Made by a program: the position numbers and the translations under genes. Under the pieces are notes generated by a model. The model was not told the origin of the DNA and ran no database searches. It saw only the letters and a program-made list of their open reading frames with translations. A stretch of 63,348 bases of DNA, the filler included, from Licmophora abbreviata (Eukaryota), in assembly GCA_900291995.1 (NCBI GenBank). It is 15 parts of 15 records of this genome, joined end to end, with 100 filler letters (N's around TTAATTAATTAA, not from the genome) between each part and the next. Parts side by side here need not be neighbours in the genome. Positions count along the whole stretch, not along the records: positions 15,242 to 16,587 come from OLMU01005294.1; positions 16,688 to 20,220 come from OLMU01005295.1; positions 20,321 to 22,897 come from OLMU01005296.1; 12 more parts are not named here. One strand, written 5' to 3'. This document shows, one piece after another, positions 1-63,348 of the stretch (position 1 is the stretch's first letter; each line of letters starts with the position of its first letter).

Positions 1-1882
1 AAGCCGATGAAGCAGTACCCATCGCTCAAGCGGTGGAAGAACTGACAATAGGCGGAGACGATGCGAACCGTGTGGTTGCGCAAGAGTACGATCCAGAAGC
101 AAAGAAACCAATGTATATGAGACGTCGGGCTCGCCTGCTGGCGGTCATCGGGTGCATTGCGGTCATCTTGATTGGCGTGGGTGTTGCCGTCGGAGTGCTG
201 TTGAGTGGCGGAGACAATCCGCAGCCTCCCACCCAGGCACCCACGTCACTCGAAGAACTCGAGTTTCGAATGTTGTTCAGTGAGCAAGTCAGCGACAGAG
301 TGTTTGAGGAGGGATCACCACACGATCTTGCCGCCAAGTGGATCATGTTTCAGGACCCACTTGGACTGTCGCCGGACTCGCCCAATCTGATCCAGCGCTA
401 CGTGTTGGCTTTGTTCTACTACATGACGACGAGTAATCGTGAGACTCAATGGATGTCGTGCAATCCTTCTCAAGCGGGGGAAGATTCTACGTGCACGTTC
501 CAGTCTCTGGCAAGAATTGGAAAAGATCAGTCGTTGGCTTACGTCCCTTTCGATGGGTATACTCGATGGTTGTCTGGCGCGAGTGAGTGCAATTGGGCAG
601 GAGTGACTTGTGATTCTGGCAGTCAAGTCACTGTATTACGAGTCTGTAAGTATCATAGGAGTATGACAATGCGTTGGATGCGTCATTCGATGTCTTTACT
701 GATACTACATGCCTTGGTGTGTTTCGTCAACTTTTTTCTTTTCGAAAGGGGGGCACAACATGACGGGGACACTGCCTACCGAACTTTCTGTACTTTCTTC
801 GCTCCAATGGCTATCCTTGCCATTCAATGAATTCACGGGCCAGCCCCCGTGGTCGGTTCTAGGTCGGATGGAACTGGACCAAATGGAGCTTCACTTCAAC
901 CAGCTGGTGGGGGCAATCCCTGATTCCTTCTGGGAACAAGCGACAACTCTTCGAATCTTCAACCTGGCAGAGAATGAACTAACGGGTACGATTTCCACAT
1001 TACTTGGTCGCTTGACCGATTTACTCGGATTCTTCGTATTTGAGAACGACTTGTCCGGCCCCATCCCCACAGAATTTGGTGAACTGACATTGCTGGGTAA
1101 GGAACATGTTCGCTCTGTCTTCGTTATAGTACCGGTCACAGCTACGCCTCACGTCCTCTTTGTCGGTCTCGCCAGAAAACACGGAAATATATGCGAATCG
1201 ATTCAATGGCACAATCCCCACTGAAGTCGGAAGACTAACTTTAGTGGAAGATTTTTGGCTGCACAGTAACGAACTATCCGGTGCAATCCCAAGCGAGGCG
1301 GGACTCATGATGTCAGTGGGTAAGTCTTGCTTCTGTTTATGGTACCCTATCTCGTGAACGCATGCGGGCTTACACCTATCGATGCATCTGCACTAGTTGA
1401 GCTCTTTCTCGACAGAAATAGGCTCAGTGGGCCGATTCCGGAAGAGCTCTATAATGCTACAAGCTTGAGGCAGATCTTTCTCGACGACCAGCAACTAAAC
1501 GGCACCTTGAGTACGCGGATTGGAGGCCTGGTGAACCTGGAGGAGTTAACTTTGAGGGGTAATGAACTCACTGGCCCAATTCCTTCGGAGCTCGGCTTGC
1601 TTCGTGGCCTGGGTGAGTCGCTACATTCCAGAGGGGCAGGCATAACCTATCAACCGTGACTAACCAACCGCATGTGACTCGCGCCTCTTAGGAGCGGCAT
1701 GGTTGCACTTGAATCTCTTTTCGGGCTCCATGCCCCTGGAGGTTTGCGAGAATGTAGGTCCCGGGAGGCTAGAGGTCTTGCAAACTGACTGCCTTCCGGA
1801 GGTCAACCCACCCGTGGCGTGTGATTGCTGTTCTTCATGCTGCAATCGCGAAACCGAGGTTTGTTTCATCCAAGAATTCTAA
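1..1882 (+). CDS. Diatom-type membrane-anchored leucine-rich repeat protein (5' end outside window); introns 646-748, 1097-1175, 1320-1396, 1613-1691
   Basis: TM helix LLAVIGCIAVILIGVGVAVGVLL, 'LIQRYVLALFYY' and 'ECNWAGVTC' LRR-cap motifs, plant-type LRRs (LSGPIPTEFGELTLL, LTGPIPSELGLL), C-terminal 'LQTDC...CDCCSSC'. Four GT-AG introns join the ORF pieces in frame; TAA at 1880-1882. Confidence 0.88.
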
Positions 1883-2004
1883 TGGCAATATTGTACAGCG
1901 TATTCGCATATCCGTAGAGATCATGGCGTCCTCTGATTTGCAGTAATATAGTGACACTTGAGACACAAATCTAGTAGAGTTAAGGGTAGAGACGAAGGCG
2001 CCGT

Positions 2005-4091
2005 TCAAATATAAAGATCGGCACGACTGGAGCTATAGATGCGTTTGTGAGAGTGCTTCTCAGTTGAGATTGCGAGATCAGCAAACGGTATTGAAAAGAG
2101 CGTTTCAGTGGGATCTTCGTATTGGAATAATAGATTCTCTTTCTCCATGTGACGAATGTTTTCAATGTCTTTTGCGAGCACCTGCGAATCATGGTGCATC
2201 AATATAACACTGCCGATGCCAGTGAAGAGGTCGACAGTGTAGTTGATCTTGGTTCCGATCTTGACCCCCGTTTCCAGATAGACAAACGACTCCAGTTGTT
2301 TGATGACGTTGAACCCGGGCGTTGCTGCCACTGTCCCGCGTGAAAAGGACACTAGAATGACTTCTTGACCGGAGGCCTTGAAAGGACTGGGTGGCTTGTC
2401 AGGTAACTTGAAGAAAGCTTCCTTCACGAGATAGCAATCGGCTGTCGCTTCCACCTGAGAGTAGCCCCCTGTAAGTGCCCGAGCCAGAGGTCTCCAGTTT
2501 CCGTCGCCGCCCCTCGCCCGGCAGTTCATTTCGACCAAGCATGGTCCATCGGGCGTCATCATGACTTCGCCATGAGACGGGCCATTCTTCATACCAAGGG
2601 CATCCAAGACGCGACGCACATAGGGAATCAAAAGCTTGGCTTCTGCGCTCTCACTATCCACGGGATTGCATCCAAAGTACACGAATGAAGCGCCGTTTGC
2701 ATTACGCTTGTCGTAGACCCAAACCATGCACGTCTTGTGGACGCCATCTCGAGAAACGTGGTCGACCACATATTCCTTGCCGTGAAGAAATTCCTGGCAG
2801 AGTACGGCAGGACACCCGCCACCGTTGACCATCTGCGACTCCATCAAAGCGTCGAAGTGACTCTTTGCCTCATCGAAGTTGTGGCAAAGCTTGACGCCGT
2901 CGCTTCCAGCGCTCTCTGTCGGCTTGAGCACGACTGGGTATGCTTCTGTACGAAGAAAGCCCTCCACGTCCGATATCTTGGTACCCGCGGCCTGCCGGAC
3001 CGATCGAAGCCCCGCAGCCTTGATGAGTTCCTGTTGAAGCTTTTTGTCACGTCGGTTCGGTATCTCAGTTCCGTTCGTACGAACGCCAAGGCTCTCGCTG
3101 AGGGCATCCGCAAGATCGACTCCGGCCTCTCCGCCTGCAAGGCAAGCCACAACTCTATAGTCTCCAGCTGCCTTGTTGACAACTGCCACAGTATCCGGCA
3201 GCGTACTTGCTTCTTCTACCTCAACAATATACTCAAGGTCCGTACAGCTCATAGGAACATGAGTCTTCATCTCCGCCGAAAACTCGCTGGTCCAGAGCGC
3301 CATGATCTTGTATCCACGCTTATGCATCTCTTCGGCAATCAGACATCCTGTTGAGTACGGATCTACCACAACAACGACTTCCCTGGTCGCATCGACTGTC
3401 GTCATGCGTCGCGTCAAAGACGGTCCCCCCATGAGTTCCGGGCGAGTCATGGAGAAGGTTCGCACGAGGTTAGGTCCCTCCGAGCTGTACAAGTGGCGAT
3501 TTGCCAGCGACACCGAGTCGGAACGAGCTCGATTCAGCGAGATGGAGTCGGAACGAGGACGATTCAATACTTCCTGCTTTGTCTCGTAATCAAACAAGCC
3601 GTTGATGGATTCCATGTAGCGAATGAACTCGACATCTCGCTGAAAAACAGTTTCATCATCGTGAATGAGAATGACGCTTCCAATACCCGTTACCAGATCA
3701 ATCGTGTAGTCAACCAAGCTCCCCTTTCGAACTCCTGTTTCCAAGAAAATGAAGGAAGGAAGCTTGCGAATGACATTGTATCCCGGTGTTTCCTTGACTT
3801 TGCCCTTGGAGTGACTGACAAGAATCACTTCTGTACCTGCTGCCAAAAAGGGGCTGACAGGCTTGTCAGGCAGCTTGTCAAATGTCTCACTGTCCAAGTA
3901 GGCGTCAGCTGTCGCTTCCACCTGGCTATGTCCTGTGAGGGCACGTGACAGGGGACGCCAGTTGCCATCGCCACCGCGAGCACGACAATTCATTTCGACC
4001 AAGCAAGGTCCGTCGGGCGTCATCATCACTTCACCGTGGGACGGGCCGTTCATGACACCGAGGGCGTCCAAGACACCGCGAACGTAGGGGA
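2005..4091 (-). CDS. Multi-domain ATP-grasp ligase (L-amino-acid ligase / carnosine-synthase / DdaF-like) with at least two tandem ATP-grasp units; 5' end lost in gap
   Basis: Motifs VVVVDPYSTG, RRDKKLQQE, PVVLKPTESAGSDGV, QEFLHGKEYVVD, GPSHGEVMMTPDGPCLVEMNCRARGG. The last motif occurs twice. Confidence 0.85.
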
Positions 4092-4191
4092 NNNNNNNNN
4101 NNNNNNNNNNNNNNNNNNNNNNNNNNNNNNNNNNNTTAATTAATTAANNNNNNNNNNNNNNNNNNNNNNNNNNNNNNNNNNNNNNNNNNNN
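4092..4191. other. Artificial contig linker N44-TTAATTAATTAA-N44. Others at 11855-11954, 15142-15241, 16588-16687, 20221-20320, 22898-22997, 29978-30077, 31211-31310, 34443-34542, 44371-44470, 50192-50291, 55810-55909, 58475-58574, 61742-61841
   Basis: Identical 100-nt spacers whose core has stops in all six frames; an assembly artefact. Confidence 0.99.
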
Positions 4192-4471
4192 GTTTGCAGT
4201 GTTGCCGGCTGTACCGGTACACACCCTGGTACCGGTAACTGGTAGCAGCGGTTGCGGAAAGGCAGCTGCTGCCAGCAATGGCATACATGGTACCATACCC
4301 GGTATGTACCGATCTACTGCATCATAGTATTTCCAAATAAGGAGGACTGCCTTGTCGGTAAACGTCAGTTAGGTAGCTAGCTAGAGACTAAGAGTCGTTA
4401 TGACTACAGAACCAGTGTCACGCACACGCGACATGTATCTTTGCTTGTCATCATCGCTTCGAATACTTCCC

Positions 4472-5989
4472 CTAGACGTGAGGACTCGCCAGACCACGCA
4501 GTGCTTGCGTATGTACCGAAATAGCAGGAGAGCGCTCGCCATAAAAACTCGATGGGATCCTCTTTGCCTTGAATGCAGCCTGGCGTTCTTCCCATTCGGC
4601 ATGCATTTGTTGCTCTTCAATGTGATCTGAGATTTCCTTATATTCCAAGGAAAAGTCGAAACACAAGTGAAACCACTTTCCTTTCAACTGAATGCTTCCC
4701 GCGTTCGGAGCATTGTAGACTGCCGTTCCATACAACAACACGAACATGCCTAGCAACTGCACCCAACTGTACTTGGTCCAAGGTTCTCCAAAGTCTCCGC
4801 CCACCGCAATGACATAGAAGATGAACATGTCGGTTCCCCACACCGTAATTGGTCGAAAGTTGTCAAGAATGGCATGCCAGACACTGTTCAGCATGTACGT
4901 GACGAGTACCGCGAAAAAGTTGTAGGAAAAGATGGTGAAGAAATAAATGAAAAAGGCCCACTGAATCGTCGGAGTGTTGCTAATCATGGCCCAGGTGTTG
5001 AAGGGGTCTTCGTACGAGCCGTGATCGTCTCCTGGAAGATAGTAGGCTAAAGGATACATGATGAACAAACACAGAATCGTCCCCCATAGCCCTTCCATGC
5101 CGATCAACAATAGTGGCGGGGAAGGAATGTCCACTGCCATGCAAGAGTCGTGAAAAACACAAGATTAGAACGACTTGTTATAAGCAAGTCTGAGAAAACG
5201 GGTCCGGGAGAGAATACACACAGATACACCAGTCTTTGCCTACTCACTTGTCAATACTTTCTCTTCGAATACAAACTGCAGGGCCTGTACAAAGGCCCCC
5301 ATCATGACAAGAAGTACACCGAGCAACGCGTTGCCTGGAAGATCGGTCGAGTGCGCTTCCGTACTGGAATTCAACAGCGCAGTAGATCCCACCAACACGA
5401 CACTGAGGACGTTATATCCGACTCCGATCCACTGAAAGTTGTAAAGTCTATCTCGGAGCACATGCTGCTTCATCAGGGCGACAAAGATAATGCCACTGCC
5501 ACGAAGCATTTGGTATATGCTGACGTCCAAGTACCGCAAGCCCATCATGCATAATCCGGTTGCTCCCAGATCGAAGACGGAAGGGATAATGAGAAAGAAG
5601 TACATCCAAGTGGGAAGTCTGACGGAACCAGCATCTGTAGAAGGCGTATTCAAGAGGGAGTCGACTTCAGTGGGTGTTTTCTCGTCGCTCTTTTGGGTGC
5701 CGCTCGGCGCTGATTGTATGTACGGCTCGTATCCAGGAAAGGGAATTCGAAAGTACAGTACGACAAAATGCATCAGCAGCCCGAATACCATTCCCACGAA
5801 CATTCCAAAGGTCTGAAAGAGTGGCTTGGAGAAGAGTTCTAGCTCGCCCGTGATGCCGACGCCGTGAAGACTCATCATGGTCTTGCTGCAGATACTGCAG
5901 GCGGTTCCAGACACAATGGCGGCCCCGAAGACCAAGAGCTCCGTCAAGCCGCACTTCTTATGAGCTGACATGGTTTCGGCGCCAGTCAT
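4472..5989 (-). CDS. SLC35F6-like DMT-superfamily transporter; intron 5134-5247
   Basis: Motifs FSKPLFQTFGMFVGM, PSVFDLGATGL, SIYQMLRGSGIIF, QALQFVFEEKVL, IGMEGLWG, LDNFRPITVW. A GT-AG intron joins the two ORFs (A|TG GAC). Confidence 0.88.
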
Positions 5990-6379
5990 CGTGAGGTAGA
6001 CTCGTAATGAGGGCTCAAACTTGGTCCAAACAGGTCAAGCAAATGAATACAAAGATCCGAACGCTTGATGAAAACTGAAAACTGAAAACTGAAAACAGAT
6101 CTGAAAGTGCGCTGATTGCGGGCCCACGTCAGCACTTGGGAACCAGAGTGTGCAAGAACGTCTGACAGACAAACACGCACATCAGCTCCGTTTGAAGCGT
6201 TCGAATGATGAACGCTCGAACTCGAGAGTCGAGTCTACTTCGATACAGTAACCGGCTAGACGACGACGCGTTGCATGTTCCTGTTTCCTTACCTGACTAG
6301 GATCGATTATTATAAATTATGCTTTCAACCATTTCTCACTAGGCCCAGCCCCAAGGTATTCGGCGTTCCTCCCACGCCT

Positions 6380-9300
6380 TTACTTGGCCTGATGCTTGCG
6401 TTCTTCTTCTTTTCCCTTTCGCGGCTCACCCTCCCTTTCCTCGCTGTCGCCCAGGGACGACGTTCCTTTGCTACTGCTCGAACTCCCTCTTGATCGGAGG
6501 GATGATCTAAGCTTCCACTCTTCCACGGTTTCTTCCGCATTTCGAAGAACGGACAGGCTTCTCACAATTGCCCATTCGGCGCTGTCTTTGGACAGAGCAG
6601 TAGACGCAGAGGAATGATCACTCTTGTCATCTCTGTTCGATGCGATCCACTTGCCCATGGAGCTATCGAATGACTCATTCTTTTTGTCCGTATCAGACGA
6701 TGTCTTCCCACGTGCGATACTCGCGAATTTTCCAAGAAGAGATACCTTTTCATGCCTTTCGTCGGGCATCGGCGCAGATACCGTACTCACTGTAGATTCG
6801 TCCGATGCACTGTGCGATGAAGGCGAGCCATCACTGTCAGAAGAGGAGCCTGCTTGAAAGGGAGACAAGTTCCTCTGGGATGATGCAATCTCGGCAGCCG
6901 CTACTAAACCCGGATCTATGCTGCCGCCCCCAGATGCGCTCCTTTCGCGTTCGGTAGTGTAGCGACGACGCGGTGAGGCAGCTGAAGGACTTTGCTCTTC
7001 CAACTCCTCCGAGATGCGAGGCAAAGTGGCCCTACTGTCCCCGGCATCTGATGAGACTTCTGCATCGAGTTCCCAGAGAACAGAAGAGACGATCTTGCCC
7101 TGTTCCGGACTATGCGGCTCCGAATTGTCGTCGGCTGTATTGGAGTCAGTATCGTAACTGACCTCTTCACTCGAAGTGTCATCCTCGTCCCTCGACATGA
7201 CAGCCCCAGCAGCGCCGGCAGCTCCGACGGCAAGAGCCACGCTCGCGGCAATACCACTATCTCCGAATGCGGAGCTTCTCGTCACTTCACCCATTTCAGC
7301 AACAAGTCCGCCGTTCTCGCGTGGAGATTGGGGCCCGGTACTCAGGGCTTGGGAATGAGACCCTGTCGTCTCTGACTGCGAGTCTGAAGAGCTAGAGCTT
7401 GTACTCGTGGAGCCAGATTCAGAGTCAGAATCGCCCGTGTAGGACGAGGAGTACGACGAGGAGTCGGAGCCACTGCTGCTTGATGATTCCAAACTCTCCT
7501 CTTCTTCCGAGTGAGGCGATGCCGCAAGTACTGCAGCCGTTCCCACACCAGTAGCCACGACAGCACCAGCTGCTCCTGCAGCCACGACAGCACCAGGCGA
7601 GAGGGTATCACCGGTGCTTTGCTCGCCTGGCACGGCCATACCAGCTAGTTCCTGCGTGTTAATGTTGCGTTCCGCATACCTCGAGTCGGATTCGCTGCTG
7701 CCGGCAGAACTTGAATCCGATGAAGAATAGGAAGTCCCTGAGTATGACGATGACCCGCTGTCGGATTCCGAGCCGCTCTCTGCATCATGTTGGGAAGAAG
7801 CTGAGGATTTACTCATTCCATAAGCAGCCAGCGCCCCAGCACCGACGACTCCGGCACCAATGGCGGCCGCAGCACCCGCCGACGAGCCTCCGCCATCATG
7901 TTGCGTCGCCGGAATTGCGGAGGCAGCTGCGTCATCGCCCAAGGGCGAGTCGCTCGCCACGAGAGGCGCTTCTCCCATTTCATCAGTCTGGTCAGACAGC
8001 GGTGCAAATTTCGAAGATTCTGTCACCTTTTCATCTGCCTCATAAGAACGAGGGACGGGAGCAGTTGAAGATTCAATGCTGCTCTCAGCTTCACTCGCTT
8101 TCGAGGCGCCCTCGCTGTAGTAGGACGATGACTCAGATGTGCCCGTTTCGTAGCTGTTTGAGCTATTGGTGGACGATGAGGCGGAACTACGAGTGTCAGC
8201 ATCAGCGTCCTCGCTCGCCGACCTCTGGCCCACTCCATATGCTGCCAGCGCACCGGCACCCGCCAATCCTGCAACTCCAGCCGCTGCCCCATCCGAGGTG
8301 CCAGACTTCGCTGTGGGCTGATTTAGCCCACCTTCACTACTGGGGGCTGTAGCAGGGATCGGGCCTGCGCCAGGTGACACAGGTACTTCATCTGTACTTA
8401 ATTCTCCAATGGCCAGCTCCACATTGGACGCATCGCCCGTCTTATCCCCCGTCGCTGAGCTAGCAACACTCCCGCTCCTGCTGTTCGAAGAATGGTCTGA
8501 GTCATCATCATGTTCGCTTTCATTTTCGTCAGAGTCTTTCTTCTTGCGTAGTCCATAGGCAGCCAAGACTCCGACTCCTGCAGCGCCGGCTCCTATGGCG
8601 GCACCAGCCCAAGGCGAAATGCCCCCATCGTCCCCTGCTGGTGGAGCGCCATGACCAATTTCGGTCGCTCCAGTGCCATCAGACTGTGCACGGCGCTCGT
8701 CACTATGTCCGCCATTTGACTGATGAGGATCTCCAGCAGCGACGACAGCCTGTGGCGGCCCATCGTCTTTGATGTCTGGGGAATCCTCACTATCGTCATC
8801 GGGTGCTTCTTCAATGCTGTGAGTATCTCGATCAATCGTGCTAAGTCTTCCGGAAGAATGAGATTCCTCCCCTGACACAGAACCGTAGATCTGGCTATCA
8901 AAGCTCGTGTCAACGGACACATCTTCGCTCTCTGTACTGGCGGAGCTCGGGGAGCCCATCATAATCTGTTTACCCTGTGGTGCTGCTTTAGCACTTGAAT
9001 TGGATTCACTGGCGTCCGGCATATCCGATAGCGCTGGGTCTGACGTTGCGCCGCCTGCCACATCTTCCTCAGCTGACGATCCCGACGAGTTTTCCTTCCT
9101 GCTTCCAAGCACATATGCCGTCGCGGCCCCAGCTGCCACAACTCCAGCTGCCGTGCCACCTACTACGGCTGCAATGTTGCTGGAGCCGGCAGATCCTGAT
9201 GAATCGTCTGCAAGCAATGGAGGTGGCGGGGGATACCCACCTGACGAGTCATCCGGCATTAATCTGCGCCGACTCAAATTCTGGCTCGCAACGGGCGTGT

Positions 9301-11478
9301 CCTGATCATGTTCTGGTGCAACATTCTCCTCTATGCCACTCTCACTCTGTGGAGTGCTTTCCTCTTCGTCATCGTTATTCGTTCCAGCCGCATAGGCCGC
9401 AGTCGCGCCAGCAATCATAACTGCCTGTCTCCATTTTGAACCATCCGTCGCATGTGACGGACTAGTGCCACTGGCCAGCATGCGTGCGTCCGAGGGGGAT
9501 ACATTGCCACGGAGTGGCGAGTCACCGTCGTCCATACTCCAGCGTCGCGGTTCCACTTCCGGTGTGGGAGACTCCGGGGAGACAGCGGGAGGAGCTGACA
9601 GCGCCAAACTCCCTTCGCTGGCCATTCGTAGCGATGTCAACTGGCGACGCGATTTCAGACGTCGAGATGAGGAAGATCCTGAGCTCGTAGTATCATCCAT
9701 AGACATACCATCTGCTCCTCCCACTTGATTCATCTGTTGTTCGTATGTGTCAAACATGATATCCTCCGATCTCTGAGAGAGCGCGCTCGGCGGGATCAAC
9801 ATTACGGAATCGGCATGCGAATCTTGCTCCGGAATCGTCGTCGGTGATGGCGCGAAACTGTCATCTCCACTCGCCAGAGAAGGAGGCACCTCCGTGGCGG
9901 CCTCGGTCGGCGGTGACACGCGCTCGTGCGGCCTATGGCTCCACGTTACACCCTCCAACGCAACGGCATTCCCTCGTTGACGCACCTGCCGTCTGTGCCA
10001 ATAATCCAATAGGAAAAAGAGAATGATACCAAGTGATGCCACCACGGCAATCAAAATTCCAACAGCTGCTCCCGTACTCATTCGATCATCGCCAGTGTTG
10101 CTAGCATCATTGTTATTCTGGTCAGCAGGAGTGCCGATAGGGTCGCTGCCTGAGCTTCCAAAGACTGTACTGCGCGGTAGAACGGTAGCAATACTCTGTG
10201 GCGCCAACTGCTCGAGTTGAAACTGTAGCAAACCAACATCAATGGCAGCATGCAAGACCTCGGTCCATTCCCTTGGTTGTGTCTCTTCTGATGCCAAGGA
10301 TACCACCGTCACGGACGCCTGAACAAGTTGGCAGGCAGTGGCAGATTCTGGAGCTTCGTTGGGGCAGTCTATAAAGATGGAAAGAAATGGAAGAATTGAA
10401 CACAGGGTTAGTCCATTGAAAAGAAGGAGCCATTTCATGAGAAAAACAATGACGTACCAATCGAATCGGCATTCAAAACGAGGGTCGGTAGCTGCACCTT
10501 GACAGTTTGGGATTGGAGAATTCGTTGTTGCGACCGCTCCACCAGAGCGTCGTCTTCTTTCGCTCTATTGAAATGACTATGTTGCCCCCGTGCGATCAAT
10601 TCGTCTTGACGTCCTCCTCGCAAGTATGGGTTGTAGTCTAAGCGCCGTCCATGTGCATGTATACGCGGTTGTGGTCTGTGTTGCGCGGCAGTACTTCTTC
10701 TTCGACTGTTCCCCATGTCGTCTTCCAATACCAAGGGTGCCATAACATCCATGGCTGCCGCTAGGTCTCGTATGTACGAAACATCATCATTTGATGATTG
10801 TGGAAGGAGTGCAATGGGATAGATAATGGTAAGGGGCGTGTAGAGTAGCGACGCATTGAGGGGCATACTTTCTTCTTGAGTGATTGTGGGGGCGATCGTA
10901 GGTGCCAACGTCATCGGCAAAGCAGTCGGCGACCGACTCTGTCCGTCCCCCTGGTCTTGCTTGACAATTGCTTGAATGCCCTGTTCGGTAAAGAGACATA
11001 TCGTGTAAAAGTAGTCCATGTCTGCTTGTGTCGCAGCACTGTAGGTACCACTGGTATCATCCAGGATCAGTCCACTGAGGTCCAGCCCAGCGTTGCTTCC
11101 CACGCAGCACGTTCTACTTGCGCCTCGCGTTTCACACAGACAGGCTAGATACTGGAATTTTCCCACCAGAAGCAGGGGTTTTTCGTCGTGGTAGTGCGGT
11201 AGACCCATGAGGTGGAGAAAAGTCAAGTGTTCGGTGCTATTGATCCAGTCATCGCTAGGGGACGATGTATCGGCATCGTGGAGGGCCGCAAGGCACTTTG
11301 GGAGATTCACGCCGTCGTAGAGAGACGCATCTTGTTCTGCTAATCTTCGATCAAGAGCCAGTGGTGTTTTGGAAGCGCAACAAGACAGTTGCAGTAGTAA
11401 GAGGAGGCAAAGAGAAGAGGCAGTAGTAGTACGCTGTCGTTTCCGGTCAGTTTTGGTCATATTTATTCTCGTCATCAT
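6380..11478 (-). CDS. Large (~1670 aa) type-I membrane protein: signal peptide, Cys-containing ectodomain with RXL motifs, one TM, very long Ser/Asp/Glu-rich tail with Ala/Gly-rich repeats; intron 10369-10457
   Basis: Hydrophobic SLCLLLLLQLSCCA, RRL/RIL motifs, PT stalk, TM AAVGILIAVVASLGIILFFLL. Intron gtacgt...ctaac...tttatag joins the 347-aa and 1352-aa ORFs in frame. Confidence 0.75.
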
Positions 11479-12137
11479 GCTTTCTCTCTCTCTCTTGCTT
11501 CGTTCGCACTTCTTTTAGACCAGCAACATTCTAGAGCAATGTGTATGATCACGATGAGACTGAAACACGGATAGGTGCGGCTGTACTGTGAAAAAGTGAA
11601 AGGTATCGTGCGTGACTGCACCTCTTGCCGCTCGGTGAGAGATGACCCCCTTGCCCATCGTTGATTTTTGGTATTGGGCGCGATACATTCAAAAAAGTAT
11701 GCACGTATTCATTGTAATATACTTAGAACAAGTATATTTTGAGACGGTCGGACAAAATGCGCATAGCATTCAAATTGGACTGTGATGAACAGGATGACGG
11801 GCGCGGCGCGCCGATGTTGCGCTGACGGCCTCAAGTTTAATTTGAAGCAACGGTNNNNNNNNNNNNNNNNNNNNNNNNNNNNNNNNNNNNNNNNNNNNTT
11901 AATTAATTAANNNNNNNNNNNNNNNNNNNNNNNNNNNNNNNNNNNNNNNNNNNNCTATCGATCGTACTTCAAGCTAGCTAATGCGCAACGTAGGTGAAAT
12001 ACAGGGATTGCTGGACTGGGATGACACCTGACTGTAGATGGGAGTCTATCTAAAGAGAAGAGAGCTAGCTACTACACGTCTCTACTCTTAGCTAGTACTA
12101 TCTACTATAGAGTGAGAGAGAGATCAGGTAGCATAGC

Positions 12138-13700
12138 CTACGGTAACGCAGCTTCGTCGCCGCCAGTCTCTTTCGCTTCCATAACTCTACTGTCGCATTG
12201 CCTGTCAAACAGCGTCTTCTCTCGCTCCGGCAAACCGGGCGAGTACAGCCAAGGATATCGATCTGGGTTGTCTCGTACGGACCATGGAAGCTGCTCTACC
12301 ACAAAGTCTTGCACGCCCCTGTCAAACTCACTCATATGATGCCACTTGTGTTCTCCACTTGCTTTGCATCGAAACAACTCTTTCCTAATATCGCTTTCGG
12401 TGATTCTCTTTTCTCGCACTCGAACCCAAAAGTCGGGTGAGAACCTATGCGGGACAGCTTCTGCCGTCGAAAAGAACTTGATCATGGCCAAAATTGGATG
12501 CGCTGGATCGGAAAAGTGCATGGCGGCAGCAATACCCATATGGAAGGACCGGTTGTTGTCTACGACAACACCACGACGATGTGTACTGTTGGCTTTCAAG
12601 ACGTCCTCATACCTCCACACGAAGGGGTGTCTCCATGTTACGCCTCGCAGTATAGAAGTATCAGGGCGAAGGGTAGTAGAAGAAGAATCGTTGCTGTTGT
12701 AGGTGGTGTCTGTAGCGAGTGGCAGTGACATCATGTCGGGTCGTGACTGCAGCCACGCCACATTGCGTTTGAAGGCCAAGGCGGGCGTGTAAATAGGAAA
12801 GGTGACATTCGGACGATACTCGCAATGCTTGAGATGCGCCATGACTTTGCGAGTAATGATTTCGTCTCCATCATTCTGTAGCACAAGAATCTCCATATTG
12901 TGATGTGATGACGCAGTAGAGATATGGAAGGTCCTTTGCAAGTGCTGAATGGGTAGCGACCGCACGCGATTCTCCAAGGCATACTTATCGGTCCGCAGCA
13001 ACTGAACCGCGTCGGGGGGTACATGGTCCTGCAAATAGTCAATTTTGGATTGAAACCTCTTAAAGCGATCCGATTGCAGCAACTCGGGCAACAAGAAGGG
13101 TTTCGCTTCACCCCGATGGGTCGTGTTCTGTTCCACAATGACAAACTGGTCCACCAAGTCATAAAATTCCAACAGTCGAATCTCGAGATAGTCCACGTCA
13201 AAGCCGAATGCTACGACATCAATAATGTATCTCGTTCGGCCATTGTCGTTGTTGGACTCTCCTGTGAGTACGTGACTGTACGCGGCGTGACTGCAGTCCA
13301 TGTGGATGACCGGTGGGCGGAACGACTGAAGCGGGGTCGTTAAGTTTGACTCCTGCACGAGATAGCGAGCCGCCATGTGATTGAGAATCTGACCATTGTC
13401 CAAGATCCCTCCTGTGCTATTCTCGAGCTCTTGAAAGAAGTTTACAATAATACTGGAGGTGGGTATGGCGGTGGTGGTGCTGATACGGCTGGTGGTTTGC
13501 TGTCTTTTGTCAACAACAGAGTAATCATTGTCGTTGTTGATGTCACTGATGCTTCTCGTCGTTCGTAGCTTCTTATTCTTCCCTACTTGCGGTATATCGA
13601 GCCAATCCAGAGCAAACGTGACAAGCACGACTGAAATGAGACCTGTGGCAGCTCGCCGCAGTGTCCTGGAGAGATGTGGTGCGGCTAGTAAGAGAAGCAT
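12138..13700 (-). CDS. Glycosyltransferase family 17-like (MGAT3/GnT-III-type) type II membrane protein
   Basis: N-terminal anchor; GT17 motifs IIDVVAFGFDVDYLEIRLLEFYDLVDQFVIVEQNTTHRGEAKP and NDGDEI. Confidence 0.8.
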   Translation of the reverse strand: MLLLLAAPHLSRTLRRAATGLISVVLVTFALDWLDIPQVGKNKKLRTTRSISDINNDNDYSVVDKRQQTTSRISTTTAIPTSSIIVNFFQELENSTGGILDNGQILNHMAARYLVQESNLTTPLQSFRPPVIHMDCSHAAYSHVLTGESNNDNGRTRYIIDVVAFGFDVDYLEIRLLEFYDLVDQFVIVEQNTTHRGEAKPFLLPELLQSDRFKRFQSKIDYLQDHVPPDAVQLLRTDKYALENRVRSLPIQHLQRTFHISTASSHHNMEILVLQNDGDEIITRKVMAHLKHCEYRPNVTFPIYTPALAFKRNVAWLQSRPDMMSLPLATDTTYNSNDSSSTTLRPDTSILRGVTWRHPFVWRYEDVLKANSTHRRGVVVDNNRSFHMGIAAAMHFSDPAHPILAMIKFFSTAEAVPHRFSPDFWVRVREKRITESDIRKELFRCKASGEHKWHHMSEFDRGVQDFVVEQLPWSVRDNPDRYPWLYSPGLPEREKTLFDRQCDSRVMEAKETGGDEAALP

Positions 13701-15831
13701 GCTGCTTTGTCATGGTCGGTATGATAGACCTAACTTTTTTCTGTAAAATTGTGAGCTTCGCCGGGCACTCCGAGGTTTACTCCAGTATACATTCCCTAAT
13801 TTTATATATCAACGGAAAACTTTAGTATGAATCAAACAGTATTTTCAACGACCTATCATGACAGATGGTTAATATGTCCAAAACCGTCATAGTCATCAAA
13901 CACGGCATGCGAGCACGAAAAATTGGAGTTGTGGATCGTGTTGATTTTGGCGAAAGAATTTGGAAAACATAGAGGTGGCAACTGGCGCAGCACGTTGATG
14001 TCTTCTGCCCTCTGTATGGCTGCTGCGGGGTCAATTTCGTACTATGGAAGGTTGGTAGTAGGCATGGGATGAAGTAGCAGGAGAGCGTGTGCTAGATAAA
14101 GCACGAGTGACCAGTGACCGCGATCACCACGTTTCAAACAGAGTTCGAAACTGCGGCGCATTCTCACTCATTTCACATTTGCTGTTTGATTCTAATTGTT
14201 GGAATCTTGCACGCTTTGCTACAGAATACTTTTACGACACAGATCCAGTCGGAAGAGGCCATGGGTGCACTACCGAGTCCTCCAGTTGTGTCTGGTGGCT
14301 TCCGTGTTCTTGGCTAGTCGACAATCCCTTTTGTCTGGATGCCCTGTGCGATTTTCTATGCTATGACTCCAGTTGTTGTGTCGACTGTTTCACGGGAGCC
14401 GAGTGCTGCCCTGGTACCGATTGTTGTTCGGGTGCCATTGACTGTACCTGTACGTGAGGGAGAAGTAGACTATGTATTAGTGTGGCTGGCGAAGCAACAT
14501 TCGTCCTACTGCCCGACCGACCAATGAGGGCGTAGAGCTGAAGCTGTGTGTCTCCAGTGGACAGAGAGAGGCAAAGTCTAGTGGTGTGTTCAAGAGAGCC
14601 GCTTCGTGCACTATTACGGCAGCCATTGGAGTGAGGTCCAATGCGTCTCCATCGTTTTTCATGGGGCAAGAAACTTACTGTAGAAAAGATGTACTCGTAT
14701 GTATGCGAGGGTCTCACTTCTTGCAGGCTCATCGCAACTCGGGCTTGGTGATTGTTATTATCAATGCGTAAGATCATTTCGACGCGCGTCTGGCGAAGAA
14801 GACGGCTTGAGTTACGAGCCGAGAGACGGCGGGTGGCGAAGACTATGATGTACTAAGAATATGTTTGCAAGCTTGCAAGGATACTGTTTTGGGCATACCA
14901 GTTACCAGGTATTACCATAGCTACGAGTACAACCGGTAGTATCATACCTGGGCTGGTACTGTAACGCCTACCGTTAAGGGAGAACAAGACCTATCATAGC
15001 TACTTCCAAGCAACACACTAGCCTTTCTGTTGTGACAAACCAGAACGATGCGACGCAGATATCGTGTCTGTATGCCGATGATACCCATCGAGAGAAGAAG
15101 ATGTGACTAGGTCATCAACCGCTTCGCGTCGCGCGTCTCTCNNNNNNNNNNNNNNNNNNNNNNNNNNNNNNNNNNNNNNNNNNNNTTAATTAATTAANNN
15201 NNNNNNNNNNNNNNNNNNNNNNNNNNNNNNNNNNNNNNNNNCCCTAATCCGTACTTATGATATACATTGGTATTCTAAAGTAGACTATCGGTCTTCCTGT
15301 CTTTCTTTTTCTCTGTCCGCGCATGTTGAATGTTGTAATGACACGGCCTGACGGAGGTGGGTCATCCCTATGTAGACTGTCCATCGTCCATAAGTAGAAC
15401 CGAATATCAGCAAGGAAAGGCATCCTGGCAACATCATCCGTCTCTCGTACATCTTCGTATGTTTCCTACGGGAATGCCTTCCGAGCTCCGTTGTCAGTGC
15501 GTAGCTGTTTCCTGCTTATGAACACTCGTTGTGCAAAAAAAGCTCGACGTGCGTGACAAGGTTAGAGGTTCACGTCCGCAGTAGATATCGTACCACGTAG
15601 ACGCATACCAGATTCCTACGTGGAAAACCCGGAATTTCCAGTTTTCAACTGCCTTTCGTATCAGAAGTTCCGCCGAAGCAATGGAAGTTTGCGTGACATC
15701 GAAGTCAGTGAATGAGAGCTATTTCAGCCCCACACAAAACTTACTGCTTGAAGTCGACGTTCGTCCATCTTGCCGGCAGTGGTTTGTATGCTCTCATCCT
15801 TCGAGAGGCTCGATCGTTCACTCTCTACACC

Positions 15832-18400
15832 ATGTTGACGCTTCGCAATCTGCTGCTGTTCAGCGCTGCGCTTGCCCTGCAGCAGGCTGTCGTCCTCGCT
15901 CAAGGCGGGGGCTGTCTTTCGAACCCAGACTTCGACAATCAGTTCCCGGCCCCGGAGGAGGGATCGTGCTGCATGAACTCGGTCTGTGGACTTCCGTGCC
16001 CGGAACCTGTCTCGAAGCCTACCTCAGGTAAGTCCCCGATGAGAGTTTTGGAAAGTCGAGCATCTGAGTTTCGAATCGATGTGTACCCATTTCTGTGGCC
16101 GGTAGTCCCGGTAATTCGAAATCGTGTTCTCATCTCTGTTTGTTTCGATTATACCCAACACAGGGTTCGGTATCGCCGTGGGTGTCTCCATTGCCATTTC
16201 CTTCCTCGTCGGTATGGCCACGATTTTCGTTGTTCACGGTGAGGCCGAGAACTTCTTCGTCTGTGGCCATTCCTTGCCCCTTTGGATCGTTGCCTTCACC
16301 CTTGGTGCGCAGAGTGTCGACTCCAACGCCTTGTTGGGAAACGCCGATAACAGTTACAAGTTCCACTTTTGGGACGGGGCCGTCCTTCCGATCGGTCTTG
16401 GATTGAGCCTCATTCTCAATGGTCTCTTCCTCGCCCGTCACATCAACAAGGAACAAGTCTTGACTCTACCCGACATTCTGGCCAGACGTTACGGCAAGCT
16501 CAACGAGATCCTCATGAGCCTCGCGACCATAGTGTCGTTCATGTTCTTGCTGGCGGGAAACCTGGTGGGTATGGGCAAGATCCTCTCNNNNNNNNNNNNN
16601 NNNNNNNNNNNNNNNNNNNNNNNNNNNNNNNTTAATTAATTAANNNNNNNNNNNNNNNNNNNNNNNNNNNNNNNNNNNNNNNNNNNNCGTCTGGGCCTAC
16701 ACGGTCAGTGGTGGTCTCTTCAGTGTCGCCTACACGGATGTCGTGCAGGGCCTCATTGGGTGGTCGGGGTGCGTCGTCTGCGCCTACTACCTCATTGCCA
16801 ATGAAGATACTGCGGCTCCCCCTCCCAGCCGCGGGTTCCCCCTATACATCTACCCGGACAACATTGGAGATGGGGGCATCTGCGACATGTACCAGGGCAT
16901 TCCATGCACAAACACCGAAGGCGCCTGCTGCTACAACGAAGAACTGTGGTGCCCGGATCCGGATGATCCCACCCTAGAATGTTTGGCGGACAACGGCGCG
17001 TATCCCTTTGGTGACAAGCGTGTCTTTGCGGACCAGATGAGTAACTACCAGGCGCTTTCTCCCTTTCCGAATGCCATGCTCTTCAACTGGGCGACCATTC
17101 TGATTCTTGGATTCGGTAATCTTGCCGCCCTCGACTTTCAGGCTCGTTGTATGGCAGCCAAGACGCCTAGCACGGCCATGTGGGGTTGCCTGATTGGAGG
17201 ATGCATCTCCTTCTTTGTTGGAATTCCGTTTGCCTACATGGGAGCCATCCAGCGGTACGTGAATGCGATGGGAGGGCATCTGATGCCTTGGTTGCTGCTG
17301 TTGTGAAGTAGATTATCTCTCATGACTATTGTATCTATATCTTCTTTTGAATCGCCGCGATTCAATTCTTCAGTGTCTACTATGGACCAGACTCCATTCA
17401 TGCCGAGTTCAGTGTCGACACCTGCAACACACTTTTGGGACTACCAACGTGTGCCGCATGGGTTCCTAGCTCCTTCGCTTTCATCGATCTGTTGACTCAT
17501 CAGGCCCCGAAGGTCCTTGGAGCATGGTGTCTCATTGGTATTGTGGCGGCTTCCATGTCGACCGCAGATGGAGCCATTCTTGCGCTTGGGACTGTTTTCT
17601 CTCACAATATTATGCGACAGGTGGACAGGTGGTATCCCAACTTCATCACGGGGGACAATTTGCTCACGATCACCCGTATTTCTACCTTCCCCTTCACCAT
17701 ATTGGCAACCGTCATTGCTGCCTACTACAAGAGTGACGAAGGTGCGGTTGGTGGCACGGGCTACTTGCTCATTGTAGCCTTTGACTTGGTCCTTGCCACC
17801 GTCGTGCCTTCGCTCTTTGGATGCTTCTACACCAAAACGCCCCGTCCCAATGCCGCCCTCCTGTCTTGGATTACCGGAGCAATTACGCGCATTGTGCTCG
17901 AGTTCGCCTTGCCCAAGGATGGCTGGCTGCTGATTCCGTACGACGTTCCCGAGTTTTTGGACTACGGACCTGCGGCCAGCGCGAACGTGCCTGTCTTTGT
18001 TGATGAGACTTCGGATATCGTCTGGGATCCGTCCATGGAAGAGTGTGTGCAAGAATCCTTTGAAGATTACACTGGCGTGGATTCGCTCGCTGCCTTTGCT
18101 GCTGCGATTCTTGTCTTTACTACGGTGCAGCTCATTGAACATCTTCATGGTCCAATGTTTGACTTGGGTCCCATTATGGAGCCCTACGATAAGGTTTTGG
18201 GAGGCGAAGCAGAAGAAGACGAAAAGGTGGCCGCAGTGGGTGTCTCTTTCTACAATAGCAACGAGAGCAATGCGGAAATCAGCAAGGGAATCGTTGGCGA
18301 CGAGACGCAGATAACGAAGGAAAGCAAGAATGACTCAGACGAGGTTACTCCCGAAGGTGTCGAGGCCGATGACGCAGCGTCGGACGAAGGATCTGCCTAA
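15832..18400 (+). CDS. Sodium:solute symporter (SSS/SLC5, choline-transporter-like clade) with signal peptide and Cys-rich extracellular loops; introns 16028-16163 and 17256-17373; spans gap 16588-16687
   Basis: Motifs ENFFVCGHSLPLWIV, TLPDILARRYG, YTVSGGLFSVAYTDVVQG, DFQARCMAAKT, IVAASMSTADGAILA. Protein is colinear across the gap. Confidence 0.88.
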
Positions 18401-18749
18401 GAGTGGGGAAGGGTTTCGTTGCGCAATCTTTTTCGTTTTTATGTGTGGCATCGTTACAGGAGGGACAAGATGTGATTCTGGCCCTTTTTGCATGTTTTGT
18501 TTTTCGTTTTTAAAAAGTGTCTTGCGAGTGATGATACTCTTTCAGAAACGAGCCGTATGTTGTAAGAGTTTAAGCGGCTCATTGAATAACATGCACCCGT
18601 TTTCTAGGTACAATATATCAATTAGTTCTGGCATAGTGAGTGTCTGTTGTGCTACTGTTTATTGATACGATAGAGGACTGATCGAGACAAGAGACACCCA
18701 TGACAACAACGACGACGACACTTCCAAAATACCCAATACTACGAATGCA

Positions 18750-18961
18750 TTACTGTTCCAACACTCCCTTGACATACTCATACGTAACAAAGCCAATCAT
18801 GGAGGCTGGAACTGCTCGTACCAACTTTAATCCAAAGCCCCGATACAGGCCCCCCGGCTCTTGACGCAATTCCATGGCGGTACGATAGAGTCCCTTGTGT
18901 TCAGGGCTCGCTTGAATGCGCGTCTTGATCAAATCGGCGGGATATCCAACAGCCTACATTA

Positions 18962-19018
<57 letters not shown>

Positions 19019-19738
19019 GATGTGAGTATCAAAACTACCAATCACTCTTCCTCCACCACTACTAGTAGTACGCACCCACGCCACAGTCGCCGCCACGGCT
19101 CCCGACACGAGCGGCACCGTCACTCCATCATGCTGGGGCGTTCCACCAATCTGCTCACTCAAATAGTCCTTGCACATTTCATAAGAGACAAACCAGACCC
19201 CATGCGGTATGCCGTCCCTCAATAAGGTTGCATTCAATCCTCTCCAACCACTACTAGTCGTAGCAGCAGTCGTAGCAGCAGTGGTGGAGAGGAGATTGGT
19301 GCCAACATGGTGCGTCGCTTGCATCAATCGCTTATTGATCACTTGCTGTTCGACCTTGATGAGTTCTACCGGCGACATGAGGAAGGATTGTACGATGCCT
19401 CCGGTACAGCCTCCTACAAAGACGCCCACATATGGATTGCTCTGTGCTTCTTCTTGTTCTCCCCACCTCTTGCCAAGTCCGTATCCACTCATGAGGAGCG
19501 CATTCTGAAAGGGTACGGCTCCAATCATGGCGGAGGAGCCGCGCCAGAGGGATCGGATTCCAAACTGTTGAATGAGAGACTTGTACGTGTGCGAAACAGA
19601 AGTAGGGACGTAGTGTCGTTGAAGAGTGATGCCGGCCTGGTAGCGGGTGAGAATGGTATCGGTGGGCTGGCAGAGCAAGACGGCGGCGCCACCGGAGCAC
19701 CAGCCGGCGAAGAAGTCGATCAGGCCTTCTGAGGACAT
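18750..19738 (-). CDS. Mitochondrial carrier family protein (SLC25; basic amino acid/ornithine/carnitine-carrier-like); intron 18954-19075
   Basis: Three Px[D/E]xx[K/T] signatures (QPTDTILTR, SPVELIKV, YPADLIKTR) plus WRGLNATLLRDGIPHGVWFVSYE and GLYRGFGLKLVRAVPA. Confidence 0.9.
18963..19016. repeat. (AAC)18 microsatellite inside the carrier intron
   Basis: Perfect trinucleotide run read directly from the sequence. Confidence 0.97.
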
Positions 19739-20095
19739 GGGAATTCCGTGCAGGGGGAGAGAGAGAACGAAATGGAGGACCACACAGCACGGTACAGTAT
19801 CGTATCAGAACTGTATCATATCGTAGTGAGTACGCCAAGGAGGCTATATCTTTTTTGATTTTGATGAGAGGGGAGTTTGGATCTTCGGCAGTGTGTGACA
19901 GACAATTTCCGACGTCAAGTTGACACTTTGCAGTACCGAGGATTCCACCTAAGATTCTACAGAGCTGAGAGACAGTGACGCACTTTGTGACATTTCGGTG
20001 AAATCTTGAGATCTTCCGTCTCGTGGGATGAGAAACACAAGATCTCCTCTTGACACACACACATCAACTTCGTCGCTGTCCTCTCATTCAGCACC

Positions 20096-21690
20096 ATGAC
20101 ATTCTCGTCTTCCGCTCCTCGCGGCGTCTTTTCGCAGCTGGCGCGTCATGCTCGAAGCAAGAAGCAGCTGCAGCACCGAGCGCATCATCCGGATCCCTTC
20201 AATCCCAAATCCACGCAGGGNNNNNNNNNNNNNNNNNNNNNNNNNNNNNNNNNNNNNNNNNNNNTTAATTAATTAANNNNNNNNNNNNNNNNNNNNNNNN
20301 NNNNNNNNNNNNNNNNNNNNATGGAAGGCTGCCTTGAAGGCAAGTGTTTTCTAATTTTGTTTCTTTTTGTTTGGTAGACTGTAGGATGAAGTGAAGTCTA
20401 GAAGTATCGTGCCATGCCTTCTTCTCACACTTCCCACACTACTTCTTTTACTAATTACACTTCACTACACTACTATAGGAAGCAGATTTGCCTCGCACTC
20501 GCATGCACGAAGAGACCGAACACGCCCTCAAACTGGGTCTTCCCGGAGCTTCCTCCATTGACGACAAGACCATTCCTACCTTTTCTCGCGGCGAACTCCC
20601 CCACTTTGCCGGAATCAACACCTTCCTCAAGGCCCCCTACATTGAAGATGCCAATTTGGTGGGCAACTACGATGCCGCCGTCGTGGGCGTGCCCTTTGAT
20701 GGCGGCTGTACCTACCGCGCGGGAACGCGCTTTGGGCCGCAGGGCATTCGGCGCATCAGTGCCTTGTACACTCCCTACAACTATGAAAAGGGAATTGACT
20801 TGAGGGAACAAATGACGCTCTGTGATATTGGGGATGTCTTTACTATTCCGGCCAATATTGAAAAGTCCTTTGATCAGATCAGTAATGCGGTGGCGCATAT
20901 TGCCAGTACTGGGACGATGCCCATCATACTGGGAGGGGATCATAGTATTGGATTTCCGACGGTCCGAGGATTGGCGAGTGTCACCAGTAAGAATATTGGT
21001 ATCATTCATGTCGATCGTCATGCGGACATTCAAGAGAAGGATCTAGACGAACGTATGCATACCACGCCGTGAGTGATACTGTCTGCAACACAAAGAGCCG
21101 TCGGTTGTGTGTCCATATTCTTAGTATGTCTCACCAAGTGTTCACGCGACAATCGCCACCGTATTATATATTATATGCTCATTGATTTCTACAGTTATTT
21201 TCACGCCACGAACCTCCCCAACGTGAAGCCCAAGAATCTCGTCCAAATTGGCATTGGCGGTTGGCAAGTGCCCCGTCCGGCCGTCCCCAACATGATTGAA
21301 CGAGAAACCAACATCTTTACCATGGACGACATTGAGCATTACGGAATCGATAAGATTGCCGAAATGGCCCTCGAGCTGGCCTGGGATGGCTGCGATGCCG
21401 TCTACATGTCCTACGACATTGACTCGATTGAAGCGGCCTTTGTGCCGGGTACTGGATGGCCCGAGCCGGGTGGCTTGTTGCCCCGGGAGGCGCTCAAGTT
21501 GGTCGGACAAGTGGCCAAGGAGGGATTGTGCGGGATGGAAGTGGTTGAAGTGAGTCCACCCTACGATCATGCGGATATTACATCCCTGATGGCCCTGCGC
21601 ATTGTGGTGGATGCCCTCGGGGCCATGGTGAGTCACGGTACCATGGGCAAGCACAAGCACATTATTGACAAGGAGTTTGTTCCGATCTAA
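20096..21690 (+). CDS. gdmH: Guanidine hydrolase (GdmH-type ureohydrolase) with mitochondrial-type presequence; exons 20096-20339 (across gap), 20479-21068, 21195-21690; ~409 aa if the gap is empty
   Basis: Closely follows the Synechocystis Sll1077/GdmH sequence as I recall it: IPTFSRGELPHFAGINTFLKAPY, TRFGPQGIRRISALYTPYN, GGDHSIGFPTVRG, DRHADIQEKDLDERMHT, LVQIGIGGWQVPR, DIDSIEAAFVPGTGWPEPGGLLPREAL. It has Trp in GTGWPEPGG where agmatinases have GTGTPEPGG. The N-terminus MTFSSSAPRGVFSQLARHARSKK is basic/Ser-rich with no acidic residues. Confidence 0.9.
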
Positions 21691-21973
21691 GGATTATGAA
21701 TGAACAATGAGAGGAGATGAGCAGAGGCTATTGGTAGTTGCTGAATTCAAGAGAGGAGGGTGGGAGTAGAATTGTGTTAGGATTCAATAGTTTGAATATA
21801 GTGCACGTTTGCTGCAACGAATGAGTCGTGTAGTCGAGTCGCACGAAAGTTCAAACTGCTCTACTCTAGTTATTCTCAGTGGTCTATGTAGCCTTCGAAG
21901 CAGTCCAATCTGTTGTTTCCAGAGTCCTTGTACGAGAAGAGTGCCGTACTGTACTATCATATCACACTAAAGT

Positions 21974-22897
21974 CTACTCCGATATGGAAGTCGCAGCCGG
22001 ATCCGTTCCGACCAAACAGATTCCCCCACCAACAGTCCCACTCCAATCCACCCCTGCAACGACAAGGCTTCTCCCAACAGTGCAAAACCAAGAAGAGTAC
22101 CAAACAAGACACTCCCACCAATAATGATGGGTATACTCTGCATGGCTTGCACACCGAGACTGGACACAAAGAACGACACCATCTCGGCGAGTCCTACTGC
22201 AATGCCGGCACAAATGGCCCATTGCACGCCATGGTAGTCATAGTGTAGTTCGGAAATGCCATTGTCTTTGACAACGATGAAGAGTAAAAGGAAAATTCCA
22301 AGAAAGGCAGCGACAAATTGAAGAATAACGCCGCCTAAGACTGGGTGAATGCTGGCAGAGCCCTGTATCATAGAATATCGGAACGGGTGTACGGTGAAGA
22401 ATGGTGAGATGCGTGTACATTGTGAGGCAAGACGGAAAGCAACATCATAGTTGATATCAAACTTACTTTTTTGATGAAAATGTTGTATAGAGCGTACGAC
22501 AGTGCGCACAGGAGTGCTGGGATGATCCAAACAGCCAGTGGTGGTGCGACGAGAGAGGCCTCTCCTATGCTACTACTACTGCTACTACTCCCCGCATGGT
22601 GATCATGTTTCAAGTATCGATGATGCGGGCGATCCAGTTGGAGGGGCGACGATAGATGAGGCTTGTTGCGTGTGAACAGCAATGCAGTCTGCTCCGTCAC
22701 TTGTCCATGCCAGGAGGTACTGCGAGGTAAGAACGGCGACGGTGATGCTCCGTCCACTTGATGGGAAGCATGATGTGCAAATCTGGCGGGTGGGGTGCGC
22801 GTGCGGGAAGGGGGTGTAGCTGAGGAAGCGTGGGCTACACGCAAGCCCCGACCGTAGCCGATGGTGGGTGTGCTGCGTTGTCCTTTCGAGGACGAAG
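21974..22897 (-). CDS. EamA/DMT-superfamily small transporter; start in gap; intron 22363-22466; probable 1-nt homopolymer error at 22023-22027
   Basis: ALLCALSYALYNIFIKK|GSASIHPVLGG...GSVLFGTLLGFALLGEALSLQGWIGVGLL, a typical DMT C-terminal 'LGE.LS...WIG' motif. The frame is open up to the gap. Confidence 0.8.
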
Positions 22898-22997
22898 NNN
22901 NNNNNNNNNNNNNNNNNNNNNNNNNNNNNNNNNNNNNNNNNTTAATTAATTAANNNNNNNNNNNNNNNNNNNNNNNNNNNNNNNNNNNNNNNNNNNN

Positions 22998-23891
22998 AAA
23001 GGCATCATCCAATAGCTTGTTCCAAGCATCAATACTAGTAGCAGTAGTAGTCGTATAGGAACGGATGGGTCGATCGAGTAAACTGGATACGAGTCTAACG
23101 TTGGCACTTCCAAAGGCCTTTTGGTTTTCATTGGACAGTACATAGTCACAGGCTTCCGCGACTGCCACTTTCGTATAGGCCTTTAGAAAGTTCTGAATGA
23201 GCGGTCCCAAGGACCGATCGAGGGATGCCTTGAACTGCTGTGTAATTTGTTGTCGAATGGGACCAATAATGGGGAGTGAGTTGACAATGTTTCCAAAGAC
23301 ATCGATTTTGGATGTAAATTCGCTAATGCCGTCGTACAGGAGGACGGCGACAAGGGAATTGATGGCGTCGGAGGTGAGAAAGGTGCGCACGGCGGGGGCG
23401 TCGTAGGAAATGTCTTGGAGGGAATCGGTGAGTGGGGAGAGGTCGCCGAGGAGGTCGCGGAGGGAACGGTCTTCCTCCTGGAGTCGTTTGTAGAGGGAGT
23501 CCAAGTTGGTGCGAAGGAGACTTTCGGTACTGTCGATGAGTTCCGTGTCGTTCCAGAGTTCTTGGAGGATGAGACGAGCGTCCTGTTGCGGGAGGATACT
23601 CTCGAGATTCTCCTGTTTGGCCCAGTCTGTGACTTGTTTGGAGGAGGCGTAGAGGGGGTGTCGAAATCGAAAGGATGGGCGCGACTGGTAGTAGTAGTCC
23701 AAGTACTTGTATGATGAGGGGCATTTGGTGGAGTGGGTTTTTCTAGTACCGGTAGTACCTGCTGGCAGTAGTACCGGTACCGGTAGTATTGGTGGTTGCA
23801 TCAGAAGTGGCATCCCGAATGGAAGAACTGTCGCAAGCAGCAGAACAACATAGTAGGAACGATGATGCGAATGGATACACATTGACACCAT
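22998..23891 (-). CDS. Conserved-looking hypothetical protein with signal/transit-like N-terminus (3' end lost in gap)
   Basis: Long ORF with hydrophobic YYVVLLLATVLPF, a basic transit-like stretch, then an amphipathic helical domain. Confidence 0.65.
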
Positions 23892-24238
23892 GGTGGATGC
23901 TGATGGATGTTTGTTTTCTGTTGTGTGTTTTGTGTCGAAAGTAAGACGTTTCAAGTTTGTATCATATGTATCATACGTGGCCGGCCAGACGCACGCCGCG
24001 GTATTTATTTTTCAATTTTGCCTTGAACCTTTTTGAGCTGTGTGTTGTTGTTGTTGTTGTTGCATGTCTGTCGTCGTCGTTCCCTCTCTCGTGCAGACGC
24101 AGAGGTAGGTTACGGATGGCTGTACAGTAGTATGAATGGAAATAGATAAGAGAGAGTTCAAGAAGCAAAGCGAGAGAGATTGTACAAATTCACTTTTCAT
24201 GTTCGTAGTATCACCAGCACCAGCATCACGACGCAATC

Positions 24239-25395
24239 ATGACGAGCTCTGTTTCTAGGATTTGCAGAGGGACTATAGTCTCTGCTCTTCCTACTACTAC
24301 TAGAACAAGACGTGGTCTCTTGATCCTAGTGACGATTCTAGTAGTCCTCCTTGGACTTTGGACAGACGTTTGGTACGACAGCACGACCCTCCGTTCTGTT
24401 CTCACTACTACTGCGACGACTACTACACCTCGACATCCGCCAAGTACTACTACTACTACAACAAAAACTTCCACAACTACTCCTACTAGCGATAAGACTC
24501 CCACAAAACCCGTCGTCTACTACAGCATCGCTCGGAACGACCGTTCTGGAATGGTCATTCACAACATGCTCGAGGCCCATGCCTATGCCTTTGATCACGA
24601 CCGAGCTGCCTACGGGGGTGCCTGTCAAATCGAACGACACGTGAACTTTACCAGTGACTCACACCGCGAGTGGTATATTCGCACCAAACGACAGGAACGG
24701 AAGGATACCAAGACATTGATTCATGCCATGGGTCTGGAAGACGTCCTTCATTTTGCCTGTCCTACCAATCGAACGAGTGTGCAAGAAATCATGTTGGCAC
24801 CGAAGATTCGGTATCGTCGCGAAACCAACAGGCATCACTTGTTTACAGAGGAATGGTTGCAGCACATGTTCTCTGTAGTCCACTATCCAACCACAACAAG
24901 CGACGACACCCAAAAAAGAAGAAGACCGTGGCGGTGCATGTGCGGAGAGGTGATGCCAACCCGTGTACAGCCTCGCAGGTGGACTTCGTGCCCCGGTACT
25001 CGCCCAATGCATTCTACTTGGCCGTGCTCGACCGATACTTGCCGGAAGAAGGAGACTACGATATTTCCGTATACTCGGAAAGTCAAACCTTGGAGCCTTT
25101 TGATGTCTTTCGAGAACGCAACTATACGCTCCATCTCGATACGGATCTAGTCTCGGTATGGAGAGCCTTCTTGTCGGCGGATGTTTTATTCATGAGTAGA
25201 AGTTCATTTGCCTATGTGCCGGCCTTGTTAAGACGCAGTGGGAGAGTCATTTACTACAGAGGACCTTCCAAGCTCAAAAGCTGGACCATGGTGGACCAGG
25301 ATTTGATGGACTTTCATGATGCGGAGATTGAGCGCCTATATGCGGAATATTGTACCAAGAACCATTCAGCAGGAACGGACAATGTAATACGATGA
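24239..25395 (+). CDS. Type II membrane glycosyltransferase-like protein (fucosyltransferase-like 'VAVHVRRGD' motif); frameshift at the A6 run 24912-24917
   Basis: TM anchor, Thr-rich stem, RNDRSG, VAVHVRRGD, ADVLFMSRSSFAYVPALL. The two ORFs join if one A is added. Confidence 0.72.
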
Positions 25396-26107
25396 TGGTC
25401 CGTGAATTGTTTTTGAGGAAGCAGATACAGCAGTTGATTCTTGTTTCAGAAAGAGCAGTGGGTGTCACTGTTTCTCCTCGTCCATGCGTCGAAGAGCGAG
25501 GAACGGATGAGACAAGCGACAGGAGCCAGGAGGAGCGCACTTTTCTCTCCTCGTACAGAAACAACTCAAGTAAAGCCAACAGGACTCCGAGTTGCCGGCC
25601 GGCAGACTCTCTAGCTATGGTAAGGCCATGAACTCATGGGTCTAGCACTTTGCATGGCACCCTCAGATCGCGAGAAAATACAAGACGAGGACTAATCGAC
25701 TTCCACTAAGTGTCATAGCATTACCGGAATTTCCGATTGGAAATAGCCGAGCAAAAGCAACCGTTGATCGACGTCATCAAGGCAGGACGGTCTGGCCGCC
25801 GCGTCAACGATCTCGTTCCGAAAAAGCAGAATGCCAACACTCTCCAACATCCATGTTCCTCGCTCCCTCCTTTGTGTTTCTTCTTGCTTCTCGTCTTCTC
25901 TTGCTCATCACTTTGCACAGACTGTGGAATGATTAACGTTTCCTGTCTCCAGAAAAACTGAAATCCAAAATTGGGCCAAACGGCTTCAAAAGACCACGAA
26001 ATCTGAGAGAGTCAACAAAATATACGCCATCGAGTAGGAAAACTGTACGTATACAGGACACACACGCTACAACAAGACTATCGAGTGGTGTACAGCGCCA
26101 TGTCCAG

Positions 26108-26893
26108 ATGATCACCCCCAAAGTCTCAGCTGCTCGTAGACGTGATGCTTATCTCGTTGCGATTCTGCTCCTTGTTGGGATAGGGCTTCGAAGGGACTTT
26201 TTGTCTGACAGTGCCCTGCCTCGCCTTGAAACCACCAGCAGTGTCCGTCAAAAACAAAGAAACATCAGAGAGAATTTGTACTCTGAGGCTCAGTCATTTC
26301 CAACATGCTGTCGGCACATGCCTTTGCCTTTTCCAGTGGAGCAACCTACGGCGGGTATTGTGAGAATGTCACCGATCTGAATTCCACTACTGGGCACCCA
26401 GGAAAGCAGAGACGCCATAGCATAGTGGTGTGAAAGAGCGTCGAATGGATCAAAAGAAATTGCTGGAAGGAATCGGTCTTCAGGATGCGTTGCCCTTTGC
26501 GTGTCCGACCAACAGCACTCACGACCGACTCATGAAGCAAAGATGGACGTATTATTTTGAGTCGAACTGGCGAGTATTTATGGACGCCTGAATGGATCGA
26601 TTACATTCGATCGATGGTCGAGTATCCAGCAAGAAGAGTGTGGCGGTTCATATCCGACGAGGCGACGTCACTCCATGCAGACACGGCCACCAACTCGTAT
26701 TACTTGGCCGTGCTCGACCGGTACTTGCCCGAATTCGAGGCCGACTATGAGGTATCAATATAACTCGGAAAGCATGTCTGTGGAGCCATTTGAAGTCTTT
26801 CAGGAACGCAATTATACACTTCATCTGGACACGGACATTGTCGCGGTTTGGAGAGCCTTCCTGCCACAATCTACCGACTTTGGCGGGGTGTAG
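26108..26893 (+). pseudogene. Degenerate tandem paralog of the 24239-25395 glycosyltransferase-like gene
   Basis: Homologous fragments (YLAVLDRYLPE, EPFEVFQERNYTLHLDTDIVAVWRAFL, gtggcggttcatatccgacgaggcgac) are spread over several frames, with deletions and a truncated 3' end. Confidence 0.75.
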
Positions 26894-27323
26894 CTTCCTG
26901 GGACGACAATGAATGCTAGGTACTCCTATCAGACAAGCCAGCTCTCTAGCAATAGTGGATGGGTTATGATAGTACGATACATAGGAGTAAGTAGACTATG
27001 GAAATCGACGTCATACATATCTCCGGGTCTTTCCACATTGCTTGCACAACCCGGAGAGTGTCGTGCTCGCTCCTGATTGGTCGATCTCAACGGTGCAAAT
27101 TCCGATCCATACTCTCTAGCGTTCTATGAAGAGTGAATCAAACAAACACTGAGAGTGAACCCAACCACCCTTGAAGGACTATACGAACGCTTCAAAGTGT
27201 TCCGAAACGCACCACGCTTGGTTCTCTCTCCAGTTTCAAGTTCGGCACACAAAAAAGAGCCGCAAGGAGACCACGCACCGTGTCTCTTGTGCTCTGCTTC
27301 GAGTCCGTCTTGTACGCTCCACA

Positions 27324-28079
27324 ATGGCAGTCTTTAGTAAACTGCAGTGGAAGCAGGTCTTGACTCACGTGGGCATCGGCATGGCCTCGGCGAGTTTCTG
27401 GCGCGGCGCCTGGTACGTCCTGGACGACCAGCTCTTTCCGGAGAGTCCCGCCACGAGCGCCGCCGCGTCCTTGGCTCTGGGCACGGCAGGCATGGCAGCA
27501 TCGCAGGGACTGGTGCAAAAGAGCGAGCAGTGGGCGCTGCAGCTCAAGAACGCGAGGAACTGCAGTACGACCAGAACGATGCAGCTCAAATTGGCGCGCT
27601 TCGGGGCGCTCTACAGCATTGCAGTGTCGTGTGTACTGGTGTGGCGTGGTACTTGGATGCTCTGGGATGTCTGTTACGAGCGGTGGAGTGGGGAGAGTCC
27701 CACGTCGCCGGTTCATGCGACGCACAGTGGAGTGCTCTCGCATGGCTTTGCGGCTGTCTGTCTCTTGGGCGGCGGATTCTTTGCGTCGGTGCTGGCGCCG
27801 CCGGCGGCGGCCTCGGTCATTCAAGATTTGGCCGTCAAGGCGGGACAGGGCAAGTATGCGGCGGGACCGGCCGGGAGGGTCGCGCAGCACTTGTGGAAGG
27901 GGGGTACAACGGCGACGACGACGACGAGTGCAACAGCAACGGGCAAACCCTTGTCGCGTGCCCTGCATCACAGTACTACTACCAGTACGACGTCTCGGCA
28001 CAGTCTGCCTTCTAGTGGAAGAAGAAGACCAAGCATACCTTCTTCTTATCCCCGCTTCAAGCCAAACAAGGCCACGTAA
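27324..28079 (+). CDS. Fuseless-domain-like multi-pass membrane protein
   Basis: Repeated WRG(A/T)W..(L/W)D motifs (FWRGAWYVLDD, VWRGTWMLWDV) with intervening TM helices. Confidence 0.65.
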   Translation: MAVFSKLQWKQVLTHVGIGMASASFWRGAWYVLDDQLFPESPATSAAASLALGTAGMAASQGLVQKSEQWALQLKNARNCSTTRTMQLKLARFGALYSIAVSCVLVWRGTWMLWDVCYERWSGESPTSPVHATHSGVLSHGFAAVCLLGGGFFASVLAPPAAASVIQDLAVKAGQGKYAAGPAGRVAQHLWKGGTTATTTTSATATGKPLSRALHHSTTTSTTSRHSLPSSGRRRPSIPSSYPRFKPNKAT

Positions 28080-28681
28080 GCGAAGTGATGGGAGGCGATT
28101 CTCATGCTTGCACACCAAGGAGATGTGTGATGCGCCTACTCTACCTTTTTGATACACAACAACAACATTCAACATGTACATGAATCAATCTACGATATCC
28201 ACAGCAGCCTGTCCAGAGAGCGCAATTTTGAAACCTGCAATTATATTTTGTACCACTAGCTATGAGAGTTTTTTCTTCCAAGTAGTGTCTTTGTAGCGAT
28301 TGGATTAACCCTGCTAGCTTCAAAGTGTGTTGGTCGCAAGATGATAGTCTACAGAGGAGGGCTACCGTGGTACCGGTACAGCAGCTTGGCAGACGTTTGG
28401 TAATATCATAGTTGTACCTGGTACCGATAAGCAATATCACCCATTGTAGCTTGTCGGGAGTACCATAGGAGCGTTCAACTTGTCGCACGGTGCGGTAGCT
28501 ACTAGCGACAGTGTACATAGCGCTATGACACTGACACTGCGCGGAGAGTCGAGTCAGTCAGTCGACATTTTGCCACTTTTTTTAAACTGTGTTTTATAAT
28601 AACCATGTCATACGACAATTATGACTGATTCCCTTGAAAGGTAACTTCTTCTTCTTCTTCTTCTGTAGCTTGATTCTTCCA

Positions 28682-29650
28682 TCACGGTCCAAGGGCACCA
28701 GCACCAGTAGTGGTATCCATCTCAAAGGGCTCCACACAAGCGACAATCGGAAAGGCAATCGGGCCGGTGTTGACCACGCGAATCGTATTTCCCATTCCCG
28801 GCGTTTCAATGAGACTAAAGAGCGGACGATCCAAGCCGTCCTCGGTATAGAGCTGAATGGTCTCCTTGATACTGTTGGGTCCCTGCAAGAGTTCGATCCT
28901 AGCATTGAGAGGTCGGCCGTCGGTCTTCAATACGACTTTGACCATTTGGACAGAGGGATCGAACTCGGATGTGTAGACAGAGCCACCCTGGAGTACTCTG
29001 GTGGTAGTCATGGTGTAGAGATCTGAAGGCATCGCGTCGAGGCCTTCGCTAGAAGCGGACGATCCTTCCAGTTCGGGTGCAACATAGGCGTTCAAGGGGT
29101 ACTCGAGTGGCCCGGTGTTGCGGATAAAGACGGAACTCTTGCCTCCCGGGGTCTCCATGACACATCGGAACGGACGCAGCATTCCTTTCTCCATGGTAAT
29201 GTCCATGTTCTGCGGTGTATTATCCGGTCCCTGGACTAGTTTGATGTTTGCCATGAGAGGCATGCCCTCGGTCTCTAACAGTAATTGGACTCGCTCGAGC
29301 GCGGGGGTCGGAAACGACCATGTTCGGAGCGACCCTCCCTGGATGACGAGCGGGGTGATTGCCTCCCACATATCGTGGGCCTGCTGGGATCCCACTCTTC
29401 CACCCGTGGTTTTCAATTCGGAATATTGCCCCGGCATGGCCAGGGGTGCGCCCGCGGGGTCGTCGCCGCCGAACTGGGAACTGTAGGAAGACTCGTACGC
29501 CGTGGTGCTGGAGTACAAGCGGCCGACTGCGGGAGTCTTCGGTCGTGCAGTCTGAAGAGGGCTAAAGGCCAGTATTCCCCATTCGCTGAAATTCAAGACG
29601 CAGAGCGCCAGGAGCGTACTGCTGCGGGTCTTTTTCATCGGCGCTGTCAT
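28682..29650 (-). CDS. Diatom-typical two-repeat protein of unknown function with bipartite-like presequence
   Basis: Internal duplication QGGSLRTWSF...LETEGMPLMANIKLVQGPDN / QGGSVYT...LKTDGRPLNARIELLQGPN; signal peptide ending ILA-FSP. Confidence 0.8.
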   Translation of the reverse strand: MTAPMKKTRSSTLLALCVLNFSEWGILAFSPLQTARPKTPAVGRLYSSTTAYESSYSSQFGGDDPAGAPLAMPGQYSELKTTGGRVGSQQAHDMWEAITPLVIQGGSLRTWSFPTPALERVQLLLETEGMPLMANIKLVQGPDNTPQNMDITMEKGMLRPFRCVMETPGGKSSVFIRNTGPLEYPLNAYVAPELEGSSASSEGLDAMPSDLYTMTTTRVLQGGSVYTSEFDPSVQMVKVVLKTDGRPLNARIELLQGPNSIKETIQLYTEDGLDRPLFSLIETPGMGNTIRVVNTGPIAFPIVACVEPFEMDTTTGAGALGP

Positions 29651-30077
29651 CGTACTGGTCTCATACACTGCTGTCAAGGATGAAGTGATGGCCGGCGATG
29701 AAACAGATTTTGGTTTTTTGCGAACAGAACAAGTTTTGAGATCCATCCCCGACCACCGACCGCCAATCAGAACTGCTTGAAGATCCATGTGCGTCACTCA
29801 AACGCACGGATCGATCTACTTAACGCAGCTTTTTTAATACCTTTATACCAGTATGTATAGTGGTACCCACATTTCGTTAAATACAGGTGACGTGGCAGAG
29901 CAAGTCCTGCACTTGAGACGTCATGCGGGACCCAACATGGGACGCGGGACCCACAAAACAGTCACGGATACCAAAAANNNNNNNNNNNNNNNNNNNNNNN
30001 NNNNNNNNNNNNNNNNNNNNNTTAATTAATTAANNNNNNNNNNNNNNNNNNNNNNNNNNNNNNNNNNNNNNNNNNNN

Positions 30078-31131
30078 AGCCAACTTCCGCGTAGCAGTGG
30101 CCACTGCGATTGGCCGGTCCGATTGTAGTGCTACTACTATTCAAAGAAGAAAGGAGTGCTTCCGCCACGGACTGTCCCATCTTCCAGGCGAACTCTCCAG
30201 TCTTGGGCAAGGCAAATCTCCCTCCAAATGGGACTGTACAGCAGTCTCCAATAACATGAGCGTTGGGGATGCCAGGGATCGTGTTGGTGACCTTGTCAGA
30301 GACCGTAACAAAGCCCTTGGGGTTGAGCGGAATTGCATCTCGCACAAAATCTGGAGCCCGAATCGGCCAGCTGCTCCAGATCAACGAGGCTCGAATAGTG
30401 CTTCCGTTCGAGTAGTGAATGGTCCCATCGTCGTCAATCTTGCTCATGACGTGGTCTCCCAAGAACTCGATTCCCTTTTCCTTCATCTTTTCGTGAAAGG
30501 GCGCTTTCAAAACTGGAGGCATCGGCCAGTCGACCGGACACGTAATGACGACTCGAGCATTCTCGCGTACTTGAGCCTTGCGCAAGGCCTCGTCGACCAT
30601 GCAGGTGAGTTCAAACGGGGCAGGTGGGCACTTGTAAGGATTCATGGAAATGGCATAGACAAACGTAACTTTTTCTTCCTCTTGTTGCGCCTTGGAAATC
30701 AGCTCCTGGAGCTCCATCCGCTGTCGCGGGATCATGTCCATCGTGCAGACATTGACATGCTTCTGTAGACCGGGAATGCTCGTGGGATCCGGAAGGACCC
30801 CACAGGCCACGACAATGTGGTCGTAGGAGAGGTCCGTCCCGTCCTGAAAGACGACCGTCTTTTCTTGCGCACTCCACCGGGTCACAGTCGTGTTGGTGCG
30901 AAGATCGATCCCAGGCAAGTTGGCTTTCTGCAAGGGCCACTGAACAGCGTCAAGGGCGAGACGGTCGTTCCAGACAAACTGCCACAGTCCGCCCATGGAG
31001 AAGTAGTCTTTCGAATCGACCAGAATAACTCGACATTTCGACAGTCCGTCGTTTTCGATGAGCTTCGTGGCGACCGAGAGGCCCCCAAAGGAAGCGCCGA
31101 CAATCAAGACAACGGGAAGAGGCGACGACAT
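30078..31131 (-). CDS. FAD-dependent oxidoreductase of the sulfide:quinone oxidoreductase / flavocytochrome-c sulfide dehydrogenase family (3' end in gap)
   Basis: VLIVGASFGGLSVA (Rossmann), YDHIVVACG, YKCPPAPFE, VIGDC, LPKTGEFA, GHCYAEVG. Confidence 0.8.
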
Positions 31132-31310
31132 GCTTTCACTGATGTCGTCGTCGATTGATGAATCGGACCGCGTACCAGTATCTTCCTTGGAGTCTACTCC
31201 CTCCGTTCGGNNNNNNNNNNNNNNNNNNNNNNNNNNNNNNNNNNNNNNNNNNNNTTAATTAATTAANNNNNNNNNNNNNNNNNNNNNNNNNNNNNNNNNN
31301 NNNNNNNNNN

Positions 31311-31557
31311 CCGACTCCAAGAAACAGAAGATTTCGGGAGTTTCTTCCTTGCCACCCTGGATGGTCAAAGCCCTGGGGCTCTTTATGCCCTTTATGGCTG
31401 AAATGAAAGAAATGCTGCCCATGTGGACCAACGACTATTCGGCGGACGATTCCGACTTTGCAAGACCAATGACGTGGAAGCAACTCCTTATGAGCAGGCA
31501 TTGCAAGAGACGATCGAGTTCTTTGCGTCCTTGAAGGAAAAGGAGCAGGGGAAGTGA
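31311..31557 (+). CDS. C-terminal fragment of an NAD-dependent epimerase/dehydratase-like protein; 1-nt frameshift at T3 31457-31459
   Basis: LPPWMVKALGLFMPFMAEMKEMLPMW...DDSDF then CKT...TPYEQALQETIEFF, a typical extended-SDR C-terminus. Confidence 0.65.
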
Positions 31558-31763
31558 CATTTTGTATGTTTTGCATGTCTGTTGGACATGAGGTATCGGT
31601 ACTCTGGTAGTAGCTCTATACTTTTGTTAGCAGTAGTCAGTCATAAGATGGTCATAGTGCCTTGAGAAAACAGTAGCCTTCCTTCTTGTACTCTCTCCGT
31701 CCGCAAGCGCAAATGCCTTCTCCTGTAGCTGCAACCAAAGAAACGACGGCGCCCACCACAACT

Positions 31764-33430
31764 CTACACATCCACCCCACGAAGCGCCATATTGGTCCCG
31801 ATCGCACCCATGACAACACCCAACACAGCTACAACAGACGCAAGCTTTCCTTCCACACTGCCCTTATCACCTCGTTGACTCAACATGCGACGGAACATTA
31901 TGGCGGGATAGACAAAGACGAGAGCTGTTCCAAAGGTGGCACCGCCTACGGATGCCACCAAGCCCAGATCGGTTAGTTTGGATGCCAGCAGAGTCACGAC
32001 GCCCACGATGCCCAGCGTTAGCTTGTTGGTGAGGCCGGGAGTACGCTTGTCACTGGAGATCTTGAAGAGGTCAAAAATGCCATCGCGAGTTCCGACAAAC
32101 AACAATGGGTAGCTGGAAGCGGAAAGCAACAACAAGAGTGTGAACACAAGCACAATGGAGAAGCTTCATCTTTGTCGTCTAGCACACACCTGAACGTAAT
32201 GGAAATCGCCACTGCAATTCGACTCATGCTCATCAACACATCCTGCGTCGAATAATTGTTGAGAATAAGTCCATTGCTCGCCGCTCCAAACGTCAAGAAC
32301 CCCAAAGCCGTAATGACGCTATACAGCACGATACTCGTGCCAAAACTCAAGGCCGTCATGAGGTTGAAACGTTGCAACGTGTTATTCTTGAGTTCGCGAT
32401 ACAAGGTGGGCGAGAGGAAGTGTGCAATAAAAGCATTACTCAACATGCACATGAGAATCAACGACTGCGGGGATAGTACGCCCGCAGCGCCCGTGGATCC
32501 AAACACGGGTGGTGCCAGTGCCGTCGAGACGAAGGCTCCTCCCTCGGCATAGGACTTTCCAAAGTACCGAACTCCCATGGCAAGCGTCGTGTAGAGCATT
32601 CCAATAATACCCACAAGCGAAAAGGGAGCGAGAGAACTGAGATTCTTCAAAAAGCACAGCGGCATCAAGACCGCCCCCGTGATGCCCAACAAACTCTGGG
32701 TCCTTGTCACGGCCACTCCGAGACTTTTCAACAGGGCGACTCCTGTATCGGCCAGAATCATACTGTAACTTAAGTTTCCCGCAAAGCAGTCAATAAAACA
32801 CGAAAGAGCAATCAGCCAGCTACTCTTAGTTCCAACCGTGGCATCCCAGGCATCACTGTAGGACTGCGTCTTGGTTTGGGCACAGACACGTGCAATCATG
32901 CCAAAGGTGTATGCTGAAATGACGCCCATCAAGGCAATCAAGCCCGTGGCAGGAATCACCGCCGAGGGAGAATTTCCAAATGCAGCAATACCTGTACAAC
33001 AGAGCGTTGTTGGAGAATGGGGGCGAGAGAATGGGCATGTGTTACTTGAGTACAGCTCTCCGACCACGGAAAACCTTCAAAGCACCTCGACTGCAGGCAT
33101 GCAAACGTAGACACCCGACTCACCCGCAGGAAGACTCAAGACGCCCGCTCCAACAATACTCTTAACGAGATTGAAGACCTCATTGGAAATCGTAGTCGTG
33201 CCCTCCCCGGAGGTACTTTCGGCGGCGCCTGCACGCAACGACGACGTTGTCGTCGTTGTTGTGGCTGTAGGAGTAGTGAGTGCTGACTTGTTCCTGTTGC
33301 TGGTGGCTGCGGGACGTCCTACAGACGCGCGACGACGGGGCATCGACAAGGCGGAAGCGACATAGCCCTTATTGCTACTAGTGATTGAAAGGAGAAGAGC
33401 GACGAGCAACAGTGTTTTGCTGGTAAACAT
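31764..33430 (-). CDS. AAAP/Aa_trans amino-acid transporter with bipartite-like presequence; introns 32992-33123, 32113-32189
   Basis: EVFNLVKSIVGAGVLSLPAG, PLCFLKNLSSLAPFSL, AFIAHF, GFLTFG...ILNNY, SYPL. Canonical introns restore the frame. Confidence 0.9.
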
Positions 33431-33854
33431 ATTGAATTTTCGGTGGCGAAATCTGAAATCTGGAAACTGAATCTGAAATTTGAGATACTTCGAGACACCG
33501 TCACGAACAGTTCAAATCTTTCTCAAGCTACAGCAGCTAAAGACTGCAATGAATCCGAAATGCTTTTCAAAGAAGGTTCAGGCACAGCTACGGTGACGAT
33601 GGTGTGTTGGTGTCATCACATCAACGCGCCGCCGATGAAAGTGCCAGCTTTTGAGCGGTTCCAGACGCGATCTTGAGATCTCTCGGAGGACGGACGGACG
33701 GATGGCACATCTCACATCTCTTCTTGTCCGTCGGCTGGCAGACAGACAGGGTTCGTATGTTGCGCGCCCGTCGGCACGTACGTACTTTCTTGAAAAACGG
33801 TTGGCTCTCGTGTCGTCCACTTTTTGTTTCGAACATCAACATTGCATGTTGACA

Positions 33855-34442
33855 ATGGTCGGTGGTCGATTTGCTATCTGTTGCCTCTGGTGGGCATGGC
33901 TGCTGCCACTCAGCAGTCAGGCTTTCGCGCCTGCTCTCCCGAGTCGGACATTGACCACGCCTGCTGCGATTCGCTTGCCTCATCGCAGCAGCGTTCCGAC
34001 ATCACGGGGTCGCACTCTGATTTCGTTGTCGGAAAGCGTCGCCGCTGTTGATGAGATCGACGATTCACCTTCCGATGACCAGGGTACATCTACCATGACG
34101 GCCAGTATCTTTAACCTGGTCAAGGGAATTGTTGGAGCCGGCGTACTCAGTCTTCCTGCTGGGATTGCTGCCTTTGGAAACGCACCATCCGCAGTTGTTC
34201 CTTCTATCGCACTAATTGCTGTAATTGGAACCGTCAGTGGCTACTGCTTTAGTCTGATCGGACGTGTCTGCTCCTTTACGGGTGCCACATCCTATCGGGG
34301 TGGATGGGAAGAAAGTGTTGGGACGGGCAGTAGCTGGTTGCCAGCAATCTCGGTGCTCCTAAAGACACTTTTCGCCGTCTTGGCCTACAGCATGATCCTC
34401 GCCGACACAGGCACGGCTCTGCTCAGCACGATCGGAGTTGAA
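33855..34442 (+). CDS. AAAP/Aa_trans amino-acid transporter, plastid-type presequence (SSQA-FAP); 3' part lost in gap
   Basis: Signal peptide + AFAP; SIFNLVKGIVGAGVLSLPAGIAAFG. Confidence 0.88.
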
Positions 34443-35004
34443 NNNNNNNNNNNNNNNNNNNNNNNNNNNNNNNNNNNNNNNNNNNNTTAATTAATTAANN
34501 NNNNNNNNNNNNNNNNNNNNNNNNNNNNNNNNNNNNNNNNNNTCTTCTAACGAAATGAAACAGCGGCGAAGGTATCCTTCGCCTACCTCCAACAGATTAA
34601 ACTATCTATTGGGGCTTGCTGATGCGTTTCAGTTCTCCTGAAGAATGAGCGAGCCCTTTGCGCTTGCGATCGCAAGCTGACGATAGAACTAGTCCCGGTC
34701 ATTTTAGCAACGCGTTCAACGTTAAGTAGGGAATGACCGGCGAGGCACCGCCTGACCTGGTTGACTTTCTCGAGACCAGCGGGAAAACTCATTCAAAAAA
34801 GACGCGGACAAACTCTACCGGTATGCAAACGCGAACACTCCGCATTCGAAATTGTGATGCCATCGATCGAAATTGACACTAGGCTCTATCCACTCCCCCG
34901 GACATTCTACTTTCATTCTGCTCACAATCTCCCCCGATCGCACCGGTCATAAAATCAAGCATTGACTCTCAAATCTCTGAACACAAGATTCACCAACAAC
35001 CATC

Positions 35005-36202
35005 ATGTCCGTCCAGGAACAATCCCTCCAGCCCAGCGACTGGCGCCTCAAACTCTTTGGCCCCGACATTCGACTCAATTCCACCAAGGACGTTGATGAA
35101 GAGTCTCCCATCAGTACCCTCCCAACCGAGGTAGCCCTCAACGACGATGCCTACAGGTACATTGCCGTCTTTATAGGTGCTGACTACTGTCCTCACTGCA
35201 AGGCCTTCGCCCCGACCGTCAACGCCGCCACCGACAAGTTGCAACAAAAGGGATGCAAGGTGGTCTTCGTCAGCAACGACCGCGACGAAGTGGCCTTTGA
35301 TGCAAGCTGCAAGAAGAACTCCGGTATCGATGTCATGCCCTATGATACGTCCCGCACTCGATACATGCGAGATCTCTTTGACCTCAAGACGATTCCAGCC
35401 TTGATGATACTGAGAAACAACAATTTCAAGGAGAATGAGCCGCAGGTGATTTCGAACGCTCGTCACTCGCTGGTCGGCGACCCAGAGCTGGAGAACTTTC
35501 CTTGGGCGGCAGAGTCAGAGAAGACCAAAGGCGACGAGCGTATGTCTGCCATGGATCGTATCATCATTCGCGGCAAGTACGGAAAGTGGTGGGAGCTGGG
35601 CCACCATGTCAACCCTGAGAAGCCTGACGATATTTACATGGACGAGCATGCTGTCAGAATCCGTGCAGGTATTCTCAACGTCATTACCTGGATCGCCTTG
35701 ATGAACGTCTTCTTCTGGAAGGACCAGATCTATGTGAAGGTGAGTGAGCGAGGGAGACAGTTGCTGTTGAATCCGTGTCCCCTGGATCTTGTCGTTGCTT
35801 ACACACTTCTCTATTTCTCTCCCTTCTCAGATCCTCTTTCCCTTGGTCGCCTTCGAGTTCTTGTCGTCGCTGGTCTTCGGTCTTACTCCGATCGCCCCTA
35901 TTGGATTCTTGGGAAGTGTTATCGCGGTAATCCTCCACCCTCAGCCACACTTCAAACCAGCACGCCCAAAGAGATTCGCTTGGTTAATCGGCCTTCTCCT
36001 TGCGACGACATGCTTCATCTTCTTCCTCAACCGCAAGAGTCTCGGCGAGGCCTATAAGCCGCTGGTTGCGACCGTCGTTATGATGTGTAACGTTTTCACA
36101 TGGCTGGAGTCGTCCTGCGGATTCTGCTTTGGCTGCTTTGTATACAACGCGTTCCTGACCAAATGGTTCAACTTGGAAGAATGCAGCGAATGCAAACTTT
36201 AA
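35005..36202 (+). CDS. Nucleoredoxin/tryparedoxin-like thioredoxin domain fused to a DUF4395-like membrane domain; intron 35740-35830
   Basis: FIGADYCPHCKAFAP, VVFVSNDRD, IPALMIL (cis-Pro loop); C-terminal DEHAVRIRAG...PKRFAWLIG...WLESSCGFCFGCFVY (DUF4395 signature). Confidence 0.82.
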
Positions 36203-36293
36203 GTTGTCTCGAAGAAGACAGTAGACCGTACATGTAACACAATCAGAAAAGTTGTGGTGTGACAATGTCTCGTCAACTAGCTTAGGGTGTACC

Positions 36294-38105
36294 TCAGAGC
36301 GACATGCGGCTGTCGTCAATCACAATCTTTCGGCCAGGATCGAGCAAAGGAGTTCGGCGCCTTCGTCCTGTTGATGGAGCTGTTCGAGGCGTGGTTACCG
36401 GTGCAGTGACCTTTGCAGTGGATGGTGGTGATTTCTCAGACGCCGACGAACTAGACGAGCTGGAACTTGAGGAAGAAGAGGAGGAGGAGGACGACGACGA
36501 TGAGGAGGAGGAAGATGTCGACGATGAATCGCCATCCGACTCTGAGTCCGACCCTCCTGATTCATTCTCTTTTCGGCCTGTTCCCTCAGCATCAAGATGG
36601 CTTTCGAAACGTGATTCCTGTGTTACCTCATGGGTGCTGGTAGGAATGGAAGATTTTGATGAGATAGACAGCTCATCGGTCTTCCCACCCTCGGAGATTT
36701 TGGTCGTATCTTTTCTCTCTGCACTCCTCATGGCTTCAATTTCTACCCCCGCGGTCGGTTTACCGTCTTCATTCTCCGGCAGGTTGTTCGGCTCCTGGTT
36801 GACATCAATTTCCGCAGGCGGACTCGATCCATTCTCTTCCTCAGATGAATATTCCGAACTCGATGAACTCGACTCTGAGCTGGACGAGCTGCTCAAAGAA
36901 TCCGAGCTGGATGTCGAAGAGTCATCACCTTCGGCTCCCCCTGCTCTCGTTTCTGGTGGAGCACTAGGTTTCTTTCCTGTCTCAACGGCTGCAGTTGAAT
37001 CTTGAAATGATTCATCCCTGACTCTGTCTTGCTCTGCCATCCCCGGCTGTAAATCGACCTTAAGGTCGTCATTCTCCCCTTGAGCTGGTGATAAAACGAT
37101 AGTCTTAGTTGCTTTTTCAGTGGGAGGAGTTCGCCAGTCGCCCGCATCGATCACGGAAGGTTCACCGGTGTCCACTCGGGGTGACATCGACGCAGTCATC
37201 TCATCTGTTGTTTGTTCACTTTGTAATAAGCCAGTATCCAGGGCTTGGCGATTGTCCCCACCGATGAGCTCCACAACAGGCGATACGTCCTTGGCCCGAC
37301 GGGGCGTCCAGATCCACTGTCTCGCTGCAGCGCCACCCGTGTCGACTCGAGGTCGCTTGTTTGGCCGCCCTGCGTATGCGGCCGGCAGGCTCAAGTTCAA
37401 CACAAGATCTTTTTGTTTTGCGTGTACAGCATGGTCATTGTCGACACGACTCCATACGGCACCCCACTGAATGGCCACTTCGACATGTCGTCCTTTCGCT
37501 GTATCGAGCAGGTTCAAGACGTGATCTCGAATGTGATTCGATGGATTCCAGAGGACAAAGCTGTCCTGATTGTCCAGCGACCGCAGTCCCAGTCGACACT
37601 GAAGTACCTGAGATTCAGCATTCGTCGTTTCGTGATTTCCCTTGTTTGTTATTCTTATCGGACCCTCCTCCGGATGATGCCAAATTACCTCCGTCGTTAG
37701 GTTTCGACCAAAACTGACCTGCCACACAGTAGTAGTGCTTGCGTCTGTAGCAATGTAAGATGACTGTTGCTGCCAATGTCGATACATCGCATGCCACCAA
37801 GATATGGGTCCATTCATCATGACACGTTGTAGCCAGTGACCAATGGAATCCGTTGTCTGGTCCGTGACGACGCAAGCAACGTCTTCCGAAGCAGCAGCAT
37901 CTGCGCACCACGCAGCCGAAACGGTCAAGGAGGCAAAGCGGTGTTGTCGTTGTTGTTGCTGCTCTGAGGGTCGTGCGTATACGATGGGAAAATGATGACG
38001 ATAATGTTCGGGATACCCGCTGTAGGCATAAACATGGTGTCTCGTGTCGGTGTTATTTGTAGGCGCCACCATCCGATCCATGGCTGAACCCCAAAACGAC
38101 GACAT
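36294..38105 (-). CDS. Hypothetical protein with acidic/poly-Ser low-complexity C-terminus and possible NLS
   Basis: 603-aa ORF starting at ATG; PNKRPRV and GRRRR basic clusters. Confidence 0.6.
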   Translation of the reverse strand: MSSFWGSAMDRMVAPTNNTDTRHHVYAYSGYPEHYRHHFPIVYARPSEQQQQRQHRFASLTVSAAWCADAAASEDVACVVTDQTTDSIGHWLQRVMMNGPISWWHAMYRHWQQQSSYIATDASTTTVWQVSFGRNLTTEVIWHHPEEGPIRITNKGNHETTNAESQVLQCRLGLRSLDNQDSFVLWNPSNHIRDHVLNLLDTAKGRHVEVAIQWGAVWSRVDNDHAVHAKQKDLVLNLSLPAAYAGRPNKRPRVDTGGAAARQWIWTPRRAKDVSPVVELIGGDNRQALDTGLLQSEQTTDEMTASMSPRVDTGEPSVIDAGDWRTPPTEKATKTIVLSPAQGENDDLKVDLQPGMAEQDRVRDESFQDSTAAVETGKKPSAPPETRAGGAEGDDSSTSSSDSLSSSSSSESSSSSSEYSSEEENGSSPPAEIDVNQEPNNLPENEDGKPTAGVEIEAMRSAERKDTTKISEGGKTDELSISSKSSIPTSTHEVTQESRFESHLDAEGTGRKENESGGSDSESDGDSSSTSSSSSSSSSSSSSSSSSSSSSSSSASEKSPPSTAKVTAPVTTPRTAPSTGRRRRTPLLDPGRKIVIDDSRMSL

Positions 38106-38394
38106 TGACTTTTCTGAGGAATCGTTCCCTTCTTCTTACTTCCTCTAAGAAGTATCACTCGCTAGCGACGCATCTGAACAGTGCACCTCTGCTCCCAGTG
38201 TGTCAAAAGAGAGAGAGAGAGCTGTAACAAGAAGGCGACCATCGTTGTTGCGGCTGTTTATTTCAAACTTGTGGATCGATGAGTGGCTGCACTGTCCACA
38301 CAGAAAATCCACAGTCCAAGGGCAGACGCGAATGAAGTTTAGCAGACTATTTGAATTTTAATCCATTCGTTTCCTTCAACACCAAACACAACAA

Positions 38395-38465
38395 GCACCC
38401 TTGGTGTAGTGGTATCATGAGTCGTTGCCATCGACTCGACGTGGGTTCGATTCCCGCAGGGTGCA
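38395..38465 (+). tRNA. trnG-GCC: tRNA-Gly (anticodon GCC)
   Basis: Acceptor stem GCACCCT/AGGGTGC+A, D arm TGGTGTAGTGGTATCA, anticodon arm AGTCG-TTGCCAT-CGACT, T arm GTGGG-TTCGATT-CCCGC; followed by a T-run Pol III terminator. Confidence 0.96.
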
Positions 38466-38863
38466 CTTTCTTTTTACAAACCAAGCTGTTCCTCATTGAG
38501 CTCACCGTAACGATGTGGTGAGAAGGGCGCTATCGTGTACCTGAACCTCTTTTGTCAGAGGTGATGATTGACTTGGCAGTACAACTTGAAACTCCGGAAG
38601 CATCGACATCACTGTAGGTCCTAGTTTCTAGTTTGTCACAACCCGAAATCCGAAATCGTCATCAATCCACTGCGAGCTCTGAGCTCCGAGAAGTCAGGAC
38701 CTCACCCGGCGCGCACTTTTTGGTACAATTTTTCGCTCATTCGTCGCCGATTTGATTGATTCATTCATTTCATGCGTTGATGCCAGCCACTGCTCTTCAT
38801 TGATTGTCCAGTCTTGGGCGTGTGAATGCAGCAAGAGAGCATCAACTTGGCAGTTCGCTCACA

Positions 38864-40225
38864 ATGGAATTTCTCACTACCCTGTGTGGCTTTGGCAAAG
38901 GAAAACCAGAGGAATTAAGAGGGTCGGCCAATGAGGATGCTCTGCCCCAAAATGTCTATCCGAACTTGTACGAGGAAGCAGACGAAATGGTACAGAATGC
39001 ATTACTCATCTACACTGTCACCGACTTGAGAACATTAGCCAAGCAGAAGAAACTGAGGACTCCTGAGAAAGTCTTGAACTTGCCGCTCACCCTCGATTCT
39101 GCACTAGGCATGATTGGAGATAATTTCGAACTGATTCAGAAAGAACTCGGTGACAGCGACCACGAAATGGCCCTGAGCGCCCTGCAATCTATTCAGGAGC
39201 GATACGAGAAACATACTGGCTCGATGCGTTGGGTGAATCCCTGGGCAGGGCAAAGTATTAAACCGGCTTATATCACCAAGTACGGAGACGACAATCCAGA
39301 GAAGGAGCTCGTTTACGCAGTGGGCGTTGACCCGGTACGCAAGAGGGTGACAGTTGCTTTTCGAGGCAGCGTTACTCCCTCGGACTTTGTTTGTGATGCG
39401 TGTATAACCTTTAGCAAGCGAGAAAATCCCTTGAAAAAGGCGGAAGGACAGGAGGACCAGGTTGGTATCCATCATGGGTTCGATTCGTACCTTCTCAAGA
39501 GACGCAAGGTGCTAGGCGAGTCCAAATATGACGAAATTTTGGAGCATGTCAAGGAACTGTTTCAAGACAAGGAACGGCATGAGACTTACAAGCTGTACTG
39601 CACTGGACATAGTCTCGGCGGCGCCTTGGCGACACTGTTCTCTTTGGAAGTCGCGGCTCTCTTGGATCAAGGAGATTCCTCCATCCCCACTCCCGTCACT
39701 TGCGTCAGCGTCGCATCGCCCCGCGTTGGAGACATTTCCTTCCAAAAGGCCTCTCGATACCTGGAACAGAAAGGAGCGCTGCGTCATCTTCGTATCGCTA
39801 ATGCTGGTGATCCTGTGACAATCATGCCGAAATCATCTTCGAAGAAACTACTTGCCATGCTGAGTCCCATCTCATACATGACTTTCAAACTGCAGGACCA
39901 AGACTTTGCCGAGCGCGAGACGTACCGGCACACTGGTATCAAGCTCACGTTGAATCGAGAGAGAAAGGGCAGTCCTCTGTACGAGCTGACATACTCTGGA
40001 CTCACTTCTGCCCAGGAGGAGTTGGAAAAAGAGGACGAGGACGACGGGGAGACGGGCGCGAAATCAAATAAGAAAAATAGATGGAGCCCTTTCGCTTCCG
40101 TACATGACGTCCCCAATGTGTCTTTCCACTTTGGAACTGAATACTCGCACCGTTTGACGAAGGTCAAAGAGGAACTGAGTGCAAAGACATTAAACGAACT
40201 GTATGCAGTCATGGCAAAAAGGTAG
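38864..40225 (+). CDS. Lipase class 3 family protein
   Basis: VTVAFRGS, IHHGF, CTGHSLGGALA (GxSxG), ASPRVG, NAGDPV. Confidence 0.92.
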   Translation: MEFLTTLCGFGKGKPEELRGSANEDALPQNVYPNLYEEADEMVQNALLIYTVTDLRTLAKQKKLRTPEKVLNLPLTLDSALGMIGDNFELIQKELGDSDHEMALSALQSIQERYEKHTGSMRWVNPWAGQSIKPAYITKYGDDNPEKELVYAVGVDPVRKRVTVAFRGSVTPSDFVCDACITFSKRENPLKKAEGQEDQVGIHHGFDSYLLKRRKVLGESKYDEILEHVKELFQDKERHETYKLYCTGHSLGGALATLFSLEVAALLDQGDSSIPTPVTCVSVASPRVGDISFQKASRYLEQKGALRHLRIANAGDPVTIMPKSSSKKLLAMLSPISYMTFKLQDQDFAERETYRHTGIKLTLNRERKGSPLYELTYSGLTSAQEELEKEDEDDGETGAKSNKKNRWSPFASVHDVPNVSFHFGTEYSHRLTKVKEELSAKTLNELYAVMAKR

Positions 40226-40556
40226 TTACATGCCGATGTAAGGTGCTATAGCCAGGATTCAACCGTACCTTTGTTACCAAACATAAAAATTGTGAACACG
40301 CGACGACGACACAGAGATTTTCAACTGGCAGATTAGATTCTGACGGCGGTCAGACAGGCCCAAGACGCAGGGCTTTACTTATGACCAACAGGCCCAAACA
40401 GAGTCATCAAAAGTCATTCATCAAGAAGCGCAACTTGCTCACTTTTTGTGCTTGTTGAAGCACGAAGCAAGTCTATTGACTGTTGACCCATAGTAACCAG
40501 GACGTGGGCAAAAAAGCCGGTCAAGTGAGAAAGACCAAGAACGCTCTCGGTTTCCC

Positions 40557-42551
40557 ATGAGGTCGGCTAAGATTGTAGTCCGAATGGACTCGTTGACGAC
40601 CTCGTCATCACCAAACTCTTCACCGATACCGCATCATTCGTCGCGAGCACGATGGTGTTCATGGCCCAACATGCCGACTCCCCGAGAAGGTTGTTCCGCA
40701 GTCGCTGTGGGCTCTGACATATATGTACTGGGAGGCTACCATGCTTCACTAAAGTTTCTGAGTCAGTGTAGCAAGCTCAACACTGACACACACGAGTGGT
40801 CTGTCGTACCTTCGATGCGCCAGCCACGCATGGGAAGTGCCGCTGTATATTCAAAGGAGAGGAACAAGATCTATGTCGCCGGAGGCTTCAGCAAGGGTAA
40901 ATCATACCTGAATACAGTGGAAGTCCTTGATCTCAGCACCATGGAATGGTCGTCTCTTCCGCCCATGACCGAGCGTCGGGCGGGATGTGCCGCGGTCCTT
41001 GTGCCAAAAGGCATCGTCGTGATGGGTGGCTGGCAAGACAGTGAGAACGCTACTGCCAGTGTCGAGCTCTTCAATCTCAGTTCAGACAGCTGGTGCAGGT
41101 TGTCATCCATGAGTATGGGACGAGCTGGAAGTTCCGCCGTCTCCATCACAGGATACGGCTCGTCCATCAAAATTATGGTCATGGGCGGATACTGCACGTC
41201 TTCGAAGTATAAAGGCAGTCGATCGGCAGTCGAAGTCTTCGACATGTCATCCAAGAAGTGGACAAAGTGGCCATCAATGAAGGAGAAACGAGATAGCGCG
41301 GCATCATGCGTCGTAGGCCAGTGTGTGTTTGTCCTGGGTGGAGGCGAGACATCCAGCACTCCGTCGAGCTCAGCAGAGGTGTTCTCGTTAGAGACACGCC
41401 AATGGAAGTCAATCACACCAATGAAGTCGAAACGCTTTGGCAGTGCGGCTGTCACAATTGGCAATCGTATCGTTGTGCTTGGAGGACGCAGCGCGGATGG
41501 AATGCACATGGAGACTGTCGAATCGCTTGAGGTGCCGCTCCTAGAGTCGATCGAAGAAGAGCCAGTCCTTCCTTTGAGCGAGTTCCTTGTCGAGAAGCAC
41601 TTGCCCTCCTGTATCAATAAGGATATGAACCATTCATCTGGTTCAATGCTTGATGCGGTCTCAAGTATGATGGAGGCTGATCAAAAGAGAGCACAGGCCG
41701 TCTACGAACGCATGAAGAAGCAGGCAAAGGAACAGTACGAAAGAACGGTCAATGAGACAGATGCTCGACTGCAAGCTCTTGACGCCGAACGAAAACGTCT
41801 GATCGATCAGAAAGCGGAAGCAAGGAAACAAAGAGAGCACGAGCTTGCCCACGCTGAACTAGAGAAGCAGGGAGCCATGGCGCAAATTGAGAAAAATTTC
41901 GGACCATTGTTGAAACAAGCTCAGAATTCACCCTCGGATACGGTTGGTACCCAATCTTTCCAAGATACATCCTCTTCTCTTTCAGCTGGACAGTCCGAAA
42001 TGACGGAAAGTCATCAGTCATCGACACCTGTCGACGAGGAGCCTCCTGGAGAGTTATGCTGTTGTATTACAGGATGTCTGATGGAAGATCCAGTTACAGC
42101 AATGGACGGACATACGTACGAGAAGAGCGCAATCTTGAAATGGTACCAACAGTTCCCAACGAACGAGCCTCCAACGTCCCCCATGACCAACGAAAGACTG
42201 CCGTCCCGCCGCCTGATCCCTTCGCACAATATCCGATCTCAGTGCCAGACCTGGCTGCAGAGAGTAGGCGAGGATTCTCTTCTCGCCCCGTCTTTTCAAA
42301 ATCGGCGACTGTCTATCAATTCAACAGGCGAACAAAACGAGGGCAGGAGATGGAAGCGCGTAGGTGGCGAGAGACGAACGCGAAGCTCGTCCCTCTCGAG
42401 AACGTCAGCGCATTCAGCGAGATCAACACGGTCGGCATCCATGGCCGGGGCGATACCCACTCACTCGATGCGCGGCTCCCGAGTAAGAACATTCTCGGAC
42501 GCATCCAGCCATACCGCTGGATGGCCATGTGCACCCGGCTCACCAAAGTAG
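40557..42551 (+). CDS. Kelch-repeat + coiled-coil + U-box protein (putative E3 ubiquitin ligase)
   Basis: Six Kelch repeats (R...IYVLGG...W) and a U-box PGELCCCITGCLMEDPVTAMDGHTYEKSAILKW...SPMTNE...LIPS. Confidence 0.9.
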   Translation: MRSAKIVVRMDSLTTSSSPNSSPIPHHSSRARWCSWPNMPTPREGCSAVAVGSDIYVLGGYHASLKFLSQCSKLNTDTHEWSVVPSMRQPRMGSAAVYSKERNKIYVAGGFSKGKSYLNTVEVLDLSTMEWSSLPPMTERRAGCAAVLVPKGIVVMGGWQDSENATASVELFNLSSDSWCRLSSMSMGRAGSSAVSITGYGSSIKIMVMGGYCTSSKYKGSRSAVEVFDMSSKKWTKWPSMKEKRDSAASCVVGQCVFVLGGGETSSTPSSSAEVFSLETRQWKSITPMKSKRFGSAAVTIGNRIVVLGGRSADGMHMETVESLEVPLLESIEEEPVLPLSEFLVEKHLPSCINKDMNHSSGSMLDAVSSMMEADQKRAQAVYERMKKQAKEQYERTVNETDARLQALDAERKRLIDQKAEARKQREHELAHAELEKQGAMAQIEKNFGPLLKQAQNSPSDTVGTQSFQDTSSSLSAGQSEMTESHQSSTPVDEEPPGELCCCITGCLMEDPVTAMDGHTYEKSAILKWYQQFPTNEPPTSPMTNERLPSRRLIPSHNIRSQCQTWLQRVGEDSLLAPSFQNRRLSINSTGEQNEGRRWKRVGGERRTRSSSLSRTSAHSARSTRSASMAGAIPTHSMRGSRVRTFSDASSHTAGWPCAPGSPK

Positions 42552-42642
42552 GACCATGAGGACACGACGGCAATCCATCATGTAAAGTATAGTCAAGTGA
42601 TTTATAACTTACTTGTATTCTTACGCTCGATCTACCGATCTA

Positions 42643-45600
42643 CTAGCTTTCATTCCGCACCACCAGTGACTCGGCAGACTGTTCTGTCAAACTTGAATCA
42701 TCGCCTTCCAGCTCGATTTCGAAGAGCTTCTGTTTGGCTTTGTGCAACCGATCGCTGACCGCGTCATCATTTCCAACGGACAGAGACGCCACCTGAGCGG
42801 CCAGGTGGGGTGGCTCTGGTATCCGGATCGTGTCTCGTTCTCCTTTCTCCAATTTGTCGGCAGTGAGCCGCAGCAACTGATTGGCCAATCGGTTTCCTGT
42901 AAGAACAACTCCGCTCCTGCGATTCCATACTTTTCGAACCAGTATGGATGAAAGCTGAACCAACTCCTCGCGCGACAGGTTGGTAAGGTCGGCGAATATA
43001 GGGTGGTTTGTATCTTGCAGCTGCTGTTGCATCAAGGAAACCAGCTTTTGTGTTGTGTCTACCGTCTTTTCATCTAAATCATTCATTCGAACAAGCGGGC
43101 TAGTCCGCCAAAATCCCAGCGGGTCTACAAGGGTGCCCAGCACAGTTCTCCCCGAAGGCAGAGTACCCGATCTCTCTCGCAGCTGCGTCCACACGGAGCG
43201 ACTGCTAGCCGTAATAATCTTGGCAAGCTGCTCCAGAAAGATTTCCTGTAGTGGCGTTTCTTCCTCGGTAAAGATCAAATCAAGCAACTGGTCGGCGGCC
43301 TGCTCCAGCGTCTGCGTCCTTGTAATGTTTTCGCGTCCTAACAGCGCCCCGGATGCAGACGTAGTGTAGTTTCCAAAGCCCGTCACAAGTTGCTCCACAC
43401 GGTCGTAATCGACGATGCGCGTATCGACATTCGTCTTCTCGGGTCCAAAGATAAACGTCGAGAGCGCTCCGCCGGTTCGTTCCGACTGATCTGTCAACAG
43501 TCGCTTAGATACGTATGGGAGACACTCATTGATAATAGAATAGTTTGGATCATTTGTTAGACCAATACCTTCCAATACACTGAAGCTCTTGGCAATGTAA
43601 GCAAAGTAGGGAGGAATCTACGTAGGGGGCGATAGAAAGAGACAAGAGTGGATGAGAAAATCGAGGCAACCTAGCAAAACAACCTAATTGTATTCTGTAG
43701 TACATGTGTCAACAACTCACCTGAAACAAGTTTCCACGCGTGGCCGTCAGATCTTGCAGCTGCGAAACGACCTTGTTGACATTGATAGTGGCGGCGCCTC
43801 CACCCTTTGTCCATGCTCCATAAATGTCAGCCAGCACCTCCACCACACCACTATCTTTGATCAAACTGGCCTTATCGTTGGGAATAAAGCCCAATCGCAA
43901 CAGATCCTTCGGAATCTCTTCGTAGTCGGCGCTCGTCAAGTGCGCCATATGTTCAATCAGTGTCACCTGCAAGTCTTTGTCCAAGCGAGTCACCATACCC
44001 CAATCCAATATACAAAGCCGTCCATCTTGAACTCGGAATAGGTTTCCCGGGTGAGGATCACAGTGCAGCAAACCCGTTTCCAGCATCATGGTCAAGTACG
44101 TATTCATGGCAATGCTACACAGTACAGTCACATCTTCCGATGAACTCTTGTCCAGCCGCTCTCCATCAACCCACTGGGTCGTCAAGACCCTTGCCGTGGA
44201 ATATTTTTCCACGACGGGCGGAGAAAACACAACATCACTCAAGGGCGTCGTTTGAATACTCTCCATGAACGTTTGGGCGTTCCTCGCTTCCTGTAAATAA
44301 TCCAGTTCATCCACAAACCCTTTGCCCCACGCATCGACCGTCCCAACGAGATCGGTATTGAGATTGAAGGNNNNNNNNNNNNNNNNNNNNNNNNNNNNNN
44401 NNNNNNNNNNNNNNTTAATTAATTAANNNNNNNNNNNNNNNNNNNNNNNNNNNNNNNNNNNNNNNNNNNNCTTGGCGATCGGCGCAACTTCGCGGAGCAA
44501 GTGCATATCCAAGGCAATCTGACTCATAATGTTGGGCCTCTGCACCTTGACGGCCACCACCTGACCATCCGTCAAGGTTGCCTTGTAGACTTGTCCCAAA
44601 CTCGCAGAAGCAACCGGCTCGGGTGAAATTTCCGAAACCACCTGATAAATATCCGCCACTCCCCACTCTTCCTGTAGCATTCGGAATGCCGTCGCGCTGT
44701 CAAAGGGCGACACTTGGTCTTGCAACGACTGTAGGCCACGGACATAGGATGGACTCAACAAGTCGGTCCGAATACTGAGGGACTGTCCAATTTTGATAAA
44801 GGACGGTCCCAATTTGGTCAAGAGCGAGGAAAGTTCCAAGGCACGCTGGTCGGCATTCTCGTCCAACTTGTTGCTGTTGGTAACAATAGAAAAGGACAAC
44901 GAAGGGGGACAAGCGCAACACAGAGAGGTGAGATAGTTGTTGTTGTAGCCTGAAACCTTTACAAGGATGAAGCTACTCAAGCACTACTAGTACACAATAC
45001 AAGTCGACTCACCTGATCATGTCTTGCAGCAACGACAGTCCAAATTGCAAGGACATGGTCGTTACTTGAATGCCTCGTCGGAGTACAGCACCAACCTGAC
45101 GATCATAGTAGCGACGTGCCGACATGGGATCGTAGGATAGCATCGGGTATGGTTGAGTGGGAGGCGGAGCTTGTCCAAAGTTGAGAATAGACGAAAGGAC
45201 CGAGTAGGAGACAATGGCTGAAACACCTACGAGTAGAGCAGGATTCATGGTGGCAGTATCAGCAGCGAAAGAAACCACGTCATTCAAAACAGTGTGGAGC
45301 GAATCGTAGTAGGGCTCCAGCACGGGATTGTTGCTGACAAGCTCTTGAAGCGCTGCATTGGATTGCGTCATGAGCTGCTCGACTTTCTCAGTAGCAGGAG
45401 CAAGAAGGTCGTTCAGTTGTTGCTGTTGTCCTCCTACAGTGAGAAGGGGCTCCAAGAGTGATGACTTGAGATTCGGCAGGAGGTCCTCGATGGACGCCTT
45501 TAGGGAAGCAGCAGCATCCGGGAGTAGATTCACTAGAAGTGGGTCAACAGCGTCAGTACCCGCACTACTACTGCCTACAGCATCGGTTTTCTGTGGCAGA

Positions 45601-45941
45601 CCCGAGAGCAAGCGATCCATAAAGTCCTGCACAGCTTCAGGATCAGGAACAAGCAGTCCATTGGTGCCGTCGCTTGCAGCAGCAGCTAGTGCACTAGTGG
45701 ACCTAGCAGTAGACCTGGGAACAAAAGCAGTCGGTGTTTTACTTCCTTTTGCAGTCAGCGATGTCGTTGCGGATGGTACAAAGGCCTGACTCGTACCCGA
45801 CAACAACAGAAAGCTGCACAAAATAAGCAACATCATCCACTGTGCTGTCGTCGCTGTTTGTCTGAGTGGTTTCCGTCGTCGTCGACGTGATGGTGAAGAG
45901 CTCCTCTTGCTCATCGCCAGCGTATCGTTATTTGTACTCAT
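42643..45941 (-). CDS. ABC1/UbiB atypical kinase (ABC1K), plastid-type presequence; several introns; spans gap 44371-44470
   Basis: SQA-FVP; LGPSFIKIGQSLSIRTDLL, PVASASLGQVYKA, VAVKVQRP, ELDYLQEA, LLHCDPHPGN, ILDWGM. Confidence 0.9.
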
Positions 45942-46156
45942 TCTGAGTGGACTCTGAAGGATGCCAAGGCGTGCTTGTTGTAACCAAAACATTGCTGATG
46001 CAACAACACAGAAAAAAAAGGTTTCGACTCAGCGCGCGCGCGCTCGCACTTTCTTCTTCGACCACGTACTTGTGAGCGAGCTCTGTGGGTGTGGATGAGT
46101 GCGAAAGAGCGCAATGCGGCGTTGAGAAGTTTGCAAGTTTGCAACTTTGTCATTGG

Positions 46157-46253
46157 GAGTCGAGTCAGTCGAGTGAGTCCATGGAGTGAGACGAGTAAGA
46201 GTCGAGTCGAGTGAGTCAATTATGGAGTCGAATGAGTCAAGGCTAGAGTCGAA
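46157..46253. repeat. Cluster of GAGTC/TGAGTCA motifs in the divergent ABC1K / amino-acid transporter intergenic region
   Basis: Repeated gagtc units including two perfect TGAGTCA (about 46212 and 46233). Confidence 0.55.
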
Positions 46254-46396
46254 ATGTTGAATGAATGTTTGACGCATGATCGTATGATACTTGTTTCAGT
46301 TTCGAGTTGCTGCCGTCGTCTCCACAAGTTCTTTTTGTAGTAAAACCAATCAGGATGAAGAGAAACGGTAGTACATGTAGTAGGAGGAGAGGAGTC

Positions 46397-47886
46397 ATGG
46401 TCTGGCTCCTGCCGATGCTATTCTTGGCCGTGACGGTACAAGCAGCTAGCAATCGTCGTCAAAATTGTCTGACACTACAGCTCCCGTCCAAGAACGAACC
46501 TAGTACAGGCGGCTCACTACTGTGGAACAGAGTTTCTCCCCTCTCTATGAGAGCAGACATATTCATTACGGCGAACCCATCTGCTACTACAACTTACAGA
46601 AACTCCGAGGGGGTGCCAAAACTACAGCGCCGAGCAAACCAGCCGCTGCCCTCGACACCAAAGGCGCCTCGATTCCTTCGGAAGTCTTCAATTTGGTCAA
46701 GGCCATTGTCGGTGTTGGCGTACTCAGTCTACCCGCCGGCGTCGCTGCTTTTGGAAGTGCTCCTTCCAGTATGCTTCCCGCCGCTATCCTCATTACTGTC
46801 ATTGGTATACTTTCAGCCTTTGGCTTTGCCTTGATTGGTCGAGTCTGTGCCTATACGGGAGCCCAGAGTTACCGCGATGCTTGGAGTCAGTCGGTCGGTC
46901 CTAGTACCAGCTGGATCCCAGCGTGGTCCACCACGACGAAAACCTTCTTGGCGTGTGTCAGTTTTAGTATGGTCCTGGCGGATACCTTCAGCTTGCTGGC
47001 CCAGCAAGAGCGTACTCAGACGCTCCTGGCTGTGACGACCGTCATCTTATTGCCGCTATGTTTGATGAAGGAACTCAAGAAACTCGCGCCGTTTTCCTTG
47101 ATTGGAGTCTTGGGCATGGCGTATACGGCATTGAGTATGACACTCCGCTACCTCGATGGCACGTACAGCATGCCCGGCGGCAGTTTTGCCAGTCAATTGT
47201 CTTCTGAATTCCAACCCGCCTTTGGCGACAAGGGTGTCTCGAGTGTCTTGTCTTCCAACGCTCTCATCCTCTTGTGCATGTTGAGTACTGCATTCATGTG
47301 TCACTTTAGTGCACCGCGCTACTACTGGGAGTTGGAAAATCGTACCCTCCCGCGCTTTCATACCGTCGTCCATTGGAGCTTTGGTATTGCCATTGTCTTG
47401 ATGGCAAGCATTACGACGCTTGGATTCTTGACGTTCGGAACGGCTTGCGATGGACTGGTCTTGAACAACTATTACAACAAGGATATTTGGATGAGCGCGA
47501 GTCGTATTGCCGTGGCAGTGTCCTTGGTCTTCTCGTACCCGCTTGTCTTTGTGGGATTCCGAGACGGAGTCTTGGATATTCTCAAAGTGGACAATGAAGA
47601 GAGGAATGCGGGGTTGTTGAACACCGTCACGATCGTATTGTTGGGTCTCATTACGAGTCTGGCATGCACGTTGAAAGATGTATCGTTCGTGTTGGCGATT
47701 GGAGGAGCGACACTGGGCAATGCCTTGACTTACCTGTATCCGGCATTGATGTACCGTGCGACCGTCAAGGCACAGGGTCGTTCCGAGACGGGACAAGTGT
47801 GGATCGCAATGACGTCGGCCGTTTTGGGAGTTGTCATGGGAGCGATTGGAGCCAAAATGGCGATTCAAGGGGCAGTTGGACATTAG
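46397..47886 (+). CDS. AAAP/Aa_trans amino-acid transporter with signal peptide and LRGG motif; probable 1-nt error near C4 46538-46541
   Basis: MVWLLPMLFLAVTVQA signal peptide in an upstream frame; EVFNLVKAIVGVGVLSLPAG, GFLTFG...VLNNY, SYPL. Confidence 0.88.
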
Positions 47887-48036
47887 TAGTTTATATGGTG
47901 GTCACAGTTGTGCGTAAAGGGTGGTCGGCTAAAAGTACGTGAAGTATGAAATTGTCTGCTCTTTGTCAGGCGTTTTAATGAAGAACTTCTCTTCAAAAGC
48001 GCAGCTAGATTTCGATTAATGAAAGTATGAGTGTGC

Positions 48037-50052
48037 TTAGCCTTTCTTAGAGAATCGGCGTTTCGCCATTTTGAAGAACCGCTTCACTCCAACGGCACTT
48101 CCTCGTGTGTGAATGCTCGAGGTTGGTTCGTTCATCATGAGAGGCAGCGTGCTATGCTCATCGTCGCTCGACGCCACAGACCCCCTTTCAAAGATGGGGT
48201 CCTCGCTGTCTGCGTCACTGTCGAATGCCTCTTCCGCGGAATACCCCAGTTGTCGATGGGCCTCGGGCCACACGGCGAACAAATCGAGCTGTTGCTGAGC
48301 AGTTGATTGTTCCCACAGAGAGGTTCGCTCGATATCCGTCACCGTTCCGACATGAGTTATCTGGTCTGTAGACGCTTGTTTTATGAGAATTTGATGTTGT
48401 GAAGCACTGGGAATCTGATTTTGATATTGGACGGGTCGGACCTGATGCGGATGATGATGATCATAGGCAGCTGAGGCTGAGGGTACTGTAATTGAAGGCC
48501 TTCGTGGCATTTGCATGGTACTACTACGGGATGGCCGCCCCCTAATCCCACCGTCCATCGCACCCGTTCGCTTTGGCTGTAAGTGATCACTCAACCTTCG
48601 ATTCGAAGCAGAGTTTGGGTGACCGGCCGAACTGCGCCTTTCCTGTGTCGCGCGCCCCGTGTTTGGTGCATCCATACGATCTCCAGTCAGTTCGGCATGT
48701 CGTTGTTGTTTCGAGGACGCATATGTCTCTTCGCCTACGGAGGCTCGTCGAGCGACCTCCACATCGACATTTTGCTTGTCACTCCACAAAAACAAGTCGG
48801 TCAATTTGAGCTTGGAATTAGTATTCTTGCTCTTTTTGTTATTGTTTGCTTCAGTACTCTTCGTGGCTCGTTGGGAATGTAGTGGTAGCAAGCCACCACT
48901 GGTCGTTTCCGAATCGGCGACTGATCTCACGTCGGAAGACAATGACGCCTGGGACATACCAGGCAAATCGCGTTGGGGTCGATATAACTCTTGTCCCACA
49001 CTTCCACTCTGATACTGTTTGTTTTGCATAATGTCGCTCAATGCAGCTTCGACGCCTTCGATTGTGTGCAACCGTCGTAAGTGACTTTGCAGGGAGGAAG
49101 AATCGCCATCCTCATCCATTCGTTTGGCATATCGACGACTGCCATCACCACTCTCTTCAAAATATTCGCCACCCAATACTTTCTTGCCCTCGTACTGACC
49201 AGTTGTATGACTTTGAAGACTCTGTTCTGCACCACTCAATATCGAACGTAACGACTGAAGCATTCTCATATCGACAGTGCCCCATGGCTGATCTTTGGCA
49301 CCTGGAAGAAAGGCATTTCGTAAACTGGGGCGTGTTGCTGGAGAGGAGTTGTGATGATGAGATGAGGAGCCACGTAGTATATCAACGTCGTATTGGCCGT
49401 CATCACTGTTGGTTCGTTGTCGCTGCTCGTGCACATGCTCCGTCAAAACTTGTTGAATTTCATACAGTATCTGGGCTTCCGAGTCAGAGAGTCCGTCTTC
49501 TTTTCGTTCCGTTGAGTAAAGATGATGAGGGTTATGGTAGGATGTTGCAGTCGTACCGGTCTTGTCTGTCGTGACACTACTGCGATCAGCAGGGTCCACA
49601 TCATGACTGATGCTCGTACCGGTAGCGTCAAAGCCGTACCAATCCCTGGTTGTCCTTTTCATCTCAGGAGGCCTCGAGTGCACCACGGCTTTGTCGTCTT
49701 GAGGCAAGTCGCGATGGAAAGTCTTGCTGTTGCTATGAAATGAGTAGGGATGCGGTTGCTTCCCTTGCTCATGATGATGATGATGCTTGTGAAAAGATGG
49801 CTGATGTTGTTGATGTTGATTTGGCAAGTCACTACTCTCCAAAGTGGATGCATCCCACGAAACGAGACCGCTGCTACTAGTCGTACTACTGTCACTGTAA
49901 AGAGACAGCTGCGAGGAGGATGCCCAGGTCGACGGGTGTCGAAAGCCTAGAGTACCCGAAGGAATAAAGTCCAAATGATGATGCTGTTTGTCATGATGTA
50001 GTTCGTCGTGATCGACCGAGCGATGTCGACGCATTGGAAAGTCCAGTTCCAT
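48037..50052 (-). CDS. Hypothetical, largely disordered His/Ser/Gln-rich protein
   Basis: Long uninterrupted ORF (~670 aa); no recognisable domain. Confidence 0.55.
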   Translation of the reverse strand: MELDFPMRRHRSVDHDELHHDKQHHHLDFIPSGTLGFRHPSTWASSSQLSLYSDSSTTSSSGLVSWDASTLESSDLPNQHQQHQPSFHKHHHHHEQGKQPHPYSFHSNSKTFHRDLPQDDKAVVHSRPPEMKRTTRDWYGFDATGTSISHDVDPADRSSVTTDKTGTTATSYHNPHHLYSTERKEDGLSDSEAQILYEIQQVLTEHVHEQRQRTNSDDGQYDVDILRGSSSHHHNSSPATRPSLRNAFLPGAKDQPWGTVDMRMLQSLRSILSGAEQSLQSHTTGQYEGKKVLGGEYFEESGDGSRRYAKRMDEDGDSSSLQSHLRRLHTIEGVEAALSDIMQNKQYQSGSVGQELYRPQRDLPGMSQASLSSDVRSVADSETTSGGLLPLHSQRATKSTEANNNKKSKNTNSKLKLTDLFLWSDKQNVDVEVARRASVGEETYASSKQQRHAELTGDRMDAPNTGRATQERRSSAGHPNSASNRRLSDHLQPKRTGAMDGGIRGRPSRSSTMQMPRRPSITVPSASAAYDHHHPHQVRPVQYQNQIPSASQHQILIKQASTDQITHVGTVTDIERTSLWEQSTAQQQLDLFAVWPEAHRQLGYSAEEAFDSDADSEDPIFERGSVASSDDEHSTLPLMMNEPTSSIHTRGSAVGVKRFFKMAKRRFSKKG

Positions 50053-50580
50053 TTCTCTCCTTCTCTTGTAAGTTGTATGATTGCAAACTGCAAAGCTCCC
50101 CGAGTCAGTCAATCGAAGGATGACTGCAACATGGGCGAGCGGCGATATCGAACAGATCGATAATGCCTCGGGGCACTTCGGAAGTTGTGGTNNNNNNNNN
50201 NNNNNNNNNNNNNNNNNNNNNNNNNNNNNNNNNNNTTAATTAATTAANNNNNNNNNNNNNNNNNNNNNNNNNNNNNNNNNNNNNNNNNNNNGTAGAAAAG
50301 ATACGACAGGCTACGCAAAAGCTCAAAATCAAAACTTGATGCGTTTTTGTTCTTCGAAACGAGACAAGTCAAGTCAGTGGTCGGTGGATAGTCCATCGCT
50401 GCTCTGCTTCTTTCTATCGATTCTTACTTACTTTTTGGGACAACCGACAATGCGCTTCATGGTGCTTTGGACAACGACAGCACTTGTGGGAACAAGAACG
50501 GCAAGGGTGAGTCAAGTCAAAAAGTGGGAAGTTTTGCCCAATTTATGTTCGAACTTCCATTCACTTGGCCACGTGGAACG

Positions 50581-53306
<2,726 letters not shown>

Positions 53307-53653
53307 GCGGAGCTAAAACGTCTGTAGTAAGCATTTTGCTTTGCGTTGTGTTGGAGGACATTAGCCTAGTCTTGCTAATCAATGAATCATCCCATCTACC
53401 CAACCGTCCTGCACTGTGATGTTAGCCGTGACACGGTCCGCCTTCGAGCTCCGAGCTTTCTAAAATCAAGTGATGGCTGCTTCAGGACATTACTGTGCGT
53501 TTTGCAGGCACACAATGGTGTTGACGACACGAGACTTCATTGCTCCCTCAATGCTGTCGCGGGGCTGCTTCTCTTTCTCCATCACCTTCAATCGTCTCTG
53601 ATCCTACTGTTCAACCTATCCAGGTGTCGAAATTTACGAGAAACGGACTAGAA

Positions 53654-54795
53654 ATGACAAACAAGTCAACCATTGCTTCCGAAGTTTTGGCCGCTTCCTT
53701 GGGAGGAGCCATTTCGGCGTCGATTCTCTATCCCCTGGAGGTGAGGGGAAAGAGGAGGAGGGTATGACTGGAGATTAAAAAAAGCGACTCATTTACACGC
53801 GATCTCTTCTCTCTCTCTTTCCAGGTTCTCAAGACCAAAATGCAAGCCGAAACATCGGACAAGGAGAACCACGACGACACTTCTTCTTCGGACGGAAACA
53901 AAAAGACCATGATTCAGTATGCCCGTCACCTTTACGATACACACGGACCCTCTGTTTTCCTGGAAGGCATGGAATGGAGTGCTGTACAGAGCGCAGTGGA
54001 AAAGGCCCTCTACTTTTTTGCCTACGAAGCACTCAAGAGTCTATACACGTCTACTACGAGAACCACTTCAATTCCCCCTATTCCCAACTTGACGCTTGGA
54101 TGCATCGCAGAGTGGGCGCATTTGCCCATTACTCTACCTCTGGACTGCTGGACGACCAAGATTCAAACTAACACTGATCGTAGTAAGAATGCAATGGTCT
54201 TGTTGACGAGCATGTTGAGTGAAAAGGTGAGTACACGGGGGGTGGACGATCTGTGGGATGTGTCACGATTTATGGACTCTCATGTCATGTATATCAACTG
54301 CATTTTCACTGCGTTCCCTCTTAGGGCACGCGTGGTATGTACAAGGGCATTCAAGCCTACGTCGTCTTGTGCTTCAAGCCTGCCTTGCAGTATACCATCT
54401 TTGAACAAGTCAAGGCACTCATGGTGAAATCTCGTCGACACAAGCATCTGCATGCGGCGGAAGCGTTTCTGCTAGGCATGGTGGCGCGGGTTGTGGCGAC
54501 ACTTGTCGTATTTCCCTACGTTCGTGCCAAAGTAGTGCTGCAAACTCAGAAAGAGTCGACGACAAGTGAGGATGGTGAGAGTGCGACCACCAACAAGAAG
54601 ACGAGCATTCCAGCACTTCTTCAAGACATGTATGCCGATGGTGGCATTCCATTAATCTATCAGGGGATCACGCCGGAGTTAACTCGGGGCGTGTTGAGCA
54701 GTGCATTAATGCTCATGATAAAAGAAAAGGTGGCTCAGCTGGTGCAAGGTATGCTTCGAGCGACAGAGCAGCAGAAGCGGTTGGGTCGACGATGA
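53654..54795 (+). CDS. Mitochondrial-carrier-family protein, peroxisomal adenine-nucleotide/PMP34-like; introns 53741-53824, 54227-54324
   Basis: YPLEVLKTKMQ, LYFFAYE, LPLDCWTTKIQ, KPALQYTIFEQVK, FPYVRAKV. Confidence 0.85.
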
Positions 54796-54912
54796 TAGCG
54801 AGGGGAGCAGCAGGAAGCTATTTATCGTTGTGCTTGGGACGTGGACATAATCACTGTCACAAACGGTCGGGATTCATTCTATTGTTGATTTTTCTGTACT
54901 CCACTCTTTTGG

Positions 54913-55640
54913 TTATACAAGTATTATATAAGCACTGCTGGCAGCGACAAGGCCGTTCACCACTCCATCATCCGGTTCATCGTCGTCTTCCCTGCTCGTC
55001 TGATACAAAAAGACACTCAGCGCTCCGCTCGCAAAACTCATGTACGCAAAGCCACACTTCAAGACGAGCGAAATTGCAAACTTGAAAGCACGATCACATT
55101 CATCACCACTAAACCTCCCATCGTAGAAACACAGATAAAAGCCGATAAACTGCCAAAGGCACCACCCGAGTGCCACCCACATGTACCAGGCAACGTGCTC
55201 GTCATAGGACAAAACAGAGTCCAAGCTTGTCCAGAAGATCGCCTACAAGGTCTTGATGAGGCAGAGTGCCGCTTTTCGTCGGAGAAAGAGCAGGCGGATT
55301 CATCCACGCCCGTGACGACAACGACAAGCGGCGCCGCCAAGTCGCCGTTGTCGTCGTTTGGAAGTCGACGGGCGCCGACTCGGTCGGAGCACCCTAGCCG
55401 CTGTGTAAACGGCCATTCCAATATCGATCAGTGCCATCAACAGATCCACGTAGAGCCATAGTCGCAAAGCTGCCGTGTCACCCCGACACGCCGCAGTATA
55501 TCGTTGTTGTTCGGAATATGTGAGAACCCATCTGGAGTACGGGTATCCCTGTTCGCTCACACCGAGCAAGACTGGCGGCAGGTTCAGAAGAACCGTCAAG
55601 ACACCTTCATGACGAGATTCGTCATGGAGCGAATTGTTGG
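54913..55640 (-). pseudogene. Frameshifted member of the local 4-TM protein family
   Basis: LTVLLNLPPVLLG, WLYVDLLMALIDIG and SYDEHVAWYMWVALGWCLWQ lie in different frames; a net 19-nt deletion relative to the duplicate at 55930-56197 removes the in-frame start. Confidence 0.6.
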
Positions 55641-56197
55641 CGCGTTCAACGGAAGCTATGAGACTTTCACACATGCTTTGTGGCGTGAAACCATCATCGT
55701 GATCGAAAAAAGACGGTTGGCCCGGCCCGCTTCGTGTGACATTACACCGTTTTAGTCGTGACATTCATAAATGATGTCATCATGCGGGACTGACTCCCTA
55801 CAAGATTGTNNNNNNNNNNNNNNNNNNNNNNNNNNNNNNNNNNNNNNNNNNNNTTAATTAATTAANNNNNNNNNNNNNNNNNNNNNNNNNNNNNNNNNNN
55901 NNNNNNNNNCAGGGGTACATGTACCCCTGCCGAGCAAGACTGGCGGCAGGTTCAGAAGAACCGTCAAGACGACATAGACTAACAAGGGCGCCTTCATGAC
56001 GAGATTCGTCATGGAGCGAATTGTTGGCGCGTTCAACGGAAGCTATGAGACTTTCACACATGCTTTGTGGCGTGAAACCATCATCGTGATCGAAAGAAGA
56101 CGGTTGGCCCGGCCCGCTTCGTGTGACAATACACCGTTTTAGTCGTGACATTCAAAAAAGATGTCATCATGCGGGACTGACTCCCTACCAAGATTGT
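55562..56197. repeat. Near-identical ~250-bp direct repeat flanking gap (55562-55809 vs 55930-56197)
   Basis: Direct comparison shows a few substitutions, small indels and one net 19-nt indel. Confidence 0.9.
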
Positions 56198-56473
56198 GAA
56201 GTGGAACCCCGGACGGTCGGGTCGACATGCATCCAACACGGGCTCAGAATCACAATCGCATCTCTTCCTTCATCATCAAGATGTTCAAAAACTACCTGCC
56301 TCTAGTGTCTCCGTCGAACATCGTCTCGGTCGCTCACGACCGAATCGAATCCTGGAAGCTATTCCTGGTAGTATTGAGGCAATTCTTCAGTAAACTAGAG
56401 GGTCGTATCTGATAGGCAGTCAACAAACGCACACACAAACAAATATTTGAAGGTACACAGTCTCGTTTCTTGT

Positions 56474-57199
56474 TTAACGCAGACAACAGAGTGAGCAGGC
56501 GAATCCGATACCCGCCAAACTCATATACAGAAATCCACAAAGCAATGAATACACCAACTTAGATTTGGCACCATCACATGCTCCTCCAAAGACTTGTGAA
56601 ACACCCATGGTCTGCCAAATGCACCAAACGACAATGGCAACAATATAAATTGCCACGCCCACATCGTAGCACAATACTTGTTTCATACGGGCAAACGATG
56701 AATGGCGTGTGACTTCATCCACATTGTCAGGTAGCACGGCAATCGAATTCTGACGATCCCCCACGGGCAAGGCCGTCGAAGCATAGTATGTGCCGCTTTC
56801 AATCTTTCTATCAGCATCCTTGACACCATCCTGAACAGATATAGTAGTCGTTGTGTCCCCGCCCGTGTCGATAACGCCGGTGCTGTGTTGATCTTCTCGA
56901 ATGCGCTGCACAATATAGATACAGGCTATACAGTGTCCAATCGCCAACACTGCATTGACCCAGAACCACCGACTCCACCTCGAATCGCATCCACTACTAT
57001 CTTGCGCCCCATTGACTCCCATGACAGCACAAGGAACGTTCAAGATAAAGGTAATGGCGAGGTACGGAAAGAAGGGAGACGTCAGGATATCTCCCATCCC
57101 CTCGCAGGCAATAATACCGCACGCCTTGCAAGGCAAAATTACGATCTGACCGATTCCCTCGCACAACTGGGCCATGCCCTTCCATAGAATAGCAGCCAT
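56474..57199 (-). CDS. 4-TM membrane protein of unknown function (local family)
   Basis: PYLAITFILNVP, WFWVNAVLAIGH, CYDVGVAIYIVAIVVWCIWQ; Cys-rich ends. Confidence 0.75.
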   Translation of the reverse strand: MAAILWKGMAQLCEGIGQIVILPCKACGIIACEGMGDILTSPFFPYLAITFILNVPCAVMGVNGAQDSSGCDSRWSRWFWVNAVLAIGHCIACIYIVQRIREDQHSTGVIDTGGDTTTTISVQDGVKDADRKIESGTYYASTALPVGDRQNSIAVLPDNVDEVTRHSSFARMKQVLCYDVGVAIYIVAIVVWCIWQTMGVSQVFGGACDGAKSKLVYSLLCGFLYMSLAGIGFACSLCCLR

Positions 57200-57629
57200 C
57201 GCAGTAGCAGAAGAGAGAGAAACAAAACAAGAATGATTCGAACAGCGGATTGGTTGTCGTTGATAGCGACGCAAGCGCATGAACTGCTGATGTGTGTTTT
57301 CGACTACATTTTTTTGGGCATTCGGATTGTCGTCGCATCGTCTCGCCAAAATTTGTGTCATTGGACTCATCTCTATCACCGATCTACGTAGAATTCAGTA
57401 TGTTGGCTGGACAGATTAAATAAAAGAGTGTATCTTAAAAAATGGATGTTGTATAATTAAAACAACATTCAGAACTGTCGATATTAAATAGTCGTCTGCC
57501 GCTCCTCAAACGCGGTCGTTGCCAATCGCAAAACCGTCCCCACAAAAATCGCCGATTTCAAGACAGATGATCCCATCACAAAAAAACAGGAGGACACTCG
57601 CTCATCCGCAATCCTCACTAGACGAGACC

Positions 57630-58379
57630 ATGTCATCTTTCTCTTCCTGCTGCGGCATGCTCGTCTTGTTGTCCTATGTTGTGTTGACGATTGCCTTGAA
57701 CCTTCGTCCGCTTGTGATTGGATATGAAGCAGTGAAACCCTTTCTCTCGCGCACCGACTATTCCACAACGCAAGAGTTCTGCAATGCGACCCAGGAAACG
57801 TGGTTGTTCTTCAATTTGTTCTTTTCGTTGATTCATGTTGTAGCTTCTTTCTATGTCGCTGTTAAAGTGCAAGCGCATTTTGCAAAGAGCGCTGCTGCAC
57901 AAGAGCGAGTTGTTGTCAAGCAAGCCGGCAGTCTCAGTGAACCACTGCTGCTCACAACAACGACAGGCGTGTTGGACATTGAGCTGGCGCGAGAGCAAGA
58001 GAACAAGGTTGTCACCAAAGCACCTGCATCTTGGATGAGGAGCTTCGATTACACAATTTGCTTCGATATTGGCGTGACCGTGTATTTCGTCTTGGCTACT
58101 CTGTGGTGCATTTGGCAGTTCGTCGGTGTCACTTTGGTCTACCATCTCTATGCTGAAAGGGACCACAAGGAGGAGGGATGCAACACATTCGACCTGGTGA
58201 GCGCTCTCAAAAGTGGCCTCATCTATATGTCGATTACCAGTGCCGCACTGTCGGCATGTCTCGTGCACACGAGTGGAATGGAACACGAGGTTCACGATGC
58301 CCGCAAGTCCTCGACAGGACAAAAGAAGAAGACTCATCAAGATGCGCAAGGCTCAACTGTGGTCGTGTGGTTGTCTTGA
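57630..58379 (+). CDS. 4-TM membrane protein, paralog of 56474-57199 (head-to-head)
   Basis: YVVLTIALNLRP, WLFFNLFFSLIH, CFDIGVTVYFVLATLWCIWQ. Confidence 0.75.
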   Translation: MSSFSSCCGMLVLLSYVVLTIALNLRPLVIGYEAVKPFLSRTDYSTTQEFCNATQETWLFFNLFFSLIHVVASFYVAVKVQAHFAKSAAAQERVVVKQAGSLSEPLLLTTTTGVLDIELAREQENKVVTKAPASWMRSFDYTICFDIGVTVYFVLATLWCIWQFVGVTLVYHLYAERDHKEEGCNTFDLVSALKSGLIYMSITSAALSACLVHTSGMEHEVHDARKSSTGQKKKTHQDAQGSTVVVWLS

Positions 58380-58830
58380 GAAGGACTTAGTTCTGTTCCG
58401 AAAGAATTAGTATGCATTGTCTTATAAAAAGAAAGTGGAATCAGTAGTCAAGAATAGCCGTCTCGTTCTATCATNNNNNNNNNNNNNNNNNNNNNNNNNN
58501 NNNNNNNNNNNNNNNNNNTTAATTAATTAANNNNNNNNNNNNNNNNNNNNNNNNNNNNNNNNNNNNNNNNNNNNCTCCACGTGGAAGCTTTCTGTGTCCT
58601 CCAACGTCCGTCCCATCATACGTTTGTTCGACGAACGAGAAAGATCGCGCGAAAAAGATCTTTGTGCTGGTTTTCAGTGCGTGATGGACGAATCGAATCT
58701 TTCTTGTTGTCATTCCTCTTTCAGTTCGTCACATCATATCCTCCTCTTCTTTGAAAAAAAACAACCGAGAGAATCGTACTTGGAACTAAGAAGCGAAAGA
58801 AAGTTATTCTGGAGACAAGCACAATCTACA

Positions 58831-61375
58831 ATGGAAGAAGGGTTGTTGCACAAACAGTCCGCTTCCGACACGGCGGAGGCTAGTGAAAGTACCACCGTGA
58901 TGCGTAAACCGCCGCCTCGTTCCTCGCCACCGGCGACCAAGCGCCGTCGAATCGGTTCTCCGACTGGTCATGAGGCAGTGTTGGAAACCACAGTCGATCC
59001 TGCTTCATCTTCGTTGGAGGAGAAGGAGGAGAAGACTTCCAAGAACTCTGCAGCAGCACTCAAGAAGGAACCACCGTCCAGCGCCGATACTCCGGAAAGT
59101 TCTCCCGTCGCCGCATCGCCCACTACTGCCTACTATACTGCTACTAACATTCCTCTACCACCAGCAGGAGAACTTCCTCCGGCACCCCCGTCGACACCTG
59201 CCAGTTCCCGTGATGGAATCACTCTTCTTCCCCCCGACGACGTCGTCGTGTCCTACAATCCCATTGAAAATGCTTCCGAACTAGAAAAGGCTCTATACCG
59301 AAACTGTACACAGCAGCACACTGCTATACCAACAACAGCAACACTCCAAGAGGAACCGACCCCTCATCTTAGTCACACCAAAACCAAGTCTTCTACTGCT
59401 ACTACTTTACTACATCCCGGTGTTCTGATGGACGACTTTTCCGACTGGGCCGTGGGCGATCGTTACGAAATGATGCGTATGCTGGGACGAGGAAGCTACG
59501 GTGAAGTCGCGCAAGCCAAGGATTTGTGGTGGTCGTCTCCTGCTACTAGTGCAACAAGTACTGCTGCTACAAACGCTACTACTACGAGTCACTCGCCCTT
59601 TGTCGCCATCAAGAGAATCACATCGGCCTTTGACCATGAAATTGATGCCATTCGCTTGTACCGAGAAATGCATATTCTTCGACGATTGAGAGGACATGAA
59701 TGCATCATTCACCTGTTGGATGTTGTACAGCCACCGACCGATGATCCGGACGACTTTCATGACTTGTATCTGGTATTTGAGTGTGAGTGTTCCTGAAGTG
59801 GAGGTAGTGTGATGCATTAAACTTTATGAATGTGAGATGTAAACTGACTCTTTCTTTGTTTTCTTGCCGTTGTACGTTGTCGGACACTGAAGACGTGGAC
59901 ACGGATCTCTACAAACTCATCATGTCTCCCCAGTACCTGACTACGGAACACATTCAGGTATGCGTGTCCACGCCACCAGACTTTTGACACTCTTGCGTAC
60001 ATGACAACTAGAGTGCGTTCTCACATTCTTTTGTTTTGCATGCGCGTAGACATTTTTGTACCAAATGCTGGCGGGTCTTCAGTACACACACTCGGCCAAT
60101 GTCATTCATCGCGATTTGGTACGACTATGATATGTGCTTGCTTGTATGGATCTGAGCGATTCTTTCGTCCGCGTTGCTCACTCGGTAGTCGCCGCTCGCT
60201 CTGTTGTGCTATTATAGAAACCGGCAAATATTTTGTTAAATGAAGACTGCTCACTCAAGGTACGTTTGGTTCCGTCTGTAGCAGCCGTGTGGAGCTCATG
60301 CACGACCTCGGGAGTGCTCCAGCGTCACTCACTAGATTCTCGTCTTTACCCACAGATTTGTGACTTTGGTCTTGCACGGATAGTGACACCCAGAGATGCG
60401 ACGGAGAGCAAAAGATCATCGGAAGACTCGGCCAAGAGCTCTGAAAGCAGCAGCACCAACGATGGTGCCAGTAGTGGGAGTAGCTCGAGTAGCGGGTTTG
60501 GGCCTGCACCGGTACGTTTCCACAACTTTCGCCATCTCAGCCTGTAGTTGTCGCCTGCCTCATTGGAAAATCTCTCTCTCTCTCTTGTCGTGCATACCGC
60601 CACAGCCTCGCGGCTTGACGCGCCAGTTAACAAAGCACGTCGTCACGAGATGGTACCGTGCGCCAGAACTCATTCTGGTACAGCCTTACACCTCGGCCGT
60701 AGACATTTGGAGTTTGGGATGCATCCTGGCAGAGCTGCTGAGCATGCAAGAGGGTAACGTCCCGGACTATCAAGATCGAATGCCATTGTTTCCGGGAGGC
60801 TCGTGTTTTCCGCTGTCAGGAGAGGGGACGTCAATGAACAAGGAGGAGCGTGTTGATCAACTGAGCGTTATTTTCGGTGTGATTGGCATACCCGACGATC
60901 TAGAGTCGATTGGAATGGTGCGTGGGTCACTATTACTCGGTCGGCGCGTTATCGTGTGCTCGTATCTTTGTATCGAATCGTCTTTCTCCTTACATGCCCC
61001 ACTTTGACCTTACAGGCACCGGCCTATCGTAAGGCCATCTTGGCCAAGGGCAAGGAACTGAAGAGCAGGCCGATTGAAACCATCTATCCGGCATCCGACC
61101 CCGCCGCGATTGAGTTGTTGAAAGACATGCTGAAGTTTGACCCGAAAGAGCGTTGTACGGCCGAGCAAGCGTTAAAACACAACTTTTTTAAGAATGTCCG
61201 GGGAGGAGAGCAAGAAATGGAAATGGTAGCAAGCGAACCATTGCGAGCGCCCGAGTTTCTGGAGTCGCACAAGATCGACTTGGGCACTTTGAAACATCGC
61301 ATAATAGAGGAAGTGAGATGCTACGAAGACCTTCATCACCAGAAGAATCAGCGGCAACATCAAAAGGGTCTATAA
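58831..61375 (+). CDS. Atypical mitogen-activated protein kinase (TKH activation loop), multi-intron
   Basis: [84 protein letters not shown]. Confidence 0.92.
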
Positions 61376-61841
61376 CGAAACGAAGAAAGCGGCAATAGAC
61401 ACGCCGAAGCCGCGGGTGTTGTCACCAACACTCTGCAATTGTAGACGTTTGGCAGTTGTTGTTTGACTATACTAGTGAGTTGCAGTACACTCGATCGTAG
61501 TGTGTCCTGCGATCAGGTCTCTCACCTCAGCACGACTTTCGTGGCATCTTGTTTAGTGAGGACAGTCACGGATGCCATTTTGAAACAAAATCACTCTGTG
61601 CTAAGCGCTAAGTTGCTATAAAATACCCCCTATAAACTCGGTTTTGCTTTTGCATGTAAAAAAGAAAAAAGCTAGAATAATAAATTACAAACCGCCTGGC
61701 ATGCAAGTGCTTTCTCTACGCCCCTTCGTCATCGTCTCCTTNNNNNNNNNNNNNNNNNNNNNNNNNNNNNNNNNNNNNNNNNNNNTTAATTAATTAANNN
61801 NNNNNNNNNNNNNNNNNNNNNNNNNNNNNNNNNNNNNNNNN

Positions 61842-62923
61842 GGTCGGGGGCTTCGTTGGTGGCCGTGTCGGTGGTTTCGTCGGAGGCTTTCCTGTCGGAG
61901 ATATTGTTGGACTCGCTGCTGTTGGCTCGGTCGGAGGCTTCGTTGGTGACCGTGTCGGAGGTTTTGTTGACAGAACAGGAGGTTGCGTTGGAGGGTTCGT
62001 AGGGCTGCCAGTAGGCGGCTTGGTCGGGGGCTTTGTAAGAGGCTTTTCTGTTGGAGATATTGGGGGCTCCTGACACTTTCCAGGGCAGAATGTGATAGAG
62101 CGAATGGCCAGTGAGCTGACAGCCACGACTCTCAAACTCTCGACATCAGTCATATCTTGGAACGTCTCTTGTTGAATAGAGTTATCCCCCTTTCCATGAA
62201 TGCTTTTTCTTCGGTAGCCTTCCACCAATTCAATGTCCAAGTAGTTGGCATCCATGGTGCCCGCGTCCATCAGTCCTACAACAAGTAGCTTCTCGGCTGG
62301 GCATGGAAAAGTAAATTCGATTGTTCCCCCGTAGGCATTGTCATCTGGTTCGACTTTATTGCTTTCCTGAATAATGAGGAGGTTACCCTCTCCGTCAGGA
62401 TTACAATTCTCACCCGAGGCGCCTTGACGACCTCCAGTACCGTGTCCAGGTCCACCAATGGGACAATCAGCATTGGGACTGGCAAGGTCGGCATCCTCAG
62501 TATCGTACAAGGTACTATCGAAGATACGAGCCTGTCCACCCGGGGTGAAGCCACCGTCTGTTGATGATGCCGATATATTCATTCCGTACGTTTTTAGCCA
62601 TTGCATGCTTACATAATCCCCATGCTGCAATGGCAGTTTCGTGTCAGGATCGACCGAAAAATCAATGTGTACGGGAGACGAGGAGCACGTGTCAGAGGTC
62701 AATCGTCGAGGGACTGTACGACCTGCATTTGCTCAGTGGAACCGTGGCTCTGCACATGACTTTGCTTGTCAAAGCTCGGCTCATGTCTTGCAGTCAGATT
62801 TTGTCTAAACCAAACAGCACTGAACGACACCATAGAGAGCCCTGTGAAAACGCAAATAGCGGACTGACATTTTGTGTAGGAGAACATCCAAATTGCTCGC
62901 GTCGTTCTTCCTATTTCCTGCAC
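61842..62923 (-). CDS. Extracellular/surface protein: diatom-typical 'RIFDS...DLASPN...GGPG.G.GG...NC...GNLLIIQE...PDDN' domain plus PTKPPT mucin-like stalk; 3' end in gap, start uncertain, probable 1-nt error at 62710-62712
   Basis: Domain motifs and tandem PT(K/R/E)PPT repeats. Adding one base joins the upstream hydrophobic ORF through QSP-RRL-TSD. Confidence 0.7.
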
Positions 62924-63348
62924 AACACGGCTGATCTATCACGATGTAGGGTACACCTGATGCAGGACCGTGAAGCAAACGAGGATCGCTGTCGTCGCTC
63001 GGGTAGGGCTTTGGCATCGGTGGTCGTCGTTTCGTTCCGAATTCAGTGCTCTCACGATTGCGATATGCGATGGCATCTCGACTCGTGACTGTATACTTAA
63101 CGACAAAGTGTACTGGAAACGTCATTACGTCACCCTTTCTGTATGATATGATATCATACATCCGTGAGTGGGGTGACGAAGTCAAGTGAGTCGAGTCGAA
63201 TCGAATTATCACACTCATCAATCCGACGAGAGATTAGAGAGTTGAAAGGGTTGGATTTGACCTCCTGATGGCGCTCTTAAACCCGCATTGTGCTCCTCGT
63301 TTGCTCTCTCGAATGCCCCCTCCTGCCCAAAAGCTCGTTATCCTTACT

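Follow-up and report, generated by a model that had tools for sequence, protein, structure and literature searches.

A putative guanidine-utilisation gene cluster linking GdmH to a sodium:solute symporter, a mitochondrial carrier and a Fuseless-family protein in Mamiellophyceae-type algae and a diatom

Introduction

Assimilation of guanidine through the hydrolase GdmH is, to our knowledge, established in bacteria only. A nickel requirement has been reported for the bacterial enzyme, i.e. the Ni-dependent guanidine hydrolase of the Sll1077 type, which in the work of Funck et al. 2022 is said to be specific for free guanidine. Among the eukaryotic gene clusters for nutrient assimilation are the DAL cluster of yeast and, in Mamiellales, clusters for nitrate and for urea. 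In the cyanobacterium Synechocystis, the locus gdmH-ghaA-ghaB-gimABC (sll1077-sll1082) is under control of a guanidine-I riboswitch and of NtcA (PMC12704784), and a further report equates speB2/sll1077 with guanidinase (PMC10119275). In the diatom literature, the GdmH gene is still treated as an 'agmatinase' of the urea cycle (PMC7542463).

Here, we analysed a stretch of 63,348 nucleotides from the diatom Licmophora abbreviata, subsequently designated the window. Its hydrolase is orthologous to that of the Synechocystis locus (~70% identity over exon 1). As in Synechocystis, the hydrolase gene lies among genes assigned to uptake, and putative genes for nickel supply occur close by in at least one algal lineage. 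Unlike their cyanobacterial counterparts, the algal genes are nuclear and intron-bearing, with separate promoters and without a riboswitch, and the importer would be a sodium:solute symporter (SSS) rather than an ABC system. The algal cluster also includes genes for a Fuseless-family protein and for a mitochondrial carrier, and this addition implies that the pathway is compartmentalised. Like the nitrate, urea and DAL clusters, it holds side by side non-homologous genes that serve to import and degrade a single nitrogen compound, while it differs in substrate and gene families and in being common to green picoalgae and a diatom. No description of an algal guanidine gene cluster was found in our literature searches.

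Results

Gene content of the window and contig joins

A preliminary description of this DNA had placed four genes at 15832-22897, and all four were confirmed. The features relevant to this study, with the evidence for each, are:

15832..18400, plus strand: SSS (sodium:solute symporter) gene (Pfam SSF, homologue alignment, splice sites, orthologues beside GdmH, tree)
18750..19738, minus strand: mitochondrial carrier (SLC25), 288 aa (Pfam Mito_carr, names, alignment A2, shared nearest relatives)
19739..20095, no strand: divergent intergenic region, 357 bp between the start codons of carrier and GdmH (coordinates)
20096..21690, plus strand: GdmH-type guanidine hydrolase (PDB matches, Pfam Arginase, algal orthologues, bacterial riboswitch-linked relatives, trees)
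21967..22897, minus strand: gene for a weakly EamA-like membrane protein (Pfam EamA below cut-off, splice sites)
27324..28079, plus strand: small membrane protein of the Fuseless family (PF15993), 251 aa (Pfam, tblastn, alignment A1, AF2 model)

The window consists of contigs joined at 14 places by linkers of 100 bases (44 N, TTAATTAATTAA, 44 N). In agreement with the preliminary description, alignment with homologues revealed that the SSS protein stays in register across linker 16588-16687 and the GdmH protein across the linker at 20221. Both joins are real, because homologues align straight through them. The uninterrupted piece 16688-20220 carries the 3' part of the SSS gene, the carrier gene and the 5' exon of GdmH. 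Marine metagenome data (four runs, two studies) placed on this piece gave no bridging record, but only contig pieces of 150-306 bases at low depth, and so neither strengthen nor weaken the joins. Window DNA was present in marine metagenomes at low depth only, with word shares of ≤0.26. The SSS tree and the presence of a DiatomPyrShell gene identify the window as diatom DNA.

The hydrolase is a GdmH orthologue

The GdmH gene is composed of exons at 20096-20220 plus 20321-20339 (contiguous across the linker), 20479-21068 and 21195-21690, which are separated by a GC-AG intron (20340-20478) and a GT-AG intron (21069-21194). At the linker, diatom homologues read HHPDPFNPKxTKGWKAALKE, and the window reads HHPDPFNPKSTQG followed by WKAALK, so that no residue is lost. 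When compared with the PDB, exon 1 matched 7esr/7oi1 ('Probable agmatinase 2') with E 1e-91 and 9fek with 5e-90, whereas the next-best enzyme, a guanidinobutyrase, reached 7e-29; exon 3 gave the same pattern. The PF00491 (Arginase) domain was detected with E values of 4e-36 and 3e-35. The motifs GGDHS, DRHxD, SYDIDS...D and a C-terminal motif containing E, which we take to be the metal-binding motifs, align with those of 7esr and 9fek and are conserved.

Orthologues in algae are 80-93% identical to the window protein. The closest prokaryotic sequences (75-79% identity) are encoded behind guanidine-I riboswitches in alphaproteobacterial operons (L083, L085, L086, L089, L102), which differ from the algal cluster in lacking the SSS, carrier and Fuseless-like genes. 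Seven bacterial gdmH loci were sampled from 80 matches in the genome collection with identities of 74-89%, and in 5/7 a guanidine-I riboswitch (RF00442) precedes the gene on the same strand, at a distance of ~3 kb. One genome-collection match, L081 (89% identity), is probably algal DNA. The window contains no guanidine riboswitch, as expected for a eukaryote. In the GdmH tree, the eukaryotic sequences form one clade beside the bacterial ones. Judged by sequence, the window hydrolase is clearly a GdmH orthologue.

Of the characterised enzymes, GdmH is nearer to the window protein than are agmatinase, guanidinobutyrase and arginase, and the NCBIfam agmatinase models scored far under their cut-offs (101 bits versus 302; 81 versus 174).

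The first 29 residues of the window protein (MTFSSSAPRGVFSQLARHARSKKQLQHRA) include seven R/K/H and no acidic residue, and by this composition the N-terminus is presequence-like. Similar N-termini are present on GdmH of loci L006 and L027.

The SSS protein and the SLC25 carrier

The SSS gene comprises exons at 15832-16027, 16164-16587, 16688-17254 and 17374-18400, the second and third being separated by the linker. The part before the linker matches positions 1-111 of the Pfam SSF profile (PF00474) and the part after it positions 133-164 (E 4e-11 and 5e-4), and intron-free orthologues reach E values of 1e-23 to 1e-27. Homologue P0121 aligns with residues 63-207 before and 225-409 after the linker, and because the alignment breaks from 207 to 225, the linker hides ~17 residues. 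The N-terminus is signal-peptide-like and followed by a Cys-rich motif. Identity between the window protein and those of Mamiellophyceae-type loci is 50-68%.

The algal SSS proteins form a clade of their own, which among the sequences sampled is confined to ochrophytes, haptophytes, dinoflagellates and Mamiellophyceae. In the SSS tree, the Mamiellophyceae branch beside diatoms. They belong to the same superfamily as SLC5A7/CHT1 and DUR3. Of the solved relatives, choline transporters matched best (CHT1, E 4e-15), but over ~180 N-terminal residues only, and the match to the urea symporter DUR3 was weak (E 1.5e-4). Similarity to either characterised transporter does not extend over the full length. 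The names 'choline transporter' and 'SLC5A8' that databases attach to SSS homologues are automatic.

The carrier gene has exons at 19738-19076 and 18953-18750, with a (TTG)n run inside the intron. Mito_carr was detected with E values of 2e-26 and 4e-13, two repeats being encoded by exon 1 and one by exon 2; orthologues in other loci likewise have three repeats. The PxD/ExxK/R signatures are visible in alignment A2, the first one being degenerate (PxDTxLTR). Window and Mamiellophyceae copies are 40-42% identical with many invariant residues in common, including an invariant TLLRDGxPHGVWF. In SLC25A20/A29 carriers, the second contact point for the substrate is marked by an R-D pair. The nearest relatives of the diatom and Mamiellophyceae carriers overlap (P0392, P0393, P0417 and P0449 are on both lists), and beyond these identity falls below 30% among 1.84 billion representatives. 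The subfamily is distinct; its JGI name is carnitine/acylcarnitine transporter 20/29. Carrier and GdmH genes are arranged head-to-head in the window and in all Mamiellophyceae-type loci, and the region between them (19739..20095) is a candidate for a shared promoter.

A Fuseless-family protein is the fourth member of the cluster

A DMT transporter gene had been proposed as fourth member. The corresponding EamA-like gene (exon 1, 22897-22467; exon 2, 22362-21967) has no visible start codon and its 5' end is open into linker 22898-22997. It may be one gene with an open frame on the minus strand at 22998-24011, for which no Pfam family was found. The EamA (PF00892) score is below the gathering threshold (E 0.002-0.004; 17.8-18.8 bits versus 28.2), and neither this gene nor ORF 22998-24011 has a tblastn counterpart in any of 160 loci. 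On these grounds the DMT/EamA gene was discarded as a cluster member.

The conserved fourth member is instead the Fuseless-family protein, whose gene is present in every Mamiellophyceae-type cluster of SSS, carrier and GdmH. The window protein matches PF15993 with E 1.7e-11 (44.6 bits versus a cut-off of 25), and the proteins of L006, L027 and L031 reach 35.8-43.8 bits; copies from the loci find window positions 27324-28079 by tblastn with E values of 1e-16 to 1e-25. In the window, the gene is located 5.6 kb downstream of GdmH, a distance counted across the unvalidated linker 22898-22997, with the non-conserved EamA-like gene, the frame 22998-24011 and further unknown ORFs in between. The protein has four long helices and a motif FWRGxW(Y)xxD / WRGxWxxWD that is repeated twice. 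Its AF2 model is of moderate quality (pLDDT 64, pTM 0.50), and Foldseek found no match in the PDB at E 0.001 or better.

We know of no Fuseless-family member with a known biochemical function. In Drosophila, Fuseless is required for localisation of presynaptic Ca2+ channels (Long et al. 2008, as cited in PMC2712991). The algal proteins fall into the same Pfam family and have the same repeated motif region, but they are half-size, have four helices and are GdmH-linked; many carry organelle presequence-like N-termini, as seen in green algae.

Linkage in other algae and in bacteria

For comparison, 160 loci were used, 80 from metagenomes (kept from 544 confirmed) and 80 from the genome collection. 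Among the metagenome loci, 29 constitute Mamiellophyceae-type groups A-E. SSS, Fuseless-like and carrier genes were present beside GdmH in all 13 of these loci that have enough flank; in nine more the contig ends after one or two partners, and the remaining seven have less than 2.2 kb upstream. Clusters of SSS proteins at 90% identity include Bathycoccus prasinos CAL6415312.1 and Micromonas commoda XP_002501560.1, tying two of the five groups by name to Bathycoccus and Micromonas. A first reading of the SSS tree had taken groups A-E for stramenopiles, and was overturned by these named cluster members.

The order of genes varies: three different positions are seen for the Fuseless-like gene, and in the window the SSS gene has the opposite orientation. 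Of 39 ORFs flanking the cluster in one group, none matched a locus of another group (0/39). The linkage is therefore not general synteny, since no flanking ORF is common to groups and the internal order is reshuffled. A eukaryotic metabolic gene cluster is defined by at least three adjacent non-homologous genes of one pathway whose linkage across lineages exceeds background synteny, and such linkage was observed in the 13 loci, covering five groups, and in the diatom window. We infer that the cluster genes belong to one pathway.

Of the 160 loci, 131 do not belong to the Mamiellophyceae-type groups; these are bacterial except for five (L001-L004, L081), which are diatom-like or short loci of eukaryote type. 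In these 131, tblastn found neither SSS nor carrier nor Fuseless-like genes. When the 13,027 ORFs of all loci were searched with a profile HMM built from 18 algal SSS proteins, 13 matched, all in Mamiellophyceae-type loci. As the 131 loci are without an SSS gene, there is no prokaryotic precedent in this set for coupling this SSS family to guanidine.

Within diatoms, the expected synteny held in part. In Seminavis, the contigs of carrier and GdmH have the same length (104,303). By contrast, loci L001 and L002 (diatom-like, GdmH 87% identical) contain no partner within 2.1-3.5 kb upstream and 4.7-9.3 kb downstream, and in Fistulifera, Seminavis and Mayamaea the SSS gene is on another contig than GdmH, as judged from longest-contig values. 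The cluster is neither diatom-specific nor universal in diatoms. Taken together, the four-gene guanidine cluster proposed earlier stands in its SSS, SLC25 carrier and GdmH genes, a linked module conserved in two distant algal lineages, and falls in its DMT gene.

A nickel-transporter-like gene in Bathycoccus-type clusters

Bathycoccus-type clusters contain an extra gene (P0471) for a UreH/HupE-like protein. P0471 and its copy in L010 match HupE/UreJ (PF04955, PF13795) below cut-off (E 0.02 and 0.003), and in the Atlas a UreH-like cluster scored 0.94 and NicO clusters 0.88. It contains the motifs HxxxGPDH and GHSFG, which may correspond to the His/Asp signature helices of nickel transporters. 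The gene would encode a putative Ni2+ transporter, and its presence fits the nickel need of bacterial GdmH. A HupE homologue also follows the genes of a Ni-dependent metformin hydrolase (PMC11399263). No HypA/HypB-type maturases (GhaA/GhaB-like), as encoded in the Synechocystis locus, were seen among the scanned ORFs of the window or the scanned algal loci; the HypA/HypB neighbourhood is a feature of the locus and not of the enzyme.

Discussion

The data favour, with a probability of about 0.62, a eukaryotic guanidine-utilisation cluster that consists of GdmH, a divergently encoded carrier from a dedicated SLC25 subfamily, an SSS protein and a four-helix protein of the Fuseless family. Substrates, mitochondrial location, direction of transport and co-regulation are the inferred parts of this model. 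The SSS protein, with its signal peptide and Cys-rich outer loops, is a candidate plasma-membrane importer that would take up guanidine together with Na+ at the cell surface. The carrier is a candidate for moving guanidinium across the inner mitochondrial membrane into the matrix, where GdmH, with its presequence-like N-terminus, would hydrolyse guanidine to urea and ammonium. The Fuseless-like protein may reside in the same compartment, where it would either form an additional route for a solute or metal or act as partner of the carrier.

The module could be real but serve guanidine of intracellular origin, or a different small compound of guanidino or ureido type, in mitochondrial salvage or detoxification, while the SSS protein carries another solute or a product such as urea. 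We consider this rather unlikely. Plants and green algae produce guanidine via homoarginine-6-hydroxylases (PMC11018352) and guanidine compounds inhibit respiration (PMC12623156); moreover, the carrier subfamily takes its name from carriers of carnitine and basic amino acids, and the SSS superfamily includes DUR3, to which a weak match exists. However, a surface-type SSS protein with signal peptide is kept in every cluster, which suggests uptake, the closest bacterial GdmH relatives sit with importers behind guanidine riboswitches, and the enzyme reportedly acts on free guanidine specifically. That the genes are adjacent without functional relation, as neighbours by descent or through one block transfer, which are not yet separated, appears improbable. 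Loss of linkage in several diatoms would be in line with it, and a single block transfer could explain both lineages, given that Mamiellophyceae branch beside diatoms in the SSS tree. Yet the four genes stay together in five groups from Bathycoccus-type to Micromonas-type, although none of the 39 flanking ORFs tested is shared between groups and the genes inside the cluster have been rearranged in three ways, and one lineage has gained a nickel-transporter-like gene within the cluster.

An artefact of assembly or binning, linking contigs of different organisms or places, is suggested by the window being a chain of 15 short pieces of low depth in marine metagenomes, and by the linker at 22898-22997. 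It is nevertheless very hard to reconcile with two proteins continuing in register across linkers, with three of the genes meeting on the single piece 16688-20220 and with the same neighbours recurring in independent loci. A bolder extension of the guanidine-utilisation model, in which the Fuseless-family protein forms a new pathway for guanidinium (or nickel) through the mitochondrial membrane and the four genes were transferred as a unit between the ancestor of Mamiellales and a lineage related to diatoms, is a long shot.

If guanidine utilisation is the function, the conserved cluster suggests that abundant eukaryotic phytoplankton of the sea compete for guanidine as nitrogen source. The SSS protein, the dedicated SLC25 carrier and the Fuseless-family protein would represent the first candidates for eukaryotic guanidine transporters, in a rare nutrient gene cluster that spans eukaryotic supergroups and whose bearers include cultured, transformable species. 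For the Fuseless family, the cluster provides a first functional lead. Guanidine has a long-known action on neuromuscular transmission, and if the family handles guanidinium generally, the Ca2+-channel defect of Drosophila fuseless could connect to this action.

Linkage of SSS, carrier, GdmH and Fuseless-like genes

With GdmH exon 1 as query, 544 loci were confirmed in metagenomes, of which 80 were kept. The window exons were then used in tblastn, which detected relatives of the SSS and carrier genes immediately upstream of GdmH in 19 loci, and Pfam analysis of four representative loci revealed intron-poor eukaryotic DNA and an additional common gene of the Fuseless family (PF15993). This gene is present in every cluster locus and also in the window, which carries the following genes:

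15832-18400 (+), sodium:solute symporter (SSS)
18750-19738 (-), mitochondrial SLC25 carrier, two exons, 288 aa
20096-21690 (+), guanidine hydrolase GdmH
21967-22897 (-), EamA-like gene
27324-28079 (+), Fuseless-like gene
28682-29797, diatom pyrenoid-shell gene

The Mamiellophyceae-type loci (groups A to E) number 29. All three partners of GdmH, i.e. the SSS, Fuseless-like and carrier genes, adjoin it in 13/29 loci; a further 9/29 have one or two of the partners on a contig that then breaks off, and 7/29 have less than 2.2 kb upstream, where nothing could show. No partner-free locus was seen where the flank was long enough. Groups A, C, D and E have the four genes in an uninterrupted row. The position of the Fuseless-like gene varies: between SSS and carrier genes in groups A and B, after GdmH in C and E and before SSS in D. 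The SSS gene is inverted in the window. The 39 flanking ORFs of one group gave no match in the locus of another group; the module stands as an island of conserved linkage. At the cluster edge, group E has an MFS transporter gene (L076:11782-13965, +) after the Fuseless-like gene.

The 90% identity cluster of the group B SSS includes Bathycoccus prasinos proteins and that of group C includes Micromonas commoda XP_002501560.1, in keeping with GC contents of 0.51 and 0.65. The SSS proteins of groups A, D and E fall within the same clade as those of B and C (SH-aLRT 97). These species names and the common clade indicate that green picoalgae and a diatom have the module in common. In the SSS tree, the Mamiellophyceae-type clade branches beside the diatoms, inside the ochrophyte/haptophyte/dinoflagellate radiation, and the window protein is placed among raphid pennate diatoms with Seminavis, Nitzschia, Fistulifera and Phaeodactylum. 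No bacterial gdmH locus of the sample carried an SSS gene. A Mamiellophyceae-type SSS labelled 'bacterium' (P0298) is probably eukaryotic DNA binned into a bacterial MAG.

Assembly of the window and the fourth gene

The window is eukaryotic DNA with a GC content of ~0.5, consisting of 15 pieces separated by identical 100-base linkers (44 N, TTAATTAATTAA, 44 N), which start at 4092, 11855, 15142, 16588, 20221, 22898, 29978, 31211, 34443, 44371, 50192, 55810, 58475 and 61742. Two of the joins fall within the SSS and GdmH genes. In the SSS gene, the Pfam SSF profile (PF00474) matches with positions 1-111 before linker 16588 and 133-164 beyond it, and residues 63-207 and 225-409 of the 75% identical homologue P0121 align on the respective sides; since both continue past the linker, the join is real, with ~17 residues missing. 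In GdmH, diatom orthologues share the motif HHPDPFNPKxTKGWKAALKE, and the window reads KSTQG before and WKAALK after linker 20221, so that this join is likewise genuine and no residue is lost.

The preliminary description had proposed SSS, carrier, GdmH and a DMT gene as a guanidine-use cluster. All four genes are indeed present and linkage of the first three recurs in 13 loci, but the DMT gene lacks a counterpart throughout the 160 loci compared and was rejected as a module member. Its EamA match is weak, below the Pfam cut-off, and no start codon was found before linker 22898. An open frame on the other side of this linker (22998-24011, -) has a signal-anchor-like start, matches no Pfam family and lacks a stop up to the linker; both may be parts of one gene.

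Further genes were observed around the cluster, the transporter and carrier genes lying within 35 kb of it:

24658-25395 (+) and 26561-26893 (+), ORFs without assigned family
32021-33076 (-), 33639-34442 (+) and 46504-47883 (+), Aa_trans amino-acid transporters
53768-54792 (+), second mitochondrial carrier

The two ORFs, located between GdmH and the Fuseless-like gene, both contain EPF(D/E)VF(R/Q)ERNYTLHLDTDxVxVWRAFL, which looks like a local duplication.

Identity of the hydrolase

Among solved structures, GdmH exon 1 matched 7esr/7oi1 ('Probable agmatinase 2'; E 1e-91) best, which we take to be the sll1077/speB2 protein, followed by 9fek (5e-90) and, far behind, guanidinobutyrase (7e-29). 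Exon 3 gave the same ranking. The sll1077/speB2 product is described as a guanidinase (PMC10119275; PMC8390497). Many diatoms as well as Phaeothamnion, Ectocarpus and Diacronema have orthologues with 80-93% identity over exon 1. GdmH proteins encoded by the loci retained from the prokaryote collection, mostly from Alphaproteobacteria, are 74-89% identical (74-79% for clearly bacterial ones), and a Guanidine-I riboswitch was found upstream in 5/7 of these loci sampled. In the full-length tree, a single clade (SH-aLRT 96) unites 23/23 eukaryotic sequences, with two bacterial sequences next to it. Structure ranking, riboswitch-linked relatives and the single eukaryotic clade thus bear out the initial naming of the hydrolase as a GdmH orthologue, for which Ni dependence and guanidine as substrate are predicted.

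The bacterial GdmH proteins of L084 and L043 adjoin the eukaryotic clade (SH-aLRT 99). In L084, ABC transporter genes precede gdmH; in L043, gdmH is followed by genes for CbiM Co/Ni uptake and an M16 peptidase. L081, a contig of 1,556 bases assigned to a Bacteroidota MAG, has a diatom-like, 89% identical GdmH and is probably misbinned algal DNA. P0033 from the Tetraselmis astigmatica transcriptome MMETSP0804 clusters with Micromonas-type sequences (SH-aLRT 94) and may reflect GdmH in further green algae or a contaminated sample.

The window gene has two introns after the linker, one GC-AG and one GT-AG; the first (20340-20478) is apparently the GC-AG intron (AAG|GCAAGT ... TATAG|GAA). The N-terminus resembles a presequence in being basic and hydroxylated and in lacking acidic residues. 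GdmH and carrier genes are arranged head to head, with 357 bp between their start codons.

Carrier and Fuseless-like proteins

Carriers of the window and of the Mamiellophyceae-type loci are 40-42% identical and have long invariant motifs in common. With the group E carrier as query, 68 proteins out of 1.84 billion representatives matched at E <=1e-30, and four of them (P0392, P0393, P0417, P0449) belong to the window carrier homologues as well. The latter comprise ~70 representatives at 40-58% identity, followed by a drop to <30%. Relatives are named 'carnitine/acylcarnitine transporter 20/29' by JGI.

Across 11 aligned Fuseless-like copies, FWRGxWYVxD is invariant and is accompanied by a second WRGxWxxWD and a PP motif, and most green-algal copies start with basic, presequence-like stretches. 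The structure model, of moderate confidence, shows four long helices and has no significant PDB match. The sole functional report for the family, as cited in PMC2712991, is a synaptic phenotype in Drosophila.

A candidate nickel transporter in Bathycoccus-type loci

Bathycoccus-type loci contain one additional gene (P0471) between carrier and GdmH, located at L027:8098-9531 (-) with copies in L010, L012, L015-L018, L022, L025 and L026; no counterpart was found in the other groups or the window. In its product, long acidic and Ser-rich inserts accompany HxxxGPDH / GHSFG helices. HupE/UreJ matches of two diverged copies were sub-threshold, and Atlas scores were 0.94 for a UreH-like cluster and 0.88 for NicO clusters, suggesting that it is probably a UreH/HupE-like nickel transporter. 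Genes for Ni-dependent metformin hydrolase are likewise reported to be followed by a HupE homologue (PMC11399263). HypA/HypB-like genes were not detected among the window ORFs and algal loci scanned.

Linkage in diatoms and proposed working

Two loci with 87% identical GdmH and eukaryotic flanks (L001, L002) show no partner genes within the 2.1-3.5 kb upstream and 4.7-9.3 kb downstream that they cover. Judged from contig sizes rather than sequence, carrier and GdmH share a contig in Seminavis (104,303), as do P0377 and P0029 (10,515), and by the same token SSS and GdmH are on separate contigs in Seminavis, Fistulifera and Mayamaea.

The literature covered on eukaryotic guanidine hydrolases yielded no description of an algal GdmH cluster. 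A search for literature on a diatom guanidine hydrolase found none, and that on Micromonas agmatinase and picoalgal guanidine held nothing on such a cluster.

The data establish gene identity and linkage alone, and on this basis we propose the following working. The SSS protein would take up guanidine at the cell surface and the SLC25 carrier would import it into the mitochondrial matrix, where GdmH would hydrolyze it; the Fuseless-like protein would work in the compartment of carrier and GdmH, and the UreH-like transporter, where its gene is present, would supply nickel.

Follow-up and report, generated by a model that had tools for sequence, protein, structure and literature searches.

A predicted guanidine hydrolase of the diatom Licmophora abbreviata and a putative mitochondrial guanidine-assimilation module in algae

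The diatom Licmophora abbreviata carries a spliced nuclear gene whose product is very probably a guanidine hydrolase, and this enzyme is, in our judgement, likely to be central to a mitochondrial module for guanidine assimilation in eukaryotes. By prediction the enzyme belongs to a known family (GdmH); what is new is the arrangement of the eukaryotic module in which it sits, whose mechanism can be tested. In the proposed module, a sodium symporter would take up guanidinium at the plasma membrane, a carrier of the SLC25 family would move it into the mitochondrial matrix, and the matrix hydrolase would convert guanidine to urea and ammonium, the urea then being split by a mitochondrial urease. 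More tentatively, a Fuseless-like protein could serve as an accessory membrane component for the passage of ions, urea or nickel, and nickel might reach the enzyme through a COG0523 GTPase or through UreG/urease machinery of mitochondrion type, given that GhaA and GhaB were not found in the assembly.

GdmH, GhaAB and GimABC are well documented from cyanobacteria (available parts of PMC12704784, PMC12186494, PMC10119275 and PMC12623156). In the literature examined, as far as its available text extends, guanidine breakdown is described for bacteria only, and one review expects eukaryotic counterparts (PMC12186494). Literature searches, with most subscription journals outside their scope, returned neither an assay of a eukaryotic guanidinase nor a report of the cluster. 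A broader reading, which we consider about evenly balanced, is that a guanidine pathway assembled within eukaryotes is common to diatoms, Mamiellophyceae and probably also to haptophytes and brown algae. It would comprise a bacterial guanidinase placed in mitochondria, an SLC5A7-like guanidinium importer, an SLC25 guanidinium carrier, a Fuseless protein and nickel loading free of GhaA/GhaB, with the cluster having spread between algal lineages. If so, dominant eukaryotic phytoplankton would draw nitrogen from guanidine, and these symporter and carrier subfamilies would gain their first substrate and Fuseless proteins their first metabolic context. Guanidine would also join the organic nitrogen for which eukaryotic phytoplankton compete, its use being tied to nickel, and some "agmatinase" entries in diatom urea-cycle models would be mislabelled. 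With a four-gene module defined in both diatoms and picoplanktonic green algae, the question can be put to the test in tractable algae.

The gene and its neighbours

The analysed stretch of 63,348 nucleotides (the window) consists of contigs chained through 100-base N/linker spacers and is drawn from an assembly of 29 Mb in 7,734 contigs, which protein similarity identifies as that of a diatom. Exon 1 of the hydrolase spans two of these contigs, OLMU01005295.1 (C5295) and OLMU01005296.1 (C5296). Closing the spacer between them with zero bases yields PFNPKSTQGWKAALKEA, equal in length to the diatom homologs; no read or contig bridging this join, and none with the hydrolase spliced, was found among four runs over 20321-22000, all of which were contigs. 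The symporter gene upstream is also collinear across its own join (16588-16687, about 17 residues missing), which argues that the contigs around the hydrolase lie in genomic order; no continuing frame was found over two further contig joins. The spliced model has a single stop, at its end (Table 1). Its two introns bear out the preliminary description of an intron-bearing gene, and the motifs named there (EADLPRT, IPTFSRGELPH, GTGWPEPGG and HTT-P-Y) are all in frame. The position of intron 1 (K|EA) is common to another diatom locus, L111, while intron 2 splits the Pro codon of HTTPY.

Table 1. Features at and around the predicted hydrolase gene, in window coordinates
Feature	Position	Strand	Remark
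GdmH-clade ureohydrolase (putative guanidine hydrolase), 409 aa	20096..21690	+	Sequence model
Hydrolase coding pieces	20096-20220, 20321-20339, 20479-21068, 21195-21690	+	ATG at 20096
Presequence of mitochondrial type, 29 aa (6 R/K, no D/E), with Arg at -2 relative to conserved HHPD	20096..20182	+	Composition
Contig-join N/linker spacer (C5295/C5296) within hydrolase exon 1	20221..20320	.	Homology: zero coding bases lost
Hydrolase intron 1, GC-AG, phase 0	20340..20478	+	GC donor inferred from homology
Hydrolase intron 2, GT-AG, phase 2, in-frame TGA inside	21069..21194	+	Sequence
SLC25 mitochondrial carrier, one intron 18954-19075	18750..19738	-	Head-to-head with hydrolase, 357 bp between start codons
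Sodium:solute symporter, choline-transporter-like subfamily, N-terminal hydrophobic leader, two introns	15832..18400	+	Putative guanidinium importer
Fuseless-family (PF15993) membrane protein	27324..28079	+	Contig order alone links it to hydrolase
EamA-like transporter, 3' part, convergent with hydrolase	21967..22569	-	E 0.004, below cut-off

The gene is widespread in algae and, as the preliminary description had overlooked, lies within a conserved transporter cluster. The 3' part of the symporter gene, the carrier gene and hydrolase exon 1 share one contig, and carrier and hydrolase probably share a bidirectional promoter. When a green-algal (Micromonas-type) cluster carrier was compared with the whole assembly, the window carrier was the best of 22 matches (140 bits; next, 58). 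The window symporter is 50-68% identical to green-algal cluster symporters. For green-algal symporter and Fuseless queries, the window copies were the only matches in the whole assembly, and the chance of such a sole gene falling less than 10 kb from the hydrolase is near 20 kb in 29 Mb. The join between the Fuseless gene and the hydrolase is bridged by no gene, and a 516-bp contig of intermediate number lies outside the window. A fold assignment for the Fuseless-like protein was rejected: the model had a pLDDT of 69.5, the best VIA Z was 8.3 (rmsd 4.9) with generic helical bundles, and Foldseek gave no match to the model at E≤0.001. Membership of the EamA-like gene is doubtful, because it was not found in other algal clusters. 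The locus also differs from the Synechocystis system: no guanidine-I riboswitch was found in window 14000-30000, and no GimABC-type ABC importer stands beside the hydrolase, whose neighbours are the symporter, the SLC25 carrier and the EamA-like gene.

Elsewhere in the window, about 20 AAC repeats occupy 18960-19020 inside the carrier intron, and a divergent pair of paralogous amino-acid-transporter-like genes lies at 31764-33511 (-) and 33639-34442 (+). Other frames, at 28682-29797 (-), 30078-31210 (-), 12138-13709 (-) and 24209-26850 (+), were labelled by eye only: one repeat-containing protein that starts with a signal-like leader, one FAD-oxidoreductase-like gene interrupted at a join, and several frames resembling glycosyltransferases.

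A metagenome scan returned 80 loci, 33 of them classed as eukaryotic and falling into 11 groups at 95% identity: two transcript-sized, one diatom and eight green-algal. Locus L137 clusters with proteins of Bathycoccus prasinos and L141 with those of Micromonas commoda; for L116 we infer an Ostreococcus-like source. All eight green-algal groups with flanks contain a Fuseless-family gene. The SLC25 carrier lies upstream on the opposite strand in seven of the eight (the miss has a short fetched flank) and the sodium symporter is present in five, every miss having a short fetched flank. Long, basic, mitochondrial-type leaders begin four of five Fuseless-like proteins inspected (L116, L137, L141, L129 and L186); the Ostreococcus-like copy and the window copy, read from its first ATG at 27324, have no such leader. 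In the diatom loci L111 and L112, only a 47-residue carrier fragment remains beside the hydrolase gene. At L111:578-720 (-) this remnant of the cluster carrier stands head-to-head with gdmH, which suggests decay of the cluster.

Relatives of the symporter bear on its substrate. The nearest solved ones are high-affinity choline transporters, which carry a small organic cation. Further relatives are the eight strongest of 52 plasmid-collection matches, all at E 1e-25 or lower. In Rubrobacter, the symporter belongs to a riboswitch-gdmH-symporter-urease locus; in Nonomuraea it adjoins gdmH; and in Acaryochloris it starts 91 bases after a guanidine-I riboswitch. The Rubrobacter indicoceani locus thus pairs gdmH with the same symporter subfamily as the diatom does (symporter 31% identity, E 7e-59) but is a bacterial operon with a distant gdmH (64% identity) and without carrier or Fuseless protein. 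In five haloarchaeal matches (four plasmids and Natronorubrum), the symporter gene has a ureohydrolase of about 36% identity nearby, which lacks the specificity Trp in the two that were checked; the subfamily may therefore take other guanidino compounds. The substrate may thus be another guanidino compound, but guanidinium has the strongest support, and on these comparisons the diatom symporter quite likely carries it. In the Acaryochloris case (A. marina plasmid pREB7, L203:5708-7422), the riboswitch stands directly before the symporter gene and an ammonium transporter lies upstream; this cyanobacterial symporter could be a guanidine importer of non-ABC type.

The best surviving alternative, though unlikely, is that a mitochondrial guanidine hydrolase mainly recycles or detoxifies endogenous guanidine and that the nitrogen genes around it are in loose linkage and serve no common pathway. 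Symporter and hydrolase genes are indeed on different scaffolds in all three named diatom genomes (Fistulifera, Seminavis and Mayamaea), and an internal source is conceivable, given that guanidine-releasing homoarginine-6-hydroxylases are shown in plants, with putative green-algal orthologs (available part of PMC11018352). Mamiellales also cluster nitrogen genes in general: their nitrate-assimilation clusters likewise combine eukaryotic uptake and assimilation genes, albeit for a different substrate and with different genes, and the main text of PMC2944026, in its available part, contains neither agmatinase nor arginase. Against mere recycling, the gene has the same three orthologs as neighbours in two lineages that are far apart, and the bacterial relatives of the symporter follow guanidine riboswitches, which points to uptake. 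Returning to the assimilation module, we regard it as fairly likely that the SLC25 carrier serves the guanidine pathway.

Family identity and substrate

The identification of the product as GdmH rather than agmatinase, already proposed in the preliminary description, is supported by structure and profile scores. For exon 2, the score is 309 bits with the GdmH of Synechocystis (7ESR/7OI1), 304 with the Nitrospira inopinata guanidinase (9FEK) and 104 with guanidinobutyrase, and exon 3 follows the same pattern across ureohydrolase structures. The E value to 7ESR is 1e-91, against 7e-29 for the next family, far beyond chance. A profile of 60 relatives scores 629 bits on 7ESR and 612 on 9FEK, and at most 212 on every other ureohydrolase. 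The hydrolase possesses an N-terminal extension ahead of the ureohydrolase core and aligns to 7ESR from residue 23 and to 9FEK from residue 30, whereas alignments to other families begin at query residue 36 at the earliest. The model contains GGDH, DRHAD, MHTT and SYDID, which in the arginase family supply the dinuclear metal ligands and the catalytic His. The Trp and the N-terminal extension are reported (Funck and colleagues, 2022) to narrow the GdmH pocket. Both specificity residues are kept: in the alignment to the 7ESR chain, GGCTYR falls on position 99 and PGTGWPE on position 307, which with an offset of 2 are the Thr97 and Trp305 (Synechocystis numbering) named in the available part of PMC11410670.

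The best structure match is thus the Ni-dependent GdmH (Sll1077) of Synechocystis sp. PCC 6803, with which the diatom enzyme shares the N-terminal extension, the equivalents of these two residues and the metal ligands. It differs in being nuclear, spliced and preceded by a mitochondrial-type leader, and in having HTTPY for HTCPW. With the N. inopinata guanidinase it shares the HTTP motif, the Thr and the Trp; in that organism, import is by an APC permease under riboswitch control (available part of PMC12186494), whereas the diatom has a sodium symporter and a mitochondrial carrier. The preliminary description gave HTCPW correctly for Synechocystis, but HTTPY is no departure from the family: HTTPW occurs in 9FEK and in 80 of 80 GTDB relatives, and the best 120 homologs comprise 89 with HTTPY, 20 with HTTPW, eight with HATPY, one with HTCPY and two unmatched. 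HTTPY was rejected as a weak signal of functional change, Tyr being usual in algal relatives and the residue after Pro varying over the superfamily (F, M or L).

The named homologs come from many diatoms and from Ectocarpus, Phaeothamnion, Diacronema, Phaeocystis and Pycnococcus; a further one is an MMETSP entry whose name starts with "Tetr", read as Tetraselmis. They carry agmatinase or hypothetical labels, as expected from the earlier suspicion of mis-annotation. Funck et al. (2022) are reported to predict GdmH homologs in heterokont algae.

It is rather improbable that the algal enzyme has moved to methylguanidine, dimethylguanidine or a guanidino acid, the cluster serving that compound instead. 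Such a shift would fit the diatom-type replacement, close to the active site, of GTTY by GCTY and of the Trp that follows HTTP by Tyr, the occurrence of the symporter near Trp-less archaeal ureohydrolases, and the dimethylguanidine and metformin hydrolases through which the superfamily is seen to shift substrate (available part of PMC11399263). However, both named specificity residues are kept, the position after Pro is variable in any case, and the enzyme is 70-77% identical to riboswitch-controlled bacterial enzymes. An ordinary Mn-dependent agmatinase for polyamine synthesis, in line with the database names and with diatom literature that places agmatinase with the urea cycle (available parts of PMC5156380 and PMC7542463), is very improbable, since the NCBIfam agmatinase models (TIGR01230/PRK02190), with exons scored apart, total 81+68 = 149 bits against a cut-off of 174 and 101+92 = 193 against 302, agmatinase structures reach at most 160 bits against 629 with the profile, and the Trp and the N-terminal extension reportedly narrow the pocket, as noted above.

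Origin, targeting and nickel supply

Guanidine hydrolase thus remains the preferred reading, and its closest sampled relatives are bacterial. A quick tree of 88 rows, made with IQ-TREE, supported by SH-aLRT only and built without cyanobacterial and Nitrospira GdmH, has a branch (95) that sets the 45 eukaryotic rows apart from the others. Next to them stand a SAR324 genome with three similar proteins (97) and then alpha-, beta- and gammaproteobacteria. Within the eukaryotes, brown algae fall outside a group of diatoms, green algae and haptophytes (97), and an Ostreococcus-like row lies among the diatoms (83-94), a pattern that hints at transfer between algae. The bacterial origin proposed in the preliminary description is consistent with this tree, while its endosymbiotic (plastid) variant is not favoured, because cyanobacterial GdmH scores 309 bits (Nitrospira, 304) against 357-364 for the nearest relatives.

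In these SAR324 and proteobacterial relatives, gdmH belongs to operons with a riboswitch, an ABC transporter and a His-rich orphan. Of 80 GTDB loci fetched, 25 were scanned for the guanidine-I riboswitch and 24 contain it. An ABC binding protein is encoded at 75 of the 80, the His-rich orphan of about 150 residues at 70 and urease genes at five; a HypA-like motif was absent within about 4 kb (11 loci being short). The His-rich protein (for example, L101:5254-5712; among L031-L110) usually lies directly downstream of gdmH, occurs in nearly all alphaproteobacterial gdmH loci and has 2,053 homologs, the named entries among the best 120 being all bacterial. It belongs to no Pfam or NCBIfam family, has no useful Atlas match and is a candidate new nickel chaperone for GdmH. 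Unlike these operons, the diatom assembly yielded no His-rich partner (one query).

The relatives share with the diatom enzyme the HHP N-terminus and an Arg-rich leader. In the leader of the diatom hydrolase the hydrophobic moment is 0.69. A usable start was available for 79 of 97 eukaryote-type proteins; 53 of these 79 leaders are free of acidic residues and the median moment is 0.67. The corresponding values for 74 of the 80 bacterial proteins are five and 0.47. Bacterial leaders are as Arg-rich as eukaryotic ones, and Arg stands two places ahead of HHP in 71 of 74; R-x-HHP was accordingly rejected as proof of a mitochondrial cleavage site. The earlier proposal that introns and a targeting peptide were gained is supported for the introns; on the grounds given here, the targeting peptide appears remodelled from the Arg-rich leader already present in the bacterial relatives and not newly acquired. 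The mitochondrial type of leader suggested earlier agrees with its acid-free, basic composition, from which a mitochondrial location of the hydrolase appears likely.

The hydrolase is probably nickel-containing. The HypA/HypB partners noted earlier as missing from the window were not found in the whole, fragmentary assembly either: a PF01155 search gave no HypA, and of 20 matches to PF02492, the 13 frames classified were all best as UreG or COG0523, with no HypB among them. UreG, which the preliminary description had proposed as a search target, is present. One UreG (C5167, L019) and one urease (C5168, L028) have basic, mitochondrial-type leaders and lie on consecutively numbered contigs, which makes a nickel-loading route in the matrix plausible. 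Elsewhere in the assembly there are another eukaryote-type urease (C3644) and a UreG rich in His (C3624). With bacterial contigs and two eukaryote-type copies of both genes present, these partners may belong to more than one organism. A dedicated chaperone is likewise not known for the N. inopinata guanidinase, which binds nickel plus manganese, according to the available part of PMC11410670.

Bacterial contamination of the eukaryotic assembly is seen as high-GC, intron-free contigs (L002-L006, L008, L011, L015, L016 and L021). In Bathycoccus loci, a further membrane protein (L137:4095-5444, -) is encoded between the carrier and gdmH; it resembles nickel transporters in its His motifs only, a likeness that Pfam and NCBIfam, in which it has no match, did not support. 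A fragment of a homolog of this protein is present elsewhere in the diatom assembly (C3188, L206).
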